Assembly: GCA_963674945.2 (NCBI GenBank) | Contig: CAXXWQ010000004.1 | Span: forward strand, 256,001 to 320,000 | Direction: 5' to 3' | Source: an uncultured Desulfosarcina sp. | GTDB taxonomy: Bacteria; Desulfobacterota; Desulfobacteria; Desulfobacterales; Desulfosarcinaceae | Length of the DNA: 64,000 bases | In this document: in pieces, positions 1-64,000 of the stretch | How positions within the stretch are numbered: the first letter of the stretch is position 1 | How the letters are laid out: every line of letters starts with the position of its first letter | The notes under the pieces: model-generated | What the model was told of the DNA's origin: nothing | What the model saw: only the letters and a program-made list of their open reading frames with translations | Database searches by the model: none | Program-made: the position numbers and the translations under genes

Positions 1-9
1 AAAGGTTTT

Positions 10-2340
10 TTACGCAATACCGATGAAATCAAAATTCATCTTTGCCTGAAACTTTTCCACACGCTTGAAAATCTCCTTTAACATGGTCTGCTCGATGCGG
101 GTGAGCTTCTTGGGGTTGATGTAATTGTCCGGTTTCGTATGATCGTCGATGACCGCCGTAATCTGACGAACGAACCGCAACTGCATGAGGAAGCTGTATG
201 CCTTTTCCAACTCTTCATACTCCTGAAGGGAAATGACCTTTTTAACCCGCAGCTGGTATAAGCGATCCATGGTGTTTGTCTCTTCGATGTCGTTGGATAG
301 TGCATAGATCCTGGCGAAATCGACGATGGGTGTCATGGCGCTCTTGATGTCAAATGCATTTCGGTGCCGCCCTTTGGATTCGACGACGAAATTGCGGAAA
401 AAGCCTAACGGGGGCTTGAAGTAAAGCGCATTTTCCGTCAGATGACGAAAGAAACCGGACCATCCCGTAAGGGAAGAAAGCAGATATTTACGCAATTCTT
501 CGACCAGTTTCACATCTCCGTACCCGTATCGAAAATCAAAAAAAATACTGGCTTGGAGAAGATCATGGGCGCCGGCAGCTTGGATCCAGTCTCGAAAATA
601 GGTTTTCCACTGGGAAAGCGGCTGGCACCAGCGTGGGGTCTTTGCCATGACCTCGCCGGTACAATAGGCGTAGCCAACCTCGTTAAGAAGGTCACAGACC
701 ATATTGCCGACCTTCAAAAAATATGTTTTCGCAGCTTTTGCCACAGCCGGTTCCGGATCCTGATAGACGATGGCGTTGTCCTGATCGGTTTTCAGGGTCT
801 GCTCCCGCCTGCCTTCGCTGCCCATGATCATGAACACGAAAGGAACGGGCGGCATTCCCACCTCATCGAGGGTCACGGTCATGAGCTTGTTCAGGATGGT
901 ATCGGAGACGGCTGTGATGAACCGGGTAATGTTCTGTGCCGTTGCACCATTGTGAATCAGGCCTCGTACCAAACCTGCCAGTTGCTGCTGTTTCTCGATG
1001 ATCTTATCGATATCCCTGGCGATTTGGATCTCACGCAAGAGAAACAACGGCGACTTGCCCTGGGATGCCAGGATATCTCTGCTGGAGAGCATGCCGATGA
1101 TCTTATCGTTCCCATCCACGACACCCACATGCTGAAAATCTTCCTCCATCATTGTCATCATGGCTTCGAACACCAGTGCTTTTTCGGAGATCGTACGAAG
1201 GGGTGCGGACATGATCTCCCCCACCGGCTTATCGATGGGGTAGCCACAGGCGATCACCTTGCGTGCGAAGTCTTTCTCCGTTACGATTCCCACCTGATTC
1301 GAATTGGTGTTCTGAATGAACGCATAACTGCTTTTGTTACGCACCATCGCATCGGCGGCATCTCGTATGGAAAGTCGGGCGTCGCAAAAAAGCGGGGTAC
1401 GGGAGTAAATCTGCGACAGCGGTTGGTTGAAAAATTGAAGACTCTCTTCTTTGGGCTGCAGTGTTTTTGCAATGATCGCCGCATAGGAACGGCTGAGCAT
1501 TCTCTTTCCAAAGGTGTCGGAAAAAAAATCGGAAAACACGCTATATTTTTTACAGATCTCATGGAAGATCTGGCCGGGCAGCATATAAAAGGCAGAATCT
1601 TCGATGATTTCCATTGTTCGCACGGAGATTCCATCATTTAACAATATGGAGATACCGCCGTAGATCTCTCCTTCGGAGAGAATACCCCGCATTTTCTTCT
1701 CTCCATTTTCCTCGAAATATCTCTCTGCAGCACCCTTTTGAAGAATGTACAAATATCCGACCCGGGTTTTGCCCTGCACGAACAAAACCGTTCCTTTCGG
1801 ATAAAAGGTGCGGGAAACCATGCCGGAAATGCGTTCGACCTCCTCTTCCGGCAAAAAACTGAAGGGATCGACACCGGAAAGAAAAAGGCGCACCTGTCCG
1901 GCCTGGGTAATGGCGTCCAACGAAGCATCGAAGATGTTGTGGCTGAAATTGGCCAGAAAATATTCGTAGAAGGATTTGTTATTTCTGCACACATCCATGA
2001 TGATGGTATGTGGGATCGATATGGCACTGATATCACTATCCGCCTTTGCCGTCCGGAGGGACATGCCGGCATTGAGCATCACCGTGATGCCACCGAAAAC
2101 TTCTCCCTTTTTTATGTGTCCGGTCAGGGTTCGCCCCCCCCCATCCTCCCGATAAAGGGAAAGTTGGCCGGCGGTAATCACCAGAACATTTTCGATTCGT
2201 GTTTTTCCCTGAACGGCGATTGTATCCCCTTTGCTGAATCGGATCTCGACAGCCTTGGATACCACGGTATCCAGCTCATTTTTGGTAAGAAATGAGAAGT
2301 GCCGCATCGCTGATAAAAAGCGAACGATCTCTGTTTTCAT
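10..2340 (-). CDS. cNMP-binding (x2) / CBS / DUF294 nucleotidyltransferase-like signal-transduction protein
   Basis: 776 aa; two cNMP-binding-like repeats (GEVFGG..; GEIYGG..), CBS pair (GIVTEKDF, IMSAP), DUF294 motifs MGSEGRREQTLKTDQDNA and IFFDFR, substrate-binding domain PPLGFFR. Confidence 0.9.
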   Translation of the reverse strand: MKTEIVRFLSAMRHFSFLTKNELDTVVSKAVEIRFSKGDTIAVQGKTRIENVLVITAGQLSLYREDGGGRTLTGHIKKGEVFGGITVMLNAGMSLRTAKADSDISAISIPHTIIMDVCRNNKSFYEYFLANFSHNIFDASLDAITQAGQVRLFLSGVDPFSFLPEEEVERISGMVSRTFYPKGTVLFVQGKTRVGYLYILQKGAAERYFEENGEKKMRGILSEGEIYGGISILLNDGISVRTMEIIEDSAFYMLPGQIFHEICKKYSVFSDFFSDTFGKRMLSRSYAAIIAKTLQPKEESLQFFNQPLSQIYSRTPLFCDARLSIRDAADAMVRNKSSYAFIQNTNSNQVGIVTEKDFARKVIACGYPIDKPVGEIMSAPLRTISEKALVFEAMMTMMEEDFQHVGVVDGNDKIIGMLSSRDILASQGKSPLFLLREIQIARDIDKIIEKQQQLAGLVRGLIHNGATAQNITRFITAVSDTILNKLMTVTLDEVGMPPVPFVFMIMGSEGRREQTLKTDQDNAIVYQDPEPAVAKAAKTYFLKVGNMVCDLLNEVGYAYCTGEVMAKTPRWCQPLSQWKTYFRDWIQAAGAHDLLQASIFFDFRYGYGDVKLVEELRKYLLSSLTGWSGFFRHLTENALYFKPPLGFFRNFVVESKGRHRNAFDIKSAMTPIVDFARIYALSNDIEETNTMDRLYQLRVKKVISLQEYEELEKAYSFLMQLRFVRQITAVIDDHTKPDNYINPKKLTRIEQTMLKEIFKRVEKFQAKMNFDFIGIA

Positions 2341-2754
2341 TTTATAGATCCCATGGAAAAACGGGTGGTGATATAGATTTTCCGGTACGTGTTTTCTACG
2401 GTATCGATCATCGTAGTTTTGATTTAACCACCCCGACCTGCCAATGTCAACTTAACGTTTTTATTGTTACCATGTTAAAATGGTACGTTGTGGATCTTTT
2501 TGGGATAACAAAAATGAGCATTTCGCCGTTAGCGACTCGCTGTTCGTCCTTATCTGTTGAACATTTATATGCAACTCGTTGTTTCACCCATTAGGTAAAC
2601 TGAGAGACTTCACCAACGTTATGAAATTGTATGGAATGGAAATGAAACCGTTAGAAAGCGGGTATTTTCGGCACCCCCGCCTTACCTGATCGGTGGTGCC
2701 GAACAACGATTTCGTCGCAGGAAAAAGATGGACAAACGGGTGAAATCGAAATGA

Positions 2755-3597
2755 TCAGAGGAGTTGAACCATTCTTTTGGCAATGGATTGGAAAGCCTGG
2801 TTCACCGTTGAGTCCCCGTTTTGTTTCGAGTAGGAGACACCGGCGTCTGCGCACTCGACCATCTTCTGGTCAAAGGGTATCCGGCCAAGGAAGGGAATAC
2901 CTGCATCAATGGCAGTCTTCTCGCCGCCTCCCGAGCCAAAGAGGTCAATGACCGCCTGGCAGTGGGGACACGAAAACCCGCTCATGTTCTCAATCAGTCC
3001 GAAGATCTCCATTTTAACAACTTTACAGAAATTGATGGATTTCCGGACATCCGCCAGAGACACCTCCTGGGGCGTCGTGACGATGATGGCCCTGGCGTCG
3101 GAAATGGTCTGGGCCACGGTCAACGGTTCGTCCCCTGTTCCAGGGGGAGCGTCAATTAACAAAAAGTCGAGGTCCCCCCATTCCACATCGGCGATAAATT
3201 GTTGAATCGCGGAATATTTTACCGGTCCCCGCCAAATGATGGCCTCATCCTTGGTCGGCGTCAGGCTCTCGATTGAAACGACATGCAGGTTCTTGGAATA
3301 GGCACTGGGATTGAGTTTGCGGTTGGCACTCAAATCGAGCATCCCAGACAGTCCAAGCATACGGGGAACGTCGGGGCCGTGAAGATCGACATCCATGAGT
3401 CCCACACGGTGACCGAGGTCGGCCAACGCCAGGGAAAGATTCACCGAAGTACTGGTTTTTCCCACCCCTCCTTTTCCGCTCATGATGATGAATTTATGCT
3501 TGATCCGCTGCAAGGCCGATTGTACCTGTGCATCTTTTTGCGCCTGTGGATTTTCCTTCTTTTTTGCAGCTTCCATACTATCATGAATCTGTACCAT
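2755..3597 (-). CDS. mrp: Mrp/NBP35 (ApbC) Fe-S cluster carrier ATPase
   Basis: SGKGGVGKT P-loop, DVDLHGP, IWRGP, DAPPGTGD, ENMS..CPHC. Confidence 0.95.
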   Translation of the reverse strand: MVQIHDSMEAAKKKENPQAQKDAQVQSALQRIKHKFIIMSGKGGVGKTSTSVNLSLALADLGHRVGLMDVDLHGPDVPRMLGLSGMLDLSANRKLNPSAYSKNLHVVSIESLTPTKDEAIIWRGPVKYSAIQQFIADVEWGDLDFLLIDAPPGTGDEPLTVAQTISDARAIIVTTPQEVSLADVRKSINFCKVVKMEIFGLIENMSGFSCPHCQAVIDLFGSGGGEKTAIDAGIPFLGRIPFDQKMVECADAGVSYSKQNGDSTVNQAFQSIAKRMVQLL

Positions 3598-3617
3598 GCG
3601 TTACACCGTCCTATACG

Positions 3618-4028
3618 CTAGAGAAATCGATGAAAATCGTCCTCCCCGCATTCGGGGCAACCGATGGGACGGCCGGTTCCCAATGGTTCGTCCCATTGAT
3701 GTTCACATTTTCGGCATAAAAACTGGCGTTTTTCTTCGATCATTTTGTAATTTCCGCCGTCTACCTTGATGGCCTTCCCGTTAATCAAGGCGTCGGCGAC
3801 GATTTGCCGTGCCTTGTGCAAGATTCGACCGAAGGTCGCCCGGGATACACCCATGCATTGCCCGGACTCTTCGTGGGACAATCCATCCAGATCCGCAAGC
3901 CGGAGTGCCTCTCTTTCATCCACGGTAATGCAAACCTCGTTGAGGTCGACCATGGGGATACCCCGTGGTTTAAAGTAACTGATTTCCGGATTGTACGCCA
4001 CGAGCCGGTCTTTTCTCGGTCTTCCCAT
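3618..4028 (-). CDS. DUF134 family DNA-binding protein with C-terminal Zn ribbon
   Basis: MGRPRK..FKPRG..EALRLADLDGLSHEE..MGVSRATF, then CRKC..CPEC. Confidence 0.9.
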   Translation of the reverse strand: MGRPRKDRLVAYNPEISYFKPRGIPMVDLNEVCITVDEREALRLADLDGLSHEESGQCMGVSRATFGRILHKARQIVADALINGKAIKVDGGNYKMIEEKRQFLCRKCEHQWDEPLGTGRPIGCPECGEDDFHRFL

Positions 4029-4134
4029 GCGCCCTCCCTAAATAGCATATGCTCGGATGTTAGCTGTTAATCTTTTCATCAGCCGATGTCAAGCCAATAT
4101 TCTTGGATCACCATCTCCAGCACGATAATCTTAA

Positions 4135-4560
4135 TTACATGTTGCTGGGTCCGGCAGATTCCGGTTTCGGATTCATCCGGTTGAAATAGTCTCGAACATC
4201 CTTTGCAAACAGAAAATACGTACCGACGATGGAAAATAGAAAGATGATGACACAAAGGATGGTGGATATCTTATCGTGTGGCACCGTGAGGAACCACATC
4301 AAGTCATACACGAGGATAAAACAGCTTCCCATCACCACCAGCGCCCTTGCCCACTTTTTTATTAAAAAAATGAAAAAACATAAACTTATACTCACAATGA
4401 CCATCTTTTTCATTTCACTTTGAACGCCCGTCAAGGCTTGCTGCCGCCAAAAAAGGGAGTAAAGGAAAATCGGGTGACAGACCCAGGCCGTCACCAGAAA
4501 ACCAAAGCTTTTTTTGAAATTGACGGGAGCGTTTCGAAATCGGTCGAAATAATCATTCAT
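4135..4560 (-). CDS. hypothetical membrane protein (about 4 TM)
   Basis: 141 aa ORF with four hydrophobic stretches, co-directional with neighbours. Confidence 0.7.
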   Translation of the reverse strand: MNDYFDRFRNAPVNFKKSFGFLVTAWVCHPIFLYSLFWRQQALTGVQSEMKKMVIVSISLCFFIFLIKKWARALVVMGSCFILVYDLMWFLTVPHDKISTILCVIIFLFSIVGTYFLFAKDVRDYFNRMNPKPESAGPSNM

Positions 4561-4595
4561 TGTAATCGTATCCGTTTATGGATGGCAAAGAGGGA

Positions 4596-5297
4596 TTACC
4601 GCACCACCAGCGTCTGTCCCACGTGAAGAATGGCGTCATCACTCAATTTGTTCAACGATTTCAACTGGTCCACCGATAGGCCGTAACGACGGCTGATACT
4701 GTAAAGGGTCTCCCCGGCGACGACGGTATGACGCTTTTCCTTCGTCGCTTTTTTTGCAGGAGGTTTGTCGGCAACCACGGTACGAGGTGGCGGCCTTTTC
4801 TCCAACGCGGCAATGCGAGCCAAGGCGTCATCGGTTTTCTTTTGAAGCTCGTCCAGGCTCATGGCCAGATGGTCCATCCGCAGGGAGGTGGAAGCTTCGG
4901 ACCTGTCGAATCGGGCTTTGAATGTTTCAAATGCCTTTGCTTGCTCCCAGATCCGGGTCACTTTTTCGTCCACGACATCCATTTTTTTCATTTGCTGTAC
5001 CAGCGATTCCACACGTTCTTCCAACTCATCGATACGGGCCGCTTTTGACGACCCCGATAAATTGGAAAAGATGGACATTACCAGAAAAACAACAATCAAT
5101 GCGATAAGGACACCAATGCCCCAAGTACGATATCGATTCGTATGGTATCCAACACCGGATGTCTGCCTTGGTTCATTTTTCCCCAGAACGTCGTAGCCAT
5201 CATCTTCATAGTAAGAATCGACCTGTTCGAGGTCTTCCTCATTTTGATGACCGGTATCCTTCCACTTCATGGTCATGTCTCCACCCGTCTTGAACAC
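4596..5297 (-). CDS. membrane-anchored coiled-coil LysM protein
   Basis: single TM (WGIGVLIALIVVFLVMSIF), coiled coil, C-terminal LysM HTVVAGETLYSISRRYGLSV..LN; start may be 5276 or 5270. Confidence 0.9.
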   Translation of the reverse strand: MFKTGGDMTMKWKDTGHQNEEDLEQVDSYYEDDGYDVLGKNEPRQTSGVGYHTNRYRTWGIGVLIALIVVFLVMSIFSNLSGSSKAARIDELEERVESLVQQMKKMDVVDEKVTRIWEQAKAFETFKARFDRSEASTSLRMDHLAMSLDELQKKTDDALARIAALEKRPPPRTVVADKPPAKKATKEKRHTVVAGETLYSISRRYGLSVDQLKSLNKLSDDAILHVGQTLVVR

Positions 5298-5620
5298 GTT
5301 GTTAGGGATAAATAAATGCTTAATGAATTTACCCTTCTATAAACCAAAAGGACGATTGACATCAACCCCAATTCCGAGCACTGCCGACCTTATCACAGGG
5401 AAACCACATCAGGGAATTACTGGTCAAATGGAGCAAGTGAGGGATACAGGACGAATAAGGGGGATGAAATGAACGGCCTGTATCGTTTCGCATCCCTCGG
5501 CCATCTTCATTGAGTCCTCCATTTTATTGGGAATGTACCATGCCTTGGTGGATGTATTGACCCCAAAACACTTTTCATTTACTGTACGGTTATCTTATGT
5601 CCCCAAAGGAATCAAATTAT

Positions 5621-5875
5621 ATGGCATTGCATTCACACAATTTTATCGAAACCTTCGATGGTTTCATCGGTTTTGGTCTCAATCGAAAATCGGACGTGGA
5701 CACGGTGATCTATTATCTTCAGAAATTTTCCGATGACCGACTCATGGAACTCCTCAGGAATCGACTCTCAGACCAAGATCTTTCCAATATTTTCGAACTA
5801 CTCTCGTCTCTGCTGCGCCGACATCTTTCCGAACCGGAATACCACAAATACTTCATGAAGGACGAACACGAATAA
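5621..5875 (+). CDS. small conserved cytoplasmic protein
   Basis: MALHSHNFIE..RHLSEPEYHKYF; AAGGA upstream of ATG 5621. Confidence 0.7.
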   Translation: MALHSHNFIETFDGFIGFGLNRKSDVDTVIYYLQKFSDDRLMELLRNRLSDQDLSNIFELLSSLLRRHLSEPEYHKYFMKDEHE

Positions 5876-5937
5876 ACGGATCAACATCTTAATGCTTGTT
5901 TCACACGGCGGTCCCTCGAACGAAGATTGGAGACGAT

Positions 5938-7137
5938 ATGCTCACTGAACTGCAACTCGAACGCTATGCCGATGTTTTGTTGTGGGGCCTGCGTACGGCC
6001 AGGCACAAACCGTTCAAATCCGGTGACGTGATCCTTATTCGATTTGGCCTGGATGCGATTCGCCTCGTGGAAATCATCGAAGAACGATTGCTGCAAATGG
6101 GCATGAACCCGGTACTTCGAATGAATCCGACGCCGACGATGGAGAAAACATTCTTCGATATGGCCAACCGTCGGCAGCTTGTCTTCGACGCCCCCGGTGA
6201 AGAAGAACTCTATCGAAGTCTGAATGGCTCCATCTTCTTGCATGCCCCCGCATCCATTACCCATCTGAGCAACATCGATCCGAAAAAGATCAGCCGATTT
6301 ACCCTTTCCAAAAAACGATTGCGGGACATATTGGAAGAGCGTGAGCGAAAAGGCCTCTTCGGATGGACCCTGTGTATGTTTCCCACCAGTGCACTGGCCC
6401 GCCATGCCGGCCTTTGCGAAACGGACTATGCGAAACAGATCGTCCGGGCCTGTTTTTTGGGTCGCCGCGATCCCGTGGGGCAATGGAAGAGCGTGTTTAC
6501 AGCGGCCGGCGAAATCAAAAAATGGTTAAACGGCATGTCGGTGAAGCACTATCACGTCGAGTCCGCCAACATCGATCTTACCATCACGCCGGGAAACCAT
6601 CGACAATGGATCGGCATTTCGGGCCACAATATTCCCAGCTTCGAGCTTTTTCTCTCTCCGGACTGGCGGGGAACCAGGGGCGTCTATTTCGCCAACCAAC
6701 CCGCCTATCGAAGCGGAAATCTGGTCGAAGAAGTTCGTCTGACCTTCACGAAAGGGGTTGCCATCGAGGTCTCATCCAAAACAGGGATGAATTTCGTCAA
6801 GAAACAACTCAAGATGGACCCGGGTGCGTCACGTCTCGGCGAATTCTCCCTCACCGACAAACGGTTTTCGAAGATTGATCGATTCATGGCCAATACCCTA
6901 TTCGATGAAAACTTCGGGGGAAAATGGGGGAATTGCCATGTGGCCTTGGGCGCAAGTTATCTGGATACCTACGATGGAGACGTTCAGGCCCTCACCAGGA
7001 AAAAGAAAGCCCAGTTGGGCTTCAACGATTCGGCCCTGCACTGGGACCTGGTAAACACGGAGAAAAAGCGGGTCACGGCGCAACTTGCCGATGGGAATCG
7101 AATCACCATATATGAAAATGGCTGTTTTGCCTATTAA
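5938..7137 (+). CDS. M29 family (thermophilic metalloprotease) aminopeptidase
   Basis: NIPSFELF, LGEFSL, TLFDEN, HVALG, SALHWD motifs; GGAG before ATG 5938. Confidence 0.9.
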   Translation: MLTELQLERYADVLLWGLRTARHKPFKSGDVILIRFGLDAIRLVEIIEERLLQMGMNPVLRMNPTPTMEKTFFDMANRRQLVFDAPGEEELYRSLNGSIFLHAPASITHLSNIDPKKISRFTLSKKRLRDILEERERKGLFGWTLCMFPTSALARHAGLCETDYAKQIVRACFLGRRDPVGQWKSVFTAAGEIKKWLNGMSVKHYHVESANIDLTITPGNHRQWIGISGHNIPSFELFLSPDWRGTRGVYFANQPAYRSGNLVEEVRLTFTKGVAIEVSSKTGMNFVKKQLKMDPGASRLGEFSLTDKRFSKIDRFMANTLFDENFGGKWGNCHVALGASYLDTYDGDVQALTRKKKAQLGFNDSALHWDLVNTEKKRVTAQLADGNRITIYENGCFAY

Positions 7138-7155
7138 CTTGATGAACTCGGGATG

Positions 7156-7281
7156 GACGGCTTCGTAAAAAGCCCGAGATCAAGGATTGCGAGCCCTTAA
7201 GGAATGAGGCGTATGGTTGGATACGTCGCAGTGACGAGGGGTGAAGCATAACGAAGATATCGGGCTTTTTACGAAGCCGTC
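7156..7281. repeat. ~126 bp palindromic MITE-like element, copy 1
   Basis: 22 bp perfect terminal inverted repeat GACGGCTTCGTAAAAAGCCCGA...TCGGGCTTTTTACGAAGCCGTC; near-identical second copy at 49002-49126. Confidence 0.9.
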
Positions 7282-7774
7282 AGACTTTATACTTTCCGAA
7301 ATCTTCGGGCGAGAGGTTTTCCAAATATTCAGCCCATTTTTTACCCTCTTCACTATCATCGATGACCTGACCCGATTTTCCCACCTGTGACTTTTCCATC
7401 ACCTGATCGTCCACGAAGATGGGCGCCTTGAAACGGAGGGCCAGCGCAATGGCATCGCTGGGACGTGCATCCATGGTGAATGAGTGATCCGGTGATGCGA
7501 AATGGATCTCGGCATAAAATGTGTTGTCCCGTAAGTCACATATATCGATTCGGTTGATGTGCAGATTCAGCATCTGGGTCAGGTTTTTGAATAGATCGTG
7601 GGTCATGGGCCGATCGAATTTTATTTCCTGTAGGGCAGATGCGATGGATGTCGCCTCCAATAGCCCGATCCATATGGGAAGTGTCCGTTCCCCTTCTTCG
7701 GTCTTCAATAAAACGATGGGCGTGTTAGACGCAGGATCCATGGCAAGACCCGCTATGTTTACCTTGTGCAACAC
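7280..7774 (-). CDS. bifunctional nuclease family protein (DUF151)
   Basis: LPIWIGLLEA, RPMTHDL, DARPSDAIALALR; GTG start at 7774 after AAGGAG. Confidence 0.93.
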   Translation of the reverse strand: MLHKVNIAGLAMDPASNTPIVLLKTEEGERTLPIWIGLLEATSIASALQEIKFDRPMTHDLFKNLTQMLNLHINRIDICDLRDNTFYAEIHFASPDHSFTMDARPSDAIALALRFKAPIFVDDQVMEKSQVGKSGQVIDDSEEGKKWAEYLENLSPEDFGKYKV

Positions 7775-7791
7775 TTGTGGATTCTCCTTTT

Positions 7792-9177
7792 TCAACCGAA
7801 GTGCATCGGTTCGTGATTCAGTCGTCCCCACAATGAGTGGGCGTAAGCTCCTTCTATCATGATGTCCGCAAATCGCCCTGTCAACAATTCTTTGGCGTCC
7901 GTGATTCCTTCGGGAAGATCAAAATGGATGATATGGTTGGAAGAGGAACGTCCGCTCCATCGGCAATTTTTCGAACCGTCACTGGAATCATCCCGGCTTG
8001 GCCCTTCGATGAGGATCTGACGGGTCTGACCAACCATACTGCGATGTTTCTTTTTTGTGATGGATTCCTGCAACATCAATAGGGCATGAAGCCTCTCTTT
8101 TTTTACGGACGCGGCAACTTTACCACCAAAAGATGCGGCCGGCGCATTGGGCCGATCCGAATACATGAAGGCAAACAGCCCATCATATTGAACGGCTTCG
8201 ATTAAATCCAACGTAGCCTTAAATTGTCGGTCCGTCTCCCCGGGAAATCCCACAATAAAATCCGATGTGATGGCGATATCCGGACATGCTTGTTTTAGCC
8301 GTCGGATCTTTTCCAGGTAATCGTCCCTGGTGTATTTTCGATTCATCCGTTTGAGTATCTCGTCGTCACCGGACTGCACCGGAAGATGGAAATGGTGACA
8401 TAGCTTTTCGAGACGGCCGAAGGATTCGATCAGATCGTCGGAAAGGTCCTTGGGGTGGGAAGTCGTGAAGCGGATGCGCCCCAATCCCTCGATGTCGTTC
8501 ACCCGCCGCAATAGCTGGGGAAAGGAACAAAGTCCCTCCTTGTTACCGTAGCTGTTGACGTTTTGTCCCAAAAGGGTGATTTCACGGACGCCCTGATCCA
8601 CCCGCATGCGTATTTCCTGAACAATACGATCCGGATGGCGGCTGGCTTCCCTGCCGCGCACATAGGGAACGACACAATAGGTGCAGTAGTTGTCACACCC
8701 ACGCATGATGGTGACGAATGCCGAGACCTGTCCGCTGCTCAATGGACCTGCCACCGGGGTATCGAACTCCATTTCATCGGACATTCGGACATCGACGATA
8801 CGGCACCTTGTCCGCTCGATACGCCGGACCATCTCCGGCAATCGAAAAATGGCCTGCGTACCAAACACCAGGTCCACGTAAGGCATACGCCGGACGATGG
8901 CATCTCCCTCCTGTTGGGCCACACACCCGCCGACGCCGATGATGAGCGATGGATTGGCTGCCTTGTATTTGGCAAGACGGCCCAAAAAACTGAAGGCTTT
9001 CTGCTCCGCCTTTTCCCGTATGGTACAAGTATTCACAATGACCAAATCCGCAGACTCGATACGGTCGGTTTCACTGTATCCCAAAGAGGCCAGCACACCG
9101 ACGATCTGATTGGCGTCATAGACATTCATCTGACAGCCGATGGTGCTGACATACAAGCGCTTTGACTTTGTTACCAC
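7792..9177 (-). CDS. miaB: tRNA-2-methylthio-i6A37 methylthiotransferase
   Basis: GCQMNVYD, NTCTIREKAE, GCVAQ, GCDNYCTYCVVP radical-SAM motif, C-terminal TRAM domain. Confidence 0.97.
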   Translation of the reverse strand: MVTKSKRLYVSTIGCQMNVYDANQIVGVLASLGYSETDRIESADLVIVNTCTIREKAEQKAFSFLGRLAKYKAANPSLIIGVGGCVAQQEGDAIVRRMPYVDLVFGTQAIFRLPEMVRRIERTRCRIVDVRMSDEMEFDTPVAGPLSSGQVSAFVTIMRGCDNYCTYCVVPYVRGREASRHPDRIVQEIRMRVDQGVREITLLGQNVNSYGNKEGLCSFPQLLRRVNDIEGLGRIRFTTSHPKDLSDDLIESFGRLEKLCHHFHLPVQSGDDEILKRMNRKYTRDDYLEKIRRLKQACPDIAITSDFIVGFPGETDRQFKATLDLIEAVQYDGLFAFMYSDRPNAPAASFGGKVAASVKKERLHALLMLQESITKKKHRSMVGQTRQILIEGPSRDDSSDGSKNCRWSGRSSSNHIIHFDLPEGITDAKELLTGRFADIMIEGAYAHSLWGRLNHEPMHFG

Positions 9178-9431
9178 GCATGGATCCTTTTCTTCATTGT
9201 TTCATCGGACCATATCTCATCTGGCAGCAATGTCAAACCGCATTCGGTGGCCATGTGATGGATAAGGTTGTCGACGATGGTTTCAAAGCCCGGTGGGATG
9301 GTGACCCGCACAATCCCTTTCTTTGCATCCAAGGTGGTAAGGACCGCCGCATTGTCATACCCTTCCAAGATAAATTTAAAATAACTGATCTTTCGACGAT
9401 CCATCCGATAATAGCGATGCGCAGTCTTCAC
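9171..9431 (-). CDS. DUF4911 family protein
   Basis: C-terminal part of ORF 9171-10076: RRKISYFKFILEGYDNAAVLTTLD; GTG start at 9431. Confidence 0.8.
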   Translation of the reverse strand: MKTAHRYYRMDRRKISYFKFILEGYDNAAVLTTLDAKKGIVRVTIPPGFETIVDNLIHHMATECGLTLLPDEIWSDETMKKRIHAW

Positions 9432-9494
9432 ATTCAACCTATTCTTTATCCTTTGCACTTGTTCCCGTCGAGATATTACGTTATGCCCCAATTC

Positions 9495-11213
9495 ATGAAA
9501 AGACAATGGCAGATGCTTCATCCGGATCCGAAAATTGTTCATGACCTGACTAGACATACCGGAGGGGATTCCCTGATGGCAAGACTTCTGGCCATACGCG
9601 GTTTGGATTCCGGATCCAAGGCAAATCAGTTTTTGCATCCCTCCTTTCGGTCTTTGACGCCGCCCGTGAAATTGGCTGGTATGGAAATCGCCGTCCAGCG
9701 AATCCATAAGGCGCTTCGAGACGAAGAAAATATACTTGTCTTCGGTGATTACGATGTGGACGGCATCACGGCCACTGCACTCCTGGTCAGTTTTTTGCGT
9801 CGATGCGGTGCTAACGTCGTGTATCATATTCCCCACCGGATTTCCCAGGGCTATGGAATGGGCGTTGAATTCATTGAAAGGAAAATCCTCACCGCCGGCA
9901 TCGACCTGATCGTCACCGTGGATTGCGGATCCGGAAACGATGAAGCCATCACCCGCGCCCGAAAGAGCGGCATCGATACCATCGTCACCGACCATCATCC
10001 GGTGACACACCCCCCCGAAGACGCCGTCGCCGTAGTCAATCCCACCCAACCGGCCTGTGTCGGCCTGCTGGATCATCTCGCGGGCGTTGGGGTGGCCTTC
10101 TATCTCGTCATCGCTCTTCGGACCCGATTGCGGAAGGCGGGATTTTTCAATGATCGCCGGGAACCGAACCTGAAACGGTTCTGTGACCTGGTGGCATTGG
10201 GCACCATTGCAGACGTGTCACCGCTCGTTATGGAAAACCGTATCCTGACGGCGGCCGGCCTCGATCAGATCAACGGGAATTCCCGGCCCGGTATCGCAGC
10301 ATTGTTGGATCGAATTGGTGCGTCTGACAAACCCGTTGACGCGGAGACCATTGCCTTCGCACTGGCGCCCCACCTTAATGCGGCGGGGCGAATGGCGCAC
10401 GCGAAGATGGCTTGTGAACTTCTTCTCTGTCAGAATAAAAACCGCAGCCAGGGGTTGGCCGGCGCCCTCTGCCGCCTCAATCGACGCCGGCAGATCATGG
10501 AAAACGAGCTTTTGGCCGCCATATCAAAAAAATGGCTCGACGCTGGGGACCTTGCCGGTCGATCGGCGATCGTCGTGGCGGGGGACCGCTGGCACGAGGG
10601 CATCCTGGGCATCGTCGCCGCCCGACTCACCCGGATGATGCATTGTCCATCGGTGGTGATTTCGACACGCAACGGAATGGGAAAAGGATCGGGACGCAGC
10701 GTCGAAGGGATCGACCTCTCCATGGCCCTCGCCAAATGTGCAGATCTGTTGACGGGTTTCGGTGGCCATCCTTTGGCCGCGGGTCTTTCATTGCCCTCTT
10801 CCAATATCACCACCTTTACAAGGCGAATGGAGCGGATCGTGGATGAAATGACATCGGGGCGAGCCATACGGCCGACGCTACCCATCGATGCGAAATTGCC
10901 TATCGATGCCATTACGCCAAGCCTTACGGACAATATCGCACGGCTGGGCCCCTTCGGACCGAAAAATCCCCACCCGCTGTTTTTGGACGATTCAGTACGG
11001 GTGCACACCAGCCAGACCATCGGCAGTTGCCATCGACGTATGGTGTTAATAAAAGGGAGCGGTCACAAAATGCCGGCAATTCAGTTCAATGTTACCGACG
11101 ATCAATTGGACACAAATCGAATTTCGAAGGTCGTCTACCGCCCCCAGTGGAATTACTGGAAGGGAAACAAGCGGCTTCAATTGGTGATCGAAGATACCGC
11201 ATCGGCATTGTGA
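9495..11213 (+). CDS. recJ: ssDNA-specific exonuclease RecJ
   Basis: GDYDVDG, TVDCG, TDHH, GTIADV, NAAGR, GSGRS, FGGH motifs; start 9495 or 9483. Confidence 0.96.
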   Translation: MKRQWQMLHPDPKIVHDLTRHTGGDSLMARLLAIRGLDSGSKANQFLHPSFRSLTPPVKLAGMEIAVQRIHKALRDEENILVFGDYDVDGITATALLVSFLRRCGANVVYHIPHRISQGYGMGVEFIERKILTAGIDLIVTVDCGSGNDEAITRARKSGIDTIVTDHHPVTHPPEDAVAVVNPTQPACVGLLDHLAGVGVAFYLVIALRTRLRKAGFFNDRREPNLKRFCDLVALGTIADVSPLVMENRILTAAGLDQINGNSRPGIAALLDRIGASDKPVDAETIAFALAPHLNAAGRMAHAKMACELLLCQNKNRSQGLAGALCRLNRRRQIMENELLAAISKKWLDAGDLAGRSAIVVAGDRWHEGILGIVAARLTRMMHCPSVVISTRNGMGKGSGRSVEGIDLSMALAKCADLLTGFGGHPLAAGLSLPSSNITTFTRRMERIVDEMTSGRAIRPTLPIDAKLPIDAITPSLTDNIARLGPFGPKNPHPLFLDDSVRVHTSQTIGSCHRRMVLIKGSGHKMPAIQFNVTDDQLDTNRISKVVYRPQWNYWKGNKRLQLVIEDTASAL

Positions 11214-11326
11214 TGGTGATGTTCTCTTTTTTTTGTTGCAAATTTCCGCCTATCTTCATTATAAAGAGCCACCAGTAAGGTCCAATGGAAAAGTTGGACC
11301 CATCCATCAACGACAGGTGATCAGCC

Positions 11327-11746
11327 ATGGCAAAAGTCTTCAGGCCCAGTAATCGTGAAACCAGCATTTTGTCTAAAATCGAGTCTTCCAAAGAACATGC
11401 ACGGCGTCTTGCCATCAATACGGTCAGGGAAGATCCGGTCCGGTTTGCCAACCCCATCGCAATGAAACTGGTGGAAGAACACCTTGTGGAGACGACCAAC
11501 AAAAATGCCTTGGAAGAGCAGATCGTAAAATGCTTAGAGACCCTGAGCCACGCAGATGAGTTCGACGTGGACTACCAGATTGCACCGTTTCGAAATCTCG
11601 TTCAACAGCCCAATGTGGTCAGTTTATACGTCACCGCCTTCGTCATCGAAAAACTCATCAACCACAAATCGGTGGTGGACATCTTCGGTTCGGATGCGGA
11701 CATTTACATGTGCATCCATAAGCAGGTCTCAAAGCTTCTTTCCTGA
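11327..11746 (+). CDS. conserved hypothetical protein
   Basis: 139 aa ORF with AGGTGA RBS, co-directional with recJ and rnz. Confidence 0.75.
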   Translation: MAKVFRPSNRETSILSKIESSKEHARRLAINTVREDPVRFANPIAMKLVEEHLVETTNKNALEEQIVKCLETLSHADEFDVDYQIAPFRNLVQQPNVVSLYVTAFVIEKLINHKSVVDIFGSDADIYMCIHKQVSKLLS

Positions 11747-11754
11747 GTCGCCCC

Positions 11755-12795
11755 ATGGGCCCGACGTTCTTACCCAGATTGGTCAACGGCCCCTTTGCGG
11801 ATCCGGCCCTGTTCGTTCCCTTCCGCCACGAAAACCGAGCACTTCTTTTCGACCTGGGCGATATCTGCGCACTGGCCCCCCGGGATATTCTCAAGATCAC
11901 CCACGTCTTCGTCACACACACCCACATGGACCACTTCATCGGTTTCGATCATATGCTTCGAATACTGCTGGGGCGTGACAAGGAACTGCACCTGTTCGGC
12001 CCGCAGGGATTTCTCGACAACCTCTCCAGCAAGCTTTCCGGTTACTGCTGGAATCTGGTAGAAAATTATCAAAACCGGTTCGTGTTGCATGCCACCGAAC
12101 TGCACCCGACCCGCTCTTTGTATTGCCGGTTTCCCTGCCATAAGGGATTTCACGCAGACGGCCCGATCCAAGAGCAACCCTTTGACGGAACTGTCCTGGC
12201 AGAACCGGAAATGACCATCCGCGCGGCTCACCTTGATCACGGCATTCCCGTTTTGGCTTTCTGTCTGTCCGAACGCTTCCACATCCATATCGTGAAGACT
12301 GCGCTGGATCGCCTGCAATTGCCACCGGGTCCCTGGATCAACCGATTCAAATCCCTTCTCTACGCCGATGCCGACCCGGAAACGCCCATCGACGTCCCGA
12401 CCACGGCCGATGAAAACGAACCCATTCGTTATACGGTAGGAAAACTCGAGGAAACCATCACAAGGATATCACCCGGTCAACGTCTGGCCTATATTGCGGA
12501 TGCGGCCGGTACGAAAGAAAATGAAGAAAAAATGATCACCTTGGCAAAAGGGGTGGATCACCTGTTTGTGGAGGCGGCCTTTTCGGAGGAGCACCGGGAT
12601 ATGGCGCTGCAGAAAAATCATCTCACCGCCTGTCAGGCCGGACGGTTGGCCCGAATCTGCGGCGTGAATCAATACACCCTGTTCCACCACTCTCCGCGTT
12701 ACACGGATCACACTGAAATACTGGAGCAGGAAGCAAAGGCGGCGTTCATGGGTGAGCGGGACCAATCGGTGCCGGTGGCTCGAAGATCTCCTTGA
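11755..12795 (+). CDS. rnz: ribonuclease Z-like metallo-beta-lactamase
   Basis: LLFDLG, THTHMDHFIGF, LDHGIP, YIAD, NHLT, HHSPRY. Confidence 0.85.
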   Translation: MGPTFLPRLVNGPFADPALFVPFRHENRALLFDLGDICALAPRDILKITHVFVTHTHMDHFIGFDHMLRILLGRDKELHLFGPQGFLDNLSSKLSGYCWNLVENYQNRFVLHATELHPTRSLYCRFPCHKGFHADGPIQEQPFDGTVLAEPEMTIRAAHLDHGIPVLAFCLSERFHIHIVKTALDRLQLPPGPWINRFKSLLYADADPETPIDVPTTADENEPIRYTVGKLEETITRISPGQRLAYIADAAGTKENEEKMITLAKGVDHLFVEAAFSEEHRDMALQKNHLTACQAGRLARICGVNQYTLFHHSPRYTDHTEILEQEAKAAFMGERDQSVPVARRSP

Positions 12796-12804
12796 CGCGA
12801 TAAA

Positions 12805-12985
12805 TGGTAAAACCGATACGATGGGCCGACGCGCAAACCGCGAGCCACTTGTCGGTGATGGCTTTGTTGGGCGCGATCACTTTTCTCACTGATTCGGCCA
12901 GGACTTCGGCACCACCACCGGGTATGGTACGGATGCCGGCATCCCAGAGCGTTTCAAGCAATTCGGAAACACCGCAGCCCTATTC
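12805..12985 (-). pseudogene. remnant of a CofH/MqnC/MqnE-family radical SAM gene
   Basis: LWDAGIRTIPGGGAEVLAESVRKVIAPNK..WLAVCASAHRIG matches the family PGGGAE region; in-frame TAG upstream, no CxxxCxxC, no family C-terminus. Confidence 0.7.
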
Positions 12986-13122
12986 TTTCGAATCAATGCA
13001 TCCGTGATTCATTGACATTTATTACAAATGGGCTATTGTTGGTCAGTATCGATGACACGAAACCACCCTATTCCAAATGTTAAAAACGATTGCGCGAAAC
13101 TCTTCACCAGAAAGTCATTTCC

Positions 13123-14121
13123 ATGATCTTAGATGAAGCACGGCAGGTTCTTCAAATTGAAGCGGATGGCATTCTACGACTCATCGACCGCCTCGATCAC
13201 CAATTTGAGCAGATGGTACACACCATTTTACACTGCACCGGCCGGGTCATTGTCAGCGGCATTGGAAAATCCGGCGTAATCGGCAAAAAAATCAGCGCGA
13301 CCTTGAACAGTACGGGAACGCGCAGCCTGTTTCTTCACCCGGTGGAGGCCATGCACGGCGATCTTGGAATGGTCAGTTCCGATGATGTATTCCTTGCCAT
13401 GTCTTACAGTGGTGAAACCGGGGAAGTGAACATTTTGATACCCAGCATACGGCGCATCGGTTGCACCGTTATCGCCATGACCGGCAACCTGCGGTCCAAC
13501 CTGGCCAAACACAGCGATATCGTCATCGATGTGAGCGTGGAAAAAGAGGCCTGTCCGTTAGGATTGGCCCCGACGGCCAGTACAACGGCCCTTCTGGCAA
13601 TGGGAGATGCGCTGGCAGTTGTCCTGATCAACAAAAAGCATTTTAAAACAAGTGATTTCAAACGGTTCCACCCTGGCGGCGCTTTGGGGCAGCGTCTTTC
13701 CAGCCAGGTAAAAGACATCATGTTCACCAAGGATGCCGTTCCCGCCGTCTTCGACGCCACTGCCATGGAACAAGCCGTGGCAGAGATGGACCGCCATGGC
13801 TTGGGGGCACTGATCATCATGGATGATGATCGCCGGCTTGCCGGTATTCTTACGGACGGGGATATTCGGCGAATGATTGCCAGAAAGGTACCGATCTTTT
13901 CACAAACCCTTACCGATGTAATGACACACGATCCATTGCACAGCTTTCCCCATACGCCCGCCTATGATGCACTCAATATTATGGAACGGCATGAAATCAC
14001 CGTCTTGCCCATTATCGACGAGGACCGTCACGTACTTGGAATCTTGCACCTGCACGACATCCTCGGTAAAGGTGAATTCACCTTCAATGGTTCGACGATC
14101 GAAAATGAGAGTGCCCTTTAG
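13123..14121 (+). CDS. kdsD: KpsF/GutQ arabinose-5-phosphate isomerase
   Basis: GIGKSG, EAMHGDLG, EACPLGLAPTAST, HPGGALG, C-terminal CBS pair. Confidence 0.95.
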   Translation: MILDEARQVLQIEADGILRLIDRLDHQFEQMVHTILHCTGRVIVSGIGKSGVIGKKISATLNSTGTRSLFLHPVEAMHGDLGMVSSDDVFLAMSYSGETGEVNILIPSIRRIGCTVIAMTGNLRSNLAKHSDIVIDVSVEKEACPLGLAPTASTTALLAMGDALAVVLINKKHFKTSDFKRFHPGGALGQRLSSQVKDIMFTKDAVPAVFDATAMEQAVAEMDRHGLGALIIMDDDRRLAGILTDGDIRRMIARKVPIFSQTLTDVMTHDPLHSFPHTPAYDALNIMERHEITVLPIIDEDRHVLGILHLHDILGKGEFTFNGSTIENESAL

Positions 14122-14145
14122 CCTTTTCGATGACAAGGAGCAATT

Positions 14146-15480
14146 ATGCGCCAGGAGGCCATAGAGACCGAGATTCAAACGTTGGGAGAGGCAAAAATCA
14201 TATCCCCTATGGTGAACGGCGAGCATGGTGAACGTTCCCACCTATTCGTATCCGATGAAATTCGGGTGTTGATCAACATCAATCGATCGATCATCGAAGA
14301 TTACATCGCCAAAGGGATCTCACCACCGGCTTTCGAGGTCGCCGGTCCCAGAAAAAAGGTCTATTTCGACCCGTCCAAACTCAGATGTGCCATCGCAACA
14401 TGTGGTGGTCTTTGTCCGGGGTTGAATGATATTGTGCGCGCAATCGTGCTCGAATTACACTACCGGTACAGAGTGAAAATCATCTACGGGATCCGTCACG
14501 GATTGGAGGGTTTTATTCCCGAATACAATCACGATTTTCTGGATCTAACTCCGGCAATGGTATCCAACATCATGGACATGGGCGGCTCTATCCTCGGGTC
14601 ATCCCGTGGTGCGCAGGATATCGAACGCGTGGTGGATTGCCTGGAGGTGAACAACATCGGTATTTTATTCATGGTTGGTGGTGACGGGACACTCATGGCC
14701 GCTTCCAAGATCGCCGACACCATCAACGAACGGAACCTGAAGATAAGCGTGGTCGGCATTCCGAAAACCATAGACAACGATATTCACCTGGTTTCGCGAT
14801 CTTTCGGTTTCGATACCGCTGTTGATGTTGCCCGCATGGCCATCCAGAGCGCCCACAACGAAGCCACCTCATACCCCAACGGCGTCGGTCTTATCAAACT
14901 CATGGGTCGTCACTCCGGCTTTATCGCTGCTACCGCGGCACTGGCACAGCAGGATGCCAATTTTGTATTGATTCCCGAGGTCGATTTCGACCTGGACGGT
15001 GAAAATGGACTTCTCGCCGCATTAGAAAGTCGCTTGGCCAAACGGGGTCACGCCGTTGTCGTGGTCGCCGAAGGGGCCGGTCAGAAATTTTTTGAAAATG
15101 GTGATGAACATCGGGACGCATCGGGAAATATCCGGCTTAAGGACATCGGCACATTCTTACGGGACCAGATCAAAGATCATTTTGCCAGTAAAAAAATTCC
15201 ATTGAACATCAAATACATCGACCCGAGCTACATGATTCGCAGCCTTCCGGCCAATGCCAATGACAGCGTCTTTTGTGGCTTTTTAGGAAGAGATGCCGTA
15301 CATGCCGGGATGGCAGGAAAAACACGCCTGCTGATTGGTCACTGGAATAACCACTTCGTCCATCTGCCCATGCGTGCAACCGCAGGGAAAAGAAAGCATG
15401 TCAATCCCAATGGAAAGCTATGGACGACCGTTCTCGAATCTACCGGTCAACCCGATTTGAAAAATGGATCATCAAACTGA
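14146..15480 (+). CDS. pfkA: ATP-dependent 6-phosphofructokinase (PPi-PFK-like clade X)
   Basis: TCGGLCPGLN, GGSILGSSRG, GGDGT, PKTIDND, LMGRHSGFIA, YIDPSYMIR. Confidence 0.93.
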   Translation: MRQEAIETEIQTLGEAKIISPMVNGEHGERSHLFVSDEIRVLININRSIIEDYIAKGISPPAFEVAGPRKKVYFDPSKLRCAIATCGGLCPGLNDIVRAIVLELHYRYRVKIIYGIRHGLEGFIPEYNHDFLDLTPAMVSNIMDMGGSILGSSRGAQDIERVVDCLEVNNIGILFMVGGDGTLMAASKIADTINERNLKISVVGIPKTIDNDIHLVSRSFGFDTAVDVARMAIQSAHNEATSYPNGVGLIKLMGRHSGFIAATAALAQQDANFVLIPEVDFDLDGENGLLAALESRLAKRGHAVVVVAEGAGQKFFENGDEHRDASGNIRLKDIGTFLRDQIKDHFASKKIPLNIKYIDPSYMIRSLPANANDSVFCGFLGRDAVHAGMAGKTRLLIGHWNNHFVHLPMRATAGKRKHVNPNGKLWTTVLESTGQPDLKNGSSN

Positions 15481-15536
15481 TGATGAACTCGTTCATCAAT
15501 ACAAATTCAAAGAAACTTTTAACGGCAAAGATCCAT

Positions 15537-16853
15537 TTACGTATCGAAACGGCCGTGGAAAAGCTCTCTTTGAATAACCCGTGCGTGGCGAGATGCCGCC
15601 CCACGTTGGCTAAGCACCGCTTTCCTGGCCAAGCGTCCCATTCGTATGGCTTTTTCGGGATGCATCAGTAAATCGAGGGTTTTTTCCAATAAGGCATTGG
15701 CATCGTTTACACAAATGCCGCCACCACATTCTTGGAGCAATTTCTTTTCTTCCGTAAAGTCCTCCATGTGGGGGCCAAAGAGAACCGGCTTTTCCTGGAT
15801 GGCCGCTTCAAGGACATTTTGCCCCCCCAGTGGAACGAGACTGCCCCCGCAAAAAACAACCGATGCCAAAGCGTAAATATGGCGCAACTCACCGATGGTG
15901 TTTAAAATAATCACCGGCGCGTGGCGCCTCTCGTCTTCCTGTTCCAGGTCTGTCCGATATTGCCATCGGATCCCTTCTTTCCGGGCAATATTTACGATTC
16001 GAGTGGCTTTCTCGATGTGCCGCGGTGCTATTATGAACACAAGTTCTGGCACATGTCTCGATAATTGTTGATAGACATCCATGAGAAGCGCGAACTCATC
16101 TCCCCGAACGCTTCCCCCTACCCAAACCAAAGACCGTTCATCCAGGGCGAACATCTTTTTGAAAGCACGGACATCATCCTCGGGACATCCCATATGCATC
16201 GCATCAAACTTGACGTTGCCATTTACACAGATTCGTTGTTTCGGTGCCCCAAGGTGATGGATTCGTCTGGCATCGGTTTGTGTGATCATACTAAAGCAGG
16301 AGACCGTTTCGAGAACCGGTTTAAGCAAGGGACGTATTTTTTTGTATGATTGTATGGAACGCGCCGAAATCCGACCATTTGCGATTACGGTCTTGATACC
16401 TGCACGACGGGCGCGAATCAACCAATTGGGCCAGATCTCCGTCTCCATGCAGACGATCAAATCAGGTCGATACGATGCAAGGAAGCGTCCGACAATATGC
16501 CAAATGTCCAGTGGTGCGTATCGAATGGATGCACGTTTGGCGAGCCGATGGTGCGCATATTTTTGGCCGCTACTGGTTGTCGTTGTCAATATGATCGCAG
16601 CCACTGTCCCCATGGCATCCAATGCATGAATGATCGTTTCCGCAGCCTGCACTTCCCCCACGGAAACGGCATGGATCCAGACTCGCGGGTGTTTGACCAA
16701 ATCCATGTGTCGATTCGACAGGTCGTATCCCAATCGTTGGGCGAACGCCTTTCGTCTTTCCTGGTTTCTCGTCCCGATGAACCAGAGGACCGGAAAGAGC
16801 AGCAAGAATGCACCGGATCCCAGTAAAATGTAAACAATATGAAAAAAGGTCAT
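15537..16853 (-). CDS. waaA: 3-deoxy-D-manno-octulosonic acid transferase
   Basis: WIHAVSVGE, ETEIWPN, NGRIS, APRH, GGSLVPLGGQN. Confidence 0.95.
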   Translation of the reverse strand: MTFFHIVYILLGSGAFLLLFPVLWFIGTRNQERRKAFAQRLGYDLSNRHMDLVKHPRVWIHAVSVGEVQAAETIIHALDAMGTVAAIILTTTTSSGQKYAHHRLAKRASIRYAPLDIWHIVGRFLASYRPDLIVCMETEIWPNWLIRARRAGIKTVIANGRISARSIQSYKKIRPLLKPVLETVSCFSMITQTDARRIHHLGAPKQRICVNGNVKFDAMHMGCPEDDVRAFKKMFALDERSLVWVGGSVRGDEFALLMDVYQQLSRHVPELVFIIAPRHIEKATRIVNIARKEGIRWQYRTDLEQEDERRHAPVIILNTIGELRHIYALASVVFCGGSLVPLGGQNVLEAAIQEKPVLFGPHMEDFTEEKKLLQECGGGICVNDANALLEKTLDLLMHPEKAIRMGRLARKAVLSQRGAASRHARVIQRELFHGRFDT

Positions 16854-18943
16854 TGTGAAGGAGGCGGCAGTTGGTCTTTTTCCGTCATTTCCCTTTCAGG
16901 CGTCCGTTGAATCTGGGTGAACCGACCATCATCGATCGTAAGCATCGATAACTGCTTATCCGCCTCACCGTTTGCCAAGAAAGCGGTTCGCCCCGTAACG
17001 CCATCATAATCGGCAATTTGTAAAAAAGCGTCCTTCAATTCTCTCCTTGAGTCGGTTGTTGTTTTCCGCATGGTTTCAAATACCATCATGGCGGTATCGT
17101 ATGCCATTGCCTCGACAATCCCCGGAATCCGTCCAAACGCCTCCGTAAAGGCCGCCACGAATTCACGAACATGCTCATTTTCACTTTCAGCGAAGAAACC
17201 ATCCACAATCAGAGACGACTTGATATACGCACCGGACATTTTTAAAAGGGTGTTGGAATGCCATAAATTGGTACCCATCAGCGTAACATCCTGGATATCA
17301 TAATAGGCCAGTTGCGGAATCACCAGACCCGCCTTTTTGGGTGCATCGGGAATGAAAACGGCATCGAAATCAACGATGGGATGCCACCGATCCTCTTCAT
17401 TCCGGACCCTGCGGGAAAGGTTGTCGATAATAGGCCGTGGAAAAGGAAGACCGGTGATCCGCTCCACCGGATCCATCGCAGCGTAAAAGCGCTCCGGGTC
17501 TGAAAGGTCCATTTCTGTTAAGGGTTGAAAAGGTTTCTTCGGCAAACCTTCGGCGGCCAGTTCTGGAGGGACATCGAAATAAATGCCCGTCAGTTTCTTA
17601 ATCGGTTTGCTAAAATCCGTTCCAGTTGGATCATAGGCCTCAACACCGGTTACCAGCCCCCCGTGCGCAATGACCTGATCCCAGAAAAGATTCATATACC
17701 GCTGGCCGTAGTTTTCCCGGGGATAGAGAATCGCAAAACGCGACATATTCAACTCATCTATGGAAAAAGAGACGAGAGCGCGCACTTGCATTTCGGGTGT
17801 AATGAAATTTCTGAATACATAGGGTCCGATATTGGGCAGTGCCTCTCGCTGTGTGAAAAGAAAAATCGGTACACCGCTGGCCTGGGAACGGTCGGCAGCA
17901 GATTCCGATGCGGCCATGGGTCCCAGTATCGCCCCCACCTTTTTCAGATCCAAGGAATCGACGGACTTTACGGCAGCAAACGAATCGGAACGGGAATCTT
18001 CGATGAAGATCTGGAACTCGATTCCATCTGCCTCTTTGCCAATATGGTCCAGTGCCAGCGTGATACCATCCAAAAGACGTCGACCATACAGGGAATAGGC
18101 GCCGGAAAGCGGGACGACACAACCGATTGTAAAGGGAACAAACCGCTGGCGCTCTGTTAATGTCTGGATCATAGTCACTGCATCCGAATAATCCGGATGA
18201 TTGGGATATCGATCCACGAAGGCATTGAGTACATCCATGGCCTGGTCGTAGTCTTCTTCCAGGAGAAAGGCCATGCCGAGACGGTACAGAAGGATACCTT
18301 CGACCCGCGGTTCAAAGACCTGCACCACCATCTGCGCAAGGTCCTGGGATTCGAGGCCTTCGATGGCGTCCAGGAACTGTGTCCAAGCTTCTTCTTTTTC
18401 CGAATCGGGGGCAGCCCGCCAAGCCAAAAGGTAAAAATTCGCGGATTCCAAATTCGCTCCCAATGCGCCATAGGCCCTTGCGATGATGTTGTAGATCGGT
18501 CCATTTCGTGCAACATAGGCTGTTGCATCCACGTATGCCGTTCCATCGGTGACGACTGTCGCGAAGTCATTTCTTTCGTATAATATGTTCAGAATTTCCA
18601 ATACGGCGTCCGGTACCCATGCACTTTCGGGAAACTCATTTCTCAATCTGGAAAAGACGGCCAATGCTCCTTCATTTTGGCCTGTCTTTTTGAGAATCTC
18701 ACCGATTTTGAAAAGCACAGCGTCCACCATCCGATCATCTTTGGTGTCGCGCAAAAATTCGTTGTACCCTTCCAGGGCTTCGGCATATCGACCATTTTTC
18801 GAAGCGATCTCAGCATTTCGATACCCTGCATGATCCGGTATATACGCAACTGGCTTCTCATCGGGAACCGACAGTGGTTTCGGTCCACAACTCGTAAAAA
18901 CAGCCAAAAGGAGTAGAATCAAAAGGCGAGTAATCAAACGCAT
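16850..18943 (-). CDS. LpoA-like penicillin-binding-protein activator lipoprotein (TPR + periplasmic-binding fold)
   Basis: lipobox FTSC, TPR-like helices, IGCVVPLSG, DAVFIPD, GVTG. Confidence 0.85.
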   Translation of the reverse strand: MRLITRLLILLLLAVFTSCGPKPLSVPDEKPVAYIPDHAGYRNAEIASKNGRYAEALEGYNEFLRDTKDDRMVDAVLFKIGEILKKTGQNEGALAVFSRLRNEFPESAWVPDAVLEILNILYERNDFATVVTDGTAYVDATAYVARNGPIYNIIARAYGALGANLESANFYLLAWRAAPDSEKEEAWTQFLDAIEGLESQDLAQMVVQVFEPRVEGILLYRLGMAFLLEEDYDQAMDVLNAFVDRYPNHPDYSDAVTMIQTLTERQRFVPFTIGCVVPLSGAYSLYGRRLLDGITLALDHIGKEADGIEFQIFIEDSRSDSFAAVKSVDSLDLKKVGAILGPMAASESAADRSQASGVPIFLFTQREALPNIGPYVFRNFITPEMQVRALVSFSIDELNMSRFAILYPRENYGQRYMNLFWDQVIAHGGLVTGVEAYDPTGTDFSKPIKKLTGIYFDVPPELAAEGLPKKPFQPLTEMDLSDPERFYAAMDPVERITGLPFPRPIIDNLSRRVRNEEDRWHPIVDFDAVFIPDAPKKAGLVIPQLAYYDIQDVTLMGTNLWHSNTLLKMSGAYIKSSLIVDGFFAESENEHVREFVAAFTEAFGRIPGIVEAMAYDTAMMVFETMRKTTTDSRRELKDAFLQIADYDGVTGRTAFLANGEADKQLSMLTIDDGRFTQIQRTPEREMTEKDQLPPPSQ

Positions 18944-19102
18944 CTGTGTCGTCCCTTTAAAAATTGAGAAAATGCCAAGTTGGCATGGTTTACTCTACAC
19001 GAGCCATTTGCATTGTCAAACATTAGTTTATCCAAGGATATAGCGAGCCTTGACCCACACTCGCATTCCATCTCGCGCTGCACCATAAGATGTCGACGGT
19101 AC

Positions 19103-19132
19103 TTGACATCTTCACGATATCGACATTATAGT
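19103..19132 (+). promoter_or_regulatory. putative sigma70 promoter
   Basis: TTGACA-N18-TATAGT about 65 nt upstream of ATG 19196. Confidence 0.45.
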
Positions 19133-19195
19133 CGAACATCTTCTACGTGCAAGACGCCGACTACGATTTTGTTCCTCAAAATAAAGGTCAAATCC

Positions 19196-19723
19196 ATGAA
19201 AAATTCAATTTTGGCATTGGTGGCACTCTTTTCACTCCTCTTTTTGACAATTACAGCACAGACGTACGCCGAAATGTACAAATATGTCGATGAAAACGGA
19301 CAAACCCGGTGGACCGACGATCTCGGCCAGGTGCCGAAAGCGTACCGGGAGGCGGTGCAGATGGTGGAAAGCATCGAGCCGGAACCGGAAAGCTTGGACG
19401 CATCACAAACCGGTGATGATAACAACATCCCCTTGGATTCCCAGTCTGAGGAATCGAACAAGGATGTGGATTCCGCCTCAAACGCCCAATTGGATCCCAC
19501 AGCCTTGGAAAAGGAAAGGGCGGATTTGGATGCCTTTTATCGGGAACTTCAGGAAGAGAGAAAAACCATCGAACAGTTAAAACAGGAAGAAGGCGATACC
19601 GAGGCGCAGAAAGAGCTCAACATTCGGATTACTGAATTCAATCAGAAGACACAGCAATATGAAATGAAATTAAGCCAATTTAACGAGCGCGTGAAGGCTT
19701 ACAATCAACAAATTAACGAATAA
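19196..19723 (+). CDS. exported DUF4124 domain protein
   Basis: signal peptide, AEMYKYVDENGQTRWTDD, C-terminal coiled coil. Confidence 0.85.
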   Translation: MKNSILALVALFSLLFLTITAQTYAEMYKYVDENGQTRWTDDLGQVPKAYREAVQMVESIEPEPESLDASQTGDDNNIPLDSQSEESNKDVDSASNAQLDPTALEKERADLDAFYRELQEERKTIEQLKQEEGDTEAQKELNIRITEFNQKTQQYEMKLSQFNERVKAYNQQINE

Positions 19724-19762
19724 CCGATCATACAAAAAGACAACCCTGTAAGGAGGTTCGCC

Positions 19763-21046
19763 ATGACGACTTCAACCAGCGATTTTGCCAAAGCGATCTC
19801 GGTGGGCCGCCCACCCAATATCCAGAAACTTTTTCCCAACTCCAAGGCGCTCTTGGTCAGTGGAAAATTTATCGATCTGGCCATGCTCAAGAAACAAGAT
19901 GCAATCTGCATGGCGGCAAATGGCAGAAACAGCTTCGTTATTCGTGGGGCGCTGAAAGCCGCCCAGAGGGCAAATTCAGCGCTGATCATCGAAATCGCCC
20001 GGAGTGAGGGTGGCGCCAATGCCTATTGTGCTGTGAATTATTGGAATATTGCCATGATTGTAGATGCCACCTGCAATGAGTTGGGAATCACCATTCCCGT
20101 GGCATTGCACGCAGACCACTATGGCATCAAGAGTCAGGATGATATCCCCGACGCAAAAATCGAGATTCCCACAATTTTCGAGGCTGGCATCACATCCATT
20201 GCCATCGATGCAAGCCATCTTCCCGATGACCAGAACCTTTTGGCCAACCTGGAGTTGAATCCCTTTATTCCCGATTGGGCGGGCATGGAGACTGAAATAG
20301 GTGAAATTAAAGGAAAACTTGGCTTATCAACAAAAGAGGAGGCACTCTTTCTAATTCAGGGATTAAACGCCCATGACATTTTTCCCAATTGGATCGCCCT
20401 GAACAACGGTACCGTCCACGGGATAGAGGCCAGCGGACAAGGGATCCAGGTGGAGCTGACACGACAGATCCACAAGGCATTGGAGCCGTACCACGTTTCA
20501 GGTGCCCAACATGGCACTTCCGGTAACAGCTCACAGCGCCTTCGGGAGATTGCCAATCAAACCAACACCACCAAAGCCAACGTTGCCACAGCCTTACAGA
20601 TGATCTCCTGGGGGCTTGAGGTAAACGACTATGGTAATGCGGCATTGGACGAAGACGGCAATTTTATCAAGGTCCCGGAACAAGGTGTTACCGAAGCCAT
20701 GTGGGAAAAAATGGTGTTGTATGCCAAGGAGAAAGGCTTGACGGGTGGCAACTTTAAAAAACTCAACAGCCCCTTCGAAAACAAATTGTTGGGGCAACCC
20801 AAAAATATTCGGGAAAGAATGGAAAAACGGGTCGAAGATTTTGTTTACACAATGCTGGTCGATGTTTTCAATGCCCAGGATTCGGCAGATTTGGCAATCG
20901 AAGAAGTTCTTGCGACCAATGGTTACGATCCAGGCCCAAAAGCCCAGCGAATCGAGGACCCAAAAGATTGGACACGGGAAAAAATCGTGGAACGAGGCGC
21001 AACATTATCAGAGGATAGTGGCCCGGAAGGCGACTTCGATGACTAA
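19763..21046 (+). CDS. fba: class II fructose-bisphosphate aldolase
   Basis: LHADH, IAIDAS, ETEIGEI, NGTVHG, QHGTSG, KANVAT; AGGAGG RBS. Confidence 0.9.
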   Translation: MTTSTSDFAKAISVGRPPNIQKLFPNSKALLVSGKFIDLAMLKKQDAICMAANGRNSFVIRGALKAAQRANSALIIEIARSEGGANAYCAVNYWNIAMIVDATCNELGITIPVALHADHYGIKSQDDIPDAKIEIPTIFEAGITSIAIDASHLPDDQNLLANLELNPFIPDWAGMETEIGEIKGKLGLSTKEEALFLIQGLNAHDIFPNWIALNNGTVHGIEASGQGIQVELTRQIHKALEPYHVSGAQHGTSGNSSQRLREIANQTNTTKANVATALQMISWGLEVNDYGNAALDEDGNFIKVPEQGVTEAMWEKMVLYAKEKGLTGGNFKKLNSPFENKLLGQPKNIRERMEKRVEDFVYTMLVDVFNAQDSADLAIEEVLATNGYDPGPKAQRIEDPKDWTREKIVERGATLSEDSGPEGDFDD

Positions 21047-21260
21047 CGGACGAAAGCCAATGTTTCCCAAAAGAAACTGTTGGCCGCCCAATTTCCGATA
21101 TACAAGCTAAAGAAAACAGCCCATAAACCGATAACACTGCCGGATCATATCGACTCGGCAGTGTTTTTTTCCTGCCAGCACCTGCCTCCTGAAAAGAAGT
21201 CGTTTTTCAATAAATTTCCTTCATTTCACCTTCCATGTGACACTCACGTTTTTAATTTTC

Positions 21261-21288
21261 TAAAGTTTTCTTCTGGACCTGCCGATAG
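21261..21288 (+). promoter_or_regulatory. sigma28 (FliA)-type promoter
   Basis: TAAAGTTT...GCCGATAG (TAAA-N16-GCCGATAG), 20 nt before ATG 21308. Confidence 0.75.
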
Positions 21289-21307
21289 TGACATCGGAGG
21301 AAGTGTT

Positions 21308-21724
21308 ATGTACATACAGAGCTATCAAATTCATAATGTGTTAAATGTCTATCGTAGACAATTGAGTCAGGGGAAGTCCGAACATTCCCAAAATACGAAA
21401 ATACCGGAAAACAAATCGGACGCGGTTACCATCTCTGCAGAGGGCAGAAATCAGTCCATCATGGAGAAAGTAACCGCTAATGTACTGAAAAAAATAACAA
21501 ATATATTGCCAGATAAAGATTTCGACCAAAGAATGATCGGCCAGGCGCAACAAGAAAAGAGTGAAATGGTCCGTGTCCGAAAAGAAAATACATTTACCTT
21601 CAACACGATTGATAAGAATAATCTGAAAGAGACCCGATCCATTGCCGTCGACGATTTCAAAGGATTGATGAATCAACTGGATGAACTGGCGAAGGCGGCC
21701 GTGAACCTGGACAATACCGATTGA
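21308..21724 (+). CDS. DVU0524-like FlgM-associated protein
   Basis: MYIQSYQIHNVLNVYRRQL...DAVTISAEG; GGAGG RBS; sigma28 promoter upstream. Confidence 0.7.
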   Translation: MYIQSYQIHNVLNVYRRQLSQGKSEHSQNTKIPENKSDAVTISAEGRNQSIMEKVTANVLKKITNILPDKDFDQRMIGQAQQEKSEMVRVRKENTFTFNTIDKNNLKETRSIAVDDFKGLMNQLDELAKAAVNLDNTD

Positions 21725-21791
21725 CCCAAACAGTTTCCGATGAAAGGATAGCGGAAAGGAAACAAATTTGTAGAAAACAAAGGGGGTTGCC

Positions 21792-22088
21792 ATGTTGGAT
21801 GCAATTGGCGAATCAGTCGTCAGAACGACGGCACGCACAGACAACAATCTGGCGGTGGAAAATAAGGAAACGGTTCTTGAAAAAATCGAGAAAGTCGTTG
21901 AAGAGCGACCTGTGGAAAGCTCCAAAGAAGGAGCGAAACCCGATTCCGAAAACAAAAATGATACGGGTAAAAAGAGAGGGAGCTATGAGGTCGACGAGGA
22001 TGGTGTATTCTTAGAAAAATATGACAAAAAAGGGAATGTGGTCTACCGTACGCCACCAGAGGAAAAACCCATAGATAAGCATGTGTAG
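21792..22088 (+). CDS. hypothetical protein with FlaG-like C-terminus
   Basis: KYDKKGNVVYRTPPEE resembles the FlaG GEVIRQIPPE motif; AGGGGG RBS. Confidence 0.55.
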   Translation: MLDAIGESVVRTTARTDNNLAVENKETVLEKIEKVVEERPVESSKEGAKPDSENKNDTGKKRGSYEVDEDGVFLEKYDKKGNVVYRTPPEEKPIDKHV

Positions 22089-22165
22089 GACACATCCTTT
22101 TTCCCGAAGAAATGAGGTCGGCCTTGATGGCTGGCCTCATCCTGAAAATGATGATGGTTACACCG

Positions 22166-22981
22166 TCAGGCGAAACGGGCTTTTGCATCTTCCCAAACGG
22201 AGTTCATTTCTTGTAGGGTGAGATCTTCGATCTTTCTCCCCTCCCCGATGGCCTTTTCTTCCATAAAGGCAAATCTTTTTTCGAACTTTTGAATAGAGCG
22301 AATGAGCGCAATCTCCGGATGGATGCGAGCAAAACGTGCTACATTTACCATCGTAAACAAAATATCACCAAATTCGACAGTGGCCTTATCATGCCCACAT
22401 GGATCATCAAGGTTGGCAATTTCCTTTGAGAATTCCTTCCACTCCTCCATGGTTTTGTCCATCACCGAAATGATATTGTCCCAGTCAAAACCGGTTCGAG
22501 CGGCCCGCTCGGAAACAATAGATGCCCGAACCAAACCAGACGCACTTTTCGGAATACTGCTTAAAACAGTGGAAGCTTCGGAATCGCGTTTCTCCGCTCG
22601 TTTTATCTCTTCCCAATTTTCACGTACTTTTTCAGTTGTTTGGGCAGTAGCGTCACCAAAGACATGGGGGTGCCTGCGCACCATTTTTTTTAAATTTTTC
22701 TCTATCACCGTCGCAAGATCAAAGTCCCCGGATGTCGTGAACATATGAATGATGAAAAGTAATTGGAACATGACATCGCCGGCCTCTTCACATATATCCG
22801 TTGTATCTTCCGATAAAATTGCATCCACCAATTCGTATACTTCTTCAATAAGATAGCGAGTCATTGAGGCCGGTGTCTGCTTTTTATCCCAAGGACACCC
22901 TTTGGGTCCTCGCAAGGTTTCGATGAGAGTGGTGATGGGTGCAACACAAGTGGCGGGTGTGGGTCTTATCGTGTCTGCCAA
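22166..22981 (-). CDS. mazG: nucleoside triphosphate pyrophosphohydrolase
   Basis: GCPWDKKQT, EEAGD, RRHPHVF, GFDW, EFGDILF. Confidence 0.96.
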   Translation of the reverse strand: MADTIRPTPATCVAPITTLIETLRGPKGCPWDKKQTPASMTRYLIEEVYELVDAILSEDTTDICEEAGDVMFQLLFIIHMFTTSGDFDLATVIEKNLKKMVRRHPHVFGDATAQTTEKVRENWEEIKRAEKRDSEASTVLSSIPKSASGLVRASIVSERAARTGFDWDNIISVMDKTMEEWKEFSKEIANLDDPCGHDKATVEFGDILFTMVNVARFARIHPEIALIRSIQKFEKRFAFMEEKAIGEGRKIEDLTLQEMNSVWEDAKARFA

Positions 22982-23490
22982 AATTTCTGTAAATCCTTAA
23001 TCTTTGATGAAAAGTTTGACTTCATCTCTTTTGAGAGTACCTTTGCCAGGACTTCTGATGTCGCTGAAACATGGGGAGCCAGGACGGAGTTTTTGAGAAG
23101 GGTCGATCCTTTGGGCAAAAAGGCAGCTAACACAATGAACAGGACACAAACGACCAAGCACCCTTTGACCAATCCAAACACGGCTCCACCAAGCCGGTCC
23201 AGCCACCCCAGAAAGGCAATATTCAAAAGATACTTAATGACCACGGCAAGCACACCAACAACGATAACAGCAGCAGAAAATATAATCAAATAACTGATAA
23301 TATTTTGGTATGCCGGTGTCGTGATCCAAGACGATATCAGCCGGGCCAAGTGAGGATAGTATGTGTACGCACCGTAAAAACCACCTAACACACCGATAAT
23401 AGAGGATATCTCTCTCACCACCCCCCTAAAAATTCCTCGGATCAATCCGTACGCGAGGATGGTAATGATCAAAATATCGAAAGGATTCAT
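22966..23490 (-). CDS. cvpA: CvpA (colicin V production) family membrane protein
   Basis: MNPFDI..RGVVRE..LDRLGGAVFGLVKG. Confidence 0.92.
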   Translation of the reverse strand: MNPFDILIITILAYGLIRGIFRGVVREISSIIGVLGGFYGAYTYYPHLARLISSWITTPAYQNIISYLIIFSAAVIVVGVLAVVIKYLLNIAFLGWLDRLGGAVFGLVKGCLVVCVLFIVLAAFLPKGSTLLKNSVLAPHVSATSEVLAKVLSKEMKSNFSSKIKDLQKFWQTR

Positions 23491-23746
23491 AATTGTCCTT
23501 AAAAAACAAGCGATAGCGAGTTAGAAAAAGTTAGAGTTAGCAAAGCGGCAAAAGCCAGTCAAGCCTTTTCACCAAAACCAGTATGGGATTTGGCGTTTGC
23601 ATTCCAACCAAAAGTCGGATATGCCAATCCCATTAAAGGAGTGGATCCATTGTCACTGGATTCAATCGTTTGACAATTGAGTGGTGAGGCCCCATACTTT
23701 GGACAATTTGTCGTTCGGGGAACGCGATTTTGTGACAGAGCAGATT

Positions 23747-24742
23747 ATGGAAAATTGCACACGAAGCAAACAAGCGCGACTTAGCTTTTCCAATGTAGAA
23801 TTGGCCAGACAGCTCTTTGGTGAACAGGACAATCACCTAAAGCGACTTGCCGACCTTCTGGGAATCGATATCCACGGACGGGGCAACACAATAGATTTGA
23901 AGGGGGAAGCCCATGCCGTCAATCTTGGAAGGAATGTGTTTGAGCAATTGTATGGACTGCTGAAGGAGAATTATCCGATTTATTCCAGCGATATTGACTA
24001 CGCCCTGCGAATTCTGCGAGAAAATCACAGTGCGGATCTTAAAGAAATTTTCCTGGATACCGTTTTTATCACTTCCAAAAAACGGGCGATTACACCAAGG
24101 AACCAGAACCAGAAAATCTATATCGAAGCCATGCGAAACTTCGATATCGTATTTGGGATCGGCCCCGCTGGAACGGGAAAAACCTACTTGGCTATGGCCA
24201 TGGCCGTATCTGCCTTGACCAAGGGGATCGTCAGTCGGATCATTCTGACGCGGCCCGCCGTGGAAGCCGGTGAATCCCTGGGTTTTTTGCCGGGGGATCT
24301 GACGGACAAAGTCGACCCTTACCTTAGACCTCTATATGATGCGCTTCACGACATGATGCGATTCGAAAAGGTCGCCACATTGATGCAAAACGGGGTGATT
24401 GAAGTTGCGCCATTGGCTTTCATGCGGGGAAGAACCCTCAACGAAGCGTTTATCATTTTAGATGAAGCCCAAAATACGACAACCGAACAGATGAAGATGT
24501 TTCTGACCCGAATCGGTTTCAACTCCAAGGCCGTTGTGACCGGAGATATCACCCAAATCGACCTACCGACGGGAAAATCATCTGGACTTGTCGAGGCCAA
24601 GGAGATTTTAACTTCGGTTGAAGGTATTCAGTTTATTCACTTTACCCGGCACGATGTTGTCCGGCATCGATTGGTACAGTGCATTATCGACGCCTATGAA
24701 AAGATGGAAGCCAATCGCCGCACCAATGAATCGAACCGATAA
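23747..24742 (+). CDS. phoH: PhoH-like ATPase (YbeZ)
   Basis: GPAGTGKT, RPAVEAGE, AFMRGRT, DEAQN. Confidence 0.96.
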   Translation: MENCTRSKQARLSFSNVELARQLFGEQDNHLKRLADLLGIDIHGRGNTIDLKGEAHAVNLGRNVFEQLYGLLKENYPIYSSDIDYALRILRENHSADLKEIFLDTVFITSKKRAITPRNQNQKIYIEAMRNFDIVFGIGPAGTGKTYLAMAMAVSALTKGIVSRIILTRPAVEAGESLGFLPGDLTDKVDPYLRPLYDALHDMMRFEKVATLMQNGVIEVAPLAFMRGRTLNEAFIILDEAQNTTTEQMKMFLTRIGFNSKAVVTGDITQIDLPTGKSSGLVEAKEILTSVEGIQFIHFTRHDVVRHRLVQCIIDAYEKMEANRRTNESNR

Positions 24743-24796
24743 ATTAAAGGTGTATTACGGCCCTTTTGCTGTCGTGGGCACCACTTGGCAAACCAA

Positions 24797-27217
24797 ATGA
24801 TTCGCGAACGAAAAAAAGAGCCAATACAAAACCTCCTTGCGACAAGTGCTACAGTGCGCTGGTCGCTTTTGTTTCTTATCGTTCTCATTTTTACGATTGC
24901 GCTATACCCGGAACTCGTGGTTCAGAAACAACGGTACCAAATCGGGGATGTGGCAAAAAAAGATGTCAAAGCCTCGGAAGACTTTTTCATTGAAGATAAG
25001 GACGCCACACAAAACCATCGAGATCAGGCAATCAATGACGTTCGAGCCGTATATGATTTCAATCCCAGGATTCTAAAAAATACAACACATCGCTTAAACG
25101 ATGCGTTTGCTCTTGTTCGCACACAGTACGAACAAGAGTTGGAAAAATCGGCAAACCAGATGGAGATCCAACCCAATTCCCTACCGGATGAAGAGGGGAA
25201 GCCTGATCTCGAAAATTTTCAGAGTGTTTCCCTTGAGAAACGAATGCTTGAAAAAAAGAACCTTTTCGAAGAGCGAATCGGCCTCAGTATCAGTGAAGGC
25301 GCCTTTTTAATCCTAATGAAAAATGAATTTACTACTGAAATCCCACGCCTGATAACGAATATCATTTCTCAATTACTAACAACCGGTGTGGTCGCCAACA
25401 AGGAAATTCTACTCAAAGAGGTGGACAAAGGAATCACGTTACGCAACGTGGTGACCTTGACCGAAGCCCATGTATTGAGCCTGAAACAATTCTATGGACC
25501 GGACCAAGCCAAGGCCATGGTGAGGGTCATCGGCGATCCCCTTCTCAAGGGAATGGATTACGCTCTTCTCAATCTTATTGTCGACTTATCTCAGCGATTG
25601 CTCCGTCCTAACATTACTTTGAACAGTCATGAAACAGAAGCCCGAAGAAAAATAGCCGATGAAAGCGTCAAGCCCGTTTTGTACATGATCAAGAAGGGAG
25701 AGATGCTGCTTCGGGAAGGCGAGCGCGTTACTCCGCTTCAGCTTCGTAAGATAGACGCCATGGTCGACCAGGCACAAACCCATCGTGTCCCCCTGGCAAG
25801 TTCGGCGGCCGCAGCACTTCTGACGATTATCCTGGTGATTCAATACCGCGTTCGACTCGTTGATAAGATGAAAGGATCGAATTTCGCCAATAAGGATTTG
25901 CTTTTTTTCAGTTGTATTATGGTGGCCTTCATCGTCCTGGTGAAATTTTCCACGACCGTTCCAGATGGCTGGTTTTTCGGACGCCCTCCCTCACTTCCAA
26001 CGGGATTCGGCATTCCCCTCGCCGCCGGCGCAATGGTCGTCTGTCTGTTTAAAGGACAAGAAATTGCCCTGATTTTTTCTCTAGCCCTGGCAGTGTGCGC
26101 AACAATGGTGCTCCAGGGAGGTCTGGAGACATTCATCTATTTCATCATCAGTTGCACCATGGCATCCTGGTGGCTTCAGGATTGCCGGGAAAGAAAAATC
26201 ATCATTAAAACGGGTGCAAAGATCGGATTGCTCAACACACTTTTGGCAACCGTCATTAACATTTATTTGGGCAACGCATCGTGGGGCACATTGCCATTTG
26301 ATTTGGTCGTTCCTTTTATCGGAGGGGTCGTCGCAGGGATCATTACCGTAGGCATCGCACCGGTAATCGAAATTCTATTTCGGTATACCACTGATATCAC
26401 GCTGCTGGAATTGGCCAACCTGGACCAGCCCATTTTGCGTAAGCTCATGCTGGAAGCACCCGGAACGTATCACCACAGCGTCGTGGTCGGCTCCCTTGTT
26501 GAGGCAGCGGCGGCCGACATCGGCGCAAGCCCGATCCTGGCAAAGGTCTGCGGGTATTATCACGACATCGGAAAATTGAAAAATCCTTTGTATTTCATCG
26601 AAAATCAATTGGGGGGAAAGAATCGGCACGACAAACTGGCACCTTCCATGTCCGCCTTGATCCTGATTGCACATGTAAAAAACGGAGTTGAAATCGCCCG
26701 GAAAAACAAACTCGGACAAACCATTATCGATACCATCCAGCAACATCATGGCAGCAGTTTGATCAGCTATTTTTATGAAAAGGCAAAAACGATCAAGGAC
26801 GAAAAATCAGTCAATATCGATGACTTCAGATATCCGGGTCCCTTGCCGCAGACGAAAGAGGCGGCGTTGGTCATGCTTGCTGATGTTGTCGAAGCGGCTT
26901 CCCGCACCTTGAGCAACCCGACCCCATCGCGCATTCAGGGTATGGTGCACAAACTGATCAACAAGGTTTTCTCCGACGGTCAATTGGACCATTGTGAGTT
27001 GACATTGAAAGATCTTCACCATATTGCAAAAAGCTTCAACAAGATCCTAAACGGGATTCATCACCATCGTATCGAATATCTGGAAAATTCGAACATCGTC
27101 TCCGGAAAGACCAAAAATGGAAGTGTTGATCGAAAACAGACAAAATCGCCACAACCTGCCGATGAAAAAGATAGAGAAGACGGCCAGACAAATATTAGAC
27201 GCCTTGGGATTTCCTGA
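24797..27217 (+). CDS. 7TM-HD family phosphohydrolase (PgpH-like, putative c-di-AMP phosphodiesterase)
   Basis: N-terminal TM, large extracellular domain, 7 TM, APGTYHHS, YHDIGK, QHHG, MLADVVEAA. Confidence 0.9.
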   Translation: MIRERKKEPIQNLLATSATVRWSLLFLIVLIFTIALYPELVVQKQRYQIGDVAKKDVKASEDFFIEDKDATQNHRDQAINDVRAVYDFNPRILKNTTHRLNDAFALVRTQYEQELEKSANQMEIQPNSLPDEEGKPDLENFQSVSLEKRMLEKKNLFEERIGLSISEGAFLILMKNEFTTEIPRLITNIISQLLTTGVVANKEILLKEVDKGITLRNVVTLTEAHVLSLKQFYGPDQAKAMVRVIGDPLLKGMDYALLNLIVDLSQRLLRPNITLNSHETEARRKIADESVKPVLYMIKKGEMLLREGERVTPLQLRKIDAMVDQAQTHRVPLASSAAAALLTIILVIQYRVRLVDKMKGSNFANKDLLFFSCIMVAFIVLVKFSTTVPDGWFFGRPPSLPTGFGIPLAAGAMVVCLFKGQEIALIFSLALAVCATMVLQGGLETFIYFIISCTMASWWLQDCRERKIIIKTGAKIGLLNTLLATVINIYLGNASWGTLPFDLVVPFIGGVVAGIITVGIAPVIEILFRYTTDITLLELANLDQPILRKLMLEAPGTYHHSVVVGSLVEAAAADIGASPILAKVCGYYHDIGKLKNPLYFIENQLGGKNRHDKLAPSMSALILIAHVKNGVEIARKNKLGQTIIDTIQQHHGSSLISYFYEKAKTIKDEKSVNIDDFRYPGPLPQTKEAALVMLADVVEAASRTLSNPTPSRIQGMVHKLINKVFSDGQLDHCELTLKDLHHIAKSFNKILNGIHHHRIEYLENSNIVSGKTKNGSVDRKQTKSPQPADEKDREDGQTNIRRLGIS

Positions 27218-27560
27218 TGCCCAGTTGTCCGTTTTGATCGTTGACGACGACCAGATCGCATCCCTCAACAAGAACTACCTGAATCACACGGGCCCCACCA
27301 ACGTCATCTCTTTTCCCATGCAAGAAGGACCGTTTCCCGAAATCACCCCCGACGTTTTGGGCGATGTCGTGATTTCCGCCGACACGGCCCATAGGGAAGC
27401 CGTGGATGCCGACATGCCGATGATGTCCCGCATCTATCAACTCCTGATACACGGAATTCTTCATCTCGTCGGTTACGACCATGTCCACTCCAGAGAGGAA
27501 GCCATCCGGATGGAACGAAAAAGCGAGGAACTCTACGAACGCATTGTGAGGGAGGCGTAG
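27117..27560 (+). CDS. ybeY: rRNA maturation endoribonuclease YbeY
   Basis: PTNVISF, LGDVVIS, HGILHLVGYDH. Confidence 0.95.
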   Translation: MEVLIENRQNRHNLPMKKIEKTARQILDALGFPDAQLSVLIVDDDQIASLNKNYLNHTGPTNVISFPMQEGPFPEITPDVLGDVVISADTAHREAVDADMPMMSRIYQLLIHGILHLVGYDHVHSREEAIRMERKSEELYERIVREA

Positions 27561-27563
27561 AAA

Positions 27564-29180
27564 ATGTTTCTGGTAACGGCGAGCGAAATGCAGAAAATGG
27601 ATCGAACCACCATCGAAACGTTTGGCGTGCCGGGCCGGGTTCTCATGGAAAACGCCGGCAGAGGCGCAACCGTGTTTTTTCTGGAAACCGTCTATCGTCA
27701 TCACCCCGGTGAAGTGGGTATCGCCGCCGGCAGAGGAAACAATGGTGGCGACGGCTTTGTCATGGCCCGTTATCTTCGTCAAAAGGGCATTCGAGCCACC
27801 GTGTTTCTCTTTGCCAAAAGGGATCGGGTCGCGGGTGACGCCGAAGTCAACCTGCGACTTCTGGATGCCATGGATATCCCCGTCGTGGAGATCGCCGATG
27901 AGACAGCCTTCGCTGCCCAGATACCATTGATGCGACGCCAGGTCACATGGATTGACGCTGTATTGGGAACGGGGCTCAATTCCGATGTTCGGGGACACTT
28001 TTACAACACCATCCAATTTATCAAGGACCAGAACCGACCGGTGTTTGCCGTGGATATCGCCTCGGGCCTCAATGCCGATACCGGCCAAATCTGCGGCATC
28101 TGCATTGAAGCGGACGCCACGGCTACCTTTGGTTTTCCCAAAATCGGACATATTGTCTATCCGGGACGCGAGTGCACCGGAAAACTGAAAGTCATCGAAA
28201 TCGGAATCCCCCCGCATGTAGCCGAAAATGTGGGCTGCCGGCAGCGACTCGTTTCCCCCTGGAACGTAAAACAAGAGATGCCCCGACGACCGAAAACCGC
28301 CCACAAAGGCCAAACCGGCCATCTGTTGATTATCGCCGGATCCGCAGGAAAAACCGGTGCCGCCGCCATGACGGCCACCTCCGCCATGCGTACCGGTGCA
28401 GGGTTGGTGACACTCGGAATCCCCAAGTCGCTCAATGGCATACTGGAGACCCTGGTGACGGAGGCCATGACCGTAGGGCTGCCCGAAACAGAGGAAATGA
28501 CCATCGATGAAACCGCATTCGAAACCATCGTCTCCCATTGCAAGGACAAGCGCTGCCTTGCAATGGGACCGGGGATCGGGACGCATCCCGCGACGGGTCG
28601 GCTTTTGGGGCGACTCATGGAAAACCTCAGGTTGCCCATGGTTTTGGACGCAGATGCCCTGAATTTGATCGCGAAAGACCCATCGATACTCACCAGGACG
28701 AAATCAGCGCTTGTGCTCACGCCGCACCCGGGAGAAATGGCAAGGCTCGGCGGTCATTCGACCGGAGAGATTCAGAGGGATCGCGTCGGCCATGCGCGTG
28801 CATTCGCCAAAAAATACGGCGTTCACTTGGTATTAAAAGGCCCGGCAACGATCATCGCCCAGCCGGATGAAACGGTCTATATCAATCCAACCGGTAATCC
28901 GGGAATGGCCGCAGGCGGCATGGGAGACGTTCTCACAGGGCTCATTGCCGGGCTCATTGTCCAGGGAACGGAAATCGGTGCGGCGGCGCGCACCGGGGTA
29001 TATCTCCATGGTCTTGCCGCCGATATCCTGGCGATACAAACGGCATCCTTCGGCTATCTGGCTACGGAGGTGATGAATTCCATTCCCCGCGCAATGACCA
29101 CATTGCACCAGATCGACGGCTCTGGCAATTGGCCAATCGTTGATCCTTTGCACTATCAGGCCCATGGAGCCGAATCGTAG
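27564..29180 (+). CDS. nnr: bifunctional NAD(P)H-hydrate epimerase/dehydratase
   Basis: LMENAG, GNNGGDG, DIASG, HKGQTG, GPGIG, DADAL, TPHPGE, GMGDVL. Confidence 0.96.
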   Translation: MFLVTASEMQKMDRTTIETFGVPGRVLMENAGRGATVFFLETVYRHHPGEVGIAAGRGNNGGDGFVMARYLRQKGIRATVFLFAKRDRVAGDAEVNLRLLDAMDIPVVEIADETAFAAQIPLMRRQVTWIDAVLGTGLNSDVRGHFYNTIQFIKDQNRPVFAVDIASGLNADTGQICGICIEADATATFGFPKIGHIVYPGRECTGKLKVIEIGIPPHVAENVGCRQRLVSPWNVKQEMPRRPKTAHKGQTGHLLIIAGSAGKTGAAAMTATSAMRTGAGLVTLGIPKSLNGILETLVTEAMTVGLPETEEMTIDETAFETIVSHCKDKRCLAMGPGIGTHPATGRLLGRLMENLRLPMVLDADALNLIAKDPSILTRTKSALVLTPHPGEMARLGGHSTGEIQRDRVGHARAFAKKYGVHLVLKGPATIIAQPDETVYINPTGNPGMAAGGMGDVLTGLIAGLIVQGTEIGAAARTGVYLHGLAADILAIQTASFGYLATEVMNSIPRAMTTLHQIDGSGNWPIVDPLHYQAHGAES

Positions 29181-29684
29181 ATGAGTCACTTCTCCCCTGG
29201 CAGTAAGAATCACGCCGCTTTCGAGTTCATTACTCATTCGCCGGCCCAAACCAAAAAGTTGGGGCACAATCTGGGTCGAAGGCTGCGAGGCGGTCTTTCC
29301 CTTTTGCTTTTCGGCGATCTGGCTTGCGGAAAAACCGTATTCTGCAAAGGGGTTGCAAGTGGCCTGGAAGTTCCCGCATCCTATACGATTTCTAGCCCGA
29401 CCTATACGTTGATCAATGAATACCCGGGTCGCCTTCCATTTTTTCATGTTGATCTGTACCGGTTGCCGGAACCGGTCGAACCCGACGAGATCGGTCTTGA
29501 AGAAATCTTTGAAGATGGCGGCATCTGCGCCGTGGAGTGGTCCGAACGACTTCACATCGAGGACCGACCACCGTGTAGATTGGAACTGTTTTTTCGCGTC
29601 ACCGGTGATCTTTCCCGCCTGATCCGCACAATTGCATATGGACTTGACCCATCTGATCTGCTACATGGAATCGACATTTTTTGA
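29181..29684 (+). CDS. tsaE: t6A biosynthesis ATPase TsaE
   Basis: GDLACGKT, SPTYTL, HVDLYRL, VEW. Confidence 0.95.
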   Translation: MSHFSPGSKNHAAFEFITHSPAQTKKLGHNLGRRLRGGLSLLLFGDLACGKTVFCKGVASGLEVPASYTISSPTYTLINEYPGRLPFFHVDLYRLPEPVEPDEIGLEEIFEDGGICAVEWSERLHIEDRPPCRLELFFRVTGDLSRLIRTIAYGLDPSDLLHGIDIF

Positions 29685-29724
29685 ATCATAAAAAGACCGC
29701 ATCAAGCGGTTGAGGTTTACGCTT

Positions 29725-30945
29725 ATGGCATTGATCGTCCAAAAATACGGCGGCACGTCCGTCGCCGATATCCAGCGGATTCGAAACGTAGCCAATCGTG
29801 TGTGCAGAACATATGATCGGGGAGAAAACGTGGTCGTCATCCTATCTGCCATGGCAGGTGTAACCGATCATCTCATCGGACTGGCCAACGCTGCTACGGA
29901 TGAACCCGATCGAAGAGAATTGGATGTTTTACTTGCCACCGGGGAACAGACCACAGCGGCACTTTTGGCTATGATGCTAAAGGGAATGGGGTACAAGGCA
30001 TGGTCGCTATTGGGACATCAGGCAGAGGTGGTAACCGACTGCGAATACGGCAATGCGCGCATTCTGGAAATCGGAACCGACCGAATCAATCGGTTGTTGT
30101 CGGACCGGAACATTATTGTGGTAGCCGGTTTCCAGGGAGTCGACATCAAAGGGAACATCACCACCCTGGGTCGTGGCGGCTCGGATACATCCGCCGTCGC
30201 CATCGCCGCGGCGCTTTCGGCAGATGTCTGTGAGATTTATACGGATGTAGACGGAATCTATACCGCCGATCCCAACATCTGTCCGAAAGCGAGAAAAATT
30301 AAGGAGATCTCCTACGACGAAATGCTCAACATGGCCAGCCTCGGTGCAAAGGTACTGCAAATTCGCTCTGTGGGTGTGGCCAAAAAGTACAACATTCCCG
30401 TCCACGTCAGATCATCATTTTCAGAGGAGGAAGGCACCATGGTTGTTCAGGAAGACTGTGTAATAGAGCAACTGGTCGTTTCCGGTGTGACACACGATTT
30501 GAATCAAGCGCGCATTACCCTCAAGAAGGTACCCGATCAACCGGGTATCGCGGCAAAAATTTTCTCTCCCGTCTCAGAAGCCGGCATTATCGTGGACATG
30601 ATCATCCAAAATACGCGCGCCGGCGGCCAGACGGACTTGACCTTTACCGTTCCCAAGGCAGAATACAAAAAGGCGATTGAAATCGAAAAGCAGGTAGCAG
30701 AGAAGATCGGCGCGGAAGAGGTTTTCGGCGACCCGCATATCGCCAAGGTTTCTGTTATCGGCGTTGGCATGAAAAATCATAGCGGCGTGGCCTCATTGAT
30801 GTTCAACACGCTGGCACGGGAGAACATCAACATCATCATGATCAGTACGTCCGAGATTCGAATCTCCTGTGTCATCGAGGAAAAATATGCAGAATTGGCT
30901 GTCCGGGTTCTTCACACCGCCTTCGGGTTAGACAGCGAACCGTGA
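29725..30945 (+). CDS. lysC: aspartate kinase
   Basis: VQKYGGTSV, VAGFQG, TLGRGGSDTSA, two ACT domains. Confidence 0.97.
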   Translation: MALIVQKYGGTSVADIQRIRNVANRVCRTYDRGENVVVILSAMAGVTDHLIGLANAATDEPDRRELDVLLATGEQTTAALLAMMLKGMGYKAWSLLGHQAEVVTDCEYGNARILEIGTDRINRLLSDRNIIVVAGFQGVDIKGNITTLGRGGSDTSAVAIAAALSADVCEIYTDVDGIYTADPNICPKARKIKEISYDEMLNMASLGAKVLQIRSVGVAKKYNIPVHVRSSFSEEEGTMVVQEDCVIEQLVVSGVTHDLNQARITLKKVPDQPGIAAKIFSPVSEAGIIVDMIIQNTRAGGQTDLTFTVPKAEYKKAIEIEKQVAEKIGAEEVFGDPHIAKVSVIGVGMKNHSGVASLMFNTLARENINIIMISTSEIRISCVIEEKYAELAVRVLHTAFGLDSEP

Positions 30946-30956
30946 AGCGATTTTCT

Positions 30957-30989
30957 GCAGACCAGATCCGTTTCGTTATCCTGGTCTGC
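30957..30989. terminator. stem-loop between convergent lysC and pyrF
   Basis: GCAGACCAG...CTGGTCTGC inverted repeat. Confidence 0.55.
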
Positions 30990-31018
30990 GTTGTACTTTT
31001 GGCCCTTACCCTGTGGCG

Positions 31019-31774
31019 CTACTTCTCAACGTGAGCATTGGGCTCACCGGCCGACGATAATTCCCGGCGGATTTGCTTTGCGATCGTTTGTGCCGCGACT
31101 TTTGGGTCGGCAGCATCCCGGATGGGCCTGCCGATCACGATATAATCGGCGCCCCTCCGGATTGCCTCGACCGGTGTCACCACCCGGGATTGATCGTCTG
31201 CGGGAACCCGGCTGCCGCCGGGTCGGATCCCCGGTGTCACCAATTGAAAATCTTTGCCCAGGATCGTTCGAATCTCTTTCACCTCTTGACCGGAACAAAC
31301 GATGCCGGCACAGCCGGCTGCTTTGGCCATGGCCGCTCTTTCCATGACCAATTGTGACAAATCCGTTGCATACCGGTCTTGAAAGCCTGCCGCGGCGATA
31401 TCCTGCGATGTCACACTGGTGAGAACCGTGACGCCTAACACGTTTACCCTATCGGCAGCTCCTTCCACGGCCGCCTCCAGCATGGACAGGCTCTCACCGC
31501 AGTGAACCGTGGCAAAAAAAACACCGAGATCGGCAACCCGGGACATGGCCCGCTTGACGGTAACGGGGATATCGTGAAGTTTCAGATCCAAAAAGACGTT
31601 GGCCGATCCGGCCTGCCGAATCCATTGAATCACATCCGGCCCGGATCGAATAAACAGCTCAAGCCCCACCTTGAACATCCCGACATCGTCGGCCAAACGA
31701 TCTATCAATGAGCGTGCCGCCTCGGGAGAGGATACATCCAGCGGAAAAACAATATAATCTTTTGCTTGTTTCAT
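31019..31774 (-). CDS. pyrF: orotidine-5'-phosphate decarboxylase
   Basis: FKVGLEL, FLDLKLHDIP, VTPGIR, VIGRPI. Confidence 0.97.
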   Translation of the reverse strand: MKQAKDYIVFPLDVSSPEAARSLIDRLADDVGMFKVGLELFIRSGPDVIQWIRQAGSANVFLDLKLHDIPVTVKRAMSRVADLGVFFATVHCGESLSMLEAAVEGAADRVNVLGVTVLTSVTSQDIAAAGFQDRYATDLSQLVMERAAMAKAAGCAGIVCSGQEVKEIRTILGKDFQLVTPGIRPGGSRVPADDQSRVVTPVEAIRRGADYIVIGRPIRDAADPKVAAQTIAKQIRRELSSAGEPNAHVEK

Positions 31775-31918
31775 AATATCTTTTCGACAGAGAAATTGTT
31801 ACCAATATTTCCGGCGTTGACGCACCAGTTGACACCTTTTGCCCAATTGTGCCATTTTCGGTTTCTAATTTCAATTGCAACCATTGGCAATCCCGATCAT
31901 CGAGTATTATAAAACCCA

Positions 31919-32665
31919 ATGCCCATGAACAATATCAGCATCATCCTCGTTGAACCCCAAGGCCCCATCAATGTCGGATCCGTATGCCGCGCCATGATGA
32001 ACTTCGGTTTCTCTGATCTTCGGCTGGTCAATCCCTGCATGGATTACCAATCCTTACCTGCGCAGAAAATGGCCCTCAAGGCGCAGTCGATATTACATGA
32101 AGCCGTGGTTTACGATGACCTGCGAAAAGCCCTTGACGACTGCCATATCGCTTTTGGCACCACGAGGAGATTCGGGAAATACCGTCAATCGTTTCTATCT
32201 CCGGAGCAGGCCGCAGCCCATGCCATATCGTGTCCATCCGTCTGCCGGGTAGCCCTTGTATTCGGTCGGGAAGACCGGGGACTGCATACCAGCGAACTGG
32301 ATCTTTGCCAACTGTTCGTTACCATTGAAACCCATTCGGCCTATCGGTCCATGAATCTTTCCCAGGCGGTGACGCTCCTGCTTTATGAATTGCACAAGGC
32401 ATCCAACGGAATCGATCCGTCCATTGCGGCTACCGCGTCACCAGCTTCCATAGGAGACATCGAGAACATGCTGCAACATATGCGCCGGACCCTGCTCGAG
32501 ATAGCGTATCTGGATCCCCAGAATCCAGACCATATCCTTCGGTCGTTTCGACGCCTATTGGGACGGACGGGACTAGACGAAAGGGAAGTGCGCATTTTTC
32601 AGGGGTTATGGAGCCGTATCGACTGGATCGAGGGAGAACGGAAAAGGCTTTCCGGAAAGGGATAA
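31919..32665 (+). CDS. trmJ: TrmJ/LasT SPOUT RNA methyltransferase
   Basis: NVGSVCRAMMNFG, FGREDRGL, SMNLSQAV. Confidence 0.93.
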   Translation: MPMNNISIILVEPQGPINVGSVCRAMMNFGFSDLRLVNPCMDYQSLPAQKMALKAQSILHEAVVYDDLRKALDDCHIAFGTTRRFGKYRQSFLSPEQAAAHAISCPSVCRVALVFGREDRGLHTSELDLCQLFVTIETHSAYRSMNLSQAVTLLLYELHKASNGIDPSIAATASPASIGDIENMLQHMRRTLLEIAYLDPQNPDHILRSFRRLLGRTGLDEREVRIFQGLWSRIDWIEGERKRLSGKG

Positions 32666-32683
32666 CGGTCGATATCATCTCAA

Positions 32684-32875
32684 TCATGCCAGATTGAAGG
32701 CGATGACCACCAGCCCGATGACGACACTGATGATGAAAAAAAAGGTCTCGTTATTTCGCATGGCATCCACCAACGTGCCACCGGTTCGTTTCACCTCGGA
32801 ATAGGCGGACAGAAATGCCAATCCCATGATCAGCCAAAAAACCAATACGGTCAAAATCAGCGTTTGTGTATTCAT
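32684..32875 (-). CDS. small 2-TM hypothetical protein
   Basis: GGAGG upstream of ATG 32875, two hydrophobic segments. Confidence 0.65.
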   Translation of the reverse strand: MNTQTLILTVLVFWLIMGLAFLSAYSEVKRTGGTLVDAMRNNETFFFIISVVIGLVVIAFNLA

Positions 32876-33240
32876 GCCATGGGCCTCCAAACAACGATCG
32901 ATACTGGATGATCACTTGTCTATCGTTAAAGAAGGGCATTTGTCAAAACGAAAATGGTGAGCCCCCGAACACATTGGGGATCGTTGGGGGCTCTTGGAGT
33001 GAGAGGAGGTAAGATTGGAAGCTGAGCGAATATTCATCTTCCGAAATTACAGATCCCTCCTACCCCAAAAGGTTACAATGTGGTACCCATAAAATCCGTT
33101 TTTTTCAAACGTCGGCATTGCCCGTCGTTACAAGGCCGCTTTACCACATCGCCGCCTTTTTGCAGCAGTGTGTTTGCTATAAGAGCCAAGGGATGCTCGA
33201 CCGGTAAAACGGCGATTCAACACAGCAAAGGAAGTGTGCC

Positions 33241-33561
33241 GTGCCAAAAATAACGCCATCCAACACGAATCTTTTCAGACGCGTCCTCATCGATCTTCGT
33301 TTGCTGGTCATGTTACTTCGTGATTACGCCAAGGGTCGATATCGTGACATATCCCCGCTTTCGGGCATCGTCTTCATTCTTGCCGTGGCATACATTTTAA
33401 TTCCCACCGACTTGATCGGCGATTTTGTGCCAGGACTGGGCCAACTTGACGACATGGCCATTTTTCTCGTCTGTCTCTATTATCTGGAAAAAGACCTGTA
33501 TCGGTATCGGCAGTGGAAAGAGGGAGACCCGTTATCGGACGACAAAAAAACAGACATCTGA
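33241..33561 (+). CDS. YkvA/DUF1232 family membrane protein
   Basis: YILIPTDLIGDFVPGLGQLDD motif. Confidence 0.9.
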   Translation: MPKITPSNTNLFRRVLIDLRLLVMLLRDYAKGRYRDISPLSGIVFILAVAYILIPTDLIGDFVPGLGQLDDMAIFLVCLYYLEKDLYRYRQWKEGDPLSDDKKTDI

Positions 33562-33703
33562 CCGAGACCGATGTGACCGTTTTCACTCAGCGACTTTTGT
33601 AAACGGCAAAAGATATTGACGAATCGGTAATGGCGAAGTAGGCAAAAAGAAGAGGTGAGACGATTAAAAAAATGAACCGGCTGGAGGGAATGGAAAGAGA
33701 TGA

Positions 33704-34325
33704 AAATTCGTTGATTCCATCGGATTTGTGGGCCTGGATCGGCCGGCACCACAGGAGCACTTCGATGTGGATGTGCTGCGGGCGGTGATTAAAACGTTGA
33801 ATGCGTTGAGAGGGAATATCGATCTGGTTATCAATACCGGCGATTCCCTGGACATCGGGACGATGCCCGAGCTTATTGCCTTTTTGGCCGAGATGAACAA
33901 CCTTGACATACCCTGGTTCCAAACCATTGGTAACCACGATCGGTTGGGGTTGGGAAACATACCCCCCGGACTCCTGGATGCCTTTTCGGACTTGAACTTC
34001 CTGGACAAAACGGATTTTATCGAAAAACACTTTCCCGGCATGGGGGATCCGGGCGTCGAATCCTTCGGCTCCCGCGCCAAGGGGTTTCTGGGAGATCCAG
34101 ACCGCCTCGCTCATCGACTTTCCCCAGCAGCCCCGCATCCTGGAAATCATCGACAACGAGGCCGGTACCGGTACTATCCAGTCATACGTTTTCAACCAGC
34201 GGGCCGGGGGCGATATAGGAAAAAACGCTCTGGCATCCCTTGCCTCCGAAAGAAAAGAAAAATTCGACGGATCGAGAATGCCCGAGGATCGCAACGTACG
34301 GCTTTTGTTCCAGATGCCTGGGTGA
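33704..34325 (+). pseudogene. calcineurin-like metallophosphoesterase remnant (TIGR03767/03768-like), 5'-truncated with an internal deletion and frameshift
   Basis: frame 1: PQEH..INTGDS..IGNHD; shift at ~34086 to FWEIQTASLIDFPQQPRILEI..DRNVRLL, stop at 34325. Confidence 0.75.
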
Positions 34326-34354
34326 TGATACCGATTGGTTACAAAACATTGGTG

Positions 34355-34594
34355 TTAGTGCCCTTTTATTTCCTCAAACGGCTTACCCTCATCCTTGCCG
34401 ACCCATTTCACAACACCGGTCACTGTATCAATTACAAAGAGATCAGAAAAACCGCCCCTGTTGATTACACTCAATCGATACCTGCCGATTTGGTCGGGTC
34501 CGTTACTGTGAGTCGTTCCGGTTAGAAATAGAGATGCAAGCACAATCCCGATAACGAGCAATCCAAGTGTACGGTTGTGTTTACGATTTTCCAT
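34355..34594 (-). CDS. small exported/membrane-anchored hypothetical protein
   Basis: AGGAGG RBS, N-terminal hydrophobic segment, 79 aa. Confidence 0.7.
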   Translation of the reverse strand: MENRKHNRTLGLLVIGIVLASLFLTGTTHSNGPDQIGRYRLSVINRGGFSDLFVIDTVTGVVKWVGKDEGKPFEEIKGH

Positions 34595-35041
34595 GTTATA
34601 CCCCTCCTTTCATAAGATGATGCGGAACAATCGATCGACAAAATCATGGTACGCGCCTACGCTCCGGGGCACCCATTTTGGATTGTCTTTGCATCATTTT
34701 GGGCTGTCATAACGATATGACGGTTCGAGTGCCACTTATTTCAATTGCAGGCAGCAGCGGGTTTGGATATTTTCAGCAGCGCAAGCGGGCACCGTCTGAA
34801 TGGATTCGGCAGCCTCTCAACGAATCAATATTCAGTCAAATGAACCGGTTGAACCACGGTTCGGTGGGAAACCCCGATCTGGGCTGACGCCCTGCCGAAC
34901 AGACGAGTTTTGGTTTGATCCCTGTGTCGGATATGGGTATTGTTGTAAATGAATAGCAGGTCCCCCTGCTGAATTCCATTAGAATTTAAGCTTCGTACAT
35001 CAAGGGCCTCGAGAGTTTACTTCTCATCTCCTGACGATGGT

Positions 35042-36127
35042 CTATCGATTCGAAAATTGCGCATGGGCGGAGAGGATGATCTGTTCGGTCTCCTCCCAGC
35101 CGATACAGGCGTCGGTAATCGAAACAAAGGGATTGAGATCCTCTTTACGGGTTTCTCCATAGACAAAGGGCTGGGTTCCCTCCTCCACGTTGCTCTCCAG
35201 CATCATGCCGCGAATCGCCTTGTTGGGCTTGATCTCGATTCCGTTGGTGAGGCCGAATCTCTGAATGAGAAGGTGATTGAAGACCTCTTTTTGTTTTCTA
35301 TGATCTTTTCCCGAATTTTTGTGGGAACAATCCACGATCAAAGACTGATTCAGGGAAGGATGCCTGGCCAGAAGAGAACAGGCCTCGGCGATGCTGACCG
35401 GATCGTAGTTGGGCCTTTTTCCGCCTCGCAATACGATATGGCAATACTGATTCCCCTTGGAAAATACCCTGGATGTGACGCCGAAAGGATCGTTACCCAC
35501 GAAAACCTGGGGGCTCGAAGCGGCCAGCAACGCATTGATGGCCGTAGCCAGATTACCGTCGGTTCCGTTTTTAAACCCGACCGGCATGGAAAAGGCGCTG
35601 GCCCACTCCCTGTGATTTTGCGATTCGGTGGTCCTTGCACCGATACAGGCCCATGCGATCAGACCGGACAACCGCTCTGCAGCAGTCTGGCTCAAAATTT
35701 CCGTTCCCGCTGCCACACCCATCTCATTCAGCCCCGTCAGTATTCTTCTCGCTTTTCGCAGGCCCTCGTCGATATCGAACGTTTTCTTGTCGATATGAGG
35801 ATCGGAAATGAGCCCCTTAAAACCGACGTTTGTTCGAGGCTTCTCGAAATAGACCCGCATGACCAGCTTGATGGTATCCTTGACCTTTTCCTGTAAACCG
35901 GACAGCAACGCGCCGTATTTCATCGCCTGTCGCTCACTGATAATGGAGCATGGTCCGGTAATGATCAATAGTCTCTCATCCTTGCCATCGAGGATATCCT
36001 TGATCTCCTGCCTGCTGTCCAACACGGTCCGGGTCGCCTTTTCGGTCATGGGAAATTCTTCCCGAAGCTGATCCGGAGTTATGATGGTGGTTCTTTTCAA
36101 CACATTTAAATCGTACGTTTTTTTCAT
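35042..36127 (-). CDS. DAHP synthase class I-alpha (AroF/G/H family)
   Basis: GPCSI, RVYFEKPRT, IGARTTESQ, GFKNGT, VDCSH, SITDAC; start 36127 or 36136. Confidence 0.95.
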   Translation of the reverse strand: MKKTYDLNVLKRTTIITPDQLREEFPMTEKATRTVLDSRQEIKDILDGKDERLLIITGPCSIISERQAMKYGALLSGLQEKVKDTIKLVMRVYFEKPRTNVGFKGLISDPHIDKKTFDIDEGLRKARRILTGLNEMGVAAGTEILSQTAAERLSGLIAWACIGARTTESQNHREWASAFSMPVGFKNGTDGNLATAINALLAASSPQVFVGNDPFGVTSRVFSKGNQYCHIVLRGGKRPNYDPVSIAEACSLLARHPSLNQSLIVDCSHKNSGKDHRKQKEVFNHLLIQRFGLTNGIEIKPNKAIRGMMLESNVEEGTQPFVYGETRKEDLNPFVSITDACIGWEETEQIILSAHAQFSNR

Positions 36128-36322
36128 TCTACACACCTTAGAAGAGCTGTTTTATCATTATCCAACGAAAAACGATGGGCGTTTTTCCGCACACGGCCTT
36201 CGGGCATATTTTTATACTCTCTATCCGGCCATATACGCAAGCCTTGATCTGGCCGAAGCGGAACGTTTCATTTTTCATGGGTCGGTTTACATGGTGATGT
36301 TTTTCGAACATCCTGACCGGTT

Positions 36323-37171
36323 TTACTCCTCGATTTGAACATTGTCCAATAACCGGGTGTTTCCGAATTTGACGGCGAGGGCGATAAGAATGCCCCCCGT
36401 TATGAAATCAACCTCCTGCAGCGTCCGGACATCGACGATCGCCACGTAGTCGATAACCGTACCGGGCACGGAAAGGATCTGCTCTTCGATCCTCTGCCTG
36501 ATCGTCGCTGCGTCGTGTTCGCCATCTTCTATGAGCGCTTTGGCTTTGCATAGGGATTGATACAAGATTGGCGCATTGGCCCGCTGCGTGGCAGTCAGGT
36601 AGGTGTTTCGAGAACTCATGGCCAATCCGTCGGCTTCGCGGTGGATGGGGCAAACGACGACGGTAATATCGAAATTGAGATCTCGAACCATCTGTTGAAT
36701 GATAACCGCCTGTTGGGCGTCCTTTTGCCCGAAGTAGGCGCGGTGGGGCTGAACCAGGTTGAAGAGCTTGGATACGATGGTGGTAACACCGCGGAAATGT
36801 GTTGGACGTGACCTGCCGCAAAGCACCTGGGTCATGGGACCCTCCACCTGGACATAAGTGGTGAAGCCTTCCGGATAGATCGTGTCGACCGTTGGCAGAT
36901 AGGCGATATCCACGGATTCCGCTGCCATCATCTTGCGGTCTCTTTCAATGTCCCTGGGGTAGGCATCGAGGTCTTCGTTGGGACCGAATTGGGTGGGATT
37001 GACGAAAATGCTCACCACGACGATATCGTTTTCTTGGCGCGCTCGCCGCATGAGGGAAAGGTGGCCTTCGTGGAGATACCCCATGGTGGGAACAAAGCCG
37101 ATACGCTTTCCCTTTTCTCGCGCATTCGTGATGGTTTTGTGCAGTTCACGATTGGATTGAATGGTCTGCAT
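36323..37171 (-). CDS. panC: pantoate-beta-alanine ligase
   Basis: VPTMGYLHEGH, SIFVNPTQF, RPTHF, FGQKDAQQ, AMSSRN, RLLDN. Confidence 0.97.
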   Translation of the reverse strand: MQTIQSNRELHKTITNAREKGKRIGFVPTMGYLHEGHLSLMRRARQENDIVVVSIFVNPTQFGPNEDLDAYPRDIERDRKMMAAESVDIAYLPTVDTIYPEGFTTYVQVEGPMTQVLCGRSRPTHFRGVTTIVSKLFNLVQPHRAYFGQKDAQQAVIIQQMVRDLNFDITVVVCPIHREADGLAMSSRNTYLTATQRANAPILYQSLCKAKALIEDGEHDAATIRQRIEEQILSVPGTVIDYVAIVDVRTLQEVDFITGGILIALAVKFGNTRLLDNVQIEE

Positions 37172-37343
37172 AATTCTGTCCCTTTTTGTAAAAACATTGC
37201 AATCGGAAAAATTTACTCAATCTTTTGATGAAATGTCAATGCCAGTTGATAAGACCCGAAAATCCAACCGCTATTACATTTTTTGCAGACTTTTTCATCA
37301 AAATGATGTATTGGAATCCGGTCTTTTCTTTTGCACTGCCAAC

Positions 37344-37420
37344 AGGCCAGTAGCTCGAATTGGTAGAGCACCGGACTCCAAATCCGGGTGTTGGGGGTTC
37401 GAGTCCCTCCTGGCCTGCCA
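37344..37420 (+). tRNA. tRNA-Trp (CCA)
   Basis: acceptor stem AGGCCAG/CTGGCCT, anticodon arm CCGGA-CTCCAAA-TCCGG, GGTTCGAGTCC T-arm, encoded CCA end. Confidence 0.97.
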
Positions 37421-37431
37421 GAGTGATCAAT

Positions 37432-37466
37432 GAAGGGATCCGGCCTTTTGGAGGATCCCTTCTTTT
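37432..37466 (+). terminator. intrinsic terminator after tRNA-Trp
   Basis: GAAGGGATCC...GGATCCCTTC followed by TTTT. Confidence 0.8.
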
Positions 37467-37473
37467 CGTTATT

Positions 37474-38532
37474 TCAGAACAAATATTGGTAGAGAACGCC
37501 GACCACGACCAGACTGCATATCCGCAAGGTTTGGCCGAGAAGCAGCATCTGAATACCCGTAACGGGTGAGAAGATCCCCATATACCGCGGCAACTGGTGC
37601 CGAAGGGCCCGGATGGGAAAGGCGACGATATTTCCCGCCAAGAGTGCGACCACGGTCTGCTTTACATTCAGTACACCTGCATCCATCAAGGCACCTGCCG
37701 CGGCAAAGCCGGAAGTAAATTCCGCGGCGAAACTCAAAATGATCACGGACAATGATTCCACCGGAAGCACGTTGGTGACCACGAACCGTGCCATCCATTG
37801 ACGAATCGCATCGAACTCGCCTGCGGCATTGACCAGGAAAACCAGTGTGTAGATGGGGACCACATAGACGACGATTCGCGCGAGTCGGTCGGGCAGCCGT
37901 CTAAAAATCGCCGATGCAATACCCATGGGCGTCTTTTGCTCATGATGGCGTGTCGTTGGATCCTCATCCGGTTCATACTCCACCTGTCGGTGTGGACAAT
38001 GAAAATGACCATAGAGTGCGACACACAGCATCCGCAATAAGAGGGCCAGAAAAGTCACGACAAAGTAGATCGCACCGGCCCATCCGGTAAGGGGGATAAC
38101 GATAAAAAGAGTGGTGGGAAGGTGAAGAAAATAGGCGGGCACCTGGTTCATGAGATTGCCCAGAAACATCTGCCGCCGGGAAATCTTGTCCTCCTCGAAA
38201 AATCCCAGCAACATGGCGTTGGCCGCCACACCGGAAAAAAAAGCCGTGGTGAAGGCAGCCGCGCATCGGCTTCCCAGATGGCTGAAACGAAACAGTGGTG
38301 CGGCCAAAACAGCCAGGCGGCGGGTCCAGCCTGTGTTCTCAATGGTCTGCCCCACCACCAGCCCCACGGTGATGAAAAAAACCAGTCGAACCAGAGGCCA
38401 GCCCAGCCCCCGAAGCAATCCATGGGTGGCCAGGGACTCAATATACGAGCCTCCCGCAGTCGCCAGCAAAACAGAAACGATCAATGAGACCGCGAGGGAT
38501 TTGTACGGAAACCGCTTATTGGCGTGGGGCAT
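37474..38532 (-). CDS. nucleoside-recognition (Gate) domain membrane protein
   Basis: multi-TM protein, AFTTAFFSGVAANAML; last gene of the cobalamin operon. Confidence 0.75.
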   Translation of the reverse strand: MPHANKRFPYKSLAVSLIVSVLLATAGGSYIESLATHGLLRGLGWPLVRLVFFITVGLVVGQTIENTGWTRRLAVLAAPLFRFSHLGSRCAAAFTTAFFSGVAANAMLLGFFEEDKISRRQMFLGNLMNQVPAYFLHLPTTLFIVIPLTGWAGAIYFVVTFLALLLRMLCVALYGHFHCPHRQVEYEPDEDPTTRHHEQKTPMGIASAIFRRLPDRLARIVVYVVPIYTLVFLVNAAGEFDAIRQWMARFVVTNVLPVESLSVIILSFAAEFTSGFAAAGALMDAGVLNVKQTVVALLAGNIVAFPIRALRHQLPRYMGIFSPVTGIQMLLLGQTLRICSLVVVGVLYQYLF

Positions 38533-39253
38533 GCGTTGTACTCTTCTTTGCCAGTATCAGCGTCCAATATCCCGGTTTTCGCTGTTTCAGCGTTCGGACA
38601 TCCTCGACCACCTCTTCGTCGGCAAGGCCACAATTGATAATGGCCACACTTTGGTCGATCATTTTCGCCTCTTCCAGGGCGTCGGATATGTCGCCGGCGT
38701 TTCGATAGGCCTTCATGAATACGACGTTATCCACGCTACCGGACAATTGTCGAAGCTGTTGTCCGCCCTCCACGCCGGACAATACCAGAAGTGACTCCTC
38801 TCCTTCCACCAGCGGATGGTTGATCCGGGCGGCGGCGGCCTGATACGCAGTGATGCCGGGGGTCGTGATAACCGGGGCTTGGGGCGCCATAGCCATCACA
38901 TATTTCACGATATATCCATAGGTCGCATAGGTCAATGAATCACCCAGGGTGAGAAAGGCAGCGTCATTTCCCTTTTCCAGTTCGGTGATAATGGTGCGGG
39001 CATGGGCCTGCCAGCAGGCCTCTTTTTCTGCCCTGTCTTTTGTCATGGGAAAGGACAGCAAAACAACCCTGCTCGATTCGGGAATGTGCGGACTGGCGAT
39101 GGAAACGGCCTGACTGTGCTTATTCCTCGTGGAGGATGCGGCGAAGATCACCGACACCTTCTGGAGAATCTTGACGGACTTGAGTGGAATGAGGTCTGGA
39201 TCACCGGGGCCGACGCCGATACCGTATAGAGTTCCGTAATGGATCGTGTTCAT
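38516..39253 (-). CDS. cbiL: (cobalt-)precorrin-2 C20-methyltransferase
   Basis: GIGVGPGDPDL, FPM, FLTLGD..YAT, PGITA, VFMK. Confidence 0.92.
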   Translation of the reverse strand: MNTIHYGTLYGIGVGPGDPDLIPLKSVKILQKVSVIFAASSTRNKHSQAVSIASPHIPESSRVVLLSFPMTKDRAEKEACWQAHARTIITELEKGNDAAFLTLGDSLTYATYGYIVKYVMAMAPQAPVITTPGITAYQAAAARINHPLVEGEESLLVLSGVEGGQQLRQLSGSVDNVVFMKAYRNAGDISDALEEAKMIDQSVAIINCGLADEEVVEDVRTLKQRKPGYWTLILAKKSTTHAPRQ

Positions 39254-39296
39254 TGTTTTTCCTATGTGTTTATTTTATGGAGTGTAGATAAACTTG

Positions 39297-39914
39297 CTAA
39301 CTCTCTTCTTTTGCCATCAGTATCAGGGCGTTGACCACAGCGGCGGCCACATTTGACCCGCCTTTTCTGCCCACGTTGGTGATGTATGGCACAGAACGAT
39401 CCAGCAGCAGTTCCTTGGACTCGGCGGCGTTGACGAACCCAACGGGCAATCCGACGACGAGGGCCGGTCGGACGTTTTCCCGGTCCATATGCTCCACCAG
39501 CCGCAAGAGGGCCGTGGGTGCATTTCCCACCACGCAGATGCCGCCATCGATTTCGGAAAGGGCAAGGTCCACAGCCGCCTTGGCCCGCGTGATGCCCTGC
39601 CGATTGGCCGTTTCCGCCACCTTCGCATCGCCCATGTAACAATGTACCGCCCCCCCGAATTGGCCAAGGTCCCGCTTGCGAACACCCTCACGGGCCATGT
39701 TTGTATCGGTCACGATGGTACACCCGTGACGAATGGCCGAAACGCCGCAGGCGATCGCCTCGGGGTGAATTCGAATCGTCTCCTGCCACTCGAAGTCTGC
39801 GCTGGTGTGAATCATCCTGCGGACGACCAGCCATTGTTCCGGTGAGAATCCATGCTCCCCGGCCTCCTGGTCGATGATCTCAAAACTCAATCGTTCGATT
39901 TCGCTGGGTTTCAT
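39297..39914 (-). CDS. cbiC: precorrin-8X methylmutase
   Basis: IERLSF, RMIHTSAD, GNAPTAL, PVGFV..AESK, GRKGGS. Confidence 0.95.
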   Translation of the reverse strand: MKPSEIERLSFEIIDQEAGEHGFSPEQWLVVRRMIHTSADFEWQETIRIHPEAIACGVSAIRHGCTIVTDTNMAREGVRKRDLGQFGGAVHCYMGDAKVAETANRQGITRAKAAVDLALSEIDGGICVVGNAPTALLRLVEHMDRENVRPALVVGLPVGFVNAAESKELLLDRSVPYITNVGRKGGSNVAAAVVNALILMAKEES

Positions 39915-40024
39915 ACGTCGATCCTCTCTTTTTCATATTTCATTATTTATTGAGGCGCAGAAAACCTGGTCCGCTGGACCAAGTCAGAGTTCATTGGCTC
40001 TGCCGTATGATCGCTACAATAATT

Positions 40025-41401
40025 TTACCATTCGCGCTTCCATTTTCGGCAAGCGGACACGAAATGTTGGGCTGCCTCGGGGCAACTGCCAAAGTGCAGA
40101 TGGACGTAGCTTCCCAAGGTCTGACCGGCTACGAAGCCTTCGGCACTCTTTTCATCGCCGACACGATCGGTCACCGCGTAGACACCGTCATTCCCGATGG
40201 TATCATCGATAATCGTCGAATAGTGAAACTCATGCCCCCGCATTGTCTGTCCAGCCGGTCCCAGAACGGTATCTTTCCGCTGAACAATCCGGCGGTAACC
40301 CAATGCCTTGAGACGGTCCAACATCCGGGTGCCAAAGGGCAGACAACCGGTCATGGGAAATTTGCCGCCTTTTGTGTCTCCCATGGTCCGGCAAAGGTAC
40401 ATGAAACCGCCGCATTCGCCGTAAATGGGCATCTGGCGCTGGCTCAAGGAGAGAATCTGTTGGCGCAAGGATTGGTTGTCAGCCAGCTGCCTTGCGTGCA
40501 GCTCCGGGTACCCGCCACCAAAATAGAGGCCGTGGATGCCTTCCGGCAGACGGCCGGCGGCAAGGGGTGAAAAATAGACCAGCCGGGCGCCGGCATCTTC
40601 CATAAGTTCCAGGTTTTCGGGGTAATAAAAACAAAAGGCGGCATCTTTTGCCACGCCGATGCGCACATCCACAGATGGTTTCGGATCCCGTGCCACGGGT
40701 AACCACTCCTGACAATCCACATCCGGCAACCTTTCGACGAGGCGATCCAGGTCCAACCGATCATCCATCAAGCGGGCCAGACGGTCACGATTGGCCTGTG
40801 TCATGTCGTGGTCCTCCCGGGTCACCAATCCCAGATGCCGTTCGGGAATGGATATGGCCTCGTCTCGCATCAACCCGCCCAGCACCGGCATGCGCACATG
40901 ACCCTCCATGGCTTCTTTCAAATATGCGAAATGCCGTTCACCGCCCAGGTGGTTGAACAGCACCCCCGCAAAATCCAGGTCGGGATCGAAGATTTCGAAG
41001 CCTTTGATGAGGGCAGCGGCACTTCGCGCCATGGAACGGGCACCCACCACCAGCACAACCGGAAGTTGCAACCATTTGGCCATCTGTGCGGTGGAACCCG
41101 CTTCACTTTTTCCATCGTATCCGTCGAACAGGCCCATTACCCCCTCGACGACGGCGATGTCGACATCTGCAACGTTTCGGAAAAACGTGGCAATATTATA
41201 GGCCCGGCTGAGCATCCAACCGTCCAGGTTACGGCTGATCCGGCCCGTTATCCGGCTGTGGTGGCCGGGGTCGATAAAATCCGGGCCCACCTTGAAGGGT
41301 GCGACCCTGTACCCCTTGGTGGTGAGCGCGGCCATCAATCCCAACGTAACGGTTGTTTTTCCGGCCCCGCTGTGGGTACCGGCGATGACGATGCCTTTAA
41401 T
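40025..41401 (-). CDS. cbiA: cobyrinate a,c-diamide synthase; apparent ATT start
   Basis: frame opens at ATT 41401 giving (M)[64 protein letters not shown]. Confidence 0.93.
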
Positions 41402-41420
41402 GGAAGCCTCCCGTCATGAT

Positions 41421-42392
41421 TTAATGATCAGTGTTCATCCCGGCCATTTCCAATATCCGCCTGCCTTCGGAGCAATATAGATCCGGATAGAGCAGACACC
41501 CGATACGGTAAATGCCCACCAGCAGTTCCATGGTCGGCCGTGAAACGATGGTTTCTTCGATCTGATACACCCGCCCCTCCTTGACGGCCTTAATAGCTCC
41601 GAATCCCGGCTCATCCATGATGGCGGCCACCGAAATCCGGTTCATGGGGCCCTGCTGGGACAAGAAAACGTCGATCTGCCCGGCATGGGAAAGCAGACGC
41701 TCCTTTCCATAAACGGCGATGTTGTTCTTTTCCCGCACCGGTGCATCGGAAGCCACATTCATTCCCCCGGCGGTCTCCAGGACGAAGATGGCCATGGCCG
41801 TCGGAGAAAAGGTCTTCATCTTGCTGTGGATGGCCTCGAAGTACACCCGTTCGGGGTTCTCCACCCGGCCGGACAATCGTTTGAATTCATCCACGGCCGA
41901 CGCGAAACGCGTCGCAACGGCACGGGCTTCGGGCTCATTTCCCACGAGCGTTCCCAGCAGGTTCCAGTACGGTGTCAGTTGGGAAACCTCCGTGGGTTGA
42001 CACGACACCACCTGAATCCCGCTTTGCCGGAGACGGTGAACCAGCCTCGGATATCCGCGTTCGATCATTGGCCGAACCAGCACCAAATCCGGCCTGGCGG
42101 CCAAAAATCGTTCCGGATCGTCGTGATAAGAAAAAACCGGCTTCCCTGTAACGCCCGAAAGATATACCGACTGCCGGTCGACACCGATGATCCGGTCGAC
42201 GGCATCCAGTGCAACGAGGTTCACGGTATGTGCCCCATACAGGGAGATAATACGTTTATAAGGGGCGCCAGCCAAGACGGCATGGTCCGGGGCCGTGGCC
42301 CGTGCGAACTTCCCCTGGCCCAACATCAGCCAGGCAATGAACCAGACGGGAAAAACGATCAAGGCAAAAACGCAGCGCCTCTTAACTTCCAT
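41421..42392 (-). CDS. btuF: ABC transporter substrate-binding protein (BtuF-like, corrinoid)
   Basis: RIISL, IIGVD, PDLVL, IKAVKEGRVY; in B12-riboswitch operon. Confidence 0.8.
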   Translation of the reverse strand: MEVKRRCVFALIVFPVWFIAWLMLGQGKFARATAPDHAVLAGAPYKRIISLYGAHTVNLVALDAVDRIIGVDRQSVYLSGVTGKPVFSYHDDPERFLAARPDLVLVRPMIERGYPRLVHRLRQSGIQVVSCQPTEVSQLTPYWNLLGTLVGNEPEARAVATRFASAVDEFKRLSGRVENPERVYFEAIHSKMKTFSPTAMAIFVLETAGGMNVASDAPVREKNNIAVYGKERLLSHAGQIDVFLSQQGPMNRISVAAIMDEPGFGAIKAVKEGRVYQIEETIVSRPTMELLVGIYRIGCLLYPDLYCSEGRRILEMAGMNTDH

Positions 42393-42408
42393 CTCCCCTC
42401 CTCTTTTG

Positions 42409-43185
42409 TCAGGCCCGCTTGTACCGGACCTGAAGATTTCCCGTAAAATCGTCCAACGTCACCTTAGCCCGAATATCAAACACCCGTTTTAAACTTTCGG
42501 GTGTCAGCACCGCCTTTGTCGGCCCGACGGCCTTCACCCGTCCGGATTGGAGAATCACCAAGTACTGGCTGTAGGCCGATGCCAGGTTCAGGTCCTGGAA
42601 CACGGCGATCACCGTTCGGCCTTCGGTCCTGACCAGATCGCGTACCCGATCCAGCAACACCAGGGCGTGGCATACATCCAGGTTGGCCGTGGCCTCGTCC
42701 AACACCAGTACGGGCGCATGCTGGGCAAGGGCACGGGCAAAGATCACCCGCTGGCGCTCCCCTCCGCTCAAGGTGGTGATGGAACGATCCTTGAGAAAAA
42801 GCAGATCGCAGTCTGCCATCACCTTCTCCACGAGTTTCAAATCCACCGGAGACAGGGTACCAAACCGGGGCGTGTGCGGATACCGCCCCATGCGAACCAC
42901 ATCTTCGACGGAAAAGGAGAAGTGAATCGTGTAATTCTGGGGCACAAGGGCGATCCGGCGGGCAAGGGCCCTTTTGTCATATGCTGCAAGTGGCCTGCCA
43001 TCCAAAAAAATTTGGCCATTTCGGGGCCTTTTGTGCCGGCAGATCAAATCCAGCAACGTGGTCTTGCCGCATCCGTTGGGACCGATGATGCCTATGAATT
43101 TTCCGGCGGGCAGGACCAGATCCAGGTCCTCGAACAAGTCCTTGCCCGGATGGGAGAAGTTTACGCCGGAGAGCTCGAATGCCAC
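42409..43185 (-). CDS. btuD: ABC transporter ATP-binding protein (BtuD/FepC-like)
   Basis: GPNGCGKTT, LSGGERQRV, LDEAT; GTG start at 43185. Confidence 0.85.
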   Translation of the reverse strand: MAFELSGVNFSHPGKDLFEDLDLVLPAGKFIGIIGPNGCGKTTLLDLICRHKRPRNGQIFLDGRPLAAYDKRALARRIALVPQNYTIHFSFSVEDVVRMGRYPHTPRFGTLSPVDLKLVEKVMADCDLLFLKDRSITTLSGGERQRVIFARALAQHAPVLVLDEATANLDVCHALVLLDRVRDLVRTEGRTVIAVFQDLNLASAYSQYLVILQSGRVKAVGPTKAVLTPESLKRVFDIRAKVTLDDFTGNLQVRYKRA

Positions 43186-43187
43186 GA

Positions 43188-44264
43188 TTATTCCCCCATT
43201 TGGCCGGTCTGGCGTTTGCGGAAGAGGTAACAAAAAAACGGTCCGCCGATGAGCGCCGTGAGTACACCGATGGGAATCTCGTGGGGCAATACGGCCCGGG
43301 TCACCGTGTCGGCAATCAGAAGCAGGATCGCACCGCAAAAAAAGGACAGCGGCAACAGGCGCCGGTTGTCCGGGCCCACCAGCGCACGCATCATGTGAGG
43401 AACAAGCAGTCCCACGAAACCGATGATTCCGGAAACGGCCACGCAGGCAGCCGCCACAAGGGAAGCGGTGACCAACAGAATCCAGGGAACACGGCGAGTA
43501 TCCACCCCCAGCGATGCGGCGGTTCTGCGCCCCAGGCACAAAAGGTTCAGGTCCCGGGCATAGAAAACGAAAATCCCCATTCCGAAGATCAGAAAAATGG
43601 CGGTCAGGCCCACATCGGCCCATGTCTTGGAGGAAAAACTCCCCATGAGCCAGAAGATGATCACCGACACCTGTTCATCGGCAACGAACTTTAAGAAACT
43701 GATGCCGGCGGACAATATGGCCGCAACGATGATGCCGGACAATATCAGGTTGTTGGCATCGGCCCCACCCGCGGACGACGATAGATAGATGACCAATACG
43801 AGTGTGGCGGCAGCACCGATGAAAGCGCACACCGGAACGCTGTAAATTCCGGCAACGGTCAGATTGAAAAGCAGGGCAAGGGCGGCACCGAAGGCGGCAC
43901 CGGCGGACACGCCCAGCGTATACGGGTCGGCCAAAGGGTTGAGCAGGATCCCTTGAAAGATGACGCCGCAGAGCGAAAGGCCTCCGCCCACCAGAGCGGC
44001 GGTGAGAATTCGCGGCAACCGCACCTCCATGATGACGACACGCGTCAGCTCGTCCAGATCGGTTGCCGGCGGCAGGTCACCAGCCAAGCTGCCACCGATG
44101 ACCCGCAGGACGTCCAACCAGCCGATTTTGATGTATCCCATCCCGGCAGACAAACCGACCACGGACAAAAGCATCAAGACCAACAGGACCATGAGAAGCA
44201 GGCTGTGGGCTCCGAGTCGTTTGGAAAGTTTGTCACCCACCATATCGTTCACCGGTTGTCCCAT
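43188..44264 (-). CDS. btuC: FecCD-family ABC permease (BtuC-like)
   Basis: RLPR, NPLADPYTLGVSAGA, GIIGFVGLLVPH, EIPIG. Confidence 0.88.
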   Translation of the reverse strand: MGQPVNDMVGDKLSKRLGAHSLLLMVLLVLMLLSVVGLSAGMGYIKIGWLDVLRVIGGSLAGDLPPATDLDELTRVVIMEVRLPRILTAALVGGGLSLCGVIFQGILLNPLADPYTLGVSAGAAFGAALALLFNLTVAGIYSVPVCAFIGAAATLVLVIYLSSSAGGADANNLILSGIIVAAILSAGISFLKFVADEQVSVIIFWLMGSFSSKTWADVGLTAIFLIFGMGIFVFYARDLNLLCLGRRTAASLGVDTRRVPWILLVTASLVAAACVAVSGIIGFVGLLVPHMMRALVGPDNRRLLPLSFFCGAILLLIADTVTRAVLPHEIPIGVLTALIGGPFFCYLFRKRQTGQMGE

Positions 44265-44311
44265 CCCCGCGTATTTCCCGATTTCCGCCAGATCACGCGT
44301 GAAGATCCCTC

Positions 44312-44355
44312 AAATAAAAAAACCCTTCAAACCTATAATCCCGGTTCAAAGGGTT
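44312..44355 (-). terminator. intrinsic terminator in the riboswitch leader (expression platform)
   Basis: minus strand AACCCTTTGAACC-GGGATTATA-GGTTTGAAGGGTT followed by a T-run. Confidence 0.8.
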
Positions 44356-44431
44356 GCACCCGTATTTCTTGGCCCTTACTGACCTCTATTGCCGTAAAAC
44401 GCGTTTCCTAAGAAAACGTTTCCGGCACTTC

Positions 44432-44612
44432 GTTCAGGCAGGTCTTCTGGCTTCCCCGGCCCGTTGATTGCCTTCCCATACCGCAGTGGCGGCACAGTGA
44501 CGAGTGGTTCAACGGTTCCCTTGCATGCACGGACAAGGGGCAGAGGTTACAGCGGCGGGACCGCTCCCGGTTTTCACGGGATTCCCTTTTAAGCAAAATG
44601 CACCTTGGTCAG
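44432..44612 (-). ncRNA. cobalamin (AdoCbl) riboswitch
   Basis: minus strand AGGTGC..AAAAGGGAATCCCGTGAAAACCGGGAGCGGTCCCGCCGCTGTAA..GCCACTG..TGGGAAGG..AAGCCAGAAGACCTGCC, upstream of btu/cbi genes. Confidence 0.95.
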
Positions 44613-44802
44613 TGCTTGTAGGCCATATACACGTTGCTGTCAATGCACAATACGAAGGGCAATGGGAAAACCCGATGCGGATGCGGTACAATCAATGAAT
44701 CTTGGCTGCACGGGAAAAAGGATCATGCAAGGTTGAAAATCTCCTTCGGTTAATGGTATGTTAAGCGGTTAGAAATTTATTAAAATAGGAAAATTCTACC
44801 AA

Positions 44803-46161
44803 ATGGGACTTCATAGAACAGACGTCGTCAGTTCCGGTTCTTTCGAGTTGGGCACTACACAGCCTCGCAGGCTCCAAGCGATTCTCGGCACATGCGTGGG
44901 CGTTGCGGTTTACGACGACAATGCCGGCGTGGGTGGAATCGTCCACCTCCTCTTACCAGAACCCATCAGCCCGACGAGTATTGATTTTCCCGAAAAATAC
45001 GCAACCACCGGTATGCCCCTGTTCCTGGACCAACTCATTGAAAAGGGTGCGACGATCCAGCACATGAAGGCGGTTGTGGCCGGAGGTGCCCTGGTGGGGC
45101 CGTTGACACACCAGGATATCAGTCTCGATATCGGCGGACGGACGGTGGAAAAAGTGACCGAGACCTTGGACAATTACGGAATCACGGTTGCCGATTCGGA
45201 AACCGGTGGATTTTTTACCTGCTGTATCGAACTGGACATGCAACAGTGGCATTGCCAGATCCGTCCCATCGGGTTCGATTCGGAAGTTACGGGTGAAACC
45301 GAATCAAAATCATCAACCATCGATATCCGTCATGCCATCGATTCTATCAAGCCCATCCCGCAGGTGGCCTTGAAGGTGTTGCGCCTTATCGAAGATGGAA
45401 CCTATGATACGGAAAAAATAGCCGAAGAAGTGAAAAAGGACCAGGTTATCAGTGCAAGGACCATTCAGCTTTGCAACTCGGCCCTCTTTTCCAAACGCCA
45501 GGATGTGGCATCCTTGGATCACGCCCTGGTCTTTCTCGGACAGAACCTTTTCGTGAAGCTGATCATCTCCGCTGCCGTACAAAGCTATTTCGGCCAGTGC
45601 GGCAACGGGTACAGTCTGTGCAAAGGTGGCATCTACCACCATGCCATCGGTACGGCGATGGTGTCGGAAAAAATTGCCAATACTACGGGAAAGGCCGTGC
45701 CCGGCGTCGCCTATACCGCCGGCCTGCTCCATGACATCGGAAAGGTCGTTCTCGATCAATATATCATCGACGCCTATCCCATGCTCTACAGGGAGTTTCA
45801 GGACCGGCAGAACGAAATCATCGGTGTGGAAACGAAAGCCTTAGGGCTGGACCATACCCGCGCCGGCGAAGTATTGGCAAAAAAATGGGCCTTGCCCAAT
45901 GTTCTTGTCGATGCCATTCGATTTCACCACCAGCCGGGAAAAAGCGTCCATGACCGATCCCTCACCACCATCGTCTATCTGGCAGATCTCCTCATGTCCA
46001 GGTTTCATTCCGGTCTCGAGTTGGAGCGCATCGGGACCGAAAGCCTGGTCGAGAGCCTGGCCCGATTGGACCTTACCACGGAAGAGTTCAGCCACCTCGT
46101 CGACCTGATCCCCGAAAAAGTTTTCGAACCGGCAGACGAATCCGGAGAGGACGCCTTCTAA
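44803..46161 (+). CDS. CheD-HDOD fusion protein
   Basis: N-terminal LGTCVGV, H..LP, KYA, AGGA (CheD deamidase-like); C-terminal HDOD with AGLLHDIGK, DH..AG, W.LP, HH. Confidence 0.88.
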   Translation: MGLHRTDVVSSGSFELGTTQPRRLQAILGTCVGVAVYDDNAGVGGIVHLLLPEPISPTSIDFPEKYATTGMPLFLDQLIEKGATIQHMKAVVAGGALVGPLTHQDISLDIGGRTVEKVTETLDNYGITVADSETGGFFTCCIELDMQQWHCQIRPIGFDSEVTGETESKSSTIDIRHAIDSIKPIPQVALKVLRLIEDGTYDTEKIAEEVKKDQVISARTIQLCNSALFSKRQDVASLDHALVFLGQNLFVKLIISAAVQSYFGQCGNGYSLCKGGIYHHAIGTAMVSEKIANTTGKAVPGVAYTAGLLHDIGKVVLDQYIIDAYPMLYREFQDRQNEIIGVETKALGLDHTRAGEVLAKKWALPNVLVDAIRFHHQPGKSVHDRSLTTIVYLADLLMSRFHSGLELERIGTESLVESLARLDLTTEEFSHLVDLIPEKVFEPADESGEDAF

Positions 46162-46190
46162 CGCCGATATACGAGGAAAGCCCTACGTTC

Positions 46191-47609
46191 ATGGAAAACA
46201 AACAACAGGCGCAATTGAAAAAGATTCCAGGAGTGGATCGCATTCTCGAGTACGGCACCCAGGAGGGGCTCTTCGACGATATCCCGAAATCGTTGCTGGT
46301 TCGTGCCATCCGAAGGGAAGTAGACGGCCTTCGGTCCCGGATACTGAAATCAGACATCCCCCTGGACGAAAGCATTCTCACGATGGAAGTTCTTTGTTCC
46401 CGTATCGAAGCCGATGCACAAAAGGACATGGCCCACAGGCTCAAACGCACCATCAATGCAACAGGGATCGTGGTGCACACCAACCTGGGACGATCACTTC
46501 TGTCCCCGGCAGTCATGGAGAACCTGACCACCATCTCCGGTCGCTATTCCAATCTGGAATTCGATCTGGAAAAGGGCCGACGCGGTTCCCGCTATTCGGC
46601 CGTGGAAGACATTCTCTGCGAATTGACCGGTGCCAATGCCGCAATGGTCGTGAACAACAATGCGGCCGCCGTTTTACTGTGCCTGGACACACTGGCCACC
46701 GGCCGTGAGGTGATCGTCTCCCGTGGAGAGCTGATCGAAATCGGCGGTGCATTCCGGATCCCGGACGTCATGACAAAAAGCGGTGCCATCCTGAAAGAGG
46801 TGGGAACGACCAATCGCACCCATCCCCACGATTATGAAAATGCCATCGGTGACCAGACGGGACTCCTGCTCAAGGCACATACCAGCAATTACCATATCGT
46901 GGGTTTCACAGCGGCGGTTTCCCTTGCAGACCTGGTCGCCATGGGCAGACGCCACGACATTGCCGTTATGGAAGATTTGGGCAGCGGTACGCTGGTGGAT
47001 TTTTCCAACTACGGCCTGATCAAAGAGCCCACCGTGCAAGAATCACTTGCAGCCGGTGTCGACGTGGTTACGTTCAGTGGAGACAAGTTGCTCGGCGGGC
47101 CCCAGGCCGGCATCATTCTCGGGAGCAAGAGGCACATTGACCGGATCAAGGCAAATCCGCTAACCAGAGCCCTTCGCATCGACAAGATGACCCTGGCCGC
47201 CCTGGAAGGCACACTGCGACTCTATCGGGATCAACGCCAGGCAATGGGACAGATTCCCACCTTGCGAATGCTGACACTGCCGCTTTCGACCATCGAGGCC
47301 AGGGCTGTACAATTGCGATCGAAGCTGCAGCGGTTGGAAAAAACACGGCTTACGGTCACGATATTGGATCTGTCCAGCAAAGCCGGTGGCGGTTCCTTGC
47401 CCCTGTTGGAACTTCCCAGCCGTTGCGTGGGGGTTACCATAAAGGGGATTTCCCCGAACGCCATCGAAAGCTGGATGCGCAGGCACACGCCACCCATTAT
47501 CGGCAGAATCGAAAACGATCAATTCATCATGGATCCACGCACCCTGCAGGAAGAGGAGACGGACATGATCGAAGAGGCCTTTGCAGAAATGCTGGCCGAG
47601 GGAAGGTAA
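46191..47609 (+). CDS. selA: L-seryl-tRNA(Sec) selenium transferase
   Basis: INATGIVVHTNLGR, VNNNAAA, SRGELIEIGGAFRIPD, SGDKLLGGPQ. Confidence 0.97.
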   Translation: MENKQQAQLKKIPGVDRILEYGTQEGLFDDIPKSLLVRAIRREVDGLRSRILKSDIPLDESILTMEVLCSRIEADAQKDMAHRLKRTINATGIVVHTNLGRSLLSPAVMENLTTISGRYSNLEFDLEKGRRGSRYSAVEDILCELTGANAAMVVNNNAAAVLLCLDTLATGREVIVSRGELIEIGGAFRIPDVMTKSGAILKEVGTTNRTHPHDYENAIGDQTGLLLKAHTSNYHIVGFTAAVSLADLVAMGRRHDIAVMEDLGSGTLVDFSNYGLIKEPTVQESLAAGVDVVTFSGDKLLGGPQAGIILGSKRHIDRIKANPLTRALRIDKMTLAALEGTLRLYRDQRQAMGQIPTLRMLTLPLSTIEARAVQLRSKLQRLEKTRLTVTILDLSSKAGGGSLPLLELPSRCVGVTIKGISPNAIESWMRRHTPPIIGRIENDQFIMDPRTLQEEETDMIEEAFAEMLAEGR

Positions 47610-47613
47610 ATCG

Positions 47614-48969
47614 ATGACGAAGCAGACGACGGATCTTTTCACCCATCGAAGTTCGACCCAGGAGTTTCTCTTCTCCCGTTCCCATGACGCCTCGGGAGAC
47701 AGGGATCGCCCTTCGAATCGGACCGACGGGGAAAGTGTCGGAACAGCTCCGCTGAAATGTCACTTTCCCGAATTACTGGATCATCGGGAACTAACAGACG
47801 CCATCGACGCACGGATGGGGTCGGCGTCGGTTCTTTTTGCCATGGCCGTACAATTCCAATGGCCGGATCTGTCCGGGACCGATGATACGACCGTTCCCGA
47901 GGCCATGATTGCGGCCGTCACACCCCTGGCCGAGACCTGCCACGCCAATGGCGGCATATGGGGACAAATCGGCGACGATCGATTTGTCTGTGTCTTTGCC
48001 GACCTTGACGAATCCGATGGAATGAAGATGGCCGAGGGCCTTCAAAAGCGAATCGTCGACGAGGGACAATCGCCGGTCACCATTGGCGTCGCCACCCACC
48101 CGACCCTCGACGACACGCGCGTCCAGATCGTGGAGAATGCGCAAAAAGCCCTGGTCCATGCCGGCTTTTTCGGTTCGGGTGCCATCAATCGATTCGATTC
48201 GGTCAGTCTCAACATCAGCGGAGATCGCCGTTATCAGGCCGGTGATGTCGCCGGTGCCATGGACGAATACAAAAAGGGATTGTTGTTCGATCCCACCGAC
48301 GCCAACCTTTACAACAGTCTGGGCGTCTGCCACGGGGTGCAAAAAAATTACGAAAATGCATTGGCCGCATTTGAAAACGCCATCCGGTTGGCGCCGGAAG
48401 AGATGATGCCACGCTACAACAAAGGTTATATTCTTCTTTTGCAGGAAGATCGGGAGGCAGCGCTGGAGGACTTTCTGGCGGCCGACAAGATCGAACCCGG
48501 CATTTTCGAAGTTGTTTTTCATATCGGCCAGACTTATGTTGGGCTAAACGATCTGGACAGCGCCAGGCCGTATCTGGAATCGGCAACGGGAGCAAATTCC
48601 CGTTCCGGACCGGCGTTTCGGGGCCTTGGCGCTTGCCTTGCGGGACTGGGCCTTTCCAAGGAGGCCATTCAGGCCTATAAACAGGCGGTGAAGCTCAATC
48701 CCACCGATGCGGCCTCTCTTTCGAATCTGGGCGACTTGTACATTCAAAGAAACGAGAGCCTGGAGGTGGCATCGGCATTGTGCGAGCAAAGCGTTTGCCT
48801 TTCTCCGGAAAACGGCCTTTTTCGACATCGCCTGGCCCAGGCTTTCTTTCTCATGGACCGGTTGGACCAAGCCCTGGAGGAATTCGAGAAGGCAGTGGCA
48901 CTGGGCCATGACAGTCAATCCCGAATCGAGGAGATACAGTCACGATTGCTGGAGGCAAAGGCATCGTAA
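47614..48969 (+). CDS. TPR protein with N-terminal degenerate GGDEF-like domain
   Basis: GQIGDDRF..VTIGVA..AQKAL then about 7 TPR repeats. Confidence 0.8.
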   Translation: MTKQTTDLFTHRSSTQEFLFSRSHDASGDRDRPSNRTDGESVGTAPLKCHFPELLDHRELTDAIDARMGSASVLFAMAVQFQWPDLSGTDDTTVPEAMIAAVTPLAETCHANGGIWGQIGDDRFVCVFADLDESDGMKMAEGLQKRIVDEGQSPVTIGVATHPTLDDTRVQIVENAQKALVHAGFFGSGAINRFDSVSLNISGDRRYQAGDVAGAMDEYKKGLLFDPTDANLYNSLGVCHGVQKNYENALAAFENAIRLAPEEMMPRYNKGYILLLQEDREAALEDFLAADKIEPGIFEVVFHIGQTYVGLNDLDSARPYLESATGANSRSGPAFRGLGACLAGLGLSKEAIQAYKQAVKLNPTDAASLSNLGDLYIQRNESLEVASALCEQSVCLSPENGLFRHRLAQAFFLMDRLDQALEEFEKAVALGHDSQSRIEEIQSRLLEAKAS

Positions 48970-49001
48970 TCGTAACGAGTCCACGATAACAAAAAATGTC
49001 G

Positions 49002-49126
49002 GACGGCTTCGTAAAAAGTTCGAGATCAAGGATTGCGAGTCCCGAGGAATGAGGCGTATATAGAAATACGCCGCAATGACGAGGTGTGAAGCGTAACGCT
49101 GATATCGGACTCTTTACGAAGCCGTC
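49002..49126. repeat. ~125 bp palindromic MITE-like element, copy 2
   Basis: GACGGCTTCGTAAA...TTTACGAAGCCGTC ends; interior aligns with 7156-7281. Confidence 0.9.
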
Positions 49127-49148
49127 AATAAAAGGAGCGAGATCTTTC

Positions 49149-49382
49149 ATGCCCATCTACGAATACAAATGCAACGAATGTGGTCATACCTTTGAATACC
49201 TGGTGCTGGGCGGCGGTGAACCGGATCATTGCGCCGCGTGCCAATCCAACGACGTCTGTCGTTTGATGTCTACCTGCGGTTTCATGAGCAAGGGAAGCGG
49301 CGGCCAGATCGAAAGCAAGTCGGCGGGGACCTCTTCCTGCACCGGATGCAGCGCAACCAGTTGTGCCGGGTGCGGTCACTGA
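49149..49382 (+). CDS. FmdB-family zinc-ribbon protein
   Basis: MPIYEYKCNECG..FE..CAAC..Cys-rich tail; AAGGAG RBS. Confidence 0.92.
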   Translation: MPIYEYKCNECGHTFEYLVLGGGEPDHCAACQSNDVCRLMSTCGFMSKGSGGQIESKSAGTSSCTGCSATSCAGCGH

Positions 49383-50317
49383 TGATAAAAGAGGTCGTCA
49401 CCATCGGGACCCGTGGCAGCAAACTGGCCCTCTGGCAGGCAAACTGGGTCAAAGCGGCCATCATGGCCAACCACCCCGGACACGCCGTGGCGCTTTCCAT
49501 CATCAAAACCAAGGGGGACAAAATCGTGGATGTTCCCCTGGCCAAGGTGGGTGGAAAGGGACTCTTCGTCAAAGAGATCGAGGAAGCCCTGCTCGACGGT
49601 CGGATCGATCTGGCCGTCCACAGCATGAAAGACATGCCCGCCGACCTTCCCGACGGTCTTTGCATCGGGGCCATACCAGGCAGGGAAGAGCCCCGGGACG
49701 TCCTGATTTCCAGAAACGGATCGACACTGGACAATCTGGCGCCCGGTGCGAAAATCGGCACCAGCAGCCTGCGTCGTTCGGCACAACTGCTCCATGCACG
49801 TCCCGACTTGGTCATTGTCCCCTTGCGGGGGAATCTGGATACCCGGTTGAAAAAATTGGATGGGGGCGATTTTGATGCCATCGTGCTGGCAGCGGCCGGG
49901 GTTCGCCGTCTGGGCCTTTCGGATCGTATCACGCAGGTTCTGGACAATTCTGTCATGCTGCCGGCAGTGGGACAAGGTGCTCTTTGCATCGAAACCAGGA
50001 AGGCGGATCCTGAGATCACACCGGTGGTCACCGCCTTGGACGACCCGGCCACACGACGGGTGGTACTGGGGGAACGGGCTTTTTTGCATCGGCTCGAAGG
50101 CGGCTGCCAAGTCCCCATCGCGGGCCATGGACATTTGAATGACGAGACCTTTTCCATGACCGGTCTGGTATGCGATATAGACGGTTCCAAACGAATCAAA
50201 CGATCACAACAAGGCCCCGCCGACCAAAGCGAGTCCATTGGACGAGAACTCGCCGAAGCGCTTCTCGCCGAAGGTGCCGGTGAAATCTTAGAAAGACTCA
50301 ACGCCAATGCACAATAA
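49382..50317 (+). CDS. hemC: hydroxymethylbilane synthase
   Basis: GTRGSKLALWQ, GKGLFVKE, VHSMKD, GTSSLRR, EGGCQVP. Confidence 0.98.
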   Translation: MIKEVVTIGTRGSKLALWQANWVKAAIMANHPGHAVALSIIKTKGDKIVDVPLAKVGGKGLFVKEIEEALLDGRIDLAVHSMKDMPADLPDGLCIGAIPGREEPRDVLISRNGSTLDNLAPGAKIGTSSLRRSAQLLHARPDLVIVPLRGNLDTRLKKLDGGDFDAIVLAAAGVRRLGLSDRITQVLDNSVMLPAVGQGALCIETRKADPEITPVVTALDDPATRRVVLGERAFLHRLEGGCQVPIAGHGHLNDETFSMTGLVCDIDGSKRIKRSQQGPADQSESIGRELAEALLAEGAGEILERLNANAQ

Positions 50318-51836
50318 CGAAAAAAAGGGAAAGGTTTTTCTGGTGGGCGCCGGCCCTGGTGATCCTGGACTGGTCACCGTCAAAGGGGTCGAGTGCATCG
50401 CAACCGCCGATGTTGTGGTGTACGACTACCTGGCGCCACCGGCCCTTTTGCACCATGCAAGACCCGGTACCGAACTGATCTACGTGGGCAAGAAGGGTGG
50501 AGACCATACCTTGTCCCAGGAGGGAATCAACCGGCTCATCGTGGAAAAAGCAGTGCAGGGTCGCGTCGTGGCGCGACTCAAGGGGGGAGATCCCTTCATC
50601 TTCGGTCGCGGCGGAGAAGAGGCCGAGGAACTTATCGCCGCCGGCATCCCCTTCGAAGTCGTTCCCGGCGTCACCGCGGCCATCGGTGCTTCGGCCTATG
50701 CGGGAATTCCTTTGACCCATCGCGATCACACCTCCGACGTCGCCTTCGTCACCGGGCATGAAGATCCCACCAAGACCGAGTCCAGTATCGACTGGCGGGC
50801 ACTGGCCACGGGCATCGGCACACTGGTCTTTTTCATGGGCGTCAAGAACCTGCCGACGATCGTTGCCAACCTCACGGAAAATGGAAGACCAAAGAACACA
50901 CCGGTCGCGGTGATCCGCTGGGGAACCACGCCAAGCCAGCAAACCGTGACCGGAACTTTGGAATCCATTGTCGACGATGTGAGAGAAGCAAAAATAAAAG
51001 CACCGGCGATAATTATCGTCGGCGGCGTCGTGACACTTCGAAAAACCCTGAAGTGGTTCGAAAACCGCCCCCTTTTCGGACGACGGATCGTGGTCACCCG
51101 ATCCCGTGAACAGGCCAGTGACCTGGTTCATCGTCTCTCGGCGTTGGGGGCCCAGTGCATTCAATGCCCTACCATCGAAGTCGTCCCCCCAGCGGAATGG
51201 ACGGCGGTGGACAACGCCATCTCGGTTCTTTGCGACTACGATTGGATCATCTTCACCAGTGTCAACGGGGTGGAGTACTTTTTCCGGCGCCTTTGGGAAA
51301 AAGGATTTGATGCAAGGGCCCTGGGCCACCTGAAGACCGCCACCATCGGCCCGGCCACCGCGGATCGCCTACGATCCAAAGGTCTTTTCAGTGACATCAT
51401 CCCCAAAAGCTTCCGGGCGGAATCCGTGGTGGAGGCCTTCGCGGCCACCGAGGTGGCGGGGAAAAAGATCCTCTTGCCAAGGGCCAAGGAGGCACGTGCC
51501 ATCCTGCCCGAGGAGTTGTCCCGGATGGGTGCCACTGTCGACGAGGTAACGGTTTACGAAACCCGCCATGGTGGGGCAGATGAGGAGGGACTGATCCGGC
51601 GGCTGAAAGAAAAGACCGTTGACCTGGTCACCTTCACCAGTTCGTCCACCGTGAAAAACTTTTTCCGGATGCTGCCCGAGGGTCGGATGAAGGATCTGAT
51701 GGCAGGGGTCACCATTGCCAGCATCGGCCCCATCACTTCCCAAACCGCAAGGAAATTGGGACTGACCGTCACCATCGAAGCGAAAAATTTCACTATTCCC
51801 GGACTCATCGAGGCGATTTTGGATTATCGAGGATAG
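50307..51836 (+). CDS. cobA: uroporphyrinogen-III C-methyltransferase / uroporphyrinogen-III synthase fusion (CobA-HemD)
   Basis: [23 protein letters not shown], then VVTR..FTSVNGV..FTSSSTV. Confidence 0.95.
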
Positions 51837-51874
51837 CCCGAACCACTTTGTGATTTGAGACCAATGAACGGGAC

Positions 51875-52900
51875 ATGCCGTTGAAAAAAGACAGCGAGAA
51901 CAAACAATCGCCTTTTGCCGGACTGGAAGACGGCCATAAACGGTACCTGAACTACCTGCGGGTCTCCATAACGGATCGATGTAATCTTCGGTGCCTCTAC
52001 TGCGTTCCAGACGGCCGCATTCCCAAACTTCGCCACGACGACATCCTTACCTACGAAGAAATCCTTCGTATCATCAAGATCGGCATCGATTTGGGCATTC
52101 GAAAAGTACGAATCACCGGTGGAGAGCCCTTGGTGAGAAAAGGGGCGATCGATTTTTTACGGCAACTGACCCGATTGGATAAACTGGAAGACATTTCGTT
52201 GACCACAAATGGGGTTCTATTGAAATCCAAGGCCAGACAAATCTTCGACGCAGGCATCCGCCGCATCAACGTCAGCCTGGACACCCTGGATCGCGACAAG
52301 TACGCCCATATTACCGGTTACGACCGGTTCGAAGAAGTGTGGCGCGGCATCCGGTGCGCCGAAAAACTCGGTTTCGATCCGATCAAAATCAACGTTGTGG
52401 CCATGCGGGGTATCAATGATGACGAGTTCGTGGATTTCGGACGCCTCTCCCTTTCCACTCCGTTTCACATCCGCTTCATCGAGTACATGCCCATCGGCAG
52501 CAGCAGGAACCGCTTCTCGGATCAGATCCTGACACCGGAAATACAGGAAAAACTGGAAACCATCGGACCGTTGACGGCGGTGGAACGTGCCATCATCGAC
52601 GGCCCGGCGAGGCGGTATCGTTTTGCCGGCGCGCCTGGCGAGGTCGGCTTCATCAGCGCCCTGAGCCACCATTTCTGCGGCCAGTGCAACCGTCTTCGGC
52701 TGACGGCCGATGGAAAATTACGCGCCTGCCTTCTGTCCGATCATCACACACCGTTGAAAGGGGTACTGCGGGATGGCGGATCGGATGAAGAACTGGCCGC
52801 CATCTTCCGTGACGCGGTCAAACAAAAAGCGGCCCGGCACCAGCTTATGGCCGATGGTATCGGCTGCGTCAGGGATCCGATGCAGGGCATCGGTGGTTGA
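51875..52900 (+). CDS. moaA: GTP 3',8-cyclase
   Basis: YLRVSITDRCNLRCLYC, FCGQCNRLRLT..C, C-terminal IGG. Confidence 0.97.
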   Translation: MPLKKDSENKQSPFAGLEDGHKRYLNYLRVSITDRCNLRCLYCVPDGRIPKLRHDDILTYEEILRIIKIGIDLGIRKVRITGGEPLVRKGAIDFLRQLTRLDKLEDISLTTNGVLLKSKARQIFDAGIRRINVSLDTLDRDKYAHITGYDRFEEVWRGIRCAEKLGFDPIKINVVAMRGINDDEFVDFGRLSLSTPFHIRFIEYMPIGSSRNRFSDQILTPEIQEKLETIGPLTAVERAIIDGPARRYRFAGAPGEVGFISALSHHFCGQCNRLRLTADGKLRACLLSDHHTPLKGVLRDGGSDEELAAIFRDAVKQKAARHQLMADGIGCVRDPMQGIGG

Positions 52901-52918
52901 TGGCCGACCATCGGCACA

Positions 52919-53389
52919 TTAGAATCGTAATGTCGCCGTCAACCGAAGCGGCTTCTTCAGAAGATCCAATGCGGACAGGATGTCGGTACAAACCACATCG
53001 GCTGCCTGAAGCGTCTTACCATGGGCTCCTTCCGCCAGGATCACCGCGATTCCCAATGCGCATGCCGCCAGCATCGGCCCATCGTTTCGGCCATTGCCGA
53101 TGCATGCCGTACGGTCGGCCCCCAGCCGGCTGACAAAAGCCTGTTTTGCGAGATCCTGTCGTCCCGATTCCAAAACGGTCAGTTTGCACGTTACACCTTC
53201 GAGACCGCCTTTCGCGAGACCGAATGTATCGGCCGTTACGACGTGAATGGTCAACTGTTCGGACAGCGCGTTGAGCGCATCCTTGACGCCTGGGATGAGG
53301 GTGCCGTCCACGGCAAGGGTCCCATTATAATCCAAGACGAGATGTTCTATCGTTAATGGACCAAAACCTGGGATTTGTATGGGTTGCAC
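52919..53389 (-). CDS. HAD-like soluble P-type-ATPase-related hydrolase
   Basis: LDYNGTLA, TADTFG, IGNGRND; GTG 53389 after AAGGAG. Confidence 0.85.
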   Translation of the reverse strand: MQPIQIPGFGPLTIEHLVLDYNGTLAVDGTLIPGVKDALNALSEQLTIHVVTADTFGLAKGGLEGVTCKLTVLESGRQDLAKQAFVSRLGADRTACIGNGRNDGPMLAACALGIAVILAEGAHGKTLQAADVVCTDILSALDLLKKPLRLTATLRF

Positions 53390-53498
53390 GATCTTCTCCT
53401 TTTCTGCTTCGGCAAATGACCACGCCATGTTCCGTGTTTATGAACGTACCGATGATTTTCCGGATACTTGAAAAATGGGTGAATGTGCCGAAGTCGAT

Positions 53499-53526
53499 TA
53501 AAGTCTTACGTTATATATACCGATAG
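53499..53526 (+). promoter_or_regulatory. putative sigma28-type promoter
   Basis: TAAAGTCT...ACCGATAG, same 16 nt spacing as the site at 21261. Confidence 0.55.
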
Positions 53527-53630
53527 TATCATTTTCAACAGTGTATCTTGTTTTCCGTGCATGTTTTATCACCAGTTGATATAATGCGGTTTCGGTTGAG
53601 ATCATCCGAAAAGTAGACGAAGGGAGCGAC

Positions 53631-54128
53631 ATGCTGGCAAAAGAATTCGAATCAACCGAATCGAGTCAAGAAGAGTTGGTGGACTTCATCATCAATCTGC
53701 CCCTATTTGAGTTTCTTGAGATGGATGATCTGAACGAAGTGGCCAGACGCATGGCGTTCTTGGATATCGAACCAGGCGATGTATTGTTCCAGGAGTGGGA
53801 AAAAGCCGACTTTGCCTGCTTCATCGAAAGCGGTGAACTGGATGTCACCAAAAAGACCGGTCCCGAAAAAAGTGAAGTGATCGCTACATTGCGGCGCGGC
53901 AGATCCATTGGCGAGATGTCCATCATCAATAACTTCCCCCGTTCCTCTACGGTGATTGCCCGATCGAAGGGAAAGCTCGCGATTCTTCCACGATCGAGTT
54001 TCGAGGACTTACTGGACAAAGAGGTGGATATCGGTATTAAAATCTTGAAGGGGCTGGCAAATCTTCTCAGTGTAAACCTCAAGAAGACTTCGAGCCGCCT
54101 GGCGGACAACATGCTACCCATGGGGTAA
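53631..54128 (+). CDS. stand-alone cyclic-nucleotide-binding domain protein
   Basis: LPLF, SGELDV, IGEMSI..PRSSTVIA; no HTH. Confidence 0.9.
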   Translation: MLAKEFESTESSQEELVDFIINLPLFEFLEMDDLNEVARRMAFLDIEPGDVLFQEWEKADFACFIESGELDVTKKTGPEKSEVIATLRRGRSIGEMSIINNFPRSSTVIARSKGKLAILPRSSFEDLLDKEVDIGIKILKGLANLLSVNLKKTSSRLADNMLPMG

Positions 54129-54204
54129 AGGAGTCGCTACACAATTCAGCACATGTACAAAAAAAGGGGAGCGGCGCTTCTTGGGACTGCTCTCTCGACA
54201 CCTC

Positions 54205-54504
54205 CTACTCTTTCTCTTCATATGCCATTTCCGCCCGTTCTTCCAACCGCAGCATCTCGCCCTCGGAAACGATCTCTTTTTCCACCAAGATATCACCGAT
54301 ACCGGCCCAGCGAAGGGCATCTACTTCCAAAATCGTTTTCGGCCGTTTGTTTTCCAGGCTGTAAAATGTATATTCCAGCGTCAATTCACCCTTTGGCAAA
54401 ATCGAAAAAGAACGCTTATAGTAGATGAAATGGTGGCTGAGAACATAATAACCCGCCGCGATACAAATACCAATGATGATGTATTTCTTAATCTGATTCC
54501 ACAT
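54205..54504 (-). CDS. membrane-anchored hypothetical protein
   Basis: GGAGG RBS, N-terminal TM; start overlaps the stop region of the protease gene. Confidence 0.7.
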
Positions 54505-57145
54505 TACCACTTCCTCCCAATCGTCGGGTGGTCGATTCTTCCGAGCACAACAATTGGCTGTCGAAAAGATTGATATTGAACTCGGTGCGGAAGTTCAACC
54601 CTGAAGCATTTTTATCAACGGTGATCACGCTGGGCTGATCGATGCTGATGTATGCACCGAAGGCGTTTCCCACATCGCCGAGGACGGAATCGTTGTCCAT
54701 ATCGCTGCCGGCATAGAGCAGGTATTGTCCTTTGGCGACATTTGAGAAGGAAAAATGATAAATCCCATCGATAAGGGTGGCCTGTACCTCTTCCAACGCG
54801 TCATGGGTTTCCGGATCCAGCAAAAGGACGTAGTGATGGCCTGCATCCGCAAACTGGTCATCACTGCCGACTTGCATGTACACGGGAACATAAACGGTAT
54901 TAATGGAGGAGACAATGGTAATCAGCCCCCCAAAAGCACCATCGGCCAATCCGGTGCGAGCCACCGATACCCGATACGTTCCCAGTCCATCATCGTCGAC
55001 CGTTTCTGATTCGACGGACAGCCAGTCCGCGTCATCAATAAGGGAATCGACGATCAAGGGCGACTCGACAGAACCTGTTTTTTCGATATTGAGGATCGCC
55101 GTCGAGATGGAGTTACCCAGATCGATCATCGCCGGATCGGCAATCAACGCAGTGGGAACAATCCCTCCCAGAACGGCGTCGACTGCCTTTTGAGCATCGA
55201 TCATGCCATAACCATATATTTCATCCTTGCCGGGAGCACCCAGGTCTTGTGTGATGGCCCCGCTTCGAAGCAGATCGAAGAAATCATCGGCGCTCATTTC
55301 CGGCCAGACCGCCTTCATCAGCGCGGCCACGCCCGCGACATGGGGTGCCGCCATGGAGGTTCCCTGTTTGAAACCATAGACCAGCGAAATGGTACCGGCG
55401 GCATCGTCACCTGAGGTACTCAACACACCATCCGGATAACCATCACCGTTCAGGTCAGCCGTATTGTCACCACCGGGTGCGGCGACATCGACGGTATCGC
55501 CGAAACTGGAGTAGTAGGCGAGATTGGCAGCCTGGTCAAGGGCGCTGACGGAAACGACGTTGTCATAGGCCGCGGGATAGCTCTTGTCATCTCTGGCCTT
55601 GTTACCCGCCGCGGCGACGACGATGATTCCCATCTGGCGGATGGTGTCGAACAGGCTCTGTTCGATCGTGGAGAGCCCGCCGCCACCAAAACTCAGGTTG
55701 ATGATATCCGCCGGTTTGCCGGGCACCGTTCCCGATGAATTGGATAGCCCCGCCGCATACCGAACGGCCTGGAAGATGTCCCAGCTGGTGCCGCCGCCGA
55801 CCCCCAATGCCCGTACCGGCATGATACGCGCGGCATTCCACCCCACACCGGCCACACCGACACCATTGTTGGTATGGGCGCCGATGGTTCCGGCCACGTG
55901 GGTGCCGTGGAAAGTGGAACCGTCCTCGGCCTGGTCGCCCGGATCATAGGGATTGGGATCGATCCCGTCTCGATCACTCGGATCGGACTCCTCTCCCTCC
56001 ATATCCGGAGAACTTACGAAGTCGTACCCATCCGATGTCAGCCGGGCGGAAAGATCCGGATGGTCGAGCAAAACACCGGTATCCACGACGGCAACCACCA
56101 CCTCATCGTTACCGGTGTAAGTATCCCACGCCTCTGGCAGATGAATCAGGTCGTAGTGCCACTGTTTGTCAAAATGGGTGTCGCTGGGCTGTAAAAAAGG
56201 CCGGCGAATGAAATTCGGTGCGGCATCCTCGATATCCATTCTCCGCTTCATGGCCTTGATCACCCGAAGGGTGTCCAGCTTGCGCCGCAGCGGTTCGGAG
56301 ACGAATCCGGAAGAGACCGATTTAGAAGACGAAGACCGGAGACCGAGGGTATGAAGTAGGGTTCGGGTCTGATCGCCCGTCGAAAAAGAAAGACGTATCA
56401 CCCGTTCTTTGGATCCTTCGGCCAAAACGGCACCCTTGTTCTTCCCACCGAGAATAGACTGGAGCTCTGTCACCGATGATATTTGATCTCGGGTAACGCG
56501 GACCAGGATTTCCCCCGGCACGAAATCGTGGCGCAACCGAACGCCGGCCGTATCGCTTCCACCGGCAGCGCTACCGATGTTCAAGTTGTAATTGGATGCA
56601 TTGACGGTCATCTGCGGATCATCCACCAGCCTTACCTCGACCAAATAATCACCGTCTTCGATTATACTGAGAGATTCGTTTTGGCCCGCGCCGAGGGCCG
56701 CATCCACCAGAGTGAGATCATCGGCCCGGTACAGGTACAGATCCATATCCGTGGTATCGGGATTTGGGATGTACAATTGGATCGAATCCCCCGCCTTTAG
56801 CCGAATGCGGTAGTAGTCGGCAGGATCCCCTCCTTCTGTGGAACGCCCGGGTGCTCCCTGACCGGCAAGATTGAGATAACCGGCCAGGATGACAGGAACA
56901 TAGAGCTGCTGTGCGGTCTCCGGAGTGTCGTTGGAGGCATAGGATGCATTTGGGTCATTCACGTCACTGTCAACGGCGGAAGATCCGGAAGGCAAAATCA
57001 AGCCATCGATATTATAAAATCCTGACAAGGATGTAGCGCCGTTGGGAGCGTTGTCGTCCCCTCCCCCGAAGCAACCGGTCAGAATCAGTGTCAGAAAAAG
57101 AAACAGGACGTTTCTGGCCCGGCCATTGGGCGGACATCCTATCAT
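54488..57145 (-). CDS. S8 (subtilisin-like) serine protease lipoprotein with PPC-like domain
   Basis: lipobox LTGC, catalytic VAVVDTG / HGTHVAG / AAAGN / GTSMAAP. Confidence 0.93.
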
Positions 57146-57166
57146 TGCAGGCCCCCGTTTTTCGAT

Positions 57167-58465
57167 TTAATCAGATCCTGCAACGGCGCCGATAAAGCAC
57201 CATATGGAACCGGAATAAGCCATGGTTGTGGCTTCGGCGGAACCGCTGTATTCGGAGTCGGCCGCATCGACATAGGCACGAACACGATAGTAATAGACGG
57301 TATCGCTGGACAGACCATTGTCTTCATATGTTGTTGTGTCCTCAACGACGGTAGCGATCTGAACGTAATTCTCCTCGTCATCCTTGCTTCGCTCGATTTT
57401 AAATCCCCGCTCATCGTCGCTGTTGTCGATCCAACTGATTTCGATGGTGGTCTCGTTTTTTTCCTCAGCCTCGAGGCCGGTGGGACGATCCGGTGGCGTA
57501 TCTCCGATGAACGCCCCGATACCGTAGGCATCGTCGAGTGTATCGACGGTGACTTCGGTGACGTTTTCCTCCTCCACGTCGATGCTGCTGATGCGCCCAC
57601 CGGACTGATGGACGATATATGCATAATTACCATTTCGCGGCGCGGCAATGCCACGGGGCGTGCCGCCAACCCGATAGGTGCCGATGATCGTATGCGCCGG
57701 AGATCGTATCACCGTTACCGTATCGTCTGCACTATTGGTCACGAAGACGTATGCGCCGTCTCCCCCAACCGCCACGCCCCATGGTTCATCACCCACGGAA
57801 ATGGTATCGACCACCTCGTTTTCGGCCGTATCGATTACCGATACGGTGTCCGAAAAGGTGTTGGCAACATATACATAATCGCCGGCCGGCGTCACGGCCA
57901 CCCCCGTTGGACCGTCTCCCACGTTTGAAATTGTCGTCTCACCATCCTTGTCAACGACACTGACGCTGTCGTCGTCGTGATTGGTCACATAGGCGACAGG
58001 TGTATTTTTGTCTCGATCATAATGAGCCGCCACGCCCCATGGCCCCTTTCCTACTTCAATGGTTTCATTGACCGTCCGGCTCGAGACAAAAATCTCAGTA
58101 ATTGTATCGTCCTCAAAATTGGCAACATAAGCATAATTTCCATTTGGTTCCACGGCGACGCCCCTCGGGGATGCGCCCACATCCACCTGGGATGGAGTCC
58201 CTGAAAAATCACCCGTATTGATAAACGATACGGAATCCTCACCGGTCCGGGTTACCAATACCTGCAGCCCATCCGGCGTCACGGCACAGCCGTATGGGCT
58301 GCCGGAGATCTCGGTTTCAAGGGTCGATTCACTGTCCGCGAGCACCCGAATCACTTCGTCGGCGCCACCGTTTGCGATGTATGCGGTGGTCTCGGCCCGG
58401 ATGAGGGATGGGGCAATCACTGACAGCATGACTGTCAGAATGAAGAAGGATACGGTTCGATTCAT
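57167..58465 (-). CDS. secreted YVTN/YncE beta-propeller + fibronectin type III protein
   Basis: signal peptide, repeated P.GVAV.P.G...YV.N...DTVSVI, Fn3 (W.DNS..E.GF.IER..YYYRVRA), C-terminal WCFI. Confidence 0.9.
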   Translation of the reverse strand: MNRTVSFFILTVMLSVIAPSLIRAETTAYIANGGADEVIRVLADSESTLETEISGSPYGCAVTPDGLQVLVTRTGEDSVSFINTGDFSGTPSQVDVGASPRGVAVEPNGNYAYVANFEDDTITEIFVSSRTVNETIEVGKGPWGVAAHYDRDKNTPVAYVTNHDDDSVSVVDKDGETTISNVGDGPTGVAVTPAGDYVYVANTFSDTVSVIDTAENEVVDTISVGDEPWGVAVGGDGAYVFVTNSADDTVTVIRSPAHTIIGTYRVGGTPRGIAAPRNGNYAYIVHQSGGRISSIDVEEENVTEVTVDTLDDAYGIGAFIGDTPPDRPTGLEAEEKNETTIEISWIDNSDDERGFKIERSKDDEENYVQIATVVEDTTTYEDNGLSSDTVYYYRVRAYVDAADSEYSGSAEATTMAYSGSIWCFIGAVAGSD

Positions 58466-58598
58466 CTTTTCACTCCCCTGGCTTTCCTACGATTTGAACA
58501 GATGATGTAAATGTGTAATGATATCATATTCGCCAAGGCTTTGTCTGTATCTCTTTACGCCGTAATCTTCTCCATTTAGACTGACATGAAATGCAATA

Positions 58599-59663
58599 TC
58601 AATTATTCTCCCAGTATTCGGGAGGCATATCCGTGGCCAGGGCCAGTGCACCATCGGCACCCCCGAATAGTGGATCCGAGACAATATGAACATTACAGGG
58701 GCCATACTCTTTCAGCACCTGCTCTATATGATTGCGAAGGCCTTTTATCTGGCTGCCTCCCCCCGCGAGTATAATGTTGCTGCGGACTTTCCTTTGAAAT
58801 TCCGGGTCGAATTTCGCGATGAGTTCCAGCATGGTTTCCACCAACCCCGGCAAAATACTTTCGCAGGCACGTCGCATTTCCGATGTAATGTCGTGCATGG
58901 TCGGTTTTCCGTCCACCGGGATTTCAACATGCACTTCATTTTCCGGTTCTCCGATGAAGCTGTGCTCTTCCTTGAAACGTCGTACCATATTTAACGTAAA
59001 ATCGGCGTCAGGATACCGTTCATGCAGATAGGTCTGAAGCAGATGGTCGATATGATCACCGGCGGTAAAGACGGTTCGCTGGTCCTCCTCGGTGGGTATC
59101 GTGCCGGACATGATACAAAAATCCATTGTCCCGGCACCGATATCAATGACCATTGCATTGTTCAGGGCATCGAGGCCGTAAGCGACGGAAAAAGGTTCGG
59201 TAACCACCATGATCTCGTCGGCGAAATCGGCCACAAGACGCTTGATGGCGATCTTGTTGGCCTTGAAGGACTCGGATGGCACGCCGACGATCGCACGAGC
59301 TTTCTTGTAACCGTTATTTGCCTTTGCATTCTGGATCAGATGGCCGATCAACTCCTTTACGGCTGCTTCGCTTCGTTCGGAACCGTCTTTGATGACGCCG
59401 TTTTCCAGGGGACGGAAGATCTCCAGAGAGAGTCTGTTATCCAAGGCGTCCTCTCCGAACAATATCGGTTTGCCCAAAACTTTGCGAGCAACAAAATCCT
59501 TGGGCCACCCCACGTAACTTTCCACCCAATTTTTATTGCCGTTGCTTGCGGATATTGCGCTCCTGGACGTACCCAGATCGATTCCGATGTTGAGGATCTC
59601 ATCTTTTTTCCTGGCCTCTTTTGTTTCGTTTCCCTCATCGACGGTTTCTTGATTCTTGCCCAT
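58599..59663 (-). CDS. MamK-like actin-family ATPase
   Basis: IGIDLGTS, SYVGWPKD, RPLENGVIK, EPFSVAYG, DIGAGT, AGDHID, LAGGGSQ, C-terminal DMPPEYW; MamK-type rather than MreB-type signatures. Confidence 0.85.
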   Translation of the reverse strand: MGKNQETVDEGNETKEARKKDEILNIGIDLGTSRSAISASNGNKNWVESYVGWPKDFVARKVLGKPILFGEDALDNRLSLEIFRPLENGVIKDGSERSEAAVKELIGHLIQNAKANNGYKKARAIVGVPSESFKANKIAIKRLVADFADEIMVVTEPFSVAYGLDALNNAMVIDIGAGTMDFCIMSGTIPTEEDQRTVFTAGDHIDHLLQTYLHERYPDADFTLNMVRRFKEEHSFIGEPENEVHVEIPVDGKPTMHDITSEMRRACESILPGLVETMLELIAKFDPEFQRKVRSNIILAGGGSQIKGLRNHIEQVLKEYGPCNVHIVSDPLFGGADGALALATDMPPEYWENN

Positions 59664-59664
59664 C

Positions 59665-60819
59665 TTACGATTCTCCTTTTGCTATTTTTAATTGCTGTGT
59701 TTCCAAATAAGAAACAATGCCTTCTTCTATGTACTTTGCCACCTTTTCCCGATAGCTGGTCAAGGACAGTTTGGCCTCTTCCTCCGCTTTCGAGATGCAC
59801 GATATTTCCACAAGGACGCTGGGCACCTCTATCTGGGAAAGAACTACGAATGGCGCCATCTTGACTCCTGAATCGAGGATGCTTTCATCTTGATGTTTCA
59901 AATTTCTGAAAAGACTCGTCTGAATGTTGGCGGCCAGCCTGGCAGATTCCTGGCGCTTTACCGTATTGCCCAGATCCTCAATGATCGCATCCAACTCACC
60001 CACGGAAAATTTTGACGCTTTGTTTTCCCGTTCTGCTGCACGCAGGGACTGGATGTTCAATGGAGGCCCGAAATAGTATGTTTCAATCAGATTGACGTCC
60101 TTTTGGGGCAGGCTGTTGACGTGTATGGAAATAAAAAGATCCGCCGAATTGGCCTTTGCAAATTCGACCCTGTCCGCCAGAGAGAGAGTTCGATCGTTTT
60201 CACGGGTAAGCAAAACGTTGTAAAGGTCCAATGTGTTCAATCGTTTCCTGAGCTTGACGGCCACATCCAGGGTAATGTATTTTTCTCTTGTCCCATCGGC
60301 TCCGATGGCGCCTGGATCCTTTCCGCCATGTCCCGGATCGATGACGATTGTTTTTACCCCCAATCCGAATACCGACGAAAGACGAACGGGGGCATTGGAC
60401 GACAACAGAAGATCGAAATCCGCCAGGCTCTGATCGGATGGTTCCTGCCCGTCCCAGTTTGCAGATTTACAAAGCAGTTGTGTTGAAGCAGAAACGGTTC
60501 GTTCCATTCCAGTGTCTATGTAACCCATCGGTTTGTCGACGGTCAGATGCATATTCGATTTCGACATGGACGAATTTTTTGGCCGTGACGCATACGGGTC
60601 TTTTTTTTGCGTCAATTCGTATGTAAAAGAGCTTGTAGCCAAGGCAATGACGATCAGAACAATACGTAAAATTTTGATGTGGGTTCTGCTGTTTGGTGCC
60701 AATACAGCATCGGGGTCGACTTTTTGAACGTACTTTCCTTCAAATCTTAAATTGTCGACGTAAATATCCCGAAGAATCGTTTTTTTCAGTTCGGTATTTC
60801 GCCTGCCGTGCGAAAGCAT
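59665..60819 (-). CDS. membrane-anchored N-acetylmuramoyl-L-alanine amidase (Amidase_3)
   Basis: IDPGHGGKDPGA..EK, FISIHVNS, VLVE Zn/catalytic residues; hydrophobic segment ILRIVLIVIALA at about aa 50-62. Confidence 0.93.
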   Translation of the reverse strand: MLSHGRRNTELKKTILRDIYVDNLRFEGKYVQKVDPDAVLAPNSRTHIKILRIVLIVIALATSSFTYELTQKKDPYASRPKNSSMSKSNMHLTVDKPMGYIDTGMERTVSASTQLLCKSANWDGQEPSDQSLADFDLLLSSNAPVRLSSVFGLGVKTIVIDPGHGGKDPGAIGADGTREKYITLDVAVKLRKRLNTLDLYNVLLTRENDRTLSLADRVEFAKANSADLFISIHVNSLPQKDVNLIETYYFGPPLNIQSLRAAERENKASKFSVGELDAIIEDLGNTVKRQESARLAANIQTSLFRNLKHQDESILDSGVKMAPFVVLSQIEVPSVLVEISCISKAEEEAKLSLTSYREKVAKYIEEGIVSYLETQQLKIAKGES

Positions 60820-60904
60820 GTATAAATTTCACTTAAAAGGGGGCAATCAGGCCCGTTTTAAAACCTTTTCCGACCGTTCGGATTCACCATCGGGATAACA
60901 AAAA

Positions 60905-60922
60905 AGCAATATTCATGCCGAA
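60905..60922 (-). promoter_or_regulatory. sigma54 (-24/-12) promoter of the amidase / MamK-like operon
   Basis: minus strand TTCGGCATGAATATTGCT: GG-N10-GC with TTGC, about 85 nt upstream of ATG 60819. Confidence 0.7.
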
Positions 60923-61413
60923 CAATTCGAAACGATGTTTCAGACGATTGCTTCCAAAGAAAGACACAGGCAAGGCGCGTTGCGTTCGGCACGGCCAAAG
61001 AATTTCCTATTGTAGAGGGCAGATTTTTGCATAAAGGGACGGTTATTTGTGCAGCATCATTCAATTGGGCTGATTTTGCGATTATACTGCTGTTGGCTTG
61101 ATTGCAGCGTCGAAAGATTGACGGATACCGGCAGATGATCAATGGTTTGGCTGCTGCCTGAATTGGAGACTCGACATCCGTCATGGGTGTTTCATTTTTG
61201 TTGACCGCCGTTGTCCCCACCCTTATTCTATGAAAAATCAAAACCTTTTGGTAAGAAAGAAGTGATTGGACGCGAATATGCGCCTGACGATTTACGACCA
61301 ATATCCTTTTACCGAAACGAAGCTTGGTCACCAGACGTCATGGCAGCACCAAAGCCGACGGCTCCTGCTTCCAAGGTGAGCAGGGAGCCAGTCGGAAAAG
61401 GAGGGATGTACCG

Positions 61414-62667
61414 ATGCCTTCCAAAGACAATCACGACTCTGCAGCACCGCTGCCGATGTCCCGGCGTAGATTTATCCATACGGCAACCCGCATGGGTTTG
61501 GCTGGGATCGGTTCGGCACTGTTTTCCCATGACGTGTGGGCGGGACGGCTCGCCGATTCTTCCACCGAGAAACTGTTTCAAACCGCGCCGGTCGCCCGGT
61601 ACTGGATCTCTTCGAACGCCCCCGACGTTGATTGCACCGCTTGCCATCTTCCCGATGCGGACATCTCCAAAGATGCCACCAAGGCCCATGGCCGGGGAAT
61701 CGTCAAATGTTTGCTTTGCGCCAACGAGTGCATGATCCCACCTGGTGAACGGGGCCGGTGCCGCACCCGATTCAATGATGACGGCCTCCTGAAAAGTCTG
61801 GTGTACGGCCGCCCGGTGGCCGTACATGTGGATCCCATCGAAAAAAAACCCTTCTATCACTACCTGCCCGGATCCAATGCCTTTTCCCTGGCCACTGCCG
61901 GGTGCCCCTTGCAGTGCAAGTTCTGCCAGAATTGGGAAATTTCCCAGGCCCGCCCTGAGGATTTTTCGGGTGACATCGTCTCTTTCCGAAACATTGTCGC
62001 TTCGGCACGAAAAAAGGCGGCCATCATTGCCTTCACCTACAACGAACCAACTGTTTTCACGGAGTATCTTACCGATATCGCCCGCTTTTCGAGGACCGAG
62101 GGGCTAAAAAACGTTCTTGTCTCCTGTGGGTTCATGACCCAAGCGCCACTGACCGAGATGTGTGAGGTATTGGATGCCATAAAAATCGATCTGAAGGGAT
62201 TCTCAACAGCGTTTTACCGTAAGTTCTGCGACGCGGAACTCGCGCCGGTCCTTCGCAGCATCACCCAGGTGGCGAAAAGCGGCGTTCACCTGGAGATCGT
62301 CAATCTGGTTGTGCCCACCCTGAACGATTCGAGTCCCATGTTGACGAACCTGGTGGATTGGATATTGGGCGAGGTGGGGCCTGACGTGCCCGTCCATTTT
62401 ACCCGGTTTCATCCGGACTATCGAATGCTGAACCTTCCTCCCACCCCTCTCGATACTCTCGTGCGGGCCTACGAGATCGCTCGGGAGAAAGGACTTCGCT
62501 ACCCTTACATCGGCAACTGGCCCGGTCATCCTGGAAATCACACCTATTGTCCCAAATGCGGGGAGATCGTGATCCGAAGAACGGGCTTTTTCGTCACGGA
62601 GATTCTTATGGAACAGGGGCTGTGTCGTAAATGCAAGCAACCGATTGCCGGGGTTTGGCGCCGGTAG
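61414..62667 (+). CDS. AmmeMemoRadiSam-system radical SAM enzyme with twin-arginine leader
   Basis: SRRRFI leader, CLLCANEC..C, DPIEKKPFYH, GCPLQCKFCQNW, FTYNEP, HFTRFHP, CPKC..CRKC; AGGAGG before ATG 61414. Confidence 0.9.
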   Translation: MPSKDNHDSAAPLPMSRRRFIHTATRMGLAGIGSALFSHDVWAGRLADSSTEKLFQTAPVARYWISSNAPDVDCTACHLPDADISKDATKAHGRGIVKCLLCANECMIPPGERGRCRTRFNDDGLLKSLVYGRPVAVHVDPIEKKPFYHYLPGSNAFSLATAGCPLQCKFCQNWEISQARPEDFSGDIVSFRNIVASARKKAAIIAFTYNEPTVFTEYLTDIARFSRTEGLKNVLVSCGFMTQAPLTEMCEVLDAIKIDLKGFSTAFYRKFCDAELAPVLRSITQVAKSGVHLEIVNLVVPTLNDSSPMLTNLVDWILGEVGPDVPVHFTRFHPDYRMLNLPPTPLDTLVRAYEIAREKGLRYPYIGNWPGHPGNHTYCPKCGEIVIRRTGFFVTEILMEQGLCRKCKQPIAGVWRR

Positions 62668-62747
62668 CGGGCTGAAGGCAAAAATGCAGGAAGGAAAAAG
62701 GATTGGCCATGAAAGTGCTATCTTTTTCCTGTTTCCGTGGCACAAAA

Positions 62748-64000
62748 CCTGATTAAAACACTATAACCAATTGATAAAACATATATATTATGGTAATATT
62801 AGGGCACTAAACGCTCACTTCGGAGGTGAAATCAATGCGGCGTCCGATCACCATAAAACACGAGATGGAAAAACTTGCCAGTCATAGCGGATTGATCAAT
62901 ATCGGCGCATTACTTGATGCGATAAATTTCAGGTTCCGTTTCGAAAAGATCAACGGCGTCCATTGTGTAGACCCGAAAATTTCTCATGGTGACATTTTAG
63001 CTTCGATGATTGCTCTCATGAGTATTGGTAAACCTGATTACGATGCGATCGAGATTTTTCGTGAGAAGCAAGAATTTTTCAACAAGGCCATTGGCAATCG
63101 TGCATGCCCGTCAAGCCCGACATTGCGTCAGCGAATCGATTTGATCGGCAACCAAGCCGATAAGCTGATTAAGGATGCAGGCGTTGATTTGGTTCGATCC
63201 TGCGCTCCGGCGATTTCACCCATCCAAACCAGTGCGGGTGATTTCCTTCCTTTGGATATGGATGTGAGTCCGTTTGACAACTCAAAGACTCAAAAGGAAG
63301 GCGTTTCCAGAACCTACAAAGGCACGGATGGCTTCGCTCCGATCTTTGCCTACCTGGGCACCGAGGGGTATCTGGTGAATCTTGAGTTCAGAGAAGGAAA
63401 ACAACACTGCCAGAAAAACACCCCCGAATTTATCAACGCCACCTTGGATTATGCCAGGCAAATTACCGATCAGCCTATTTTGATGAGGTTGGATTCAGGA
63501 AACGACAGTCAAGACAACTTTCCTGACGATTCACGAAAGAATGTCCACTTTATCATCAAACGCAATTTGCGTAGAGAATCTGTTCAAAAGTGGGTTGATC
63601 TGGCAAAAAAATCCGGCAAGCAACAGCATTGCCGCTCAGGAAAATGTGTATGGATCGGAAAGACGATTGAAGACATCAACGGCAATCCATTGCGCTACCC
63701 AATCATCTTTGAGGTTACCGAAAGGCATACCAAAAAGGGCCAAGTACTGCTGTTCCCCGAGTATCAGATCGATACCTATTGGTGCAGCCTCGCACAGTTG
63801 CCACCGGATGAGGTGATTCGACTTTATCACGATCACGGTACCAGCGAGCAGTTTCACTCCGAACTCAAATCCGACATGGGCCTGGAGCGCTTGCCGAGCG
63901 GTCATTTTTCCACCAATAGCTTGATTCTTCATTTGGCGATGCTGACGTACAACATGCTACGGATTATCGGACAAATCAGCATCGAAGAGAGTGATCCGAC
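62748..64000 (+). mobile_element. IS1380-family insertion sequence (runs off the window end)
   Basis: probable left end CCTGATT at 62748 (inferred from family CC ends), AT-rich leader, transposase ORF. Confidence 0.85.
62835..64000 (+). CDS. IS1380-family DDE transposase (3' end outside window)
   Basis: GGAGGTG RBS, frame open to the end: PSSPTLRQR, LDMDVSPFDNS, TYKG..GFAP, RLDSG, YHDHGTSEQFHSELKSD. Confidence 0.92.
   Translation, partial: MRRPITIKHEMEKLASHSGLINIGALLDAINFRFRFEKINGVHCVDPKISHGDILASMIALMSIGKPDYDAIEIFREKQEFFNKAIGNRACPSSPTLRQRIDLIGNQADKLIKDAGVDLVRSCAPAISPIQTSAGDFLPLDMDVSPFDNSKTQKEGVSRTYKGTDGFAPIFAYLGTEGYLVNLEFREGKQHCQKNTPEFINATLDYARQITDQPILMRLDSGNDSQDNFPDDSRKNVHFIIKRNLRRESVQKWVDLAKKSGKQQHCRSGKCVWIGKTIEDINGNPLRYPIIFEVTERHTKKGQVLLFPEYQIDTYWCSLAQLPPDEVIRLYHDHGTSEQFHSELKSDMGLERLPSGHFSTNSLILHLAMLTYNMLRIIGQISIEESDP

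Follow-up and report, generated by a model that had tools for sequence, protein, structure and literature searches.

The window, the whole stretch of 64,000 nucleotides of Desulfosarcina DNA analysed here, contains a two-gene unit in which a cell-wall amidase is followed directly by an actin-like ATPase of the MamK family. We propose, with a probability of about 0.6, that a filament of this MamK-type actin docks the conserved tail of the amidase and so positions a latent enzyme with a predicted membrane anchor. The initial annotation had already suggested that the filament positions the amidase, an interpretation that is supported by the actin tree, the search for a magnetosome cluster and the pairing across taxa, none of which contradicts it. 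The locus comprises the following elements.

59665..60819, minus strand: Amidase_3 gene (N-acetylmuramoyl-L-alanine amidase), 384 aa, predicted to be bitopic (open reading frame, Pfam, model).
58599..59663, minus strand: gene of a 354-aa actin-like ATPase related to MamK and BeeR, belonging to the amidase-linked clade (open reading frame, HMM, trees, model).
59673..59678, minus strand: Shine–Dalgarno-like AAGGAG of the actin gene, located within the final codons of the amidase gene (sequence).

Both open reading frames were found as initially annotated, and on the minus strand a single nucleotide separates the end of the amidase frame from the actin ATG. The ribosome-binding site claimed for the actin within the 3′ end of the amidase gene was located as well: AAGGAG (59678-59673) is followed by 9 nt, among them the amidase stop codon (TAA) and a single spacer nucleotide, and then by the actin ATG. 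This arrangement suggests translational coupling of the two genes. A promoter and terminator scan returned chance levels (5 versus 3.6 and 2 versus 3.3, respectively). The GC content of the amidase gene is 47%, versus 52% for the window, and a DDE transposase gene begins at 62826, some 2 kb away from the start of the amidase gene.

The amidase and the actin are tightly associated across bacteria. Among 27 GTDB loci, the amidase lies directly upstream of the actin in all 19 with at least 55% identity and in none of the eight with at most 46%; two of the 19 are copies on one contig and one is frameshifted (Defluviicoccus). The linked loci belong to Desulfobacterota, Bacteroidota, Defluviicoccus, Rhodocyclaceae, Gammaproteobacteria and Competibacteraceae, and the nearest named one is that of D. 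cetonica (85%). In metagenomes, searched with patterns that favoured the amidase-linked clade, the amidase is upstream in 77 of the best 80 of 588 matches, and the other three have 40 nt or less of upstream sequence. The actin is present in 47 of 121 Rhodothermales genomes, and 45 of the 46 loci fetched contain the amidase, the remaining one having 24 nt upstream. The amidase is also present in all three testable loci among the non-mam Rhodospirillales matches. The loci from metagenomes, Rhodothermales and other sources are mutually related and do not represent independent events. Moreover, the association is reciprocal. The MamK model is passed in 15 of 401 Desulfobacterota genomes, four of which are amidase-linked, and a profile of the amidase subfamily gives 423-529 bits in exactly the four genomes with the clade actin, the next score being 283. 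The pair, whose conservation across taxa the initial annotation had left as a check, is thus kept across phyla and in both directions.

The distribution of the pair is patchy: it occurs within the genus in 2 of 31 genomes and within the phylum in 4 of 401. Most carriers are metagenome-assembled genomes, so that no shape trait can be matched to the carriers; cultured ones include Desulfosarcina cetonica JCM 12296 and Rhodocaloribacter litoris (WP_166980273.1). The flanking genes differ from lineage to lineage. Because adjacent genes travel together, linkage alone speaks for a shared function and not for contact. In 16 loci of one lineage, a single open reading frame downstream of the actin combines REC and SPOR, with SPOR present in all five scanned. 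According to the accessible text of PMC8998562, SPOR binds the denuded glycans made by amidases, and this neighbour is therefore an independent pointer to the wall.

The amidase is predicted to consist of two N-terminal helices, a disordered linker and a C-terminal catalytic domain, with the following features.

60742..60786, minus strand: conserved N-terminal helix, residues 12-26, KKTILRDIYVDNLRF, candidate actin-docking motif (conservation, model).
60622..60678, minus strand: hydrophobic helix, residues ~48-66, predicted membrane anchor (KD19 mean 1.96; model helix 44-65).
59716..60348, minus strand: Amidase_3 catalytic domain with H164, E179, H233, E338 and the blocking-helix residue E265 (alignment to 8c2o).

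In the predicted model, helix 4-26 and helix 44-65 precede a disordered stretch (residues 66-152) and the catalytic domain, and the best fold match is E. coli AmiA (8c2o). Pfam places Amidase_3 at residues 158-368. The domain scan detected no AMIN, SPOR or LysM domain, and the enzyme therefore has no targeting domain of its own for the periplasm. The residues H164, E179, H233, E338 and E265 are invariant in 17 of 17 rows. E265 aligns with the latch residue Glu167 of AmiA in 8c2o, and AmiA Asp135 corresponds to Asn235. In the accessible text on AmiA, Glu167 is described as the latch tying the blocking helix to zinc (PMC10268282); conservation of E265 thus predicts that the amidase is latent until activated. 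Relative to D. cetonica, pN is 0.14 for residues 1-30 and 0.15 for the catalytic domain, versus 0.44-0.47 for the linkers. The tail, whose first 50 residues the initial annotation had singled out for an interaction test, thus matches the catalytic domain in conservation.

The N-terminal tail follows the family pattern [RK]xxILRGVYE[DE]NL. The pattern [ILVM]Lxx[VI]xxxN, which presets L and N, occurs in 80 of the 81 amidases with enough upstream DNA; by a rough estimate, about 2% of proteins would show it by chance. The 76 distinct motifs have R or K at position -3 in 98% of cases and Y at +5 in 87%. When the open reading frames of the host genome were searched with the motif, the amidase alone was significant (E 1e-4; next 0.15). 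The motif lies 23-44 residues ahead of the hydrophobic segment, which reaches a KD19 of at least 1.6 in 73 of 80 loci; some of these segments are short or weak, seven of them falling below 1.6. The linker between motif and segment is basic (median net charge +5), and a linker of 55-131 aa follows the segment, which together predict an N-in topology. A search for the amidase N-terminus among longer proteins gave no match, an observation of little weight.

The amphipathic motif helix could bind the membrane or self-associate instead of docking actin. In such a case, it would be a membrane-binding, dimerising or export element, and the actin would reach the wall through other proteins without touching the amidase. 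AmiA and AmiC are Tat substrates, and the amphipathic helix begins with [RK]xxIL, which resembles their twin-arginine motif. We consider this alternative rather unlikely: only 3 of the 80 loci have RR where a Tat motif would place it, the distance from the motif to the hydrophobic helix is long, and in the sample of 401 genomes the subfamily amidase never occurs without the clade actin. The reading of the motif as a Tat signal was rejected in view of the spacing and the rarity of RR. The long conserved N-region and the rare RR favour an uncleaved anchor, as judged from sequence. An ALA site is present downstream of the hydrophobic helix in the window copy, which may be cleaved as a signal peptide.

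The actin contains all four signature motifs noted initially, SYVGWPKD, EPFSVAYG, DIGAGTMDFCIMSGTIPTEEDQ and DMPPEYW. It scores 426.4 against the NCBIfam MamK model (NF040964; cut-off 400), a threshold that many non-mam actins also pass, whereas MamK proteins in mam context (Rhodospirillales) score about 490-549. It fails the models of BeeR (NF053558; 212.6, cut-off 530) and MreB (83.9, cut-off 293). A true MreB (541 bits) is encoded together with RodA on contig C1 of the host genome. Among PDB sequences, it matches MamK best (287 bits), followed by BeeR (148) and MreB (58). The AlphaFold2 model (pLDDT 84.5) has MamK structures 5ljw and 5ljv as the top Foldseek matches, with TM scores of 0.85-0.86 to 5ljv_A and 5ljw_A. 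The nucleotide-binding motifs, with D29, G31, T32 and DIGAG, and residue E156 are invariant across 29 homologues. Residues 1-19 have a pLDDT below 50, and this N-terminal part is shorter in many homologues. In comparison with D. cetonica, dN is 0.09 and dS is 1.4. Six residues conserved specifically in the clade (W46, F57, G94, E99, K134 and F182) are rare among other MamK-like actins and are candidates for the docking surface. By profile score, the protein is a member of the MamK family, but it is neither a magnetosome MamK nor a BeeR.

We suggest that the actin would polymerise in an ATP-dependent manner under the inner membrane, by analogy with MamK and BeeR. The amidase would be oriented N-in/C-out, and its flexible linker of 55-131 aa would reach the wall. 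The tail helix would bind the actin, replacing the AMIN domain that places ordinary septal amidases, and the AmiA-type blocking helix would keep the enzyme latent until a LytM-type or other activator comes; the host genome has eight M23 matches, among which candidate LytM proteins may lie. The tethered amidase would then cut peptidoglycan solely where the filament lies. Such activity could provide local remodelling, such as curvature, an extra separation plane or a local opening, alongside the core MreB and AmiC machines. The pair is regarded as accessory because the host genome has, besides MreB and RodA (contig C1), another amidase with an AMIN domain elsewhere on contig C4.

The direction of control might also be reversed, with the amidase helix anchoring the filament, or with the actin sequestering or licensing the amidase in the manner of a nucleotide switch. 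In that case, the wall would be cut for the benefit of an organelle or an envelope-spanning structure placed by the filament. MamJ and MamY anchor MamK filaments. The role assigned to MamK in the accessible part of PMC10653835 is the positioning of cargo through adaptors, the amidase is the sole conserved membrane partner in most loci, and the latch glutamate implies regulated activity. However, the neighbourhoods contain no conserved cargo or appendage gene, and the sole recurrent third gene encodes the wall-binding REC-SPOR protein. We consider the reversed arrangement rather unlikely and prefer positioning of the amidase by the filament.

Two further explanations concern the origin of the pair. 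The patchy distribution, the transposase gene nearby and the lower GC content of the amidase gene would fit a mobile element carrying a ParM-like segregation actin together with an amidase for lysis or conjugation. This is very unlikely and largely refuted: 72,556 plasmid records gave no match at E 1e-30, viruses yielded just three loci at 37-45% identity, which lie below the 55% of the amidase-linked loci and are not among the rows of the tree, and the pair has housekeeping flanks, in Bacteroidota for example the genes for EF-G and DNA pol III delta'. The second, that a magnetosome mamK was displaced and has the amidase as an accidental neighbour, draws on the NF040964 score and on MamK being the best PDB match, and is addressed by the phylogeny and the host genome.

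In the FastTree analysis of 126 rows, 42 amidase-linked rows and one context-free representative form one clade (0.969). In the IQ-TREE analysis (LG+G4) of 56 rows, hand-picked from the 126, the 16 amidase-linked rows form their own clade (99/95), and MamK forms a separate one (100/99). The MamK rows derive from 30 Rhodospirillales loci, 26 of which have mamM within the 1.5-kb flank, and L087 and L090 carry the mam-context label although the flank check did not find mamM there. The BeeR-like rows, which sit on a long branch, join P0122 and the amidase-linked clade with 96/96 support, and because of the long branch their tie to this clade is tentative. Forcing the window actin into the mam-context MamK clade is rejected by the AU test (p 1.25e-7). 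The actin groups neither with MreB, an outcome that would have refuted the initial annotation, nor within the mam-context MamK clade; it belongs, on these trees, to a separate amidase-linked clade and is not a magnetosome MamK. The deep nodes are unresolved, and the tree speaks to clade membership, not to ancestral function.

The host genome (98.7% complete) encodes one actin of the MamK-like type. Its matches to the magnetosome models stay below the cut-offs for MamA (79, cut-off 200), MamM (117.5, cut-off 350), MamI (37.5, cut-off 80) and MamP (41, cut-off 300). The MamA match corresponds to TPR noise. Since the NCBIfam magnetosome cut-offs are strict for Desulfobacterota, a genome of the same order with tandem mamK (G362) was taken as control; there, the stretch with the tandem mamK also matches the MamM model (247 and 184 bits) and the MamI model (78 and 60 bits). 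In the host genome, no cluster of mamA, mamM, mamI and mamP, the four genes covered by this profile search, was found. The absence of magnetosome context, claimed at first for the window, thereby extends to the genome for these four genes. In addition, five carriers from other groups have no MamM above the cut-off. A displaced mamK is thus refuted as far as tested and extremely improbable, given the AU test, the five other carriers, and MamM and MamI scores (117.5 and 37.5 bits) below those obtained next to the mamK of the control (247 and 78 bits). A weak MamI match at C3:778911-779192, a 93-aa membrane protein, was considered as a magnetosome sign and rejected; it lies in a housekeeping region, with rpsA, cmk and alaS/recA recognised by eye without a family scan. 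Comparable weak MamI matches occur in other Desulfobacterota, and in the control genome also away from its mamK cluster.

The closest parallel to the pair is BacA-LmdC of Hyphomonas neptunium and Rhodospirillum rubrum. In the accessible text, LmdC is a bitopic hydrolase from a bicistronic operon that binds bactofilin via residues 1-38 with a KD of ~15 uM (PMC10945521). Judged by that text, both systems have a two-gene operon with the bitopic hydrolase gene first and the cytoskeletal gene second, a short conserved cytoplasmic tail (on our side from predicted topology), and a distribution over many phyla (PMC10945521). In contrast, the polymer here is an actin-fold ATPase, whereas bactofilin is beta-helical and independent of nucleotides. 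An autoinhibited-type Amidase_3 takes the place of the M23 endopeptidase, and the tail is predicted to be an alpha-helix instead of a beta-hairpin. As far as the available description goes, both proteins are from other families, and the pair is therefore not a member of BacA-LmdC.

The actin resembles MamK (PDB 5jyg/5ljv/5ljw) in fold, identity (~39%), HMM pass and ATPase motifs, whereas it forms a separate clade, has no mam cluster within the scope of the search, and is partnered with a wall amidase instead of MamJ, MamY or Mad adaptors. BeeR is presented, in the text accessible to us, as a three-stranded actin of Verrucomicrobiota (PDB 8r2n) with its function given as unknown (PMC11929497). 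Both are, on that account, MamK-related actins from non-magnetotactic bacteria, and they group tentatively in our tree. They differ in HMM score, in sequence (29% identity) and in phyla, and the disordered N-terminus, given as 30-50 aa for BeeR in the same text, is predicted to span ~19 aa here. Neither "amidase" nor "operon" occurs in the accessible text of the BeeR preprint.

In MreB-RodZ, an actin homologue is bound by the cytoplasmic part of the bitopic RodZ, a coupling that we take to be represented by PDB 2wus. The contact proposed here would likewise resemble FtsA-FtsN, in which, according to the accessible text of PMC8998562, a bitopic envelope protein uses its short cytoplasmic part to bind an actin homologue. 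In those systems, as far as described there, the bitopic partners regulate synthases, whereas here the hydrolase itself bears the putative cytoplasmic motif. The amidase retains the blocking-helix latch of AmiA, whereas AmiA, AmiB and AmiC are periplasmic and placed by AMIN or EnvC.

The amidase-MamK-like actin pair is apparently undescribed, as the literature search (subscription journals and supplements being outside its scope) found no description of it. We give about even odds to the view that the actins are a distinct family, neighbouring BeeR and standing alongside MamK, and that their dynamic filament holds the amidase directly by its helical tail and moves it. MreB and FtsA, the bacterial actins whose role in the wall is known, guide synthesis. 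For direct placement of a hydrolase by a nucleotide-driven filament, the only precedent known to us is the non-actin bactofilin-LmdC. If our proposal holds, this would be the first actin steering wall cleavage instead of synthesis, in Desulfobacterota, Rhodothermales and Proteobacteria, and it would suggest that envelope-remodelling roles arose within the MamK/BeeR radiation before or beside magnetosomes. The pair offers a testable function for one of many orphan MamK-like clades, with the 15-residue motif and the two-gene unit as experimental handles. Database records of the clade actins carry the label "MamK family". Because these actins pass the NCBIfam MamK cut-off and mamK serves as a magnetotaxis marker in metagenomes, according to the accessible text of PMC13200544, false positives are to be expected.

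Among the amidase–actin loci, the operon of one lineage (16 loci) contains a third member 3' of the actin gene (for example in loci L105, L111, L132, L137 and L159), which encodes a REC domain, an acidic linker, a hydrophobic segment and a SPOR domain. The layout of this protein is FtsN-like, with a signalling input in addition. In the Defluviicoccus locus L012 (6571-7805), a frameshift splits the amidase gene and leaves the actin gene intact, reflecting either a sequencing error or decay. In the window, the pair is flanked by the following genes:

62826-64000, + strand: DDE_Tnp_1_4 transposase gene, running past the window end
54488-58465, - strand: YVTN beta-propeller-fn3 gene and S8 protease gene, on the actin's strand and 3' of it

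Roughly 2 kb separate the transposase gene from the start of the amidase gene. The beta-propeller and protease genes have a higher GC content (55%), and none of the 28 related loci compared shares them.

Two further genes are located on other parts of the window's own genome:

contig C1, 32697-33101 (locus L190, 6697-7101), + strand: bactofilin gene that closes the mreB region
contig C3, 778911-779192 (locus L065, 13912-14193), - strand: MamI-like gene encoding a 93-aa two-helix membrane and coiled-coil protein

The bactofilin gene is positioned immediately 3' of rodA. The 93-aa protein, encoded in a housekeeping region, is weakly matched by the MamI model (37.5 bits, E 1e-8; controls 0/14). 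Because similar genes are present in four of the five Desulfobacterota tested, this protein may be related to MamI without belonging to magnetosomes.

Other MamK-like actins include tandem pairs in Desulfobacterota genomes:

L050, 7708-10373: tandem actin pair
L051, 7881-10734: tandem actin pair
L052, 8236-11045: tandem actin pair

These actins score up to 494 bits, and in the tree those of L050 and L051 fall inside the MamK clade. No MamM-like gene above 111 bits was found in the two tandem-actin genomes tested (G270 and G324). The pairs may be magnetosome relics or serve another non-magnetic use.

In a further MamK-like clade, which lacks the amidase (L054, 7745-11088; L062, 2029-4106), the actin gene has one of two sets of genes in front of it: a long gene encoding an SMC-like coiled-coil protein plus a 117-aa gene (family f49, 6/7 genomes), or a coiled-coil gene of 344 aa located after recA-alaS. 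Four proteins of 523-1208 aa (P0131, P0132, P0133 and P0135) carry the MamK-like domain at their C-terminus; a Pfam scan of the long N-terminal part gave no match in the two scanned (P0131 and P0135). Additional MamK-like actins (L022-L029), from Planctomycetota and others, show 42-46% identity, and the amidase's place upstream is occupied by a degenerate GGDEF-domain gene or by a gene of 258-265 aa that belongs to no known family.
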